Positions 1 through 64,000 of a stretch of 64,000 bases of DNA are shown here, one piece after another (position 1 is the first letter of the stretch; the number at the start of each line of letters is the position of its first letter). The notes beneath the pieces are model-generated. The model searched no databases. It had not been told where the DNA came from and worked only from the letters and a program-made list of their open reading frames with translations. The DNA is taken from positions 33,604,001 to 33,668,000 of the forward strand of contig JBNRSN020000007.1 of the NCBI GenBank assembly GCA_051313645.2, written 5' to 3'. This stretch comes from Centroscyllium fabricii (Eukaryota). Both the position numbers and the translations under genes were made by a program.

Positions 1-3000
1 TTGGCTTGCTGCTTTGTCTGTGTATGACTTTAGCCTGAAGTACAGACCAGGGGCTCAGAACATTGATGCTGACGCTCTGTCTCGTCGGTCATATTGTCAG
101 GAGCCTGGATGGAAGGACATCACTCCAGTAGAGGTGAGGACGATGTGCACTGTGTCCATGCTGGGGGATAGGACTTGCAATTCGGCCCCTAGCAGGGGGA
201 TTGACCAGTTGGGAGCCTCACCGAAAGCTGTCCCTCAGGCATTTTGTAACTTATCCTGTTTGGGGAAGGGGGAGTTGCCTATGTTGAACCTTGGGGAGAT
301 ATCTCAAGCCCAGCAGCAAGATCCCTGTATTGGGGAGGTGTTCTCCGCTCTTCAGTTGGGGGATAGCAGGCGAGTCGACAAGTCCAAGCACCCGGATTGT
401 CGGTTGATCCTAAGGGAGTGGGATAGACTGCAGATAAAGGAAGGGGTGATGTACCGAATCACCAGGCCACCCTTTAGACCACGTCATTCACAGTTGGTGT
501 TGCCTGAGAAGTATCGGGGCATGGTCATGAAGTCGCTACATGATGACGCGGGTCATCTGGGTTTAGATAAAACCTATGGGATGGTGAAGGATCGGTTTTA
601 TTGGCCCAGAATGATGTCTGCAGTAGAGGAATTCTGCAAGTCCTGTGTTAGGTGTATCCAGAGAAAGACGTTGCCCACAAGAATGGCCCCGCTGTCTCAT
701 ATGGAAAGCGAGGGACCTCTGGACCTGGTCTGTATGGATTTCTTGTCTATTGAGCCTGATGCCAGTAATACCGAAAGCGTTTTGGTCATCACTGATCATT
801 ACACCCGATACGCGCAGGCATTTCCCACTAAAGATCAGAAAGCAACCACGGTTGCTCGAGTGTTGTGGGAAAAGTATTTTATTCACTATGGGTTACCACA
901 AAGGATCCATAGTGATCAAGGCCGAGATTTTGAGAGCAGGTTAATCAGGGAGCTAATGTCCCTGCTGGGGATTGAGAAGTCTAGAACCACGCCCTACCAC
1001 CCTCAGGGAGATCCCCAGCCAGAACGATTTAATCGTACGTTGTTGAACATGCTCGGGACTTTAGATGTAAAGCAGAAATCCCAGTGGAGTCGACATGTGG
1101 GATGTACCTGAGGACTGGAGAACGGCTAATGTAGTACCCCTGTTTAAAAAGGGTAGTAGGGACAAACCGGGCAACTACAGGCCAATCAGTCTTACATCTG
1201 TAGTGGGGAAAGTAATGGAAAAAATTCTGAGGGATAAAATCAGTTCGCATTTGGACAACCAAGGTCTAATAAGAGACAGTCAGCATGGCTTCGTCAAAGG
1301 TAAGTCGTGCCTGACCAATCTGTTGGAATTCTTTGAGGAGGTAACAAAGAGGGTGGATGAAGGGAGTACTGTGGACGTAGTGTATATGGACTTTAGCAAA
1401 GCTTTTGATAAAGTCCCACATAGGAGACTAATAACAAAGGTTAGAGCGCACGGGATACAGGGTAACTTGGCACAGTGGATCGAAAATTGGCTGGGGGATA
1501 GGAGACAAAGGGTAATGGTAGAGGGCTGCTTCTGTGACTGGAAACCAGTAACCAGTGGCGTCCCCCAAGGATCGGTTTTGGGACCCTTACTGTTTCTAGT
1601 ATACATCAACGATTTGGATATGGGAGTAGGGGGTACGATCAGCAAATTCGCTGATGATACGAAAATCGGAAGGGTGGTAAACAACGATGAGGATAGTAAG
1701 GGGCTTCAGGAGGATATAGATATAATGGTTAATTGGGCAGAAAAATGGCAAATGGAGTTCAACCCAGAGAAATGCGAGGTCATACAATTCGGTAGACCAA
1801 ATGGGGTAAGGGAATATACCATGAACAACAAAACGTTAAATAGGACCGAGGAACAGAGGGACCTGGGGGTACAGGTGCACAGCTCCCTGAAGGTTGCTGG
1901 ACACGTTAACAAGGTAGTTAAGAAGGCATACGGAATTCTCGCCTTTATTAACCAGGGCATAGTATACAAAAGTAGGGAGGTAATGTTAAACTTGTATAAC
2001 ACACTGGTGAGACCTCAGCTGGAGTACTGTGTGCAGTTCTGGTCACCGCACTACAGGAAGGATGTGGCTGCCCTGGAGAGGGTGCAGAGAAGGTTTACCA
2101 GGATGATACCTGGTCTGGGGGACCTGTGCTACGAGGAAAGGCTGGACAGGCTGGGGTTGTTTGCCTTGGAGAAGAGAAGGTGGAGGGGTGACATGATTGA
2201 GGTGTACAAGATCATGAGGGGACACGATAGGGTAGACAAAGGTGCATTGTTTCCCCTGGTGGGAGAGTCAAGCACTAGGGGACATAGATTCAAGATCAGG
2301 GGGGGAGGTTTAGGGGGGAGGTAAGGAGAAATTTCTTTACCCAGAGGGTGGTGGAAGACTGGAACTCCCTGCCTGTGAGGGTGGTGGAGGCAGGAACCAT
2401 CACAACATTTAAAAAATACTTGGACCAGCACATGAAGGACCATAACATACAGGGTTATGGGCCAGGTGCGGGCAACTGGGGTTAGTACAGTGAGGAGTTT
2501 TTCTGGGCCGGTGCGGACTGGATGGGCCGAATGGCCCTTATCCGCACTGTAAAATTTCTATGATTCTATGATTTGGTCCACTCCTATAACTGTTCTCGAA
2601 ATGACGCTACTGGGTTTTCTCCATATTATCTCATGTTTGGCAGGGAGGCCAGAATGCCAGTGGACTTGTGCTTTGGAGTGTCCAGTGATGACAGCTCAAC
2701 CAAGTCTCACCTGAAGTACGTCGCTAACATGCGAAGGGAGCTGCAAGCTGCCTACAAACTCGCTGAGTCGGTTGCTGCCAAACAGAACCGGGAGAACAAA
2801 CAAAGGTACGACCAGAAAGTACGGTTCTCTCAGTTGATGCCTGGTGACCGCGTCCTCATAAGAAATCTGGGGCTTCCAGGAAAGCATAAATTAGCCGATC
2901 GTTGGGCATCTACCCCTTATTTAATAGAGAGTCAGATGTTGCCTTTGCCGGTGTTTCGGTTGAGACCAGCTGATGGGAACGGGCCCAGGAAAGTGTTGCA

Positions 3001-3253
3001 CCGAAACCACATCCTACAAGTGGGGCAGAGAGTGCGATTGAACCCAGCAGAGGGTGGAAACCTGACCTCTGACAACATTGCTCCCTTAGCGCAGAGGAGG
3101 TCGCGGCGACGACCCGGGGCTCCTGACCGACTAAGATACAGTGCCCTGGGGGTGCCTAGTGCAACGGCAGCCCTGCCACTCGGGGTGTTGTCTCTGTGCC
3201 CCAGAGCCACTAGTCATGAGGACATGACTAAGTTTGGTAAGGGGGGAGTGTAA
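1..3253 (+). mobile_element. Gypsy LTR retrotransposon pol (RNase H end + integrase), split by a CR1 insertion
   Basis: ORF 14-1111 has YRPG-NIDADALSR, the HHCC zinc finger (HDDAGH...CVRC) and DDE residues (MDF, HSDQG, PERFN). ORF 2573-3253 resumes in the same frame with LVHSYNC...TGFSPYYLMFGRE and a GPY/F-like RWASTPY. A polypurine tract (~3236-3248) precedes TGTAAC. Confidence 0.93.
1100..2572 (+). mobile_element. 5'-truncated CR1 LINE (RT domain + 3' UTR), apparently young
   Basis: ORF 1095-2324 has [37 protein letters not shown] and KFADD. It is stop-free up to a G-run frameshift near 2300 and ends in an (ATTCTATG)n CR1 tail at the Gypsy junction. Confidence 0.95.
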
Positions 3254-4368
3254 CCTGGGTCTGAAACCCAGAGTCAGGGAGAATCTCCCTAAAGGGTTAA
3301 AAGTCTAGGGATCCAGTGGTCTGAGGTCAGGTGACTTCTTCGGTGCCAATTTGTCTGGCAGTTTGATCACACGGGGGTTGTTGTCCAGGTGTGAGTATGA
3401 ACATTGTTGCCGAAAGGCTGGGCTGTCATGGAAACCAGCACTCGGCTCCGACCAGTCTGGAAAAACAAGAGGAGTCTTGCAGGTGGGGGCTGTGTGATTG
3501 TGTTGCGATAGGCTGGATAAGGTGGGGTGATTTACTGGAGGGTGGAGCCAGGACAGGATAAAAGACTGGGCACGCCAAGGAAAAAAGAGCGGGAACAGAG
3601 AAGCCAGAAGCAGGAGGTTAGGAGAAGATCCGGGGAAAATCCAGAGAAGCCACGAGGGAGGCAGTTCCGTGAGCCGTCGTTAACTCTCTTGGGGAGTAGA
3701 CTGTAGTATACGGTCCCCCCTTGTAAAGCCTATTCGGATAGTTGGGGAGTAGACTGTAGTATACGGTCCCCCCTTGTAAAGCCTATTCGGATAGTCGTGA
3801 GTAGACTGTAGTATACGGTCCTCATTGTAAAGCCTATTTGGATAGTCGTGAGTAGACTGTAGTATACGGTCCTCATTGTCAAAGCCTATTCGGACAGTCG
3901 TGAGTAGACTGTAGTATACGGTCCTCATTGTAAAGCCTATTCGGACAGTCGTGAGTATTAGCTACTGAGAGAAGGGCTTGGGGATAACAAGGGGTAAGGG
4001 TGCTAAAGTGGGTGCCTTGCCATTGTGTAAATTGCTTGTTGATATGTGTTCTGGGGAGTGTTTGAGAACTAAATGAATGTGGACTGATTTGTTATATGAC
4101 ATTAACGCTGCTTTCTGTTTTTGTATCTAGTTGCTAGTTGCTTAACACTGTTTGTATTTAAACTCTATCTCCCATCCCTGTTATTAAAGTTTGTAAATAT
4201 TAATCTGGTCTCTGATTCATCTCTCTCAAGTTAAAAGGGTTACATTTGGGTGGAGGTCACAGAATTCTACACGTGGGGTACGTTAAGAACCTACGGGGTA
4301 ATTGGTATTAACCTAACCCCCCATTCTCAGTAAAGGAGAGGGGGGGGCCAATCGTAAAAAGGGTTACA
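3249..4368 (+). mobile_element. 3' LTR of the Gypsy element
   Basis: Starts TGTAACC directly after the PPT and ends GGTTACA (at 4244 and again at 4368). TATA-like ggataaaag at ~3557; ATTAAA at ~4183. Confidence 0.8.
3691..3957 (+). repeat. Tandem repeat, 5 units of ~51-53 bp, inside the LTR
   Basis: Unit gagtagactgtagtatacggtcc(cc/tc)..ttgtaaagcctattcgga(t/c)agt(c/t)g(t/g) repeated head to tail. Confidence 0.95.
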
Positions 4369-4654
4369 AGATAATGGCCCAGAAATTCGGGTTGGAGGCT
4401 TCCCGCGAGTGCAAGCCTCCAACCCACGCTTTCCTACCACGCCGGCCGTTCATCTTTTCACCCACGTAGAATTCCGATGGTGGGCTCTCCTGAACTGCCG
4501 ATGGCAGTAAGAATGCTACAATTGACCTTGGTATTCTGCACCTGATCAACATCTACACAAGACTCTAGCATGGGTCACTGAATATCAGATGAGGATAGGA
4601 CTGGATTCGCTGTGAAGCTTCACACAGTCAAACAGCCACTCAGGCTCTCCCATG

Positions 4655-5317
4655 AAGAATATAGGATTACACGGGATATACAGCACAGAAACAGGCCATT
4701 CGGCCCAACCAGTCCATGCCGGCATTTATGCTCCACTCGAGCCTCCTCCCGTCTTTCCTCATCATCTAACTATCAGCGTAACCCTCGATTGGGCGGCACG
4801 GTGGCATAGTGGTTAGCACTGTTGTCTCACAGCACTGGAGACCCGGGTTCAAATCCAGCCTCGGGTACTACCTGTGTGGAGTTTGCACATTCTCCCCGTG
4901 TCTGCGTGGGTTTCCTCCGGGTGCTCCGGTTTCCTCCCACAGTCCAAAGATGTGCGGGTTAGGTTGATTGGCCAGGATAAATTGACCCTTAGTGTTAGGG
5001 GGATTGAATATGTGGGGGTTACGGGGATAGGGTGGGATATGTGTCGGTGCAGGCTCGATAGGGATCGAGGGATATGGGGAGAGGGCAGGGGCGGGGTGCT
5101 GGATTTGGATGATCAGCCATGATCTCATTGAATGGCGGAGCAGGCTCGAAGGGCCGAATGGCCTACTCCTGCTCCTATCTTCTATGTTTCTATGTTTCCC
5201 TTCTCCCTCATAGGCTTGTCCAGCCTCCCCTTAAATGCATCTATATTTTTTGCTTCAACCACTCCCTGTGGTAGCGAGTTCCACATTCTCACCACTCTTT
5301 GGGTAAAGAAGTTTCCA
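4655..5317 (-). mobile_element. CR1 3' end interrupted by an HE1 SINE
   Basis: Reverse complement of a CR1 tail (ggccgaatggcctgtttctgtgctg) and of NFFTQRVVRMWNSL-coding DNA on both sides of 4791-5196. Confidence 0.8.
4791..5196 (+). mobile_element. HE1-type V-domain SINE, full length
   Basis: tRNA-derived head (A box tggcatagtgg, B box ggttcaaatcc), V domain (gtggagtttgcacattctccccgtgtctgcgtgggtttcctccgggtgctccggtttcctcccac) and CR1-derived tail ending (ttctatgt)n. Confidence 0.93.
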
Positions 5318-5562
5318 CTTGGGTGAAGTGCAAAGGGCAGCAAGGACCCATGGTAGTGGTGGCCCTCAAGTAATCGCCTTTAGGACTGGAAGTCAGATAC
5401 CTGGGGTTTGGGAAATCAAAGGTAGAGAGGGGAATAAGCTAGCAAACCACATTTGTTTGTTATTGTTTCATGAACTAGATTTAGCAACATGCAAAACAAA
5501 CCATAATGACCACCCTAAGAATCCAAACCCAAGTTCCAAGTGGAGGGGTTGCAAAAACATCA

Positions 5563-6278
5563 TGGGCCAGAAATTAGGGTCCCAACGCGCGAGTACGCGT
5601 GGGCCCATCGGAAGTGCCGGTTTCCGGCATGCACGCGAAACTGGCACTTCCGATCCCCTGAAAGAAGGGGTCAAGGGTCGGAACGCGTTCGCGGCAGTGG
5701 GTGCTCAATGGACTTGCGATTTTTTTAACAGCTTTTTATCCGGGTAAGTATTAGAAAAAGATACGGCTGCTTTTTTCAAGCGCAAAGACTGGTTTTCAGC
5801 AGGTAAGCGGTGATTTAATTCAATTTAAACATTTTTTTTCCCCCCCGTTTTTCATTTTTTAATACTTTAAAGGTATGTTGATTTTTAGCCCCGTTAAATA
5901 CTTTAATTATTTTTTTCAAAATTTTTAATTTTTGTTTAAAATAGCTAATTTGTGTAATTGATAGTTATTTAAAAAAATGTTTTTTTTAAAATTTATTTTA
6001 AGATTTACTGAGGTTTTGGGGTTGAAGTATTCATAAGTTTGACAGGTCTTCTTGTCAAACTTATGAATGGCGCATTCTGTGCTCCGATTTGCTCTCCGTG
6101 GCCCACGTGATCTCGCACGTTCTGTGCCGCTCAGATCCAGGAGCACAGCGCGCCGGCAGTTCAGGAGAGCCCAACGTCGGGATTTCATGCGGGTGCACAG
6201 CTGAACGGCCGGCGCGGTAGGCAAGCATGGGTTGGAGGCTTGCACTCGCGGGAAGCCTCCAACCCGAATTTCTGGGCC
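5563..6278 (+). mobile_element. MITE with GGGCCAGAAATT termini (PIF/Harbinger-like); relatives at 13414-14329, 54835-56002 (inverted) and a fragment at 4376-4505
   Basis: Imperfect TIR gggccagaaatt / aatttctgggcc; GC-rich ends and AT-rich centre shared between copies. Confidence 0.72.
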
Positions 6279-6662
6279 GATATATTCTGGAAACCTGGGT
6301 TCAAATTCCATGCTGGGATGAAAGATTTTGGAGACCTGAGGTGTCAACTATTACATTAAGGAACATAATCTCATCAAATTTTCTTAAACAATTTCAAAGT
6401 CTTTCATCCACCCAGTGTTGCATTTTGTGGAGGACTTAGTCTACATCACGAGGCTATCATTCCAGAATTAATATGTAAACCAGTTTAATTACTAACCTTA
6501 AGGCATCAAAGTACTACATAGAATGTACAGCACAGAAGCAGGTTATTCGGCCCAACTGGTTCATGCTGGTTTATCCCACACAAGCCGCCTCCTACCCTTT
6601 TACATCTCACCCCATCAGCATAACCTTTATTCCTTTCTCCCTCATGTACTTATCGAGCTTCC

Positions 6663-7168
6663 ACTTGAAGCCTCCTTGAAAAAGTGTAACATCCCCACCG
6701 ACACCTGGGAATCCCTGGCCCAAGACCGCACAAAGAGGAGGAGAAGCATCCGGGAGGAAGGCGCCGAACACCGTGAGTCTCTTCGCCGGGAGCAAGCGGA
6801 AGCCAAGCGCAGGCAGCGCACGTCAACCCAAGCACCCCACCCACCCGCCCCTTCAACCACCGTCTGCCCCACCTGTGACAGAGGCTGTCGGTCCCGCATT
6901 GGACTCATCAGTCACCCGAGAACTCAGTTTTAATGTGGAAGCAAGTCATCCTCGATTCCAAGGTGTGGAGGTGCCGGTGTTGGACTGGGGTGGACAATTG
7001 CAAGAAGTCACACAACACCAGATTATAGTCCAACAGTTTTATTTTAAATCACAAGCTTTCCGAAAGCTTGTGATTTAAAATAAAACTGTTGGACTATAAT
7101 CTGGTGTTGTGTGACTTCTTGCAATTGTCGATTCCAAGGGACTGCCTAAGAAGAAGAAAGACGACGAC
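6663..7168 (+). mobile_element. RTE (BovB-like) LINE 3' end
   Basis: Encodes TWESLAQDRT.R..I and a C-terminal zinc knuckle CPTCDRGCRSRIGLISH; ends gactgcctaagaagaag. Confidence 0.8.
6964..7127. mobile_element. Palindromic Penelope-like pLTR fragment with 12-bp TSD
   Basis: ~65-bp inverted arms centred on aagctttc/gaaagctt; tcgattccaagg duplicated at 6952-6963 and 7128-7139. Same sequence occurs at 16805-16868 and 61525-61590. Confidence 0.82.
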
Positions 7169-8546
7169 TTGAATGCATCTACGCTATTTGCATCAGCTAC
7201 TTCTTGTGGTAGCGAGTTCCACATTCTAACCACTCTCTGGGTAAAGAAGTTTCTCCTGAATTCCCGATTGGATTTATTAGTGACTATCTTATATTTATGC
7301 CCCCTAGTTTTGGTCTCCTCCACAAATGGAAACGACGTCTTTACGTCCACCCTATCAAACTTTCATTATCTTAAAGATCTCTATTAGATCATCCCTCAGC
7401 CTTCACTTTTCTAGAGAAAAAAAAAGAATCCCAGCCAGTTGAATATTTCCTGATAGGTATAACCTCTCACTTCTGGTATCATCCTTGTAAATCTTTTTTG
7501 CACTTTCCCCATCGCCTCTATATCCTTTTTGTAACACGGAGGCCAAAACTGTGCACAGTACTACTGCAAGAGAGGGAAATAATCACCCAAAGCAAAACAC
7601 AACAGGTAATTATTCTTGCCAAACATAAAAAAGGTCTGCTAAAGTGTGGCCCCTATTCCTGAAAGGCCACGAGAACCAGATTCTTGTATAGAAAAAAGCT
7701 GTCACATGATACCTCAGACAATGTGACCCAGGGTAAAAAGAATAAGTGGAGACTGATTGACTAGGAGCACTTTAACATATGGTACAGGAGGGAAATTAAC
7801 ATGGTTCCTTCCTGAATCTATTATAGCGACAGGCATATAACAGCAATTTCCTGGTTGGGTTGCAGACCTTGACTATAGCACAACAAAAGAGGTGTAAGTT
7901 TTAATGTTTGTAAAGGTGTCAAACTACCTGCTGAGGGTCAAATGTTGTTGTGCAGTTTCCTACTGTATTCTATGGGGTGCAATTGAAACAAATATACTGG
8001 CGGCCACAACAGGCTGCAATCAAAATGGAACATTTAGTTCCGATACCAAGTCAACTGCATTTAGACTCAACAAAAGGAATAAAGTATTACTGGTTCATCT
8101 TTAATATGGATTACACACACTAAAAACTAATAACTACTGTAAAACTTGCACTAAAAGTTGGAAGAAACAATATCAAGAATGATTGTTTAGGTACAGTGCA
8201 GCCAAATGTAAATTGCACTTTTTACAGAAGACTAGTCCATTTTTACTTGTAGTTCGCACTGAAAGTTTTGAAAGTGGCGATGATTGAAACCGTATGTGCG
8301 AGCATGCGATTGTTGAGTCGAAGCAATCATGTACCGCCCTCGCGGAATAATTGTCAAACACAGTTTTGCGTTTTAATATTTATAGTCTATTTATAAAAAG
8401 AGTGAAGAGTAAGAATGCAAGGACACCACGGGATCAGGCTACTGATGAATAAATCTTGCAGCTAGACTAAGCAATGCTGTCTAATTGATAAAGAATAAGA
8501 GGGATGATTTCCAAGGTTACTATTCATAACAAAATCATAAATGCAT

Positions 8547-8734
8547 TCTCCTCGCCACCTCGCTCTCTCCTCCTTTAAGACGCGCCTGAAAAGCTACCTC
8601 TTTGACCAAGCTTTTGGTCGCCTGTCCTAATATCCCATGTGGCTCGGCGTCAAATTTTGTTCGGCCACGCTCCCGTGAAACGCCTTGGAACGTTTTACTA
8701 CGTTAAAGGCGCTGAATAAATGCAAGTTGTTGTT
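8547..8734 (+). mobile_element. L2 LINE 3' end (also 24412-25380, 62485-62788 and a degenerate copy at ~57150-57365)
   Basis: cctcctttaagacgc..aaa.cctacctctttgaccaagcttttggtc...aggcgct.tataaatgcaagttgttgttg tail. Confidence 0.8.
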
Positions 8735-8970
8735 GGTGCACACAATCGTGAGTTCACTATAAATAGCAACAGCAGAAATATCTTCCCTCATTCTTTTTAA
8801 ATGAAAGATTGTAGATGGGGATCACTGTCAAGTTCATAAAGTTATAAATATTAGGGCTCTCTTGCAATAATTGTGGAGAATTATTGATATTGGAAAGCCT
8901 AAAAAAGCATAAATGCACAGAACACATTTTAACAAGTTTTCTCTTTCAATATTAAAACTTCTGACACTAT

Positions 8971-9698
8971 GGGGGAAAAATTGGCTACTTTTAGCGCCTG
9001 GAAAAAGTTCGCACCGATCCGCCTGAAATTGGGTTTTAGCGCCCCAAGTAGGAGGTGGGGACGCTACTACAGGCACCCCACCTCGATCCTTGGGCGCAAC
9101 AGCTCAATTTCGGCCGCTGTGGGTCGCTGCGCCACGCTCTGCGGCACGCCGAGCCGCGGTACTGCAGGCCTCCCTCCCCTTCTTAAAGGGGAGTGGCCTA
9201 GCGTGGCGCAGCCCAGAGCCCCGCTGGACTACCGAGGATCGGAGCGCCGCCAAAGGAGCCCGGCACTCGAGGGAAGTGCCGGGCTCACGGAGCACAGCTG
9301 GCACTCCAGGAGGGGGGGGGGGGGGCATCGGGGAAGGCCGGGGACGGCAGAGGGGGCAGGTGCTGGCAGGCGGCCAGCAAGAAAAATGGCCGCCCCGCAC
9401 TCTTTCACCCCCCCCCTTTAAATAGCGCTGGCCCGGCTGCAACTGCGTCCCCCTGACCCCGTCGGTGACTCCGCCGCGACGTCAGGGGGCGCGACTGACG
9501 TTCGCGGCCGGGGCGCTGCGCACGCGATGACATCATCGCCGGTGGCACAGCGCCACGGGGCCGCTGCTGGCTGCCACCGCCGCCAGCGTCCCACTGAATA
9601 TCACGGGAGGCATCAGCCCAGGCGCTCGGTGCCTTGCGCCCCATTAGCAGCCCTCTTAGGGCGCTAACGGCTGGCGAAAGCAACCCAATTGTTCCCCC
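8971..9698 (+). mobile_element. GC-rich MITE with GGGGGAAAAATTGG termini (PIF/Harbinger-like)
   Basis: TIR gggggaaaaattgg / ccaattgttccccc; internally homologous to 10405-11116 and 41477-42181. Confidence 0.78.
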
Positions 9699-10404
9699 AG
9701 AGGAACTTACAGAATCAACAGCCAAGAAACCTTCAAAATCCCAAAATGAAAACAAGAGGTCAGATTGTTAGCAAAATCTGCAACTGTCGCATTTCAGCCC
9801 ATGATTTAATCTCCCGCCTTTCCTGACCCTCCCGCATTACCCCTGGACGGCCTCAAACTGAACCTCGTAATTTGGGAAAAATGACAACTTGTCACCCAGT
9901 ACTGCGCAATCACTTCAGACACAGACTGAGGCACTGAAGAAACTAATGGTGAAGAATATTGAGAGTTATCTGAACCAGTCAAAGATATAGCACTGCTGAA
10001 TGTTATGCCTGAACTCGTACCTGAGAACAGCCCCGTCCGACGCACTAGTGAGATTTTTTCTATTGAACATTCCAGCCATCTTTAAGGTCTCTCCAAGCGA
10101 GGTTGTCAAGTGGATGTCAATTTATGCCAATTTCCACAGTTCTTCTCCGGTAAGTTTGTCTGGGCTGCGCTTAAACATAGGCCCCAAAGAGGAAAAGGCA
10201 CTAAAATGGTCCCAACATTTCATGTCGCTAGTCCAAGATAACATTCTTTCCCCCTCGTGTATTTCTCCCTCCTCTGCACCACAGAACCGGTCCCTGGTCA
10301 GGTGGGTCCCTCATTTCCAAGCCTCCATTGATGTCACTCAAGTCAATCATCAGAAAATTGATGAGTGACTTCACCTTTTCTCTCTTACTGTGGGGAAACA
10401 TCGA

Positions 10405-11116
10405 GGGGGAAAAGTTGAGCTGCGCCCCGTTTGGGGCGCCAACTTCGGAAAGCAGCGCCGCCCCGATAACGTTAGCGCCGTTCCGCCTTAAATTGGGTTT
10501 TGGCGCCCCAAGTAGGAGGTGGGGCGCTACTGCAGGCGCCCCATCTAGTTCCTTGGGTGCAACGACTCAATTTGGGGCCACTGTGGGTCGCTGCGCCGCG
10601 GTACCGCAGGCCTCCCTCCCCCTTCTTAAAGGGGCGTGACCGAGCACGGCACGGCCTGGGGGCCCCCACTGGACCGCTGGGGATCGGAGTACCGGCAAAG
10701 GAGCCCGGGAATCGAGGGAAGTGCCGGGCTCACGGAGCACAGCCAGCACTCCGCGGAGGGGGGGGCATCGGGGAAGGCAGGGGGGCAGGTGCTGGCAGGC
10801 GGCCTGCAAGAAAAATGGGCGCCTGGCACAACCCCCCCCTTTTAAATAGCGCTGCCCCGGCTGCAACTGCGCCCCCCTGACCCTGTCGGAGACAGCGTCC
10901 GGCGCTAAGTCAGGGAGGCGCGACTGTAGTTGGCGGCCGGGGCGCTGCGCATGGTGATGACGTCATCGCCGGCGGCGCAGCGCCATGGGGCACCAACGGC
11001 TGCCGCCACCAGCCAGCGCCCCGCTGAATATCGCAGGAGGTGCCAGGTGCCTTGCACCCCATCAGCACCCCTCTTAGGGCGCTAACGGCTGGCGCAAGCA
11101 ACCGAATTCTTCCCCC
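10405..11116 (+). mobile_element. GC-rich MITE, same family as 8971-9698
   Basis: Collinear high similarity (aaattgggtttt.gcgccccaagtaggaggtgggg ... ccctcttagggcgctaacggctggcg). Confidence 0.78.
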
Positions 11117-11542
11117 CCCCCCCCGCCCCCCCCCGCCCCCCGCCTAGGCCCAGACTATGCTTTGCACCTCTTGAACAGCCAAGATTGGAAAGAGAATGCG
11201 GAGGGAACAATAGATGCAAATCCACATTCTAACATTGAAAGATATAACAAACCAGAGTGCCAAGACATTGCTTGTAAAGCAGCCATCCAAAAGAAACAGA
11301 ATTGTAGCTATTTTTACACAGGGGAGGGCCACTTAACCTTTCTTGCCTGTGTGGAAGTTACATTTCCATTTTCCTGCATTCTCCCCCAACGGGTCCAAAA
11401 AGTACTTTTTCTATCTGCTCATGCACGGTTTCACTTTACACAGGGACTTTCTGACACCCATATGTTTAAAATTTTGTACATATATGTTGATTAAAATATG
11501 TAAGGAACATCTTGCCTTTGGTAAGTTTGCGGCCTGTTCTAA

Positions 11543-12251
11543 TGCCCTAGTTTCACTGGAGGCTAAGTATGCCAAGTATCCCAAGAATCGTCCAGAATCG
11601 AAATCTTGGCGATTCTTGGTGATTCTGCATTCAAATGCAAAAAATACTTGGTTGAATCTTGGCGATTCTTGGTGAATTCTTGGCGATTCTGGACAAGGTT
11701 ACGAATCTATCACGAATTATTTTACGAATGAGGTACGAATCACTCACGAATCCACCACGAATTGCAAGAATTAATTAAGAATCCACTACGAACTCCACGA
11801 ATTAGTTACGAATTCTAAGAATTAGCTACGAATTATCTACGAATTGCATTCGTAGTGCATTCGTGGACATTCGTGGACAATCGTGGTGCATTCGTGGTGC
11901 ATTCTTGATTTTGAAAAAATGAAGAATGCCCAAGAATAGTCAAGAATGCACCACGAATCCACTACGAATCAGTTACGAACGGTAAGAAAGGGTCACGAAC
12001 GGTAAGAATGGGTCACGAATTGTTTACGAATCTATCACGAATTGAAAATTCGTGAACCCTCCTACGAAATTTTTTGACAAACAAAAACTTTCCTTAAAAC
12101 TAAAAGAACTCCCGCGAACTACCGCGAACTCTACGATTCCGCTACGAATCCACTACGAATCTACTACGAATTGCAAGAATGACCCACGAATCGGCCAAAT
12201 TTAAAAATCGGCACGATTCGGGAATTCGTAGCCTCCAGTGAAACTAGGGCA
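11543..12251 (+). mobile_element. Non-autonomous PIF/Harbinger element, 709 bp, ACGAAT-rich
   Basis: Perfect 23-bp TIR TGCCCTAGTTTCACTGGAGGCTA; TAA target duplication at 11540-11542 and 12252-12254. Confidence 0.9.
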
Positions 12252-12332
12252 TAAGGCATGATTGTAAAATAAAGTAAATAAAAAGATGCTTTCCTAAAAG
12301 ACTATTAACCTAAATAAACTGATAAGCAAAAT

Positions 12333-12737
12333 ACATAGAAACATAAAAATATAGAAGATAGGAGCAGGAGTAGGCCATTCGGCCCCTCGAGCCTGCTCCG
12401 CCATTCAATGAGATCATGGCTGATCATCCAAACCCAGTACCCCGCCCCTGCCCTCTCCCCATATCCCTATCGAGCCTGCACCGACACATATCCCACCCTA
12501 TCCCCGTAACCCCACATATTCAATCCCCCTAACACTAAGGGTCAATTTATCCTGGCCAATCAACCTAACCCGCACAGCTTTGAACTGTGGGAGGAAGCCG
12601 GAGCACCCGGAGGAAACCCACGCAGACACGGGGAGAATGTGCAAACTCCACACAGATAGTCACCCGAGGCCGGATTTGAACCCGGGCCCCCAGCGCTGTG
12701 AGGCAACAGTGCTAACCACTATGCCACCGTGCCGCCC
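12333..12737 (-). mobile_element. HE1-type SINE, full length
   Basis: Reverse complement of the 4791-5196 SINE. Confidence 0.92.
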
Positions 12738-12770
12738 ATACGGACGATTCCACGGCAATAATGTCAATTA

Positions 12771-13128
12771 CAGGTACACAATCCCTTATCCGAGACCTGT
12801 GGGACCGGACGGGTCTCGGTTTTCGTGATTTCTCGTTTTTTTTTTCGATTTTGCACAGTGCGCATGCGCAGATCACATGCGCAGTTCCGTGTTTGCGGCC
12901 CAGTTCGCCGTCGAGGATCGGCATATCGGCCGTTTGGAACGGCATACCGGCCGTTTATTTACTCAGCACGGCATCAACAGCAACCTGTTAAGGTAAAAAC
13001 ATATTTTTTCTGCTGCAAGTTGGTCACTTCGTGCAATTTATTTAAGAAAAAAAATGGTTATTTTGGCGCAACTCGGGTTCCCGGTTTTTGGAGCTTTTCG
13101 GAAGTTCGGATGAGCGATTTTGTACCTG
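12771..13128 (+). mobile_element. Tigger/pogo-like MITE
   Basis: TA|CAGGTACA...TGTACCTG|TA; same family at 42372-43393 and 49080-49388. Confidence 0.82.
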
Positions 13129-13443
13129 TACTTCGGAGCGTGCCGTAAAAATTAAACCTGACCATCCTCAAACACGTGTGCCAGTTACCTGAATAAAACC
13201 TACTTTGCCAAAGGTGCACAGAGCGAGTTGGGTCTTTAATGGCAAAATGAACCCTCCTCCAGAAAACATGTTCATAAAGATATCAATTTAAACAGAACAA
13301 AGGTGACAGACAAAAGGTCAAATACATTCTCAAATGGCAGCGACTGCTGCCAGCGAAGCTGAAGTAGCTGCACATGCGCAGTGCTTCTTTGATTGTTTGT
13401 GTTTGATTATATTGGGCCAGAAATTAGGCCCGCAACGCGCGAG

Positions 13444-13669
13444 TGTAGCAAACCACTAATCTGCCTGTACAGAACATGCCTGGGCATGCCTCAGCTGGCT
13501 CCGCCCCTGGCTCCACCCCTAAGCCCAGGTCTAAAGGTGAGTGTCCTCCAGTCCCCCTGGCTTTAAGGATCGGTCTGCCAGCAGAGGCATGCTCGTATTC
13601 TCTTGTTAATAAAAGCCTCTTGTGATAAGTTTAACTCTTAGTCTTTTGGGAGTTATTGATGGCACATCA
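13444..13669 (+). mobile_element. Solo LTR (226 bp) inserted in a MITE
   Basis: TG...CA ends, AATAAA at ~13608, 5-bp TSD GCGAG/GTGAG (CpG decay). Removing it restores the MITE sequence aacgcgcgagtacg. Confidence 0.85.
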
Positions 13670-14825
13670 GTGAGTACGGGCAGGGGCCATCGGAGTTGCC
13701 GGTTTCCGCATGAACGCAAAACCGGCACTTCTGATCCCCTGAAAGAAGGGGTTAGGGGTCGGAACGTGTTCGCGTGCGCGGCAGCGGGTGCGCAATGCAC
13801 TTCCGATTTTTTTTTACAGCTTTTTATCTAAGTATTTGAAAAAGTTACGGCTGATATTTTCATGCGCAAAGAGTGGATTTCAGCAGGCCAGTCTTTATTT
13901 AATTCAATTTAAATTTTCCACAGGTTTTTCATTTTTAAATACTTTAAAGAAAGGCAAGTTGATTTTTAGCCCCGTTAAACATTTTAAATATTTTTTTCAA
14001 ATTTTTTTACTTTTGTTTAAAATAGCTAATTTGTGTAATTGAGTGTTATTTTAAAAATTAGATTTTTTAAAATTTACTGATGTTTTGGGGTTGTAGCATT
14101 CATAAGTTTGACAGGTCTTCCTGTGCTCCGATTGGCTCCCCGCGGACCACGTGACCCCGCGCGGAAGCTTCGCACTAACTCCGACACTCAGATGCAGCAG
14201 CTCAGCACGCCGGCATTTCAGGAGGGCCCCGCATCGGGATTTCAGGCGGGTGGAACGGAGAACGGCCGTCGCGGTCCGTAAGTGTGGGTTGGAGGTTTGC
14301 ACTCGTGGGAAGCCTCCAACCCGAATTTCAATAAAAACAATTCTGGGGAAGGGTAGCACTGAAGGGGTTCATTCTTTGACAGTTGTTGAAAAAAAGTGGT
14401 TTGGGTTTCGCTCTGTAAACATCTTTCACCTCTTGCTAGCGATTCAGTACCTTGTAAACAGTGAAAGATTACATTAGAAGTTATGGGGGGCGGGGGGGGA
14501 GAATATTTTTGGTCATATATAAAAAAACTGGTTTCGTTCACCATGGCAACATGCAAGACCGAGCAAGTCAACATAACCTATTGGTGTGGCGAAGCCAGAC
14601 CTCCGTTGTTCTGATTAGCTAGCAGCCTCCAGGACCGATCGTTTTGGAGCCGCTACAGGTTGTTTCCAATGCCAGTCACTGGATCTTGACAGCTGATTTA
14701 TCATCAAGGTAGGTCGAGACATTGGTGATGGTAATTGCAGCGATTTTCCCAAACAATATATTTTGGGGGTGGGGGGGGGGGGAAAAAGGCAGAAGTCGAA
14801 GCTGAAGTAGTTGCAGACGCGCAGA

Positions 14826-15669
14826 ACATAGAAACGTAGAAACACAGAAGACAGGAGCAGGAGTCGGCCATTCGGCCCTTCGAGCCTGCTCCGCCATTCA
14901 ATGAGATCATGGCTGATCATCAAAACCCAGTACCCTGTCCCTGCCTTCTCCCCATATTCCTCGATCCCTCTCGAACCTGCACCGACACGAGACAACAATG
15001 CTAACCACTGTGCCACCGTGGGCGGCACGGTGGCACAGTGGTTAGTACTGTTGTCTCACAGCACTGGAGACCCAGGTTCAAATCCAGCCTCGGGTACTAT
15101 CTGTGTGGAGTTTGCACATTCTCCCCGGGTCTGCGTGGGTTTCCTCCGGGTGCTCCGGTTTCCTCCCACAGTCCAAAGATGTGCGGGTTAGGTGGATTGG
15201 CCAGGATAAATTGACCCTTAGTGTTAGGGGAATTGAATAGGTGGGGTTACGGGGATAGGGTGGGATGTGTGTCGATGCGGGCTCGATAGGGATCGAGGGA
15301 TGTGGGGAGAGGGCAGGGACGGGGTGCTGGGTTTGGATGATCAGCCATGATCTCGTTGAATGGCGGAGCAGGCTCGAAGGGCCGAATGGCCTACTCCTGC
15401 TCCTAGTTTCTATGTTTCTATATCCCACCCTATCCCCGTAACCCCACATATTCAATCCCCCTACCACTAAGGGTCAATTTATCCTGGCCAATCAACCTAA
15501 CCCGCACATCTTTGGACTGTGGGAGGAAACCGGAGCACCCGGAGGAAACCCACGCAGACACGGGGAGAATGTGCAAACTCCACACAGATAGTCACCCGAG
15601 GCTGGATTTGAACCCGGGCCCCTAGGGCTGTGAGGCAACAGTGCTAACCACTATGCCACCGTGCCACCC
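14826..15669. mobile_element. Plus-strand HE1 SINE (15020-15420) inserted into a minus-strand HE1 SINE
   Basis: Minus copy: tail at 14826-14987, head at 15421-15669. The plus copy lies between them, preceded by a ~32-nt inverted copy of its own head. Confidence 0.88.
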
Positions 15670-16130
15670 TGCACAGAACGATCCTGCGCAGCTTCCGGTT
15701 CGTCGGCAGCAGTCACTCTGTTCTCAAATAATGGTGAAACAGTAACAAGCTATTGAGCCAACAAACTGCTGTTAACTATATATTTTTTGTTGATGTTCTG
15801 GTGGAGTATAGACATGATAAGCAGGGGGCTTCCGAGCCGGTGTACATTTTTCATTTCACAAGTGAAAGATAAGACAGCCTCACGAGCAGAAATAAAAATA
15901 AGCTTTGAATTTAGAAAATACAAATAGTTTTATATCTACAGCAATTTGATGGAAACTACCTGTCAACATCACTGTGGCAAACATTTCGATCAAGAGCTTC
16001 CATTTCATGACTTAAGCTTTTGCTCGAGTAATCTAAATGGAACTGGAATTATATAGGGTCATTCCATTTAATCTGGGTTAATCTTGCAATTTATTTATTG
16101 GCACAGCATATTAACAATAGAATTCCTTAC

Positions 16131-16232
16131 CAAGCCACTCGATATAGGAAACGCATGTTTTGTAAGATTCTCGAACATGGACTTTCTGCTGCGACCTTCC
16201 TGTTTGAGAGCAAACCTCAGGTTTCGCATATC
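16131..16232 (-). CDS. MTM1: Myotubularin coding exon (MTM1 exon 6 equivalent), 102 nt
   Basis: ctctttacttttggcAG|GAT ATG CGA...GGC TTG|GTaagg = [34 protein letters not shown] (human MTM1: [34 protein letters not shown]); phase 0-0. Confidence 0.94.
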
Positions 16233-16299
16233 CTGCCAAAAGTAAAGAGTAGCTATATCACAGTGTGCCATAGGTACAGTATTCTGCGATTTTTAAGTA

Positions 16300-16868
16300 A
16301 GAACACGACAACGCAAAATCGTCGAGCAGAGGCTGATTGCCAAGTTCCGCACCCATGAGCACGGCCTCAACCGTGATATTGGGTTTATGTCGCGCTACAT
16401 GTGACCCCGCCTGACGTAGAGTCATCCAGACTCGAACCATCTTTGGCTTGTTCTGCGATTTTAAGTCAGAAAAATCCTTGTTTTAAAAAAATCATGATGT
16501 GGGATTTAAAGCCGACGGTAGCGTTTGACCCTTTGTGACTGCAACCTTTGATATGTTGGAACACCTTTGATTGCTCTGATGTCCCTCAGCTGAGGTGTGA
16601 TGTGAAATGACTGGAGAGACCACATTGTTATCTCTCTCTATATATGCCATGTTTAAATGAATCTCTTAAAATATGTTAATACGCCTTTGTGTGTCTGTCT
16701 CTACTGAGGTGAGATGTGGGAGATATCGGATTTCTCTCTTCATCACATATGTGCGTTCTTTAAGTCAGTCTCTCTCTTTCACCTTGACGAAGGAGCAGCG
16801 CTCCGAAAGCTTGTGATTTAAAATAAAACTGTTGGACTATAATCTGGTGTTGTGTGACTTCTTGCAAT
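16300..16868 (+). mobile_element. Penelope-like element 3' end with two hammerhead-like motifs
   Basis: Encodes a GIY-YIG C-terminus RQRKIVEQRLIAKFRTHEHGLNRDIGFMSRYM*. Motifs ctgacg.agagtc-atcca-gactc-gaa (~16410) and tgacga-aggagc-agc-gctcc-gaaagctt (~16785). Confidence 0.8.
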
Positions 16869-17087
16869 AGATACAGAACAGCCTTGTCGTAAGAGATAGC
16901 ACATCGTTACTTAGTCACTCTTGCTCTTGAAAGCTATAAAGATGTAAACAGCTTCGTCTTAAAGGCAGAGAATCGTGGATTTGCAAAATAATGAAAAAAA
17001 TTGCCCCCACAACTGTTGTTTCAAATTACAACACACAAACAGACTATCAGAGCAATAACATGTGGTTAGAGATCAGATAATACACAC

Positions 17088-17528
17088 AGGGCCTCAGGCC
17101 CGGAGTTCGGAGCTCAGGGGGAGCCGGAGGGTGCTGGACTAGGCCTCAGGCCCGGAGTTTGGAGCTCGGGGGGAGCCGGGATGGCGCCTGGGCGAGAGCC
17201 AGGCCCCAGGACGCTGCTCCTGGAAGTTCGGAGATCCGTGGATTCGGGGGAGCCGGCCTGGTGTCGGGCCGGAAGGAGACAAGTCAAGAGTAACATCGGA
17301 AGGAACAGCGGCAGAGCAAGTTAACGGAGCGACAGAGGATAATTAACATCGTACTGAGAGGCCGGAGCAGGAACGGGACCCACGATGATGGCGCCGGAGA
17401 ATGGCTGACGTCTTGCGGGCTCGTGCGTGCCGGGCAGCTTAATGTTCTTGTTGCGCGGTGCGTTCGGGTAGCAATAAGCATTTCGCTGTCTAGATTGTAT
17501 TTAGTACACGTGACAATAAACTTGAATT
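17088..17528 (+). mobile_element. Non-autonomous retroelement with a Rex1-type tail (similar tails at ~55149-55600 and ~56515-56550, minus strand)
   Basis: Ends tgacaataaacttgaatt, like the Rex1 tail at 23401; GC-rich internal direct repeats. Confidence 0.55.
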
Positions 17529-17805
17529 AGTAGGATTGTACAGCAGATCCCCTAATTGGGGAAGGAAATGGAAGAGGAAATCTGTAGACAGATCAGGGAG
17601 TTGAGTAGGAACAACAAAATTGTTCAATGAGATTTTAATTATCTAATCATGAGGTGTCATTACACTGCTTGATGTATTCTATAGGCTGCCAACTAATGGG
17701 AAGGATATAGAGGAGCAAATCTGCAGGGAAATTAGAGAAGTGCAAGAACTAGAGTAGTGATAATGGGGGATTTCAATTATTCTAATATAGACTGGGATAG
17801 TAATA

Positions 17806-18515
17806 CAGGTTGAGCACTGTTAATCCGGCACAGGCGGGACCAGGCCCGTGCCAGGAAAGTGAAAACCCCGAACGATTGAAGCTTCGGTGAGCGCATGCGC
17901 AGCCCATTCAAAATGGCCGCCACCAAAGGGTGGTGGCCATTTTGAGTGGTCTGCACATGCGCTTATCGTTCGGGGAGGCCCGGCCCGCGATCAGCTCGGA
18001 GAGACTCGGGGAGGCCTGGCCCATGATCAGCTCGGTGACTCCCGGCCCGCGATCGGCTCAGAGAGACTCGGGGACGCCCGGCCCGCGATCGGCTCGGAGA
18101 GATTCGGGGACGCCCGGCCCGCGATCGGCTCGGAGAGACTCGGGGACGCCCGACCCGCGATCAGCTCGGAGAGACTCATGGACGCCCGGCCCGCGATCGG
18201 CTCAGAGAGACTCGGGGAGGCCCGGCCAGAGATCGGCTCGGAGAGCCCGGCCCGCTATCGGTTCGGTGAGACTCGGGGACGCCCGGCTCGCGATCGGCTC
18301 GGAGAGACTCGGGGAGCCCGGCCCACTATCGGTTCGGTGAGACTCGGGGAGCCCGGCCCGCGATCGGCTCGGAGAGACTCGGGGAGCCCAGCCCGCAATC
18401 GGCTCGGAGAGACCATTGTGAATGATTTGCGCATGCGCTCGCCGTTCGGGGCAATTTATGCCGGACAACTGAAGCTGCCGGCTTTCCGGTTAACGGATTA
18501 CTGGTGCTCAACCTG
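17806..18515 (+). mobile_element. Tigger-like MITE with an internal ~35-bp GC-rich tandem array (~17975-18410)
   Basis: TA|CAGGTTGAGCAC...GTGCTCAACCTG; unit gcccggcccgcgatcggctcggagagactcggggac. Confidence 0.85.
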
Positions 18516-19148
18516 CAGTGTAAAGGGCAGAGAGGGGGAAAACCTCTGAAGCGTGTTCAGGAGAACTTTCTTGATTAGTAAGTTTCTGGCCCAACGAGGG
18601 AGGAGGCATTGCTGGATCTGGTTCTGGGGAATGAGGTGGGTCAAGCGGAGCAAGTGTCAGCAGGGGAACATTTAGGAAACAGTGATCATAGTATCATAAG
18701 GTTTAGCTTAGCTATGAAAAAGGACAAGGAGCGACCTAGAGTAAAAATACTTAATTGGAGGAAGGCCAATTTCAGTGGGTTGAGAAGGATCTGGCCCAGG
18801 TAAATTGGAGACAAAGATTGGCAGGCAAAACTGTAATCGAACAATGGGCTGCCTTTAAAGAGGAGATGGATCGGGTAGAGTCGAGGTACATTCCCACGAG
18901 GGGGAAAGGTAGGGCAACTAAAGTCAGAGCCCGCTGGATGATGAAAGAGATAGAGAATAAGATGAAGCAGAAAAAGGGGACGTATGATAGAGGTCAGTTT
19001 GTAAATACAAGTGAGAACCAAGCTGAATATAGAAAGTTCAGAGGGGAAGTGAAAAAGGAAATGAGGGGCAAAGAGAGAGTGTAAGAATAGATTGACAGCT
19101 AACATAAAAGAGAATCCAAAAGTCTTCTATAGGCATATAAATAGTAAA

Positions 19149-19763
19149 TGGGTAGCCAGTGGCTGGGAATTCTGCGGCGAGTGTCTCACCTCCTGACTCC
19201 CCAAAGCCTTTCCACCATCTACAAGGCACAAGTCAGGAGTGTGATGGAATACTCTCCACTTGCCTGGATGAGTGCAGCTCCAACAACACTCAAGAAGCTC
19301 GACACCATTCAGGATAAAGCAGGCCGCTTGATTGGCACTCCATCCACCACCTTCAACATTCACTCCCTCCACCACCGGCGCACTGTGGCTGCAGTGTGTA
19401 CCGTCTACAAGATGCACTGCAGCAACTCGCCAAAGCTCCTTCAACAGCACCTTCCAAACCCGCGACCTCTACCACTTAGAAGGACAAGGGCAGCAGACGC
19501 ATGGGAACAGCACCACCTACAAGTTCCCCTCCAAGCCACACACCATCCTGACTTGGACCTGTATTGCTGCTCCTTCACTGTCGCTGGGCCAAAATCCTGG
19601 AACTCCCTTCCTAACAACATTGTGGGTGTACCTACACCATACAGACTGCAGCGGTTCAAGAAGGCGGCTCACCACCATCTTCTCAAGGACAATTAGGGAT
19701 GGGCACTAAATGCAGGCCTAGCCAGCCAGCGACGCCCACATCCCATCAATGAATTAAAAAAAA
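19149..19763 (+). mobile_element. CR1-group (Zenon-like) LINE 3' end with A-tail
   Basis: LGILRRVSHLLTPQSLSTIYKAQVRSVMEYS; ends gacgcccacatcccatcaatgaattaaaaaaa. Same family at 43918-44827 and 52944-53798. Confidence 0.82.
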
Positions 19764-20500
19764 GAAGAGGAGGGGTGGGGCTAATTAGGGACCAAAAAGA
19801 TCTACGCATGGAAGCAGAGGGCATGGCTCAGGTACTAAGTGGGTACTTTGCATCTGTCATTACCAAGGAAGAAGATGCTGCCAAAGTCAGTGAGAAAGAG
19901 AAGGTACTTGAGGTACTGGATGGGATAAAAAATGGTAAAGGAGGTACTAGAAAGGCTGGCTGTACTTGAAGTAGTTAGGTCACCAGCACCAGATGGATGC
20001 AGCCTAGGATACTGAGGGAGATACGGGTGCAAATTGCAGAGGTACTGGCCATAATCTTCCAATCCTCCTTGGATATGTGAGTGGTGCCAGAGGACTGGAG
20101 AATTGCAAATGTTATACCTTTGTTCAAAAAAGTGTGTAAGGATAAACCCAGCTACTACAGGCCAGTCAGTTTAACCTTGGTTGATGGGAAGCTTTCAGAA
20201 ACGATAATCCGGGACAAAGTTGAGTCGCTTGGACAAGTGTGGATTAATTAAGGAAACCCAACACGGCTTTGACAAAGGCAAATCGTGTTTAACTAACTTG
20301 ATCGAGTTTTTTGATGAGGTAACAGAGAGGGTTGATGAGGGCAATGAGGTTGACGTGGTGTACATGGACTTCCAAAAGGCGTTCGACAAAGTGCCACTTA
20401 ATAGTCTTGCCAGCAAAGTTGAAGCCCGTGGAATAAAACGGACAGTGGCAGCATGGATACGAAATTGGCTAAGTGACAGGAAACAGAGAGTAGTGGTGAA

Positions 20501-21101
20501 CGGAACACCTCCGTCCAGTCCGTAAGGGGGACCCCGAGCTCCCAGTAGCCTGTCACTTTAACTCCCCACTCCACTCCCATTCAGACCTCGCTGTCTGTGG
20601 CCTGCTGCATTGTTCCACGGAAGCCCAGCGTAAACTCGAGGAACAGCAACTTATCTTTCGCTTAGGCACTCTACAGCCCTCTGGACTAAACAGAGTTCAG
20701 CAATTTTAGATCATAACCTCGGCCCCATCTACACTTTAACAGATATATATTTTCTCTCTTTTTTCAATCCACACTTTCGTCTGGGCTTTTTGTCTTTACT
20801 ATGCTAAAGCTGTTCACACCTATTCTGAGCCATCCTGTGTTTCTTCAATTTCTCCGCATATCTCTTATCTTCCCCGCCTTCTAGCCACCGCCCCCCCCCC
20901 CCCCCCCCCCTTTCCCCAGCCCCCACAAGCTTTAAAATCTATTCCCCCTTCCTGGCTTCTCCAGTTCTGAAGAAAGGTCATTGACCTGAAATGTCAACTC
21001 TGCTCCTCTCTCCACCGATGCTGCCTGGCCTGCTGAGTTTCTCCAGCGTTTTCTGTTGTTATTTCAGATTTCCAGCATCCGCAGTATTTTGCTATCATCG
21101 T
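20501..21101 (+). mobile_element. Penelope-like element 3' end with hammerhead (20963-20999)
   Basis: GIY-YIG remnant (EHLRPVRKGDPELPVACHFNS...EEQQLIFRLGTLQPSGL); 12-bp TSD agtagtggtgaa at 20489-20500 and 21102-21113. Confidence 0.87.
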
Positions 21102-22257
21102 AGTAGTGGTGAAGGGTTGTTTTTCGGACTGGAGGAAGGTGTTCCCCAGGGGTCGGTACTAGGACCACTGCTTTTCTTGATATATATTAATGACTTGGAC
21201 GTGGGTGTACAGGGCACAATTTCAAAATTTGCAGATGACACAAAACTTGGAATATAGTGAACAGTGAGGAGAATAGTGATAGACTTCAAGAGGACATAGA
21301 CGGGCTGGTGGAATGGGCGGACACATGGCAAATGAAATTTAACGCAGAAAAGTGTGAAATTATACATTTTGGTAGGAAGAACGAGAGGCGGCAATATAAA
21401 CTAAAGGGTACAATTCTAAAGGGGGTGCATGAACAGAGAGACCTGGGGGTATATGTGCACAAATCACTGAAGGTGGCAGGGCAGGTTGAGAAAGCGGTTA
21501 AAAAAGAATACAGTTCCTGGGCTTCATAAATAAAAGGTATAGAGTACAAAAGCAAGGTAGCTATGATGAACTTTTATAAAACACTGGTTCGGCCTCAAGT
21601 GGAGATGTGTGTTCAATTCTGGGCACCGCCCTTTAGAAAGAATGTGAAGGCCTTAGAGAGGGTGCAGAAAAGATTTACGAGAATGCTTCCAGGGATGATG
21701 GGCTTCAGTAATGTGGATAGACTGGAGAAACTGGGGCTGTTCTCCTTAGAGCAGAGAGGGTTTGATAGAGGTGTTCAAAATCAGGAGGAGTCTAGACAGA
21801 GTAGAGAGAGAGAAATTGTTCCCATTGGCCGAAGGGTCGAGAACCAGAGGACACAGATTTAAGGTGATTGGCAGAAGAACCAAAGGCGACATGAGGAAAA
21901 ACACTTGTTTACACAGCGAGTGGTTAGGATCTGGAATGCGCTGCCTCAAAGGATGGTGGCAGTAGATTCAATCGTGATTTTCAAAAGGGAATTGGACAAG
22001 TACCTGAAGGAAAAAAAATTGTAGGGCTACGAGGAAAGTCCGGGGGAGTGGGACTAGCTGAAGTTCTCTTGCAGAGAGCCGGCATGGGCTCGACGGGCCG
22101 AATGGCCTCCTTCTGTGCTGTAATCATTCTATGATTCAATCATTGATTGGGAGGAGGAGGAATTAAATGGAGAAAAGAAATGAAATTGGTAAAATGCGTA
22201 CAAGACTCCTTCCTTAATCAGTGTCCACGTGCCAGATAGGGAGAGGCATTGCTAGAT

Positions 22258-22880
22258 CGAAAATAACAAACAGAAAATGCTGGAAAAACTCAGCAGGCCA
22301 GGCAGCATCGGTGGAGAGAAATATAGAGTCGACGTTTCGGGTCGGGACCCTTTATCAAGACTAAAGCTGGGGAATGAAACAGGCAGGAAGGCGGGAGGAG
22401 GTGGGAGGGAACAAAGAGAAGACAGCACAAAGAGAAAAGACTTTGAGAGGTTTTCAAAATGAGACAAGATGCTGTGGACAGGAGTCAGCTGTAGATTAGG
22501 TGTGAAAAGCTCTGGCAGAATGGGAGGTGGCAGCCACGAGAGGGGAAAAAAAGGCCAAATAAAAGGTGCGGATAAAAATAGGTAAAAGTATAATTGGGGC
22601 CGAAGTTATGATCTGTAATTGGTGAACTCGATATTGAGTCCGGAAGGCTGTAAAGTGCCTAATCGGAAGATGAGGTGCAGTTCCTCGAGTTTACGCTGAG
22701 CTTCCGAGGAACAATGCAATAGGCCGAGGACAGAGAGATCAGAGTGGGAGTGAAGCGGAGAATTAAAGTGACAGGCGACTGGGAGCTCGGGGTCCCATTT
22801 GCGGACTGAACGGAGGTGTTCCGCAAAGTGGTCACCCAATCTGCGTTTGGTCTCCCCAATATAGAGGAGACCACTTCTCG
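22258..22880 (-). mobile_element. Penelope-like element 3' end (GIY-YIG endonuclease + pLTR)
   Basis: ORF 22606-22914: GLLYIGETKRRLGDHFAEHLRSV...HFNS...LGTLQPSGLNIEF. Confidence 0.88.
22326..22362 (-). ncRNA. Minimal type I hammerhead ribozyme, U3-A8 core variant
   Basis: Minus strand AGTC TTGATAA A GGGT-CCCG-ACCC GAAA CGTC^GACT: stem I agtc/gact, stem II, GAAA and a GUC cleavage triplet. Confidence 0.75.
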
Positions 22881-23078
22881 ATCTAGTTATGTCAACGGTG
22901 GACTCAAGTCCCACTCCAGAGACTTGAGCACATTATCCAGGCTGACACTTCACTGCAGTACTGAGGGAGTGCTTCGCTGTGAGAGATGTTGTCTTTTGGA
23001 TGGGATGTTAAACCAAGTCTGCCCTCTTAAAAGATCCCATGGCATTATTGGAACAGCAGCAGGAGAGTTCTCCCCATT

Positions 23079-24271
23079 GGGCGGCACGGTGGCACAGTGG
23101 TTAGCACCGTTGCCTCACAGCTCTGGAGACCCGGGTTCAAATCCAGCCTCGGGTGACTATCTGTGTGGAGTTTGCACATTCTCCCCGTGTCTGCGTGAGT
23201 TTCCTCCGGGTGCTCCGTTTTCCTCCCACAGTCCAAAGATGTGCGGGTTAGGTTGATTGGCCATGATAAATTGACCCTTAGTGTTAGGGGGATTAAATGT
23301 GTGGGGTTACGGGGATAGGGTGGGATATGTGTCGGTGCAGGCTTGATAGGGATATGGGGGGGGAGGGCAGGGGCGGGGTGCTGGGTTTGGATGATCAGCC
23401 AATTCAATTCAATTCAAGTTTTATTGTCATTGCAGAGTACTAGTACAATACAACGAGACGAAGACTCGACGCTCCCGAGAGTAGTGCAAATAAATTACAT
23501 GCAAATTGCATACAGTAAACTACATTATCAGGCATGCAGGTTCCGGAGTTTTTTGTTTTTTTATATAAAGAGTTCAGGAGGCTGACAGCCCTGGGGAAGA
23601 AGCTGTTCTTAAATCTAGTCGTGCGGGTGCGAATTGATCTGTAGCGTCTCCCGGAGGGCAGGGGGGCGAACAGACTGTGGCTGGGGTGTGTGGGGTCTTT
23701 AATAATGTTCAGAGACCTCCGTAAGCAGCGTTTGAGGTAGATGCTTTCCATTGATGGTAGCTGGGTACCGGTGATTCGTTGGGCAGTTTTGACTACCCGC
23801 TGCAGGGTTTTCCGGTCCGAGATAGTGCAATTTCCATACCAGACTGTGATGCAGCTTGTCAGTATGCTTTCTATTGTGCAGCGGTAGAAGTTGGAGAGGA
23901 TGCCGGATGACAGCCTGGCTTTCTTCAGCTTCCTTAGGAAGTACAGGCGCTGTTGGGCCTTCTTAACCAGAGAGGAGGTGTTTGGTGACCAGGAGAGATC
24001 TTCCGAGACGTGGACCCCGAGGAACTTGAAGCTGGACACCCTTTCCACCTCAGCCCCTTGGATGAAGATGGGGGTGTGTCTTCTGCTTCCAGTCCTCCGG
24101 AAGTCCACTATGATCTCCTTAGTTTTCTTGGTGTTCAGTGCCAGGTTGTTGTCGGCACACCAACCCACAAGGCGCTGGATCTCATCCCTGTAGGCATGAT
24201 CTCATTGAATGGCAGAGCAGGCTCGAAGGGCCGAATGGCTTACTCCTGCTCCTAGTTCTATGTTTCTATGT
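23079..24271 (+). mobile_element. HE1 SINE interrupted by Rex1
   Basis: Head and V domain at 23079-23400; tail catgatctcattgaatggc... at 24196-24271. Confidence 0.88.
23401..24195 (-). mobile_element. Rex1/Babar LINE 3' end, stop-free
   Basis: ORF 23440-24168: WCADNNLALNTKKTKEIIVDFR...KAQQRLYFLRKL...FYRCTIESILT...SFFPRAV; (TTGAA)n tail. Confidence 0.9.
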
Positions 24272-24635
24272 CCTGGCCTATATTTATTCCTCAACCAACA
24301 CTACAAAAAAAAATAATCTGGTCATTAGCACATTGCTGTCTGTGGGAGCTTGCTGTGCACAAATTGGCTGCCGTGTTTCCGACATTAGAACAGCGACTAC
24401 ACAATTGGATTTACTGACCTGCACTGGCACCCAGTTAAGCAACGCCTCGATTTTAAAATTCTCATCCTCCACCACGGCCTCGCCCCCTCCCCATTTCCTC
24501 CAACCCAACGACCCTCCGAGATCGCTGCGCTCCTCCAATTCTGGCTTCTTGCGCATTCCCTGATTTCCGTCGCTCCGCTATTGGCGGCCGTGCCTTCAAC
24601 TGCCGAGACCCTAAGCTCTGGAATTCCCTCTCCAA

Positions 24636-25219
24636 ATGAGAGGCGATCTTATTGAAACATATAAGATTATGAGAGGGCTTGATCGGGTGGATGCGGTGAT
24701 GATGTTCCCAATGGTGGGTGAAGCTAGGACTAGGGGGCATAATCTTAAAATAAGGGGCTGCCATTTCAAAACTGAGATGAGGAGAAACTTCTTCACTCAG
24801 AGGGTGGTGGGGCTGTGGAATTTGCTGCCCCAGAGAGCTGTGGAAGCTACTACTTTGAATAAATTTAAAACTGAGATAGACAGTTTCCTGGAATTAAAGG
24901 GAATTAGGGGTTATGGTGAGCGGGCAGGTAAGTGGACGTGAGGCTAGGTTCAGATCGGCCATGTGATCTCCTGGACCAGTTTTCGATCGCCTAGATGGGT
25001 CGGAGAGGAATTTTCCTGATTTTTTTCTCCCAAATTGGCTACTGGGTTTTTTATCTGGTTTTTCGCCTCTCCCGGGTGATCACATGGGTTTGGGCGGGAT
25101 GGAGAGTAAAAATAAAATTGAGGTTAGGATCAGATCGGCCATGATCTTGTTGAATGGCGGAGCAGGCTCGAGGGGCCGATTGGCCGACTCCTGCTCCTAT
25201 TTCTTATGTTCTTATGTTC
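24636..25219 (+). mobile_element. CR1 3' end of the long structured-3'-UTR subfamily (also 50351-50713 +, 54151-54505 -, 63126-63665 -)
   Basis: RGDLIETYKI...NFFTQRVV; ~180-nt extra UTR segment; (ATGTTCTT)n tail. Confidence 0.88.
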
Positions 25220-26170
25220 AAACCTCTTCGCCTCTCTTTCCTCCTTTAAGGCGCTTCTTAAAACCTATCATCTGCCCTGGTATCTCACGTGGCTCGGCGT
25301 CAAATTGTGTTTGAAAACGCTCCTGCCTGGAGACATTTTACTGCGTTAAAAGCATCTATATAAAGGCAAGTTGTTGTTGTAAAGCGTTTGGGATATCCTG
25401 AGGTCGTGAAAAGCGCTATATAAATGCAAGTCTTTCTTTTTTAAATGTGGGTGAGCACCTTGGGAGTAGTGACCATAATTACTGCCCAAATAGAAAGGGA
25501 AAAATGTCAGCACAAAAATGAAGACGCCAGATTGGAAAAGGGCAGATTTCAGAAAGGTAAGTAAGCCAGGTAAAGTGAGGTGAAAAGAGAAATTGACACA
25601 CCCGACTAGAGAACAATACTGGGACTTTTTTTTTATTTTTTTTAAGGAGATTGCAAAGGTGCAGAATAAGTACAAATTAAAAATAAGACTGCAAGTTGCA
25701 GAACACCATGGATAAAAAAAAAAGGTTAGAACCTAACCAAAATTGAAGAGGGGGGCATATGGGGCCGAAAGGTGTGGTAAAAATTATTTCAAGAGAGAAT
25801 AAGAGGTCAAGAAACATAGAAGATAGGAGCAGGAGTAGGCCCTTCGGCCCTGCTCCGCCAGGGATAAGGAAAGCAAAGAGGGAGTAAGAGGTGGCAATTT
25901 CAAAAAATATTAAAAACAGTAAAGTACACTACAAATATCAGTAAAAAGAGAATTGGTAAATGTGAGGGGAGACTGGAGAAGAGGGGATACAACGAGTACT
26001 TCACTTCTGTTGGTACAAAGGAAGACACAGGGGCGGAGGTAAATTGATTGAGTGTGAGGTATTAAGAAGTATAAGGAAAGCATTAGAGAAGTTAGTTAAA
26101 TTAAAGGCGGGCAAAGCGCTGGGACCTGATGGAAATGGGGTAAGAAATAGCAGAGACCCTTGAAATGATA

Positions 26171-26621
26171 CAGGTCCGACACCGTTAATCCGGCACGGTC
26201 AGGACCAGGCCGGTGCCAGATTAGTGAAAACTCCGAACGATTGAAGCTTCGGCGAGCGTATGCACAGACCATTCAAAATGGCCGTCGAAGGCCAGCGGCC
26301 ATTTTGAATGGTCTGCGCATGCGCTCGCCGAAGCATCAATCGTTCGGGACCATTCAAAATGGCCACCGCGAAGCATTTTGAATGGTCTGCGTCTGCGCTC
26401 GCCGAAGCATCAATCGTTCGGGGAGGCCTGGGCATGGGCAGCCAAGCGCGGCGGCCATTTCCCGCCTGCGCAGACCAGTCTGGCAGTCGGGGAGAGGCCC
26501 GCAAGCGCGGCGGCCATTTCGCGCGTGCGCAGACCAGTCGGCTGGATTTGTTCCGGACGACTGAAGTTAGCGGATTACCGGTGTCCGGATTAACGGTGCC
26601 GGATTAACGGTGCTCAGCCTG
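26171..26621 (+). mobile_element. Tigger-like MITE
   Basis: TA|CAGG..caccgttaatccggcac ... gtgccggattaacggtgctcagCCTG|TA. Confidence 0.8.
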
Positions 26622-27228
26622 TATAACAAGCTACCACACAGGAGAAGATTATAGGGTCTGGAATTAGAGAGAGAGAGAATGGGAGAAAGGGGGAACAGAC
26701 AGGAGGTGTTAAGGGCAGTTTCTCAGCGTGGTTGGAGGTAGTTGACGTTATCCCACAGGGTTCCGGGACTCCTCCTGTTCATTGTGTCCATCAATGATTT
26801 CTATATAAGGCTAGAGAGAGTGGTGTCCAGATTTGAAGACAACGGGCTGGATTTTGCAGTAGAATTAAACAGCGAGGCCAGCAGCGCTCACCATTATTCA
26901 CATGGAAATCAAACAGCAACTTCTGACAACCGCACCTGCGCAGTTAAACACGGAAATCAGGAGGTTGCTGACGGAGTTGCCCTGCTCCTCCAGAAGCTGC
27001 ACGACAACAGTATCTCGCCGACAGACTCACCATTCAAATACATTGAACAGCGTGAGGTCCCTGTACTTACCTCAGAAACGGACTAAACTCGCCATAAAAA
27101 GCTTGTCCATTCCAGTGTAAGTACCCTCCTAACTGCGTGATAAGTCTTAAATGCTGCCAAAAACTTCTCCGGCACTGAAAATTAAGTGTTTTAAGTGCGG
27201 AGTTTCATTCCATCAGATATTCATTATT

Positions 27229-27455
27229 ACAACAGAAAACGCTGGAGAAACTCAGCAGGCCAGGCAGCGTCGGTGGAGAGAGAAACAGAGTTGACGTTTC
27301 AGGTTGAAGACCTTTCTTCAGAACGTCTGAAGAAAGGTCATTGACCTGAAACGTTCACTCTGTTTCTCTCTCCACCAACGCTGCCTGGCCTGCTGAGTTT
27401 CTCCAGCGTTTTCTGTTGTTATTTTGGATTTCCAGCATCCGCAGTATTTTGCTAT
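27229..27455. mobile_element. Palindromic Penelope pLTR with back-to-back hammerheads
   Basis: ~94-bp inverted arms; 13-bp TSD gatatt(c/a)attatt at 27216-27228 and 27456-27468. Confidence 0.88.
27288..27324 (-). ncRNA. Minimal hammerhead ribozyme, canonical core, in host pre-mRNA sense
   Basis: GTT CTGAAGA A AGGT-CTTCA-ACCT GAAA CGTC^AAC; a mirror copy lies on the plus strand at 27325-27360. Confidence 0.78.
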
Positions 27456-28087
27456 GATATTAATTATTGTTGGAGATGTAAAAAATATATATATTTTTTA
27501 CTTTTCCTTTGTCTCTTATCTCTCTCTTAATCCCATCTTTCTTTCGCTTTCTGTACCTGATTTGACATTAAATTAAACATTCTAACTGACCTTTCCTGGT
27601 TCAGACTCTGCGCTGCTCATTAACGATTCTTCAATCTGATTGGTTAAGAGGATACACAGTCGCCTGTCCTGTTCACACAGGTTCCAGATGCACTGTGTAG
27701 GGCGCTGCGCTTTTTGGATAGTTGACTGCCAGGAACTTCCAGTGCATAAGCCCATAGAAAGTCTATGGACAAGTGCAAGCGTAATGAATGGACTGCAAAA
27801 TCCAGCCCAATACTAAAATAGGAGGCATAGTAAGTAATTCTCAGGACTAAAAAAAGCTGCAAGGGGATATTGGTAAGATGATGAAATTGGCAAAATAAGT
27901 GGCAGATGAAATTCAATGTCAGTAAATGTGAGGTGGTACATTTTTGTAAGTGATACTTTGAATGGGGGAAAGCTGTGTGATGTTCAACTTTTTCATGCCT
28001 TGAAAATCTCAGGCAACAGTTAAACTGGTTAAGACTACAGACCGGCAAACTCCAAGGTTTGATCACCAGTCTATGTTGAGTTAGCTG

Positions 28088-28362
28088 ATAAGAACATAAG
28101 AAATAGGAGCAGGAGTCGGCCATTCGGGCCCTTCGAGCCTGCTCCGCCATTCAATGAGATCATGGCTGATCTTCTGCCTCGACTCCATTCACCGGCCCTA
28201 TCGCCGTATCCCTTGACGCCCTTACTAGTCAGAAATCTATCGACTTCTGTTTTGAATATACCCAATGACTGAGATTCCACAGCCCTCTGGGGCAGAGAAT
28301 TCCAAATATTCACCACCCTGTGTGTGAAGAAATTTCTTCTCATCTCAGCCCTGAATAGCCTA
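28088..28362 (-). mobile_element. CR1 3' end (short-UTR type)
   Basis: ORF 28071-28343 RRNFFTHRVVNIWNSLPQ; tail (cttatgtt)n. Confidence 0.82.
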
Positions 28363-28564
28363 ATAGGAATAAGCCTGGTTGCCTGATGTTAACCAGGCAG
28401 CAGTAAGACTACCAGGTAAGGAAGGGTAACTGTGGCCATGGCTCCAGCTCCTGATCACGATCCAGTAGCCTCTGCGTGTCAGGTGAGGACAAGATTGAGC
28501 TCAGGATACGCCATAATGAATCAAATGTCCGGTCAAGGCGGACAATAATGGCCACTTGAGATGA

Positions 28565-28963
28565 GCGGCACAGAAGCATAGTGGTTAGCACTGTTGCCTT
28601 ACAGCACTAGAGACCCAGGTTCAAATCCAGCCTCGGGTACTATCTGTGTGGAGTTTGCACATTCTCCCCGTGTCTGCGTGGGTTTCCTCCGGGTGCTCCG
28701 GTTTCCTCCCACAGTCCAAAGATTTGCGGGTTAGGTTGATTGGCCAGGATAAATTGACCCTAAGTGTTAGGGGGATTGAATATGTGGGGTTACGGGGATA
28801 GGGTGGGATATGTGCCGGTGCAGGCTCGATAGGGATCGAGGGATATGGGGACAAGGCAGGGATGGGGTACTGGGTTTGGATGATCAGCCATGATCTCATT
28901 GAATGGTGGAGCAGGCTCGAAGGGCCGAATGGCCTACTCCTGCTCCTATCTTCTATGTTTCTA
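28565..28963 (+). mobile_element. HE1 SINE inserted in an LmeSINE-like element
   Basis: Same sequence as 4791-5196. Flanks aatggccacttg and ccttt.aggagagga..agaaaattgg are shared with ~50715-50910 and ~57365-59580. Confidence 0.88.
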
Positions 28964-29956
28964 TGAGGCACCAGAGGACAACTGCTGCCAGTTGAGCTGT
29001 ATACCTGCAAGGAGTCAAAGCCTTTAGGAGAGGACACGGAAGAAAATTGGCAGAAAAAGGGGGAGAAAAAACATTAAACTCAGATTTTAAAAAATATTAA
29101 CAAAACAGAAGTATCATCTGACCTCTTCGCAACAACTTTTAAGCTATATTTGATGTCCAAATGCCTCAAGTGCAAATTCACATTCAAATAACACAACAAT
29201 AATTGGTATGGCTCCCAGTACAGAACATTTCAAAGTTGTACGTGCATCAGTATTACACAGACATGGTTAATGTGTGTGACTTGTCAGCACAAATTATTCA
29301 ATGGAGAAATTAAGGCATTTCATGACGTGGGGTAGATTCCATTAAGACACCACTGTCTGGCACCAGATGTAACGGGACGTTAAATAGCCCATTGGGTGAC
29401 CTTTCTGGGAATAACGCAATATTTCTTCGTGTCGGACATTTTTGTTTTAAAGTAAAACCACAGCTGTACTACAAAGAGTGCTATTCAATCAGCTGATGCA
29501 CTGCAAGCAAATGCTGACAAGTCTCTTTAATTTTAATCAAATTCTTGGCATAGCTTTAAAACAAATGTCACCTCAGCAGTTCCAAATATTATTTTTTTTT
29601 GAGGACAAGAAAAAACTGGGTTGAGCCTCGCAAAATCAGGAATCTGATTAAAATATACAAAGACTGACTCGATTTGCTGTGAGCCGATATTTCCCACGCC
29701 CGTTGGTTAGAGGGACACTTTAGTTTGCCACAGCTAAAAGGAAAGAACAAACTAAACAATAATGAGACTTCATGGATGAATAAAGCCATAAGGGAACAAT
29801 TGAGGGTAAGGAAAGAGGCATACATTAAATACATAGACAGCAGGCGAGTGCATGATAAGGGAGAATACGAAAAGATTAGGCGAGAAGCCAAAAAAGTAAT
29901 TAGGGAGGCAAAGAGGAATTGTGAAATTAAATTATCAAGGAACATAAAACAAAATA

Positions 29957-31103
29957 CAGGTTGAAGTTTGTTAATCCGGCACCCGAAAAACCGGCAACTT
30001 CGAACGTCCGGCAATAATTTGCCCAACTGCCCCGCGCATGCGCAAAATGGGCACCGCGATCGATGCTTCGCCGAATGATCTGTGCATGCGCCACCGAACG
30101 GCGAGCGCATGCGCAGATCATTCACAATGGCCGAGCCGACCCCGAGCAGAGCCTGGCCGCTGCGAGCTTCCCCGAGCCTGGCCGCTGCGAGCTTCCCCGA
30201 GCCTGGCCGCTGCGAGCTTCCCCGAGCCTGGCCGCTGCGAGCTTCCCCGAGCCTGGCCGCTGCGAGCTTCCCCGAGCCTGGCCGCTGCGAGCCTGCCGAG
30301 CTTGGCCGCTGCGAGCTTCCCCGAGCCTGGCCGCTGCGAGTTTCCCCGAGCCTGGCCGCTGCGAGCTTCCCCGAGCCTGGCCGCTGCGAGCTTCCCCGAG
30401 CCTGGCCGCTGCGAGCTTCCCCGAGCCTGGCCGCTGCGAGCTTCCCCGAGCCTGGCCGCTGCGAGCTTCCCCGAGCCTGGCCGCTGCGAGCTTCCCCGAG
30501 CCTGGCCGCTGCGAGCTTCCCCGAGCCTGGCCGCTGCGAGCTTCCCCGAGCCTGGCCGCTGCGAGCTTCCCCGAGCCTGGCCGCTGCGAGCTTCCCCGAG
30601 CCTGGCCGCTGCGAGCTTCCCCGAGCCTGGCCGCTGCGAGCTTCCCCGAGCCGGGCCGCTGCGAGTTTCCCCGAGCCTGGCCGCTGCGAGCTTCCCCGAG
30701 CCTGGCCGCTGCGAGCTTCCCCGAGCCTGGCCGCTGCGAGCTTCCCCGAGCCTGGCCGCTGCGAGCTTCCCCGAGCCTGGCCGCTGCGAGCTTCCCCGAG
30801 CCTGGCCGCTGCGAGTTTCCCCGAGCCTGGCCGCTGCGAGCTTCCCCGAGCCTGGCCGCTGCGAGCTTCCCCGAGCCTGGCCGCTGCGAGCTTCCCCGAG
30901 CCTGGGCGCTGCGAGCTTCCCCGAGCCGGGTCTCCCCGAACGATCAGCGCATGCGCAGACCACTGAAAATGGCTGCCGGCCTTTTGCGGCGGCCATTTTG
31001 AAAGGTCTGCGCATGCGCTCGCTGAAACTTCAATCGTTCGGGATTTTCACTTGTCCGGTACGGGCCTGGTCCCGCCCGTGCCGGATTAACGAACTTCAAC
31101 CTG
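29957..31103 (-). mobile_element. Tigger-like MITE carrying an expanded minisatellite
   Basis: TA|CAGGTTGAAGTT.GTTAATCCGGCAC ... GTGCCGGATTAACGAACTTCAACCTG|TA. Confidence 0.87.
30148..30927 (+). repeat. Minisatellite, 25-bp unit, ~31 copies
   Basis: (gagcctggccgctgcgagcttcccc)n, nearly invariant. Confidence 0.97.
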
Positions 31104-32149
31104 TAGTAAAATATTTTATAGGCACATCAATAAAAAAAAAGTACGTTTGGGATGGGAATAGGGCCATCAAGGGGTAGACAGGACAATGCAACAGGTAATG
31201 ATAGAGAGACGGCAGAAATATTAAATAATTATTTTACTTCATTATTTATCAGGGAGATAGAACAAGTGGATAGAACAAGTGGACATGACATTGGATGATG
31301 AGATTAGTAATGAGATGAATGCATTAAAATTTTTAAAAAAGGGGATATGTTAAATAAACTAATCAAACGCAAGATAAAACCCCTGGTCCGGATGGATTGC
31401 ATCCACGCATTTTAAAAGAATCTAGGGAAGAGGCACTGCTACACATATTTAATAATTCGTTAAAAAAAGGTGTGGTGCCAGAGGACTGGCGGATAGCTAA
31501 CGTAATACCGATATTTAAGGGGGATAGAACATGTCCAGGGAATCAGAGACCAGTCAGCTTAACATCGGTGGTAGGGAAAAATAATGGAATCCCCATTAAA
31601 GGAGAAAATAGAAGAACATCTAGAAACCAAAAACACAATAATGATTAGTCAGCATGGATTTCAAAAGGAAAAGTCTTGCTTGACCAACCTCATTAAATTT
31701 TTTGAAGAGGTAACAGAGAGAGTACACAATGCTAATGCAGCAGATGTAATTTATCTAGATTTTCAAAAGGTCTTCGATAAGGTACCCCATAATAGACTGA
31801 TGAACAAGGTCAGAGAATGCAGAGTCAGGGGACAAGTTGCAGAATGGATTGCTGGCTTCACGACAGAGAGCAGAGAGTGGGAGTAAAGGGCAGCTATTCA
31901 CAGTGGCAGAAGGTGGGTCGTGGTGTTCCACACGGTGTTGGGATCACTGCTGTTCACAATTTACATTAATAATTTAGACTTTGGAATCAAAAACACAATT
32001 TCTAAATTTGCAGATGACACCAAATGTGCAGGGGGGGGGGGGGGGGGGTGTACAGTCAATACTGTGGAGGACTGCAGCAAATTACAGGAAGACATTAATA
32101 AACTTAAAAGAATGGGCAAATAAAGTTCAACACAGAAAAATGTGGGGTA

Positions 32150-32680
32150 CAGGTTGTGCACCGGAAATCTGGCACGGGCGGGACCAGGCCCGTGCCGGGA
32201 AAGTGAAAGAAACGGCAGAATGAAGTCGGTCAGTGCGCATGCACGCACCATGCAAAATGGCCGCGCGCACGCGCACAACATTGGAAATGGCCGCCAAACG
32301 TCTTTGTGGAGTCTCAGCTGACGGCCAGCAGGCTGCTCCGGGAAACGCGCGCTTCACCTTGGCGGGCGCTCGGGACTTGCACATTCAAAACGCGGCGCGA
32401 GCCGCCGCGCCCTGACGCCACGGAAGTCCCGGCGGCAGTTTTGAATGATCTGCGCATGCGCTAGCCGTCCGGCGACGCATGCGCAGATCATTCAAAACAC
32501 CCGGCAGCCGTTTTGAATGATCTGCGCATGCGCTCGCCGTTGGGCGGCGCATGCGCAGATCATTCGCCAAAGCCGCAATCGCGGCTGCCATCTTGCACAT
32601 GCGCAGTGCAGTCGGGGCAATTTGTTCCAGCAGACTGAAGCTGCCGGCGTTTCGGGTCACGGATTTTCGGTGCACAACCT
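32150..32680 (+). mobile_element. Tigger-like MITE
   Basis: TA|CAGGTTGTGCACCG...CGGTGCACAACCT|TA; internal hairpins of gaatgatctgcgcatgcg. Confidence 0.82.
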
Positions 32681-33120
32681 TACATTTTGGTAGGAAGAAT
32701 AGGGAGGTCACCCATCACTTGGAGGGTGGGAGTCTGGGTGGGATAGAGGAACAAAGGGATCGCGGAGTACAAATACACAAATCACTAAAGGTTGCGACAT
32801 AGGTTAGCAAGGCCATAAAAAAAGTAAACCAAGCACTAGGGTTTATTTCTAGAGTGATAGAATTGAAAAGTAGGGAAGTTGTGCTAAACCAGTATCGAAC
32901 CTTAGAGCACTGCGTACAGTTCTGGTCACCATATTATAAAAAGGATAGAGAGGCACTGGAGAGAAGATTTACAAGGATGATACCAGAAATGCGAGGATAT
33001 ACATATCAGGAAAGTGTGAACAGGCTGGGTCTCTTTTCTCTTGAAAAAAGATGGGAGATGTAACCTAATAGAGGTCTTTAAAATTATGAAAAATTTTGAT
33101 AGAGTGGATACAGAGAGTAT

Positions 33121-33874
33121 GGGGGGGAATTTCATGTCCCTGTGAGGCGGGGTTTTTGGCGGCCCGTCCGACAAAATAGCGGAACCGGCGGTTCCCGCCC
33201 CCCCCTCGCTTTCTCATTTTCCCCCGCCCAGATTCCCCGTCCCGAAACCATCCCGCCGCCGACCGGCGGGGATGGGTTGTCACCTCGTTAAGGGCCCTTA
33301 ATTGGCATCTTTAATGCCATTTTAAGGGCCCTCAGCCATTTTGCCGTGTTTCTCGCCCTAACCCCGTCACCTTAAACCCTGCACAGCGCTGGTTATAACT
33401 TTCTCCTTCAGGGTGTGAAGGACATGCTGCCAAATGCTTGGCATGCCTCCAGCACCTTAGAGGAGTAAGTAACTAGGCTGTGGCTGCAGCAGCTGTGAGC
33501 AGAAACTGAGAAATCTCAGTTCTGCACATTACCTCACAGCCGCTGCGAAGTGTCAAGAATTCTGAGCCCGCCCGCCCACCTGTCAGTCACTAGCATTTGA
33601 CCGTTCCCATTGGTTCCACTCCACTGTGATGTCACAGTGGAGTGTTTCCATGGGAACGGTCAACAACCAGTGCTGGAACTGTCAATCAAACTCCTCGCAG
33701 CCCCGATGCAGCCTGACTCGATTGACCTAATTATCTCCCGCTGCCGCCGGCGTGGATTTAACAACCTAATTAAACTAAAATTGCGTGGCCTTCCCAGCTG
33801 TTTGGGCGGGCGGGGCCGGAGGCAGCCCAGACCAATCCCCGCCAGGTTCCCGTCCTTCCGGCGAAATCCCCCCC
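33121..33874 (+). mobile_element. MITE with G-rich TIRs; relatives at 51251-52050 and 62936-64000 (inverted)
   Basis: gggggggaatttc / gaaatccccccc with TAT and AAT flanks; shared core cactgtgatgtcacagtg..tttccatgg. Confidence 0.75.
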
Positions 33875-34771
33875 AATGTGTCCACTTGTGGGGAAGAGCA
33901 TAACTAGAGGCCATCAATATAAGATAGTCACCAAGAAATCCAATAGGGAATTCAGAAGAAACTTCTTTACCCAGAGAGTGGCGAGAATGTGGAACTCGCT
34001 ACCACAGGGAGTGGTTGAAGCGAAAAGCATCGATGCATTTAAGGGGAGGCTGGACAAGCCTATGAGGGAGAACGGAATCGAGGGTGACGCTGATAGAGTT
34101 AGTTGATGAGGAAAGACGGGAGGAGGCTCGAGTGGAGCATAAACGCTGGCATGGACTGGTTGGGCCGAATGGCCTGTTTCTGTGCCGTATATCCGGTGTA
34201 ATCCTAGACTGCACATTCACCAGTCCAGAACGTTAAAAAAATCTATTTTCAACTCCAAGAGCACAGATGTTGGATGAACATAGTCCCAGGAGATACAAAC
34301 CAGATTGCTGAAACTGCATGCTGTTCTGTTTTTCTTGTATCCTGTTCTCTATTCGTTTTTAAACAGACTCTTAGGATGCATTTATTTGTAACTTTAAAAA
34401 AACATGTGAAAGGAGGTGAGCCATTTCTCTCCAGCGTCTACCACTAAAACCGAATGAAATTATTTACAATCATCTGCAGCCAACTAAGAACACACTGCTT
34501 CCAGCTGAAATGAACAGAAGGCAGTCTCTCCAATACTGGTATGGCAATTTCACTGGTCCTTTAAAGATGCATCGTACACAGCAAGAACCATTGAGCAACA
34601 CCTATTGCGCTTTAGAGTCCAATTTTAAACCGTCACAAAGTGAGTATACGACAACTTTGCTAAACATAAGACACGTTTTCTCCTGCATGCTTCCTTTAAG
34701 ACAGTTTGATTTTTTGATATTTGGACAGTGGCTATCCTAGCGTTCAGATTGCACTGCTGCTTTTGACATTA

Positions 34772-34840
34772 AAGCCCCGCTTTCACTGAGGGCTACGAAT
34801 ATCCCGAATCGTCCCGAATCGAAATTCGTGGCGATTCCTT
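34772..34840 (+). mobile_element. Terminal fragment of the ACGAAT-rich Harbinger family
   Basis: TAA|AGCCCCGCTTTCACTG..GCTACGAAT..CCGAATCGTCCCGAATC matches the element ends at 57606 and 58318. Confidence 0.75.
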
Positions 34841-35379
34841 TAAGCCCTCCCTCCAAATTTAGGTTCAATATTTTGTGGCACAATGCTGGCTGTACTGAAA
34901 CTGTGCCCCGAATATTTACAACGAGGCCAGGGGGGGTTGTATTGGCCGGGAAATACGGGTAATGCAGAGGTACTGCCACACCATTTGAATTATTTGCCTC
35001 CGTTTCCCGGCTGTGCAGCCAACCCAGCTGTCGGACGGAAAATCGTACGCTGGAAGGCCACAGCTGTGGAGCGACGGGGTGGATCACTGGTTGTGGGGCT
35101 TCCGATCATGGGGAGGGAGGCCGATCGTGGGGAGGGGGTCAGGTTAGCTTGGGTAGCTCGCTGGTAGGGTGCGCTTCTGCTCCTCCCTGTCCCACAAGTA
35201 GTGCTGGAAAGACACTTAACCTGCTGGCTCCTAAAATCTGAGGCAAGCAGCCACACTAAAATTTAAATAACTGGCCCCACCTCTCGAGAGCAAGTTAGCC
35301 GCTTGCCCTCCAACCGGTCTCTGTTACAACCGTGACCGGTTGGGCGTGACAGGTTGGGCGGTTAAGATCCAAGCCCACC

Positions 35380-35680
35380 CCACATTCTCCCCGTGTCTGC
35401 GTGGGTTTCCTCCGGGTGCTCCGGTTTCCTCCCACAGTCCAAAGGGTTAGGTTGATTGGCCAGGATAAATTGACCCTTAGTGTTAGGGGGATTGAATATG
35501 TGGGGTTACGGGGATAGGGTGGGATATGTGTCGGTGTAGGCTCGATAGGGATCGAGGGATATGGGGCGAGGGCAGGGGCAGGGTGCTGGATTTGGATGAT
35601 CAGCCATGATCTCATTGAATGGCAGAGCAGGCTCGAAGGGCCGAATGGCCTACTCCTGCTCCTATCTTCTGTGCTTCTAC
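35380..35680 (+). mobile_element. HE1 SINE, 5'-truncated
   Basis: V domain plus CR1-derived tail. Confidence 0.87.
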
Positions 35681-36484
35681 TATGTGTTCAATCTCGGTAG
35701 GGTCAATTCAGAAACATTTTTGCACAAAATATAAAAGTAATTATGTGTACTTTTTGCTGGGGTAACATCGAAACATAGAAGATAGGAGCAGGAGTAGGCC
35801 ATTCGGCCCCTCGAGCCTGCTCCGCCATTCAGTGAGATCATGTCTGATCATCCCAATTCAGTACCCTGTCCCTGCCTTCTCCCCATATCCCTTGATCCCT
35901 TTAGCCTTAAGGAATATACCCAACTCCTTCTTGAATATATTTAATGAACTGGCCTCTACTGCCTTCTGTGGGTCGTCTTTCGTATTCCCCATCCCACCGG
36001 AAGAAATGACACTACAATACAACTTACTTGCCCTGAAGAGGAATTTCCCCCTCAACTGCCACCATTCAGCCATTCCAATGCTATACTCACTTGGCATCCA
36101 CACAAACACACACTTATAGCAGGAGGACAGGCAGGGACCCTGCAAATTCGTCCCCTTCCGAGCCTGGGCACGGTTTTGCCAAGTGTCGTGCCCCTGCCAT
36201 CACCCCAAGATTGGCTGGCTTAACACACGCCAGGGATCCAATCTGAGCGGCTGATGACCACACAGTGCATTTACCCATTCAGCCAGCAGGGGGAGCTCAA
36301 CGTGCATTTCATTCGATCAAGGCGATTATGCTTCACCAACCCAATCTTGCATTCAGTTCAGCATTTTGCTGCATCAACAATTCAAGTTCCCTTCAACCTT
36401 CCTGTTACGTTTTGCATCTTTCCCATATTTTTATATTTGGTATGCAAGAGGGTGTAGCCAAAAGCAACTGGAACAAGGGCACGA

Positions 36485-37890
36485 AACATAGAAGATAGGA
36501 GCAGGAGTAGGCCATTCAATGAGATCATGGCTGATCATCCAAATTCAGTACCCTGTCCCTGCCTTCTCCCCATATCCCTTTAGTCTTAAGAAATATATCC
36601 AGCTCCTTCTTGAATATATTTAATGAATTGGCCTTCTATGGCAGAGAATTCCACAGATTCACCACTCTCTGGGTGAAGAAATTCCTCCTCATCTCTCTCC
36701 TAAATGGCTTACCCCTTATGGTGGGGTGGTGGATAGCGAGGAGGGAAGGCTCAGTCTGCAGGACGATATAGACGGGTTGGTCAGATGGGCGGAGCAGTGG
36801 CAAATGGAATTTAACCCTGAAAAGTGTGAGGTGATGCATTTTGGAAGGATTAACAAGGCAAAGGAATACACAATGAATGGTAAGACCCTAGGAAAGACAG
36901 AGGATCAGAGGGACATTGGTGTGCATGTACATAGATCCCTGAAGGCAGCAGGCCAGGTAGATAAGGTGGTTAAAAAGGCACATGGGATACTTGCCTTCAT
37001 TAGCCGAGGCATAGAATATAAGAGCAGGGAGGTTATGATGGAGCTGTGCAAAACGCTGGTCAGGCCACAGCTGGAGTACTGTGTGCAGTTCTGGTCGCCA
37101 CACTATAGGAAGGATGTGATTGCTTTGGAGAGGGTGCAGAGGAGATTCACCAGGATGTTACCTGGGCTGGAGCGCTTCAGCTATGAATAGACAGGACAGG
37201 CTGGGGTTGTTTTCCTTGGAGCAGAGAAGGCTGAGGGGGGGACCTGATTGAGGTGTACAAAATTATGAGGGGCATAGATAGGGTAAATAGAAAGGAATTT
37301 TTCCCCTTGGTAGAGGGGTCAATAACAAGGGGACATAGTTACAAGGTAAGGGGCGGGAGGTTTAGAGGGGATTTGAGGAGGAACTTTTTCACCCAGAGGG
37401 TGGTTGGAATCTGGAACTCACAGCCTGAAAGGGTGGGAGGCAGGAACCCTCACAACATTCAAGAAGCATTTGGATGAGCACTTGGAAGTGCCAAAGCATA
37501 CAAGGCTACGGACCAAATGCAGGAAAATGGGATTAGAATAGACAGGGCTTGATGGCCGGCACAGACACGATGGGCCGAAGGGCCTCTTTCTGTGCTGTAA
37601 AACTCTATGACTCTATCCTTAGACTGTGATCCCTGGTTCTGGGCTCCCCGATCATTCGGGAATATCCTTCCTGCATCTAGTCTGTCCAGTCTTGTTAGAA
37701 TTTTATAAGTTTCAATGAGATCCCCTCTCATTCTTCTAAACTCCAGCGAGTATAAGCCCAATCGACCCAATCTCTCCTCATACGTCATTCCTGCCATCCC
37801 AGGTATCAGCCTGGTGAATCTTTGTTGCACTCCTTCCATGGCAAGAACATCCTTCCTTAGATAAGGCGACCAAAACTGTACCCAAAACTG
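36485..37890. mobile_element. Plus-strand CR1 (36722-37615) inserted into a minus-strand CR1
   Basis: ORFs 36726-37190 and 37253-37477 (+) lie between minus-strand CR1 tail and RT pieces (ORF 37459-37839). Confidence 0.85.
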
Positions 37891-38175
37891 TACGAGTCTA
37901 AGAAAATTTGATTCTGCTTGCTGCTAGCAGTTAAGGCTTGGAGGAATCATGCAGAAATTTTCGCAAGTCCACTATATATCCCCAAAATCCTGGTCCGTCA
38001 AATGGTGGTTAACACTGCCTTTGAATATGTGCATAAAACTCATCAGATGTCAGTGAGTGACAAACAACGCTGGTAGGTGGTGCTCAGAGATTACTGCTTT
38101 GAGGGCCATTTTTAACATCCAAGTGTAAACAAACACTAAAACCCATAATAGTTATCTCCATTATAATAGCCTTAC

Positions 38176-38286
38176 TTTGCAAGTAATTTCCAATCCATAC
38201 GAATTTTCACCTCTGCTCGATTGGCCACCTATCTTTTCAACTCGACTGATCACCCCCAGAGGGATGTCAAGCGTCATCACAGGATC
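38176..38286 (-). CDS. MTM1: Myotubularin coding exon (MTM1 exon 5 equivalent), 111 nt
   Basis: ttttttgcttttacacAG|GAT CCT...TGC AAA|GTaagg = [37 protein letters not shown] (human: [37 protein letters not shown]); phase 0-0. Confidence 0.94.
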
Positions 38287-38437
38287 CTGTGTAAAAGCAA
38301 AAAAATGTATATAACGGCACAAATTTTCAACACATTCAGTTGCATCACTTGCCTCAAGTTAACCCTAGCTCCTGACAGCAAAAATTACACTAAAACCGTT
38401 CAGTAATTAATTACTCTTCATGTGATTGAAAGACTTT

Positions 38438-39315
38438 GGGCTAGAGATTCGCTGTCCTGCCCGTTAAATGGTGCGCAAGCCAAGTAGCGCCTGCGCCTAC
38501 CGCGGTTTTCAGTGGGGCGCCAAGGTGGGCGATAACCGGTAGCGCCCCACTGAATATCTCGCGCTGCTCGCCGACGGGGATGATGTCATCAGTGCGCACA
38601 GGGGATGATGTCATCAGTGCGCGCAGCGCCTGTGTGGTGCCCGCGACTGAGATTGGGCAGCGCCCGCTGAGTTTTCGGCGGGCGCTGCTCGCGACAGCTT
38701 TTTCCAGCCGTAAGAGCAGCGAGGGAGCGCTGCTTAAAGGGGAGGGTGTCGGTCGGCCATTTTTATTGCTGGCCGACTGCCAGCACCTTCCCCCTCTGCC
38801 TCCCCCGCCGCGGTGTCAGGCCTCCGACCACTGAGCACGGCTCGATAGGGATCGAGGGATATGGGGAGAGGGCAGGGACAGGGTACTGGGTTTGGATGAT
38901 CAGCCATGATCTCATTGAATGGCGGAGCAGGCTCGAAGGGCCGAATGGCCGACTCCTGCTCCTATCTTCTATGTTTCTATGTTTCCCTCGAGTGCCGGGC
39001 TCCTTCTGCGGAATGTCGTCCCACGGCGGCCCCGCGGGGCTCCGGCCGCAGCCGCGCTAGGCCCCTCCCCTTTAATCGGGGAGGAAGGCCTGCGGCGCCG
39101 CGGGCCGCCACTCTGCGCTGCGTGTCGCAGCGACCCCCCAGCGCCCGGAACTTCGGCCGCAGCGCCTGAAGAGCGAGGGCGGGCGCCTGTTTTAGCGCCC
39201 GCCCTCCTACTTTGGGCGCTGCAGCCGAATTTCAGCGCCAACGATCAGCTGCCGCTAAAAACAGCACTGCGCCGAGATTAGCGTCACAAAACGTGCGCCA
39301 GCCAATTTTTCCCCC
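38438..39315 (-). mobile_element. GC-rich MITE related to the 8971 family, holding an HE1 SINE tail at ~38836-38983
   Basis: Ends ccaatttttccccc; homologous to 60039-60752. Confidence 0.72.
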
Positions 39316-39864
39316 CTGTTGGGCTTTTTCATAGATATTAAACATCTGCCAAAGTGTGTGTACATTCTAATCAAACTAAAACAGTTGAGAAGCATAAGCC
39401 ATGAAATATGCCTTTATTCACTTATTATCCATTAACCCACTGAAAACCTGTTGCTGCATCAAAATTTTAATCTGCATTTTTAAAGATTTCCAAAAACAGC
39501 AAAAATTGAGACATGGTTCTGTGCATTTCTTCAATTCTATTCTATGCACTCATCTTCACCAATGTCGACATAGTTTTAAACATTGAAGTAATCTCCGAAT
39601 CTTAGAAAGCTTTCAGCATTCAATGGAGCGAGAATTTGGCAGAGCAACCAAGTTTTTTGCCTTGAGACTTGTGAGCGAAGAGGATAGGAGCCGAGAGTTG
39701 GAGCTCCCTATCTTGCACATTCCAGAATACGGTTTGTTTGCTGTGGGGTTTTTCCCCCCCCGTGTCATGTCTCGTCAAACAACTGCACCAACAGAATTTT
39801 AAAAAGGAGACAAGACCATCTCCAGCACAAGGGATGCACCATGTCCACATCATGACTCTGAAAG

Positions 39865-41476
39865 TAACCCTGGTGAGGAAGGGTGTTGAGGGGAGATACT
39901 GTGGTACAGGTCGAGCACCGGTAATCCGGCACCCTCAGGACCAGGCCGGTGCCGGACCATTGAAAATTCCGAACCACTGAAGGTTCAGGGGTGGGGAGGG
40001 GGGGGGGGGGGGGGGGCGAGCGGTAGAACACTCCCCGAGGCCCGGAGCGTGCGGGTAGAACACTCCCCCTGGGAGGGAGCCCGGGGATAGAATACTTAGA
40101 AGACCTAAAAAAAAAAGCAACCCAAACGCCCGACGCCTTTGGCGCTCGCCCACCCTTCGCGGGAAACGGTGGCGCCGCCGAGCGGCTGCTCCGCAAACTG
40201 AAGACCGCCCGTTTCCATTCGTGCCGAACCACTGAAGGTGCCGGACCAGAACCCGAAACGTCAACTCAATTTCTCTCTCCATGGATGCGGCTTGGCCTGC
40301 TGAGTTTTTCCAGCATTTTCTGTTGTTATTTCAGATTTCCAGCATCCGCAGTATTTTGCTATTATATGCAGGGTTAATTGTCCACTGAAGGATCAGAGGG
40401 ACCTTGGTGTGCATGTACATAGAAACATAGAAGATAGGAGCAGGAGTAGGCCATTCGGCCCTTCGAGCCTGCTCCGCCATTCAATGAGATCATGGCTGAT
40501 CATCCAAACCCAGTACCCTCTCCACATATCCCTCGATCCCTATCGAACCTGCACCGACACATATCCCACCCTATCCCCGTACCCCCACATATTCAATCCC
40601 CCTAACACTAAGGGTCAATTTATCATGGTCAATCAACCTAACCCGCACATCTTTGGACTGTGGGAGGAAACCGGAGCACCCGGAGGAAACCCACGCATAC
40701 ATGGCGAGAATGTGCAAACTCCACACAGATAGTACCCGAGGCTGGATTTGAACCCGGGTCTCTAGTGCTGTAAGGCAACAGTGCTAACCACTATGCCACC
40801 GTGCCGCCCCTGAAGGCAGCAGGACAGGTAGATAAGGTGGTTAAAAAGACATATGGGATACTTACCTTCATTAGTCGAGTCGAGTCATAGAATATAAGAG
40901 CAGGGAGGTTATGATGGAGCTGTACAAAACGCTGGAGTACTGTGTGCAGTTCTGGTCGCCACACTATAGGAAGGATGTGATTGCTTTGGAAAGGGTGCAG
41001 AGGAAATTCACCAGGATGTTACCTGGGCTGGAGCGCTTCAGCTATGAAGAAAGACTGGACAGGCTGGGGTTGTTTTCCTTGGAGCAGAGAAGGCTGAAGG
41101 GGGACCTGATTGAGGTGTGCAAAATTATGAGGGGCATAGATAGGGTAGATAGAAAGGAACTTTTTCCCTTTGTAGAGGGGTCAATAACAAAGGGACATAG
41201 TTTCAAGGTAAGGGGCGGGAGGTTTGGAGGGAATTTGAGGAAGAGCCTTTCACCCAGAGGGTGGTTAGAATCTGGAACTCACTGCCTGAAAGGGTGGTAG
41301 AGGCAGGAACCCGCACAACATTCAAGAAGCATTTAGATGAGCACTTGAAATGCCATAGCATACAAGGCTACGGACCAAGTGCTGGAAAATGGGATTAGAA
41401 TAGACAGGGCTTGATGGCCGGCGCGGACACGATGGGCCAAAGGGCCTCTTTCTGTGCTGTAAAACTCTGACTCTAT
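39865..41476 (+). mobile_element. CR1 3' fragment with nested Tigger-like (39907-40245), Penelope (40245-40365) and HE1 SINE (40417-40809, -) pieces
   Basis: ORF 40911-41300 is the CR1 RT C-terminus; CR1 tail present; the SINE is the reverse complement of 4791-5196. Confidence 0.82.
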
Positions 41477-42181
41477 GGGGGAAAAATTGGGTTGCTCCCC
41501 GTTTGGGGCGCTAACCTCGGAAATTAGCGCCCCGAAAAAGTTACCGCCGTTCCGTCGTAAATTGGGTTTTAGCGCCCCAAGTAGGAGGTGGGGTGCTACT
41601 GCAAGTGCCCCACCTCGTTCCTTGGGCGCAACAACACAATTTGGGGCCACTGTGTGTCGCTGCGCCACGCTCTGCAGCACGCCGCGCCGCGGTACTGCAG
41701 GCCTCCCTCCCCTCCTTAAAGGGGGGTGGCCTAGCGTCTTGCGGCCCGGAGCCCTGCTGGACCGCCGGGGATCAGAGCGCCGCCAATTGAGCCCGGCACT
41801 CGAGGGAAGTGCAGGGGCTCACGGAGCACATCCAGCACTCCGCGGGGAGGCATCGGGGAAGGCCGGGGACGACGGAGGGAGGCAAGTGCTGGCAGGCAGC
41901 CAGCAAGTAAAATGGCCGCCCGGCACCACTCCCCTTAAATAGCGCTGCCCCGGCTGCAACTGCGCCCGCCCTGACCCTGTCAGAGACAGCGTCCGGCGCT
42001 AAGTCAGGGGACGCGACTGAAGTTCAAGGCCGAGGCGCTGCACCACGGGGCGCCAACGGCTGTTGCCAGCGCCCCGCTGAATATCGTGGGAGGCGCCAGC
42101 CCAGGTGCTTGGTGCCTTGCGCCCCATTAGTAGCCCTCTTAGGGTGCTAACGGCTGGCGCAAGCCACCCAATTTTTTCCCC
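41477..42181 (+). mobile_element. GC-rich MITE inserted in a CR1 tail
   Basis: ctat|gggggaaaaattggg ... cccaattttttcccc|gatgact. Confidence 0.8.
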
Positions 42182-42371
42182 GATGACTATGAAACATGCA
42201 TTCGGGCCAGCCCAGATGATGCTCTGAGCTTGCTTATTTCCAATCCAGAACAAATTTCCCAAGCCTTTTCACACTCACGACAACCACTAGGATGACATGT
42301 CTGGTCCTGGTCATGTTTGCCTTCTTCTGTGTCACATTATGCGGAAATGTAACAGAGGAATTCAGATAAAA

Positions 42372-43393
42372 CAGGTACACAACCCTTTATCCGAAAACCT
42401 CGGGACCGGGCGGGTTTCGGATAAATACGGTTTTTAGAGTTGGCCCCAGTGCGCATGCGCAGATCGCTTGCGCATGCGCATTGCCATGTTTTCGGCCCAG
42501 CTCGCGGTCGGGGAACGGCATATCGGCCGTTTGCAGCGGGGAGACCGGCCGTTTGCAGGGGGGGGGAGACCGGCCGTTTGCAGGGGGGGGGAAACCGGAC
42601 GTTTGCAGGGGAGGAGACCGGCCGTTTGCAGGGGGGGGGGGGGGAGGAGACCGGCCGTTTGCAGGGGGGGGGGAGACCGGCCGTTTGCAGAGGGGGGCGG
42701 GGGGAGGAGACCAGCCGTTTGCAAGGGGGGGGGGGGGGGGGGGGGGGGGGGAGACCAGCCGTTTGCAGGGGGGGGGGGGGGGGGGGGGAGGAGACCGGCT
42801 GTTTGCAGGGGGGGGGAGACCGGCCGTTTGCAGGGGGGGAAGACCGGCCGTTTGCAGGGGGGGGGCAGACCGGCCGTTTGCAGGGGGGGGGCAGACCGGC
42901 CGTTTGCAGGGGGGGGGCAGACCGGCCGTTTGCAGGGGGGGGCAGACCGGCCGTTTGCAGGGGGGGGCAGACCGGCCGTTTGCAGGGGGGGGGCAGACCG
43001 GCCGTTTGCAGGGGGGGGGCAGACCGGCCGTTTGCAGGGGGGGGGCAGACCGGCCGTTTGCAGGGGGGGGGGGGGGGGGGGGACCGGCCGTTTGCGGGGG
43101 GGGGGGGGGGGGGGGGGGGAGACCGGCCGTTTGCGGGGGGGGGGGGGGGGGGGGGACCGGCCGTTTGCAGGGGGGAGACCGGCCGTTTGCAGGGGGGAGA
43201 CCGGCCGTTTGCAGGGGGGAGACCGGCCGTTTGGAGGAGGGAGATCGGCTGGTTTTTTCCTCAGCTCGGCATCAACAGCACGAGATCGGGGTAGGAACGT
43301 GTTTTTTCTGCTGCAGCTTAAATCATTTTTTTCTTAAATAAATTGAAGAAAAACTTTGGTTTTTGGAGCTGTGGATAAGGGATTGTGTACCTA
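42372..43393 (+). mobile_element. Tigger-like MITE with G-rich tandem array (~42525-43235)
   Basis: CAGGTACACAA...TTGTGTACCT; unit gaccggccgtttgca plus variable poly-G. Confidence 0.85.
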
Positions 43394-43844
43394 TATCACA
43401 AACCACAAGAACACAATTTAACTGAACACCATTCTACTTTGTTGTTTGGATTTCTATATTCTGCTATTGCCACCCAAGTCTGAGCATTTAAGTTTGCTTA
43501 TAGTGGGATGAAGATGAATTATTTTTAAATATATATCTCTATCGAGAGAAAGAGAAAGAAATATATATTTTTTGAGAGCAGCAAAGCCTTTTGTATCACA
43601 GCAACTCGGATGTAATCTAGAAAAACAGAAGCCAGGTGTCTCCCTTTAAGCTCTTAATATTCCAGACTGGATAAACATGTTAAGAGAAATGTGACCGAGC
43701 CAAAAATCCTTAAAGTGGGAGGTTAAATTAATTCATGAAGTTAAGAGATAGCACTGCTCAGTGCAATATCACCGACATATTTATATTTTTTAAAGATACT
43801 CGCAAATAGAAGCCTCATCAAAGCCTTACTATCATTTAAAAGAA

Positions 43845-45508
43845 CAGAAAATGCTGGAAAAACTCAGCAGTTCAGGCAGCATCGGTGGAGAGAAAGACAG
43901 AGTCAATGTTTCCGGGAGTTTTTTTTAAACTCATTGATGGGATGTGGGCGTCGCTCGCTGGCTGGCTAGGCCTGCATTTAGTGCCCATCCCTAATTGCCC
44001 TTGAGAAGATGGTGGTGAGCCGCCTTCTTGAACCGCTGCAGTCCATATGGTGTAGGTACACCCACAATGTTGTTAGGGAGGGAGTTCCAGGATTTTGGCC
44101 CAGCGACAGTGAAGGAGCGGCGATACAGGTCCAAGTCAGGATGGTGTGTGGCTTGGAGGGGAACTTGTAGGTGGTGCTGTTCCCATGTGTCTGCTGCCCT
44201 TGTCCTTCTAAGTGGTAGAGGTCACGGGTTTGGAAGGTGCTGTTGAAGGAGCTTTGGCGAGTTGCTGCAGTGCATCTTGTAGATGGTACACACTGCAGCC
44301 ACAGTGCGCCGGTGGTGGAGGGAGTGAATGTTGAAGGTGGTGGATGGAGTGCCAATCAAGCGGCCTGCTTTATCCTGAATGGTGTCGAGCTTCTTGAGTG
44401 TTGTTGGAGCTGCACTCATCCAGGCAAGTGGAGAGTATTCCATCACACTCCTGACTTGTGCCTTGTAGATGGTGGAAAGGCTTTGGGGAGTCAGGAGGTG
44501 AGACACTCGCCGCAGAATTCCCAGCCTCTGGCCTGCTCTTGTAGCCACAGTATTTATATGGCCGGTCCAGTTCAGTTCCCGATCAATGGTAACCCCCAGG
44601 ATGTTGATAGTGGGGGATTCAGCGATGATAATGCCATTGAATGTCAAGGGGAGATGGTTAGAGTCTCGCTTGTTGGAGATGGTCATTGCCTGGCACTTGT
44701 GTGGTGCGAATGTTACTTGCCACTTGTCAGCCCAAGTCTGAATGTTGTCCAGGTCTTGCTGCATATGGACACGGACTGCGTCAGTTGATAGTGGGGGATT
44801 CAGCGATGATAATGCCATTGAATGTCAGTTCCTTTTATCGAGACTGATGAAACAGCCGAGAAGGATAGCAGAGGGCTGTCAGAGAACAAAGGGACGAGAA
44901 GAGACAATGAGAGTTATTCAGAACGAGACGAGGTGCAGTCCGCAAGGGTGACCCCGAGCTCCCGGTTGCCTGTCACTTCAATTCTCCGCTTCACTCCCAC
45001 TCTGATCTCTCTGCCCTTGGCCTATTATATTGTTCCACTGAAGCTCAGCGTAAGCTCCAGAAACAGCACCTCATCTTCCGATTAGGCACTTTACAGCCTT
45101 CCGGACTCAATATCGAGTTCAACAATTTCAGATCATAACCCGTTACATTTTTACCTTTTTTTTTACATTATCCACACCTTTGCCTCGGCCCTCCCCCGCC
45201 CCCCCTCCCTTTTTTTCTCTTTCCCACACGGCAGCTGTCTCCTTTTCAGCCGGCACATTTCACGCCTAATCTTGAGCTGTCTTCTGTCCTATTACCAACT
45301 CGTCTCGTTTTGAATAATGCTCATTGTCTCTTCTCGTCCCTTTGTTCTCTCACAGCTCTCCTCTATCATTCTCAGCTGTTTCATCAGTCTCGATAAAGGG
45401 AACTACCCGAAACGTTGACTCTGTTTCTCTCCACCGATGCTGCCTGAACTGCTGAGTTTTTCCAGCATTTTCTGTTGTTGTTTTGGATTTCCAGCATCTG
45501 TAGTATTT
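43845..45508 (+). mobile_element. Penelope-like element with inverted 5' pLTR and 15-bp TSD, interrupted by a Zenon-like LINE (43918-44827, -)
   Basis: TATCATTTAAAAGAA at 43830-43844 and 45509-45523; GIY-YIG remnant at ~44935-45135; hammerhead variant at 45385-45421. Confidence 0.87.
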
Positions 45509-45737
45509 TATCATTTAAAAGAATTCAGGCTGACTGTTCAGGGCCACAGTCACACCAAAACCACAGAATCACACACATTAAAAAGGCAACACAAACTCTT
45601 GAAATACAACAAAAAAAATCAATGAGGATACCAGCTGCAAGTCTGTCACAATTAGATTTTTTTTTTTTTAAACATGCATTTATATAGCGCCTCTCACGTG
45701 ATCAGTATATCCCAAAGTAGTTCATAGCCTATAAGTT

Positions 45738-45840
45738 ACATTCTGACGAAAGGTCATCGACCTGAAACGTTAACTCTGTTTCTCTCTCCACAGATGCTGC
45801 CTGACCTGCTGAGTAGTTCCAGCATTTTGTTTTTATATTA
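45738..45840 (+). mobile_element. Short Penelope pLTR fragment with hammerhead core
   Basis: CTGACGA A AGGTC-ATC-GACCT GAAA CGTTA; similar motif at ~62897-62927. Confidence 0.78.
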
Positions 45841-46164
45841 TTTACTTTTTAAGTGTAGTCACTGTTTCTCTGTAGGCAAAACCGCTTCTGAAATTAGCTT
45901 TTAGAAAACATGAAACCAAATGTGCTATCACTGTGGTTAAGATTCTGTGACTGAAGATTCTTAAAAATAACCCGACTACACAAGTGTATTTCTCCCGTAA
46001 TGTACAAATGGTATTTATGTGAATGAGTTTCAACTTAAGCCCTGATCAAATGAGACTCCTCAAATGGCTCAGTGAGTTTACCCAGTGGCCAGCTGAGCCA
46101 TAGACCAGACTAGTCCCATATCTGTGCTGTGTCATCTGGTCTCAATGTGGTCGCAATACAGGTA

Positions 46165-48784
46165 CAATTATAACGGCTACTGGAACGTAAAACTGGACGA
46201 AGAATCAACTAACCTGATGACCTTTAACACACCATTGGGGCGTTATAAATTCCTGCGGCTGCCATTCGGGTTGAAAGTCAGCCAAGACATCATCCAACAA
46301 AAGATCGATGAAGCATACAGAGGCTGTGAAGGAGCCATTGGAATCGCTGACGAAATCCAAGTTTACGGAACAAATGAAAGAGACCATGACATGCACTTAC
46401 ACGAGGGGCCATGGAGCGCACCAGAACGGCTGGCATCAAGGCTGAGAAGTGCATGGTTAAAAGTACGAAGTGCAAATTTTTTGGCATGATCTACACACCG
46501 GAGGGTGTCAAGCCTAATCCCGAAAAGGTCGAAGCGATAGCAGAGATGAAACGTCCAAACGACAAGAAGGAGCTGAGAAGCTACCTCAGATTGGTCCAGT
46601 ATATGAGCTCTTTCATCCCAAACATGTCAGACTACACAGTGAACCTAAGAGAACTACTAAAAGAAGACACTGAATACCAATGGTCAGAATCCCATGAGAG
46701 GAACTTCAAACACCTAAAGGAACTATTATGTAAAGAAACCAGCCTGTCTTATTACGATAGAAAAAAACCTGTCACCCTACAGGTCGATGCCTCTACCAGA
46801 GGGCTAGGGGCAGCTCTCGTACAGGAAGGAAAACCAATAGCTTTCGCATCGAAGGCATTGACATCAGCAGAGACAAGATACGCAAACATCGAAAGAGAGC
46901 TATTGGCAGTAGTGTACGGATGCAAAAAGTTCCACACCTACTTATCCGGAAGAAAATTCGAGGTAGTGAGTGACCATTGTCCACTCAAACAAATTTACAA
47001 GAAAAACCTAAGCAAGGCCCCAACAAGACTGCAAAGGTTACTGCGAGGACTCCAAAATTACGACTTTGAGTTAAAATATCGGCCAGGAAAAGAAATGGTT
47101 CTGGCAGATACATTGTCTCGATTATCACCACATGAAAAATACGAGATGAAGGGCCTGACAGTAAAAATACACCACCTCGTAAATGTTACCCCCACAAAGC
47201 TTAGCCAAATCCAAGAGGAGACTAGTAAAGATGAGGAGTTACAACTACTCATGCAACAGGTAATACAGGGATGGCCGGAGAGGAACCAGTAGGTCCAAAA
47301 CCAAATCCGACAATACTGGACAATCAGAGACGACATCTCGGTGGAGGACGGTGTTCTCCTCACTGGATCAAGAATCATAATACCAAGAACGATGCAAACG
47401 GAACTTCTCTGCTTAATACACCAAGGCCATTTGGGGATGGAGAAATGTAAACTAAGAGCCAGATCAGCAGTGTACTGGATAGGCATGTACAAAAGCATAG
47501 AACAAATGGTCTCCACATGCAGCATTTGCCAGAAATACCGAAACACACAGCAGAAGGGGGAGATGATTAAAATGGAAGTACCCCCAAGACCATGGCACAC
47601 GGTTGGAGCAGACCTGTTCATGTGCAACCAGAAGTGGTACATCATAGTAGCAGACTACTACTCAAAATTTCCTTTTGTCAGAAGGATAAATGACATGAGA
47701 GCCACAACAATCACAAAAATTGCGAAAAACTTATTCGCAGAACAGGGCATCCCAGAGAATGTCATCTGCGACAATGGGACACAATTCACCTCCAGCAAAT
47801 TCAGAGCACTCGCTGGAAAATACGGATTTAAAATAATAACCTCATCCCCACATTACCCAAGGGGACACGGTTTTATTGAAAGGCAGGTTTTATTGAAAGG
47901 CAGGTCCAAACAGTCAAAAGAGCTCATTAAAAGCAAGGAGATGGGAGAGGACCAAGACCTCGCCCTTTTGGCACTCAGATCGACACCTTTGAGAACAGAC
48001 TCAAAGTCACCAGCAGAACTACTGAACGGTAGAAGATACAGAACAACTCTACCAGCAAAGATATACCCTCCCCAGGACCAAGACGACGTTCGGCAGATGC
48101 TGATGGAAACACAAGCTACGGGGAGCACACACTACAACAAGCATGCAAAACTACTACCGGAGCTGCTAAATGGGCAGTCAGTGCACATAGATTGTACAGC
48201 ACTGTACAGGCCCTAGGCCCTCAATGTAGTGCCGCGCTTAGTCCAACATACAAGATCCGTTGTCGAAAACATGGAGTCCAGCCAAGGTTATTGGAAAAGC
48301 TGACACTCCAAGATCCTACTTGGTAGAGACAGAACCTGGGAACCAATACAGGAGAAACAGGATCCATATCAGGCCCTCACCTGAAGTGGCCAAACAGCGG
48401 ACAACATTAACAGCAGATATGATGCCAGACACGGACAACAATATAACGCCAGAAACAAACACATCAAAGACAACAACTGCGAACATGCACTCTCCTGAGC
48501 AAAACACGACAGCACCAAAAAGAAAAGAACACACCGAAACACCGCAGAAAGGAATAGTTGCAGCCAAGTCCACAAGATGGAGGAGTAACATACAACCACC
48601 TGAGTGGTATCGCGAATAATTATATAAGACAATTCTAATTCGCACGGAACAGTAAAACATGGACAAATATCTGTATATAAAATGAGCAAAGAAAGCTCAC
48701 GTTTCTGTAGTTTGTTAACGTCAGTTAGCTGTAAACATTTGTAATATAGAAATTGATATAATTAGTTTTGTTGGGAAAGAGGGA
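46165..48784 (+). mobile_element. Gypsy LTR retrotransposon pol remnant (RT, RNase H, integrase), 5'-truncated and disabled
   Basis: GYWNV...RLPFGL...IAD(E), QVDAS..GLGA, RYANIERELLAV, HQGHLG..CSIC, ICDNGTQF. Frameshift near 46410, stop at 47290, a ~56-nt CR1 tail inserted at ~48190-48246, PPT gggaaagaggga. Confidence 0.92.
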
Positions 48785-49020
48785 TGTTACATAGTTATTT
48801 GTGGGACTGCTTTATACAAGTGTACTAACACCTAAATCAAACAGCAGCACTACGGTGCTGGAAAAGAAGTGCTGCAGCCGTCTCACAGGCAGTCGGATGT
48901 ATCACCCCGCACCATGAGGGAACAGCCATTTGTAATAAGTAAAGTACCAAGGTAACAAAATCAAACTACTGAGTCCAGAGTCATCTTTACAAAGCACTAG
49001 GAGCGTTAGGAGACACAACA
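48785..49020 (+). mobile_element. 3' LTR (236 bp) of the second Gypsy element
   Basis: TGTT...AACA directly after the PPT; AGTAAA poly(A)-like signal at ~48938. Confidence 0.8.
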
Positions 49021-49464
49021 AAACTAATTACATCAATTTCTATATTACAAATGTTTGCAGCTAACTAACGTTAACAATACAGGTCCCTCGGGGCCGGGCG
49101 GGTCTCGGTTTTCGGATAATTTCAGTTTTTAGAGTTGGCCCAGTGCGCATGCGCAGATCACATGCGCACTGGCGTGTTTGCGGCCCAGTTCGCAGTCGGG
49201 GAACGGCATATCGGCCGTTTGGAACGGATATCAGCCGTTTTTTTCCTCAGCACAGCATCAACAGCACGAAATCATGGTAAAAATATTTTTTCTGCTGCAG
49301 CTTCAATTTACTTAAGAAAAAAAATGGTTATTTTGGCGCAACTCGGGATTTCGTTTTTTGGAGTTGCGGATAAAGGGTTGTGTACCTGTACAGCATTAGA
49401 AATTGGCCTTAGCTTTACTTAATTAGAGAGGCAGAAACTGTTTCAGTCCCTGCTCACGATTATT

Positions 49465-50347
49465 GGGCCCTGTTTTCCTGTGGCCCGATTGCTGTGGGTG
49501 CGCGCTCATGTGCACCCGCGGCGCACGCGCACGTAATTTTTTATTTTTTTTCTGACGGCAATTTCCTGTGGAAAATGCCGGGGTTTTTTGCTGCGTAGGG
49601 GTCTGTTTTTTTTTGGTGCGTGGTGCTTTGTGCGTAGGTTGTGAGCAGGCCACGCCCACTGAGGTCGGCTTTCCCCCCGCACAAAGCACAGAATCGGCCT
49701 CAGGACAAAGAATATCGGGTAGGAAGCACCTTGTTTTTTTTAAGTTTCTCGGAAGCACCTTGGTTTTTTTTGTTGGAAGTGAAAAAAACACGTTTAAAGG
49801 TAAGTTTTTTTTTGATTCCTTTGCAGATATTTGTCTGTGGTCTTTCAGCTTGTAAATGGGTAGGGTTTTTTTTGTTGGTGAAAGTGAAAAAAAACCAGGT
49901 TTTTAACGCAAATTAAGCAGCTGTGATGGCCATCAGAGCTGCTGACATCGCGTTCAAAACCCGTTTTTTATTCACTTTCACCAACAAAAAAAACCCTACC
50001 CATTTACAAGCTGAAAGACCACAGACAAATATCTGCAAAGGAATCAAAAAAAAAAACTTACCTTTAAACGTGTTTCTCCACTTCTCAAAGCTGCTGCAGC
50101 ACCTCTAAGACTGCTTTTTAAATGTGCAGCTGAAGAGAGACTTGCCCACGTGATACACACGCATTTTGAGCAGCTGCCACAGGAAATCGGCAGCTCAAAG
50201 TCTTCCTGGGTAGGAAGCTGAAGCCCCTTGCCCATCAGCACAGGAAATTCAAGTTTCTGGTAATCACCCGAGCTGCACCCCCACGAGGCATTTCTGACCC
50301 CCCTTCGTGGGGGTGCAGCTCTTCTGGAGCACAGGAAAACAGGGCCC
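49465..50347. mobile_element. MITE with 18-bp TIR, ATT TSD and a large internal palindrome
   Basis: ATT|GGGCCCTGTTTTCCTGTG ... CACAGGAAAACAGGGCCC|ATT. Confidence 0.85.
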
Positions 50348-52943
50348 ATTACATTGAATAAATTTAAAACAGAGATAGACAGTTTCCTGGAAGTAAAGGG
50401 AATTAGGGGTTATGGTGAGCGGGCAGGTAAGTGGACGTGAGGCTAGGTTCAAATCGGCCATGTGATCTCCTGGACCAGTTTTCGATCGCCTAGATGGGTC
50501 GGAGAGGAATTTCCCAGATTTTTTCTCCCAAATTGGCCACTGGGTTTTTTATCTGGTTTTTCGCCTCTCCCGGGTGATCACATGGGTTTGGGCGGGATGG
50601 AGAGTAAGAATAAAATTGAGGTTAGGATCAGATCAGCCATGATCTTGTTGAATGGCGGAGCAGGCTCGAGGGGCCGATTGGCCAACTCCTGCTCCTATTT
50701 CTTATGTTCTTATGACCTAGTAACTGATGGTGGAAGTGCACGTCGGGTGAGGCCGAGAAGGAGCTCGACTGCGATGCCCCTCTGATCGAATAGCTCGCTG
50801 ATACTCTCAGTTGTGGCTCACACATGAATGATGGTCAATTGGGTGAAATGCCAGAGGGCAACTGATACCCCAGCAAGAAGTTAACAGGAGAGGACAGGAG
50901 AAAGATAGAGGTGTGTGCCAGCTTTTGATATATGGTGAAAGCAAAGAGTTCTTTCAGCACCATTTTAGGACTGGGGATTTATTTCTGCATTAGCAATGTA
51001 AGGAGGTTTGTCCTGCTACTCATGCAGTTTTGTACATTACAGCATTCCAGATGTGGGTGCTCTCGGGCAGCATGGGATTATTCAAGGACTAGCGAATTCT
51101 GCTCAGAATGGAATTATTCAATGATCAGGGAATTCTGGTAAATATCTTTAAATTCTTGTGACTATAGTAAAAATGCTGATGTTACTTTGGCTTGTAGTTT
51201 ACCACAAAACCAAAAAGTAATACAACTAAATGCCAGAAAACAATCACTATGGGGGGTATTTTCCCGAAGGTGCGGGAGCCTGGCAGGGACTGGTCGGGTC
51301 GGGTTTCTGTCCCCGCCCGCCCAAGGGCCTGGAAACCCGACGCAATTTTCCATAAATTGATCAATTAAATCCCCGCGTGCGGGGAGCCACTTGCAATTGC
51401 CTGACTCGAGTCGGCAATCAAGGCGCTGCAGCTGGGAGCGAGGACTTTGACTGACAGTTGTAGGGACTGTCTGTTGACATTTGCCATGGAAACACTCCAT
51501 TGTGACATCACAATGGATTGCAACCAATCGCAAAGCCCAACTGGTTTGAGTGACAGGTGGACGGTCGCGCTGGAAATCTTTGACAGTTAGGGACCGTCTC
51601 TCAATTCATCTGTCAAGCTACGTTTTTAATGTTTTTTCTCCACAGATGGCCCTCAGAAAAGGGAGTCACTTACACCACCAGGGTGTTGAAGGCCTGGAAA
51701 GCATTCTGCTCTAGGTCCTTCAATGCCTTGAAGGCGAAAGTGACCAAGGCCACTGTGATCCCGCTGGGTTTCACCAGCGGGGATTCAGGATGGCGGGGTT
51801 TGGGTGGGAAAGGGTTTAAAATAGGTGAGGACCCTAAAAATGGCATTATCCAGTCCAAATAAGGGCCCCCAATTACCTCAACGAGCATCCCCGCCGGTGG
51901 TGGGCGGGAAAGATTCGGAACGGCTGGACACGCTGCCCGAAACTTACAAGCCGGCGGTGATCCGGCTGGGGTCGGGACCCCCCGGTTCCGCAATTTTAGG
52001 CCCCCGCCCCGCCAGAAAGCCACCCTCACAGACCTGCAAAAATGACCCCCTTAGGTTTGAAAACAAATCTTACTGGACCAAAATGTTTCTTGCTCACAGG
52101 ATGCATGTTTCAGCTATTATGGTTTGCTAGTCAAGTTCACAGTTGCGCTGAATACGTATTACATTCCAGAACACGGGCCAAGTCTCAACACTGCCTAAGT
52201 TTACACCTGCATAACATTTACAATACCTTGAATACCCCCGGTTTAAACCACAAGGAATTACACAGAACTTTTGTCTATGGTATAGGAACAAAGTAGTAAG
52301 CTTTTAAGAAAGAAAATATCATACATGTGTTTGTCTCACTTCTAAACCGGTCTGTCAAACCCAGAAAAGGAAACAGCACAATGATTTCTTCCCAAAGTAG
52401 CAGTGATTAGTGACTTATTTAACTGAACCAAAAGCTTACCATGGACTTTTCTTAATTAGAAATTATTATTAGCCATATGCATATTAAAGCTAGAACATTT
52501 TTACAGGTTTAGATGCCCTTTTCAATTTGGGATTTGTTTATCCACTGGCTCAGGGGGCACATGATCGCATGACGTAGAGCAGAGCCTATACATACCAGGA
52601 AGGCCATGGATTAAATCTCTGGCTTATTCTCAGTTTGTCAACCTTAACCAGGGTGGTGTTATATAGACATTCTATTTGGCCTCAGCATCCCCTGCTAATT
52701 CTCTGACAGTTGCCTCTCGTAGAAAAGTGCACGTGGACATCAGGTAAAAACACTGGGCTTGGCCAGGATACACCTTCTCGTGTTCAAAAGGCGACCAACT
52801 ATCTAGGTTCAAACAAAGAATGGGTGCTTGGGCAAGTTTCCAAAGTGCGGCCTTACTCCAGGCAGAACGTCCACCTTCAGAAAACGAGGTGAGACGTTGG
52901 AATAAAATAAAAAATGACAGATGAGAACAAAATCAGGTACAGG

Positions 52944-53798
52944 TTTTTTTTTTTTATTCATTGATGGGATGTGGGCGTCGCTGACTGGCTAGGCCTGCAT
53001 TTAGTGCCCATCCCTAATTGCCCTTGAGAAGATGGTGGTGAGCCACCTTCTTGAACCGCTGCAGTCCATATCGTGTAGGTACACCCACAATGTTGTTAGG
53101 AAGAGAGTTCCAGGATTTTGGCCCAGCGACAGTGAAGGAGCGGTGATACAGGTCCAAGTCAGGATGGTGTGTGGCTTGGAGGGGAACTTGTAGGTGGTGC
53201 TGTTCCCATGCGTCTGCTGCCCTTGTCCTTCTAAGTGGTAGAGGTCGCGGGTTTGGAAGGTGCTGTTGAAGGAGCTTTGGCGAGTTGCTGCAGTGCATCT
53301 TGTAGATGGTACACACTGCAGCCACAGTGCGCCGGTGGTGGAGGGAGTGAATGTTGAAGGTGGTGGATGGAGTGCCAATCAAGCGGCCTGCTTTATCCTG
53401 AATGGTGTCGAGCTTCTTGAGTGTTGTTGGAGCTGCACTCATCCAGGCAAGTGGAGAGTATTCCATCACACTCCTGACTTGTGCCTTGCAGATGGTGGAA
53501 AGGCTTTGGGGAGTCAGGAGGTGAGACACTCGCCGCAGAATTCCCAGCCTCTGGCCTGCTCTTGTAGCCACAGTAATTATATGGCTGGTCCAGTTCAGTT
53601 TCCGATCAATGGTAACCCCCAGGATGTTGCTAGTGGGGGATTCAGCGATGATAATGCCATTGAATGTCAAGGGGAGATGGTTCGAGTCTCGCTTGTTGGA
53701 GATGGTCATTGCCTGGCACTTGTGTGGTGCGAATGTTACTTGCCACTTGTCAGCCCAAGTCTGAATGTTGTCCAGGTCTTGCTGCATATGGACACGGA
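52944..53798 (-). mobile_element. CR1-group (Zenon-like) LINE 3' end
   Basis: ORF 53014-53787 QQDLDNIQTWADKWQVTFAPHKC...; poly-T at ~52944. Confidence 0.87.
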
Positions 53799-53926
53799 CA
53801 CGGCAACTTCAGTGATTAGGCACGAATGGGAACCGGCGGCCTTCAGTTTGTGGAGCAGCCACTCGGCGGTGGCGCCGGTTCCCGCGAAGGGTGGGCGAGC
53901 GTCGGGCGTTAGAGATGCTGCTGGAC

Positions 53927-54075
53927 AGTGTTCTATCCCCGGGCTCCCTCCTGGAGAGTGTTCTACGGCACGCTCCGAGCCCCGGGGAGTGTTCTACGGT
54001 GCGCTCCGGGCCCCGGGGAGTGTTCTACAGCGTGCTCCGGGCCCCGGGGAGTGTTCTACCGCGTGCTCCGGGCCC
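53927..54075 (+). repeat. ~31-bp tandem repeat inside a Tigger-like fragment
   Basis: gtgttctac....gctccg.gccccgggga x ~5; related in reverse to 40020-40095. Confidence 0.8.
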
Positions 54076-55339
54076 CACCAAAGCATCGACTGTCGACCAA
54101 CATCAATCTCGTACCAGTTAGTGAGTACAACAAGTGCACTAATACATGGAACATAAGAACATAAGAAATAGGAGCAGGAGTAGGCCAATCGGCTCCTCGA
54201 GCCTGCTCCGCCATTCAATAAGATCATGGCTGATCTGATCTTAACCTCAATTTTACTTTCACTCTCCATCCCGCCCAAACCCATGTTATCACCCGGGAGA
54301 GGCGAAAAACCAGATTAAAAACCCCAGTGGCCAATTTGGGAGAAAAAAATCTGGGAAATTCCTCTCCGACCCATCTAGGCGATCGAAAACTGGTCCAGGA
54401 GATCACATGGCCGATCTGAACCTAGCCTCACGTCCACTTAACTGCCCGCTCACCATAACCCCTAATTCCCTTTACTTCCAGGAAACTGTCTATCTCTGTT
54501 TTAAATGCTCCCCGCCGAGTCTGTGAGTGCAGCTCCGCACGTCCCTGCTCTCACAAAGGTCCGACTCGGGATCTGTGCGCATTTTTAAATTTAAATTAGG
54601 GATCTGGGGGCGTTTTTTATTTAAATTTGGGATCTGTGGGCGGGGCATACACTGCGCACCTAGCGTGGCTGGACAGCCACGCAGCGCAGGAACGGGGAGG
54701 AAAGTCAGGGAGCAACTTCTGTGCGATGTTGGTGCGTGCGATAGGTGTCCGCAGGGTCCTAGCGCACGCACCAACCTGCACAGACGAAATTCTGGCCCAA
54801 TATGAACAAAATGTGCAACTCAATTATCGGCACACAAATTCGGGTCGGAGGCTTCCCGCGTGTAAGCCTCCAACCTGCACTTACCCAGCGCGCCGGCCGT
54901 TGAGCTGTGGGCCCGCGTGGAATTCCGATGCGGGGCCTGCTTCAACTGCCGGCGCGCCGCGCTCCCGTATCCCAGCGGCGAAGATAGTGCGCTGGATCAC
55001 GTGGGCCACGGAGAGCCGATCGGAGCAGAGAATGCTCCATGCATAAGTTTAACAGGAAGACCTGTCAAAAGTATGAAAACTACAAGCCCCAAAACATCAC
55101 TAAATCTTCAAATAAAGTTTATAAAAACATCACATTTTTAAAAATAAGATTCAATTTATTGTCATTGTAAAGTGAACATACACAAAACAACGAAATGCAA
55201 ACATGCAATCTCCCAAATTATTAAATGTCCTTGGTCCCAGTCTGATCCATCCCATCCCACCAGGCGCTGCAGCCACGATGCGCCCGGTGCCGGCCACGCA
55301 GGCCCTGGCGCTCCAGCCACGACGGCCTCGCAGCTCCCG

Positions 55340-55597
55340 GCCCCACGGCTCTCCGAGCCCGACGGCCCCACGGCTCTCCGAGCCCGACGGCCCCACGGCT
55401 CTCCGAGCCCGACGGCCCCACGGCTCTCCGAGCCCGACGGCCCCACGGCTCTCCGAGCCCGACGGCCCCACGGCTCTCCGAGCCCCACGGCTCTCCGAGC
55501 CCCACGGCCCCACGGCTCTCCGAGCCCCACGGCCCCACGGCTCTCCGAGCCCCACGGCCCCACGGCTCTCCGAGCCCGACGGCCCCACGGCTCTCCG
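55340..55597 (+). repeat. Minisatellite, 25-bp unit
   Basis: (ccccacggctctccgagcccgacgg)n, ~10 copies. Confidence 0.93.
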
Positions 55598-56552
55598 ATC
55601 AATTACATTAAATAACTTTGAAAAAATTAATTATTTTTTCTGACGGGGCTAAAAATAAACTTACCTTGCTTTAAAGTATTTAAAAATAATAAACCTGTGG
55701 AAAAAATGTTTTAATTTACATTAATTCACCACTTACCTTGTTAAAACCAGTCTTTGCACATTAAAATATCAGCCGTAACTTTTTCATATTTACCCAGACA
55801 AAGAATCTTATTAAAAAAAAGCGGAAGTGCAGTGCGCACGTGCTGCCGCTCCCGCATTCCGACCTCTGAACCCTTCTGTCAGGGGATCAGAAGTGCCGGT
55901 TTTGCGCGTATGCTCTGTGCATGCACAAAACCGGCACTTTGGATGGGCCTACGCGCGAGTACCCAGCACGTACTCACGCGTTGGGACCCGAATTTCTGGG
56001 CCAATATGTAAACCAACACAAAAATCCGTTTTTATTGAAAAGTGAAAAACAGTTCTTGCACTCAAGCCCACAATTAGAACTAGTTTTTAAAAATAGGACA
56101 GGAAGTCCGAGACACTTTAAAAAAAAAACTTTAGTTGAGCGTCGAGGAAACAAGGCAAGAAACAGTTGCGTTCTGTTTCATTTCCTTCTGTTGCGAGCAT
56201 GAATTAACATTTTGTGGAAAGATAACTTGCTTCAGATTATGAAATGCAAATTTTCTGCCTTCGCTGGTGCCTTCGTGACTAACTTAGCCACCAGCAACCC
56301 TTGCATTCCTGCAATTTTCAATTTTATGTCAGTGGTCCCACTCTTGAGATTGCGAGCAAGTGAATCCTTGCTGAAGAGTGCACATTTATGGATAATGATC
56401 GAATCAGTCTCAGTTGTGGTTCTCCCCATCAGCATGCCCACACTCACTGTTTGAAACCAGTCATGGAGAGAATGGCACCTTGGGCAACCCAGTGGTAATC
56501 TGCCATTGCCCATGTTCAATTCAATTCAATTTTATTGTCATTGCAGTGTATA

Positions 56553-56950
56553 GTCATAGAGTAATACAGCACAGAAAGAGGCCCCTCGGCCCATCGCGTC
56601 CGTGCCGCCCATCAATCCCAGTCTATACTAGTCCCATTTTCCGGCATTTGGTCCGTAGCCTTGTATGCTGTGGCATTTCAAGTGCTCATCCAAATGCTTT
56701 TTGAATTTTGAGGGTTCCCGCCTCTACCACCCTCTCAAGCAGTGAGTTCCAGACTCCAACCACCCTCTGGGTGAAAAAGTTCTTCCTCACATCCCCACGA
56801 TACCTCCTGCCCCTTACCCTGAAATTATGCCCCCTAGTTATTGACCCCTCAACCAAGGGAAAAAGTTCCACTCCATCCACCCTATCTATTCCCCTCATAA
56901 TTTTGTACACCTCAATCAGGTCCCTCCTCAGCCTCCTCTGCTCTGAGGAA
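56553..56950 (-). mobile_element. CR1 3' end
   Basis: ORF 56686-56991 EQRRLRRDLIEVYKIMRG...NFFTQRVV. Confidence 0.85.
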
Positions 56951-57605
56951 AAAGAGGGGGAAAGGAAAACTCTGAACAAGTAACTGACCAAATTAGTTTT
57001 TTTTCTAATTTCATAGCTGAAGGCTGGAGCACATATTGCTGAATACTACCAAAGTTGCAAAGAATAGTGATGGGGGAAAAGACAAGGGAAATCAAGTAGC
57101 AGTTATTAAATGCTCTGATTTTTTTTTTTTTTAACTTGAAATCACCCTCACCCTTCACCCCACCACTGGCACCAATGCCTCAGCCCCACACTCCGGAATT
57201 CCCTCCCCAAACTCATCCACCTCCCCCTCCTCCTCTCTGACCAAGCTTCTAGTCACCCCTTCCAATATCTCATTTGGCTTGGCAGCGTTTAAAAAAGATT
57301 ACACCTCCGATGCAGCAGGGAACAATTATCTGCGTTAACGCTACCATCAAATGTAAGTTGTTGCTGTTCGATTCCCAGTCTTTGCTGAGTCCGCTGATCT
57401 TAGCCAGGGTTCATCCTCCTGATTACTTCCAGTGACCCCGTTAGAAAGTGCCCGCCTGTGCTCGATTTAGCTTGGATGTGTTGCCTCCACAGTCAAATAG
57501 CTTTCCCAGGCTCACTGCCCAGGTAGCATGGTCGTTGTGCATTTTGACCGGGAAAAAAATGGTAGTAAGCTGATTTTTGCACCAGATGAGCAGAATGTGC
57601 CATAA

Positions 57606-58314
57606 TGCCCCGGTTTCACTGGAGGCTACGAATTGCCGAATCGTCCCGAATCTGAAATTTGTCCGATTCGTGGGTAATTCTTGCAATTCGTAAACGATTC
57701 GTGGTTGATTCGTAGCGGATTCGTAGAGTTCGCGGAAGTTCGCGTGATTTCTTTGATTTTTCAAGAAAGTTTTTGTTTGGCAAAAAATTTCGTGGGAGGG
57801 TTCACGAATGTCCAATTCGTGATAGATTTCTAAACAATTCGTGACCCTTTCTTATCGTTCTTAACCCTTTCTTACCGTCCGTAACGGCTTCGTAATCGAT
57901 TCGTAGTGCATTCTTGCCTATTCTTGGGCATTGTTGATTTTCTCAAATTCGTGGAACCACGCCGAATACATCACGAATGTCCACGAATGTCCTACGAATG
58001 CACTACGAATGCACTACGAATGCAATTCGTCGATAATTCGTGCAATTCGTAGATAATTCTTAGAATTCGTAACTTAATCGTGGAGGTCGTAGTGGATTCG
58101 TAATTTAATTCTGCATATTCGTAAGTGATTCGTACCTCATTCCTACAATAATTCGTGATAGATTCGTAACCTTGTCCAGAATCGCCAAGAATTAACCAAG
58201 AATCGCCAAGAATTAACCACGAATTTTCGCATTTTTTGCCGAATCGCCACGAATTTCGAAACGTGACGATTCTTGATATTCTTGATATTCTTAGCCCCCA
58301 GTGACACCGGGGCA
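57606..58314 (-). mobile_element. PIF/Harbinger element (709 bp), inverted relative to 11543-12251
   Basis: TAA|TGCCCCGGTTTCACTGG ... CCAGTGACACCGGGGCA|TAA. Confidence 0.9.
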
Positions 58315-58317
58315 TAA

Positions 58318-58932
58318 AGCCCCGCTTTCACTGGAGGGTCCGAATTCCCGATTTCTCCCGAATCTGAAATTTGTCCGATTCGTGGGTAATTCTTGCAATT
58401 CGTAAACGATTCGTGGTTGATTCGTGGTTGATTCGTAGAGTTCGCGTAAGTTCGCGTGATTTCTTTGATTTTTCAAGAAAGTTTTTGTTTGTCAAAAAAT
58501 TTCGTGGGAGGGTTAACGAATGTCCAATTCGTGATAGATTCCTAAACAATTCGTGACCCTTTCTTATCGTTCTTAACCCTTTCTTATCCTTCTTAACCGT
58601 TTCTTAATCGCTTCTTCTGCATTCTTGTCTATTCTTGGGCATTCTTGACTCCCTCAAATTCGTGGACCCACGCCGAATACATCACGAAACAGGCACGAAT
58701 GTCCACGAATCAGGTACGAATCAAGTACGAATCGATTCTTTGAATTCGTAGTTGTTTCTTAAACCATTCTTGACATTCGGCACGAATAATTCGTAATCAA
58801 TTCGTAGTGGATTCGTAGCTCCTCCCGAATCCACCACGAATTTTCACATTTTTTTGCCGAATCGCCACGAATTTCGATACGTGACGATTCTTGATATTCT
58901 TGATATTCTTAGCCTCCAGTGAAAGCGGGGCA
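58318..58932 (-). mobile_element. Second PIF/Harbinger element in tandem (615 bp)
   Basis: TAA|AGCCCCGCTTTCACTGGAGG ... CCTCCAGTGAAAGCGGGGCA|TAA. Confidence 0.9.
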
Positions 58933-59636
58933 TAAAACAACATATCCAAAATCCGCTAAAATCTTCTTTGGGGAAAAAATATTATCCAAGATGAGATTTT
59001 TAGTGCCTTTGAAAAGGTGTAGGGGTCAAATAATTTAATTTTGTACTTATCTAAATCACTATAAATTCTTCTAATTCTTCTATAATTTACTCTGGGTCGA
59101 GAAGATATGGTGGTTTTAGATCCGTTGTAGTTATGGTATTTCATGCGTAAAATGCATTTTTTGGGCTTTTATGAATTGTATTTAGGTTCCAGTCATCGCC
59201 CCCGCCATTTTTTAAAATAATTTTTAACTACTAAGTCTTTGTATTTTCTTTAATGAAGGTGAATTAACCCCCAAAGTCAAATAAAAATCTTACCTTCGAC
59301 ATTTTCGATACAAAAATATGCGAAATTTTCCAACGCTCATTAAAATTTTTCCCCAGAGCGGAATTTGGCGGATTTTGGATATGTTGTTCTATGATATATA
59401 CTAATCATCTGGCACAAAAATCAGCTTACTACCATTTTTTTCCGGGTAGCACCACTCTTTCATCCTCAACAACCATACTAAGGCTACTTGGGCACATTAT
59501 TTTAGAACTTCAGGGGCCACTGGAATCCAATTAAACATGTGCCTGAGCCTTCAGGACAGGAAAGGTGAAAAACTTGGGGGTGGGTGGTGGGGGTGGGGGG
59601 GGGGGGGGGGGGGGTGGGGGGGAGAAACAGAACAAA

Positions 59637-60038
59637 GGTTGTTTTTCTTGGAGCAGAGAAGGCTGAGGGGGGACCTGATCGAGGTGTACAAAATTATGAG
59701 GGGCATAGATAGGGCTGATAGAAAGTAACTTTTCCCCTTAGTAGAGGGGTCAATAACAAGGGGACATAGTTACAAGGTAAGGGGCGGGAGGTTTAGAGGG
59801 GATTTGAGGAGGAACTTTTTCACCCAGAGGGTGGCTGGAATCTCGAACTCACTGCCTGAAAAGGTGGTAGAGGCAGGAACCCTCACAACATTCAAGAAGC
59901 ATTTAGATGAGCACTTGAAATGTCATAGCAGACAAGGCTACGGACCAAATGCAGGAAAATGGGATTAGAATAGACAGGGCTTGATGGCCGGCGTGGACAC
60001 GATGGGCCGAAGGGCCTCTTTCTGTGCTGTATAACTGT
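59637..60038 (+). mobile_element. CR1 3' end
   Basis: LEQRRLRGDLIEVYKIMRG; UTR nearly identical to 41070-41470. Confidence 0.87.
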
Positions 60039-60752
60039 GGGTGCGAAATTGGCGATCTAGCGCCAGCCCGTTAGTGCTAATCATGCGCCACACAATTAGC
60101 GCTGGGGAATCGCGCCCAGCGCTAAATTCAGCTGGGCTCTAAGTTGGGGGCTAACTGGTAGTGCCTCAACGAATTTAGCGCCCAGCTGGACGTCGCGAAT
60201 GACGTCATCAGGCCGCGCAGCGCCTGGGAGGCGCCCGTGGCCGAAATTGGGCAGCACCCGCCGTTTTCTCGCTGCGCGCTGCCCGCGCCAGCTTTCTCCG
60301 GCGCAAACAGCAGCGCTCGAGCGCTGCTTAAAGGGGAGTGCGGTGGTCGGCCATTTTTATTGCTGGCCGATCGCCAGCATCTTCCCCCTCGGCCTCCCCC
60401 GCTGCTCCCCCGGCGGGGTCAGGCCTCCGTCAGCTGAGCCCGGCACTTTCCTCCAGTTCCGGGCTCGTTCTCCGGCTCCTGATCCCTCGGCGGCCCCGCG
60501 GGGCTCTGGCCACAGCCGCGCTAGGCCCCTCCCCTTTCATCGGGTAGGAAGGCCTGCCGTACTGCGGCCCGCCGCTACGGCCTCCTTCGCGCAGCGCTGC
60601 GACAACGCCCCGATATTCGGCCACCTCGCACCAAGAGCGAAGCGGCCCACCCGATTTAGCGCCCACCCCCCATAATGGGCAATGCCAGCCAATTTCGGCC
60701 TTTTTAGCGCCAGCTCATCGCCACAAAGTGTGCGTTGACCAATTTTTCCCCC
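60039..60752 (-). mobile_element. GC-rich MITE inserted in a CR1 tail
   Basis: gggtgcgaaattgg / ccaatttttccccc, followed by tatgactc (the CR1 tail resumes). Confidence 0.76.
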
Positions 60753-61064
60753 TATGACTCCCCATATGTGGGAGCAGCATTCAAGTCAGGATTCATAAAG
60801 TGTTGAGTTGTTGAGGGGAGAAGAAGCTGTTGGCATTAAATAGAAGTCCGAGCTTCTTGGAGGTAGTCAAGGAGGAGATTTCTATGTAAGCTGCGGGGAA
60901 TTGGTGACACCAAGAACATCAGCGAGAATACAGCCAAAGGTAAGAGGTCGCAGCTCTTTAACTTCAGGCACGAAGATATGGACTTCCATCAGTAACACTC
61001 GCCATACTGGAATATAAAAACTAAAGACTTGCTACAATTTAAGAAAATAAACATCAGAACTTAC

Positions 61065-61159
61065 CAGTTCAACACTCTTAAAGTAAAGTCTGTAGTTTGT
61101 AATATACACCACTCCCTTTTTCGGCCCATTAAAGTGACAAATGTAGATCACATCCTTTT
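61065..61159 (-). CDS. MTM1: Myotubularin coding exon (MTM1 exon 4 equivalent), 95 nt, PH-GRAM domain
   Basis: ttttcctgcttcacAG|AA AAG GAT GTG ATC...GAA CTG|GTaagt = [31 protein letters not shown] versus recalled human MTM1 [35 protein letters not shown] and VYITNYRLY favour MTM1 over MTMR1/2. Confidence 0.93.
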
Positions 61160-61386
61160 CTGTGAAGCAGGAAAAAAAAATCACATGAGTCAGTAGAAGC
61201 TAACAACCACAAAAAAAGTACATGTCCATTGCGTATTTTTTTTAACCCTGAATGTGTATTAGAATATTTTTTTTAACAAATGCTAGCTTGAAAACTGTAG
61301 ATGCAGTAGTTCTGATGAGGGAACATCCTTAAAATGCAGTTTTGTCCTTAGATCTCAAAATGACGACGTTTATTAATTTATTAATT

Positions 61387-61913
61387 GGGCGGCACGGTGG
61401 CATAGTGGTTAGCACTGTTGCCTTACAGCACTAGAGACCCGGGTTCAAATCCAGCCTCGGGTGACTATCTGTGTGGATATAATGTGGAGGTGTCGGTGTT
61501 GACCTGACGAAGGGGCACACGCTCCGAAAGCTTGTGATTTAAAATAAAACCGTTGGACTATAAACCTGGTGTTGTGTGACTTTTTGCATTTATCTGTGTG
61601 GAGTTTGCACATTCACCCCGTGTCTGCGTGGGTTTCCTCCGGGTGCTCCGGTTTCCTCCCACAGTCCAAAGATATGCGGGTTAGGTTGATTGGCCAGGAT
61701 AAATTGACCCTTAGTGTTAGGGGGATTGAATATGTGGGGTTACGGGGATAGGGTGGGATATGTGTCGGTGTAGGCTCAATAGGGATCGAGGGATATGGGG
61801 ACAAGGCAGGGACAGGGTACTGGGTTTGGATGATCAGCCATGATCTCATTGAATGGCGGAGCAGGCTCAAAGGGCCGAATGGCCTACTCCTGCTCCTATC
61901 TTCTATGTTTCTA
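61387..61913 (+). mobile_element. HE1 SINE with a nested Penelope fragment (~61478-61590, hammerhead at ~61501-61537)
   Basis: tatctgtgtgga is duplicated on both sides of the insert; ctgacga-aggggc-acac-gctcc-gaaagctt. Confidence 0.87.
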
Positions 61914-61974
61914 TAAATACATGTTGAATAGAATGGAATATTTGCAGTCAAAATTACTGTCAATGCTGTCTTAC

Positions 61975-62029
61975 CTTTACTTTTAATATCTTCGCCGGCT
62001 AATAGTGGTACTTCCTCGGTTTGTTGTGC
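61975..62029 (-). CDS. MTM1: Myotubularin coding exon (equivalent to MTM1 exon 3), 55 nt
   Basis: Minus strand: ctggcatttctttttcAG|GCA CAA CAA ACC GAG GAA GTA CCA CTA TTA GCC GGC GAA GAT ATT AAA AGT AAA G|GTaaga = AQQTEEVPLLAGEDIKSK(E). Resembles MTM1 TEAVPRLPGETLITD and MTMR2 EEPPLLPGENIK. Ends in phase 1 and joins the next exon in frame. Confidence 0.85.
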
Positions 62030-64000
62030 CTGAAAAAGAAATGCCAGATTAATCTCTTAAATGATTTGGTCTACGGATTTTGTTTACCAAATCTTATGCT
62101 GCAGCGATTACTAAATTAGCTCTGGTCATTCTGCACAACAAACAGAGTACTTTACTGGCAAATCCTAGAACTTTACAAATGTCCAAACTCAATTCATCAC
62201 TTTTGACAGGAACACTTCGTTTTTGAAATCAGGAGTTGAATTTAATATTTGTTTTCTCCCAAAATCCCATTACAATAAACATAAACACCCTTTCTAAAGT
62301 TACTATTTCACCTCAGAACCCTCCATAAAAACATTTTAAAAATATAAGTAAATCATACAAGTTAAAATAAATCAATGCATTCTTCATGTTTTCAGGAACG
62401 CTCAATTACTGGTAAAATTGGAAACAATAGTCTTGGAACAGACTTTATATCATCTCTAGTTTTTTTATTTACTGCTTTTTAAAGGCTTGGCTTTGTGGCC
62501 TTTTGAGCATCCCTGATTATAGTCGCTCCACCATTGGTGGCCGTGCCGTCTGTTGCCTGGGCCCCAAGCTCTGGAATTCCCGCCCTAAACCTCTACGCCT
62601 CTCTACCTCGCTCTCCTCCTTTAAGACGCTCCTTAAAACCTACCTCTTTGACCAAGCTTTTGGTCACCTGCCCTAATTTATCCTTATGTGGCTCAGTGTC
62701 AGATTTTTGTCTTAAAATACTCCTGTGAAGCGCCTTGGGACGTTTTTCTAAGTTAAAGGCGCTATATAAACACAAGCTGCTGTTGTTGTGGTGTATAAAC
62801 TAACTAACATTAACCTCATCCTACCACTTCTCGCTATTATTGATGCCCAACTTTCAGCCTATAAATTTCTCACTACCACATCCACACTGAACTCAGACCC
62901 TGAAGAAAGGTCATCAACCTGAAACGGTGGGGGGTGGGGGGGATTTTGCTGGTACTGCGGGAACCTGGCGGTGATTGGTCGGGGCGGGTTCCTGTCCCGC
63001 CCGCAGACCTGGGAACCCCACGCAATTTTAATTTAATTGAGTAATTAAATCCCTGCGTGCGGCAGCCGGTGGTAATTGACTCAATCGAGTCGGAGCTGTA
63101 GCCGGCTGCGAGGAGCTTGATTGACATAAGAACATAAGAAATAGGAGCAGGAGTAGGCCAATCGGCCCCTCGAGCCTGCTCCGCCATTCAACAAGATCAT
63201 GGCTGATCTGATCCTAACCTCAATTTTATTTTAACTCTCCACCCCACCCAAACCCATGTGATCACCTGGGAGAGGCGAAAAACCAGATAAAAAACCCAGT
63301 AGCCAATTTGGGAGAAAAAATCTGGGAAATTCCTCTCCGACCCATCTAGGCGATCGAAAACTGGTCCAGATCACATGGCCGATCTGAACCTATCCTCACG
63401 TCCACTTACCTCCCCGCTCACCATAACCCCTAATTCCCTTTACTTCCAGGAAACTGTCTATCTCTGTTTTAAAATTATTCAAAGTAGTAGCATCCACAGC
63501 TCTCTGGGGCAGCAAATTCCACAGCCCCACCACCCTCTGGGTGAAGAAATTTCTCCTCATCTCTGTCCTAAATGAGTCACCCCTTATCCTTAGACTATGG
63601 CCCCTGGTTCTGGACTCTCCTACCATCGGGAACATTCTTCCTGCATCAAGTCTGTCCAGTCCAGACAGTTCCCGCACTGGTTGTTGACCGTTCCCATGGA
63701 AACAATCCACTGTGACATCACAGTCGAGTGGAACCAATGGGAAAGGTCAAGTGCTGGTGACTGACAGGTGGGCGGGCGGGCTGGCTCCGAATCCTTGATG
63801 CTCGGCACCGGCTGTCAGGAAATGTGCAAAGCTGAGATTTCTCCGTTTTTTGCCCATAGCTAGTGTATCCACCACGGAGTGACTTACTCCACTAAGGTGC
63901 TGAAGACCTGCGAAGCATTTTGCAGCATGTCCTTCAACACCTTGAAGGAGAAAGTAATGAACAGCGCTGTGCTCCCGCTGGATTTCACCAGCGGGGTTAT

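Follow-up and report, generated by a model that had tools for sequence, protein, structure and literature searches.

Some CR1 retrotransposons of the shark Centroscyllium fabricii carry, in their 3' untranslated region (UTR), a conserved RNA element that is real and apparently undescribed. Its sequence, copy number, position, covariation, sharing between lineages and capture by a retrovirus are direct observations. By its predicted anatomy the element is ENE-like, and we consider the chances evenly balanced that this conserved, covarying segment acts as an ENE-type clamp, with a poly(A) tail as the likely third strand. In the full-text literature searched, outside which most subscription papers lie, no paper was found to link CR1 to an ENE or to a U-rich internal loop, in agreement with the first-pass annotation of this DNA, which knew of no such description for vertebrate CR1.

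A structured segment in the 3' UTR of CR1 copies

The window, by which we mean the whole 64-kb stretch of DNA analysed (contig JBNRSN020000007.1, positions 33,604,001 to 33,668,000), contains 19 CR1-type tails. Four of them belong to long-3'-UTR copies, with a mean column identity of 95%, and carry the segment; these are the four copies to which the first-pass annotation had drawn attention, all of them located, and its further claim that other CR1 tails are segment-free holds for the remaining 15. By eye, nine of these 15 are ends of HE1-like SINEs, four are ends of short-UTR CR1 LINEs and two are ambiguous. The SINEs, which make up the majority of the segment-less tails, bear the CR1 terminal tail and lie at window positions 5111, 12340, 14853, 15330, 28873, 35598, 38889, 40414 and 61823. 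The segment starts at the ORF2 stop codon; its layout is listed here for copy 1, the copy originally flagged, followed by the positions of the other three.

24640..24941, + strand: 3' end of CR1 ORF2 of copy 1, which is 5'-truncated; stop codon TGA at 24939-24941
24940-25220, + strand: long 3' UTR of copy 1
24940..24963, + strand: first unit of the near-direct repeat; subfamily A only
24959..25087, + strand: structured core; outer stem 24959-24973 / 25073-25087 closes the three-way junction, a layout also present in the fish sequences
24974..25001, + strand: side hairpin; GCC of its loop region common to 4 of 5 fish sequences
25002..25072, + strand: hairpin with double U-rich internal loop
25002-25008 / 25066-25072, + strand: lower stem of this hairpin
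25009-25014 / 25059-25065, + strand: lower loop
25015-25019 / 25054-25058, + strand: middle stem, with a U-U mismatch in copy 1
25020-25028 / 25047-25053, + strand: upper loop
25029-25032 / 25043-25046, + strand: upper stem
25108..25117, + strand: A-rich tract, with AATAAA at 25111-25116; subfamily A only
25120..25143, + strand: second repeat unit, the start of the ordinary CR1/HER1-type tail
25159..25220, + strand: ordinary CR1 terminal hairpin and microsatellite end
50439..50714, + strand: long 3' UTR of copy 2, the best-folding copy; double-loop hairpin 50501-50570
54149..54429, - strand: long 3' UTR of copy 3; double-loop hairpin 54296-54367
63124..63397, - strand: long 3' UTR of copy 4, of another ORF2 lineage; hairpin 63269-63338; 3-nt deletion in the outer stem

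The near-direct repeat said to bracket the segment is indeed found at 24940-24963 and 25120-25143, as a property of subfamily A (see below). The side-hairpin loop of the shark copies contains a self-complementary CGATCG hexamer (24984-24989), a possible kissing loop that is not kept in the fish sequences. Elsewhere in the window, at 49804-50055 and 27227-27420, are long, near-perfect, MITE-like inverted repeats for which Rfam picks only sub-threshold miRNA matches.

The open frame that ends at the segment-start stop, at locus L012, encodes an RVT_1 reverse-transcriptase protein, and the U-rich strand is thus the sense strand of a CR1 3' UTR. Traits of the CR1 clade are all found here: an ORF2 reverse transcriptase related to that of vertebrate CR1, a 3' hairpin and a microsatellite end. 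The closest named ORF2 relatives by identity (63-68%) are those of rays and sharks. A terminal hairpin and microsatellite end are described for amniote CR1 in the available part of PMC4316615, and the HE1/HER1 SINE/LINE pair is listed for sharks and rays in that of PMC3747384; the SINE and tail types of the window fit the latter. The module is present on three CR1 ORF2 lineages of 69-82% mutual identity, as judged from the 13 usable regions of 16 fetched, which points to swapping of 3' ends. By eye, the 5' ends of five long shark copies hold no such hairpin. In one copy of the third ORF2 lineage (L448), the 5' region, ~4.0-4.5 kb upstream of the core, contains a tandem array of 30-nt units that include T runs.

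Genome-wide copies and subfamilies

Searching the 7.2 Gb of the genome for core patterns yielded at least 35,678 exact matches, 24,511 in which the middle stem (CCAGA/UCUGG) has an A-U pair and 11,167 in which it has a compensatory G-C pair (CCGGA/UCCGG); reversed-pattern controls yielded 0. Exact patterns with mixed forms of this pair matched 402 times for G-U and 990 times for A-C, and the mixed forms listed mostly resemble copies of the G-C subfamily with CpG decay. The A-U to G-C change is one compensatory event, and the sole truly compensatory pair within this genome. Core patterns with other lower-stem variants had no matches in the genome. The first-pass annotation had made its idea depend on covarying stems and conserved U-rich loops, and both are found across subfamilies and distant fish: the covariation consists of this one pair genome-wide and several more relative to the fish sequences, counted by eye.

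Subfamily B (G-C) keeps the core, with a perfect 11-bp outer stem, and is without the first repeat unit and the A tract. Column majorities of A and B differ at 18 of 29 positions before the core, at 17 of 51 spacer positions and 8 of 69 terminal-hairpin positions, and at 16 of 122 in the core, the last figure being biased towards conservation because copies were chosen by their core pattern. The 418 shortened forms found were considered as a single-loop subfamily and rejected, since they look like scattered deletions. The collapsed form, in which the segment is deleted between the repeats and the short UTR restored, has only seven exact matches (L457-L463); all seven are on the forward strand, possibly by chance or as a search artefact. 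Three public RNA runs, each under a different organism label, contain both the A-U and the G-C form, and in run X13 a single contig has both changes; the runs were sampled in small shares, as assembled contigs, which cannot show RNA ends.

In many B copies an intact tail comes second, after a first terminal hairpin and microsatellite in which decay has been chiefly from A to G. The loci concerned are L178, L179, L183, L185, L186, L192-L194, L203, L205 and L207, downstream of the core, together with L121, L128, L129 and L141; in retrovirus-borne copies, A-to-G accounts for 5 of 7 shared tail changes. The pattern resembles ADAR editing that retrotransposition would have fixed after the terminal hairpin had become dispensable.

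Predicted folding of the segment

The minimum-energy fold of copy 2 is exactly the structure that had been drawn by eye in the first-pass annotation (z -4.30, with 0 of 200 shuffles as good), and the same hairpin is predicted for copy 3 (z -2.54) and copy 4 (z -1.18). For the flagged copy 1 (24940-25145) that description fails: z is -0.24, a different fold is predicted and the lower-stem probability is 0.0. The lower-loop and middle-stem letters given in that annotation match copies 2-4 and not copy 1. Good folds are predicted for the opposite strand too (z -3.33 and -4.05), so folding energy alone does not settle the strand.

The predicted fold displays the features of an ENE—U runs on both loop strands, short flanking duplexes and loop-adjacent G-C pairs. 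The upper loop has U5-7 on each strand, and the 5' strand of the lower loop only U3-4, after two A. Two G-C pairs close the lower loop in the shark and in all five of the fish sequences described below; the duplex between the two loops is 5-6 bp long in shark copies and 2-4 bp in four of the fish sequences, the fifth being single-loop. An ENE-like descriptor found seven matches in 464 kb (the window plus 40 stretches at round coordinates), every one of them in this same CR1 element, and none in five shuffles made from the same DNA; copy 1, with its U-U mismatch in the middle stem, was missed. A search of the window with the 4227 covariance models of Rfam gave no match to the element at E up to 5, and no ENE match; on a subfamily-B copy it gave sub-threshold chance matches only.

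Folding sampled copies at 37 C revealed differences between groups. With the core alone, a lower-stem probability of at least 0.5 is reached by 30/30 B copies, 25/30 A, 26/27 retrovirus-borne and 12/26 copy-1-like copies; in the context of the whole UTR the counts are 27/30, 17/30, 23/27 and 7/26, respectively, copies without a pattern match (3/30 retrovirus-borne, 4/30 copy-1-like) being left out of both sets. Counts are lower at 15 C than at 37 C. A competing local hairpin is predicted in subfamily A and affects many A copies, the flagged one included; this hairpin and the U-U middle-stem mismatch, present in 14 of 26 copy-1-like copies, count against strict constraint in A.

Related elements in bony-fish CR1

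The supplement of PMC13343379 provides consensus sequences of vertebrate CR1-group elements, termed rows here. The comparison covers the first 400 nt of each row. By eye, five CR1 rows from ray-finned fish have the same three-way junction and U-rich loop or loops, with stems that are altered yet pair. In AlbGor_CR1-1, AldAff_CR1-1, MegCyp_CR1-1 and PolSen_CR1-2 the outer stem, side hairpin, lower stem, middle stem, upper loop and upper stem follow one another in the same order; the 5' side reads GG-AAUUU, the 3' side a U run-CG-CC, and the upper loop is U/U. Counted by eye, pairs in their lower stems number 6/6, 6/7, 7/7 and 7/7 and in their outer stems 10/11, 10/10, 10/11 and 10/10; two rows have the middle stem CCAC/GUGG, the other two CA/UG and AAAG/CUUU. 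We take the codes AlbGor, AldAff, MegCyp and PolSen to denote bonefish, halosaur, tarpon and bichir. The fifth row, AldAff_CR1-2, is a single-loop form in which the side hairpin is the same and the shark apical motif is present; an AAUU-GGC-like apical motif is common to the shark and three fish rows. Of ten rows that match the 3' loop motif, all four CR1 rows have the whole layout by eye, and none of the six L2/Rex1 rows.

The fish rows are 4.6-5.8 kb long and the element, within their first 400 nt, is ~4-5 kb from the 3' end. It is thus near the 5' end, apparently in the 5' UTR, if the rows are in sense orientation, as are other rows of the table in which an ORF1 start is visible. In two fish rows AATAAA also occurs upstream of the element.

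The notion that this shark subfamily had acquired an ENE is not supported by these sequences, since the fold is common to bony-fish CR1. The simple reading is vertical descent from early jawed vertebrates, with horizontal transfer as the alternative; early jawed vertebrates date from ~450 million years ago. A similar motif may be present in frog and turtle CR1 3' UTRs, and is not counted here as evidence.

Other collections contained nothing comparable. The supplements of PMC4316615 (two of three files) and PMC11303007 (the available part) have nothing on the element, and a squamate CR1 supplement has no match to it. Scans of metagenomes (80 CR1 ends) and genomes (7), whose CR1 ends are mostly invertebrate-like or bird-like with short UTRs, show none by eye among the matches listed. 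Viral scans gave no relative, or chance matches, and nothing came from plasmids or from five prokaryote genomes that include CR1-like contigs.

Capture by an endogenous retrovirus family

Five of the 30 sampled A loci are retrovirus-borne: the long flanks that they share are part of an element that has a retroviral integrase and is bounded by 480-bp LTRs of 98.8-99% identity. An anchor for this family, placed just downstream of the module, has 462 matches, and 29 of the first 30 loci sampled (L364-L393; G000:C1:14664400-14684399) carry the CR1 3' module. Its 5' junction is of two types: in 22 copies the module begins 10 nt ahead of the outer stem, and in the other 7 it begins 40 nt ahead. The module interrupts the retroviral reading frame at what we take, in a region with no Pfam match, to be the env position, 0.69 kb before the 3' LTR and ~1.09 kb before the AATAAA of the LTR. 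Env loss alone can drive retroviral expansion and could account for that of this family.

Counting the changes relative to window copy 2 that recur in at least eight retrovirus copies gives 3 for the core, 9 for the spacer and 7 for the tail. Two of the three core changes are in the side hairpin and one is in the apical loop; the double-loop hairpin has none in its stems or U runs, a pattern consistent with the fold having been kept in an RNA that is polyadenylated. A module copy next to the 3' LTR of a Gypsy-like element was considered as a second capture and rejected, since it occurs only once.

Possible mechanism and alternative readings

The predicted three-way junction would bear two stacked U-rich internal loops, which may, as an ENE does, bind an A-run through U-A-U triples. 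The third strand would likely be a poly(A) tail that the transcript receives, rather than the A tract encoded nearby in the genome; CR1 RNA might be polyadenylated after downstream read-through, or at the AATAAA of subfamily A. The triplex would stabilise the intronless CR1 transcript, and such a rise in RNA level would explain the spread of the segment. The ENE idea of the first-pass annotation survives in that loop geometry matches ENE descriptions and the stems covary; its choice of the A tract in cis as third strand does not. CR1 copies end in microsatellites, which makes the poly(A) tail an assumption. Against a clamp are also the shortness of the U run on the 5' strand of the lower loop (3-4 U), the 5' position in fish, which differs from that of the ENEs described in reviews, the competing fold predicted for many subfamily-A copies, and the many CR1 ends that are without the element, namely most tails in the window and the bird and invertebrate ends inspected. 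Possible, and to our minds doubtful, is the wider proposition that CR1, the dominant retrotransposon of most vertebrates, has had since early jawed vertebrates a portable triple-helix module that would grip an A-run, work from either end of the RNA, be swapped between CR1 lineages and be captured by an endogenous retrovirus; were it true, CR1 RNAs would depend on a poly(A) tail absent from their DNA copies.

Selection might instead have acted on the fold as a platform for proteins of nuclear export, RNP packaging or translation control, the loops being U-U pairs or protein contacts and no A strand being involved. Export elements of intronless retroelement RNAs are position-independent, a behaviour that would suit an element found at either end of CR1, in the 3' UTR in shark and in the first 400 nt of the fish rows. 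Some invariant letters, moreover, go beyond what a poly(A) clamp needs: the AA of the lower loop, the CG before the lower stem, the GCC of the side hairpin and the AAUU-GGC-like apical motif. This reading leaves aside the ENE signature of U runs on both loop strands closed by G-C pairs, as well as the existence, as for ENEs, of both single- and double-loop forms; we think it rather unlikely.

Binding of a genome-encoded A-run in cis, as in MALAT1 or, with the 5' A-run of fish, in a pseudoknot-like variant, appears improbable. A-rich runs do directly precede the outer stem in two fish rows and lie ~55 nt before it in two more, and the A tract of copy 1 is where the first-pass annotation had placed it (25108-25117). 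An AATAAA-containing tract is present at 22/30 subfamily-A loci; but it is at 0/30 loci of subfamily B, which folds best. The tract has runs of only 4-5 A, is ~100 nt inside the element end, and has no tRNA-like processing signal for a neighbour: ARAGORN, which may miss mascRNA-like folds, found no tRNA gene in the window. It is equally readable as a polyadenylation signal, the AATAAA at 25111-25116 being followed by CA and a GU-rich stretch (25134-25152); cleavage there would cut off the terminal hairpin. Since neither the tract nor the direct repeat is conserved (0/30 B), a MALAT1-type triplex in cis is unlikely, as is a role in priming.

That the segment is a neutral passenger, a hairpin with no function, we hold to be very improbable. 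Many A copies are predicted to misfold, one sub-lineage has spread with the middle-stem mismatch, and template switching can swap 3' ends without selection; against this, the stems of a cartilaginous fish and of four bony-fish species differ by multiple compensatory changes while the loops stay fixed, which would be unexpected without structural selection.

Hardly credible at all is a role for the segment in shaping the 3' end for target-primed reverse transcription, as the first-pass annotation had suggested, or in recognition by ORF2p: it does lie between the ORF2 stop and the terminal hairpin, and CR1 3' UTRs are proposed recognition sites for the reverse transcriptase (PMC4316615 and PMC3747384, in the parts available), but the same terminal tail is found on SINEs and short-UTR CR1s that spread with no such segment (15/19 window tails are segment-free), it is at the opposite end in the fish rows, and it is kept in an LTR element, which primes differently.

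Even if it is not an ENE, the element is a structured RNA common to CR1s of cartilaginous and bony fish, with tens of thousands of copies and no match in Rfam, and each copy inserted in a host transcript could affect host RNA. CR1 RNA leaves no poly(A) in its copies, and the element makes the question of how this RNA ends and survives directly testable with a 120-nt RNA.

Comparison with known systems

Among CR1 relatives, the HER1 LINE and HE1 SINE of sharks and rays end in a terminal hairpin and microsatellite, and this ordinary tail directly follows the segment, which is a separate, optional module upstream of it; the available parts of PMC4316615 and PMC3747384 mention only the terminal hairpin.

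The ENE is defined in the available part of PMC7583470 as a U-rich internal loop adjoining G-C pairs, with single- or double-domain forms. With MALAT1 and MEN-beta, judged by the MALAT1 sequence (PMC9576543, in part), the CR1 element shares a purine-only 5' strand of the lower stem ending in GG, an upper stem opening with CC/GG, U runs on both sides of the loop, a 3' U run followed by a short step (2-nt in the CR1 element) and CC, and G-C pairs that close the loop. In MALAT1, one long loop takes the place of the two short ones of CR1. A further difference from MALAT1-type elements is the A tract of CR1, neither conserved nor terminal and with no tRNA-like neighbour.

Nearer in layout are the double ENEs (dENEs) of plant and fungal transposons, such as rice TWIFB1. 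According to the accessible parts of the literature, these too reside in transposable elements and have two U-rich loops with a short duplex between them, the upper loop with U on both sides, the lower with extra letters, and flanking G-C pairs. Where the CR1 lower loop has two invariant A, the dENE is described in review as having an adenosine triad, and PMC13541005 and PMC12501189, as far as available, report this triad together with a pocket. The lower stem of CR1 is unbroken, unlike the interrupted A-minor stem of the dENE in review descriptions; the CR1 hairpin also has a 2-nt step, and the dENE a 3-4 nt bulge and a pocket for the 3' end. CR1 also differs in being a non-LTR host with copies that lack poly(A), in mounting the hairpin on a three-way junction, and in its 5'-end position in fish.

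Transposable-element ENEs are named in the available parts of reviews for plants, fungi, a slime mold and stickleback retroviruses, and for no vertebrate LINE; the stickleback case, the only one from a fish in the accessible part of PMC7583470, is retroviral and not CR1. With the single-domain ENEs of KSHV PAN RNA, Evade and the stickleback retrovirus, AldAff_CR1-2 shares, as far as those sources go, one U-rich loop between G-C stems. ENE function has been shown for PAN RNA and Evade, whereas the CR1 element is known from its sequence and predicted fold. The Evade ENE is located between the ORF and the 3' LTR in the available parts of PMC13541005 and PMC12501189, and the retrovirus-borne CR1 module likewise sits between coding region and 3' LTR, the position occupied by ENEs of plant retrotransposons.
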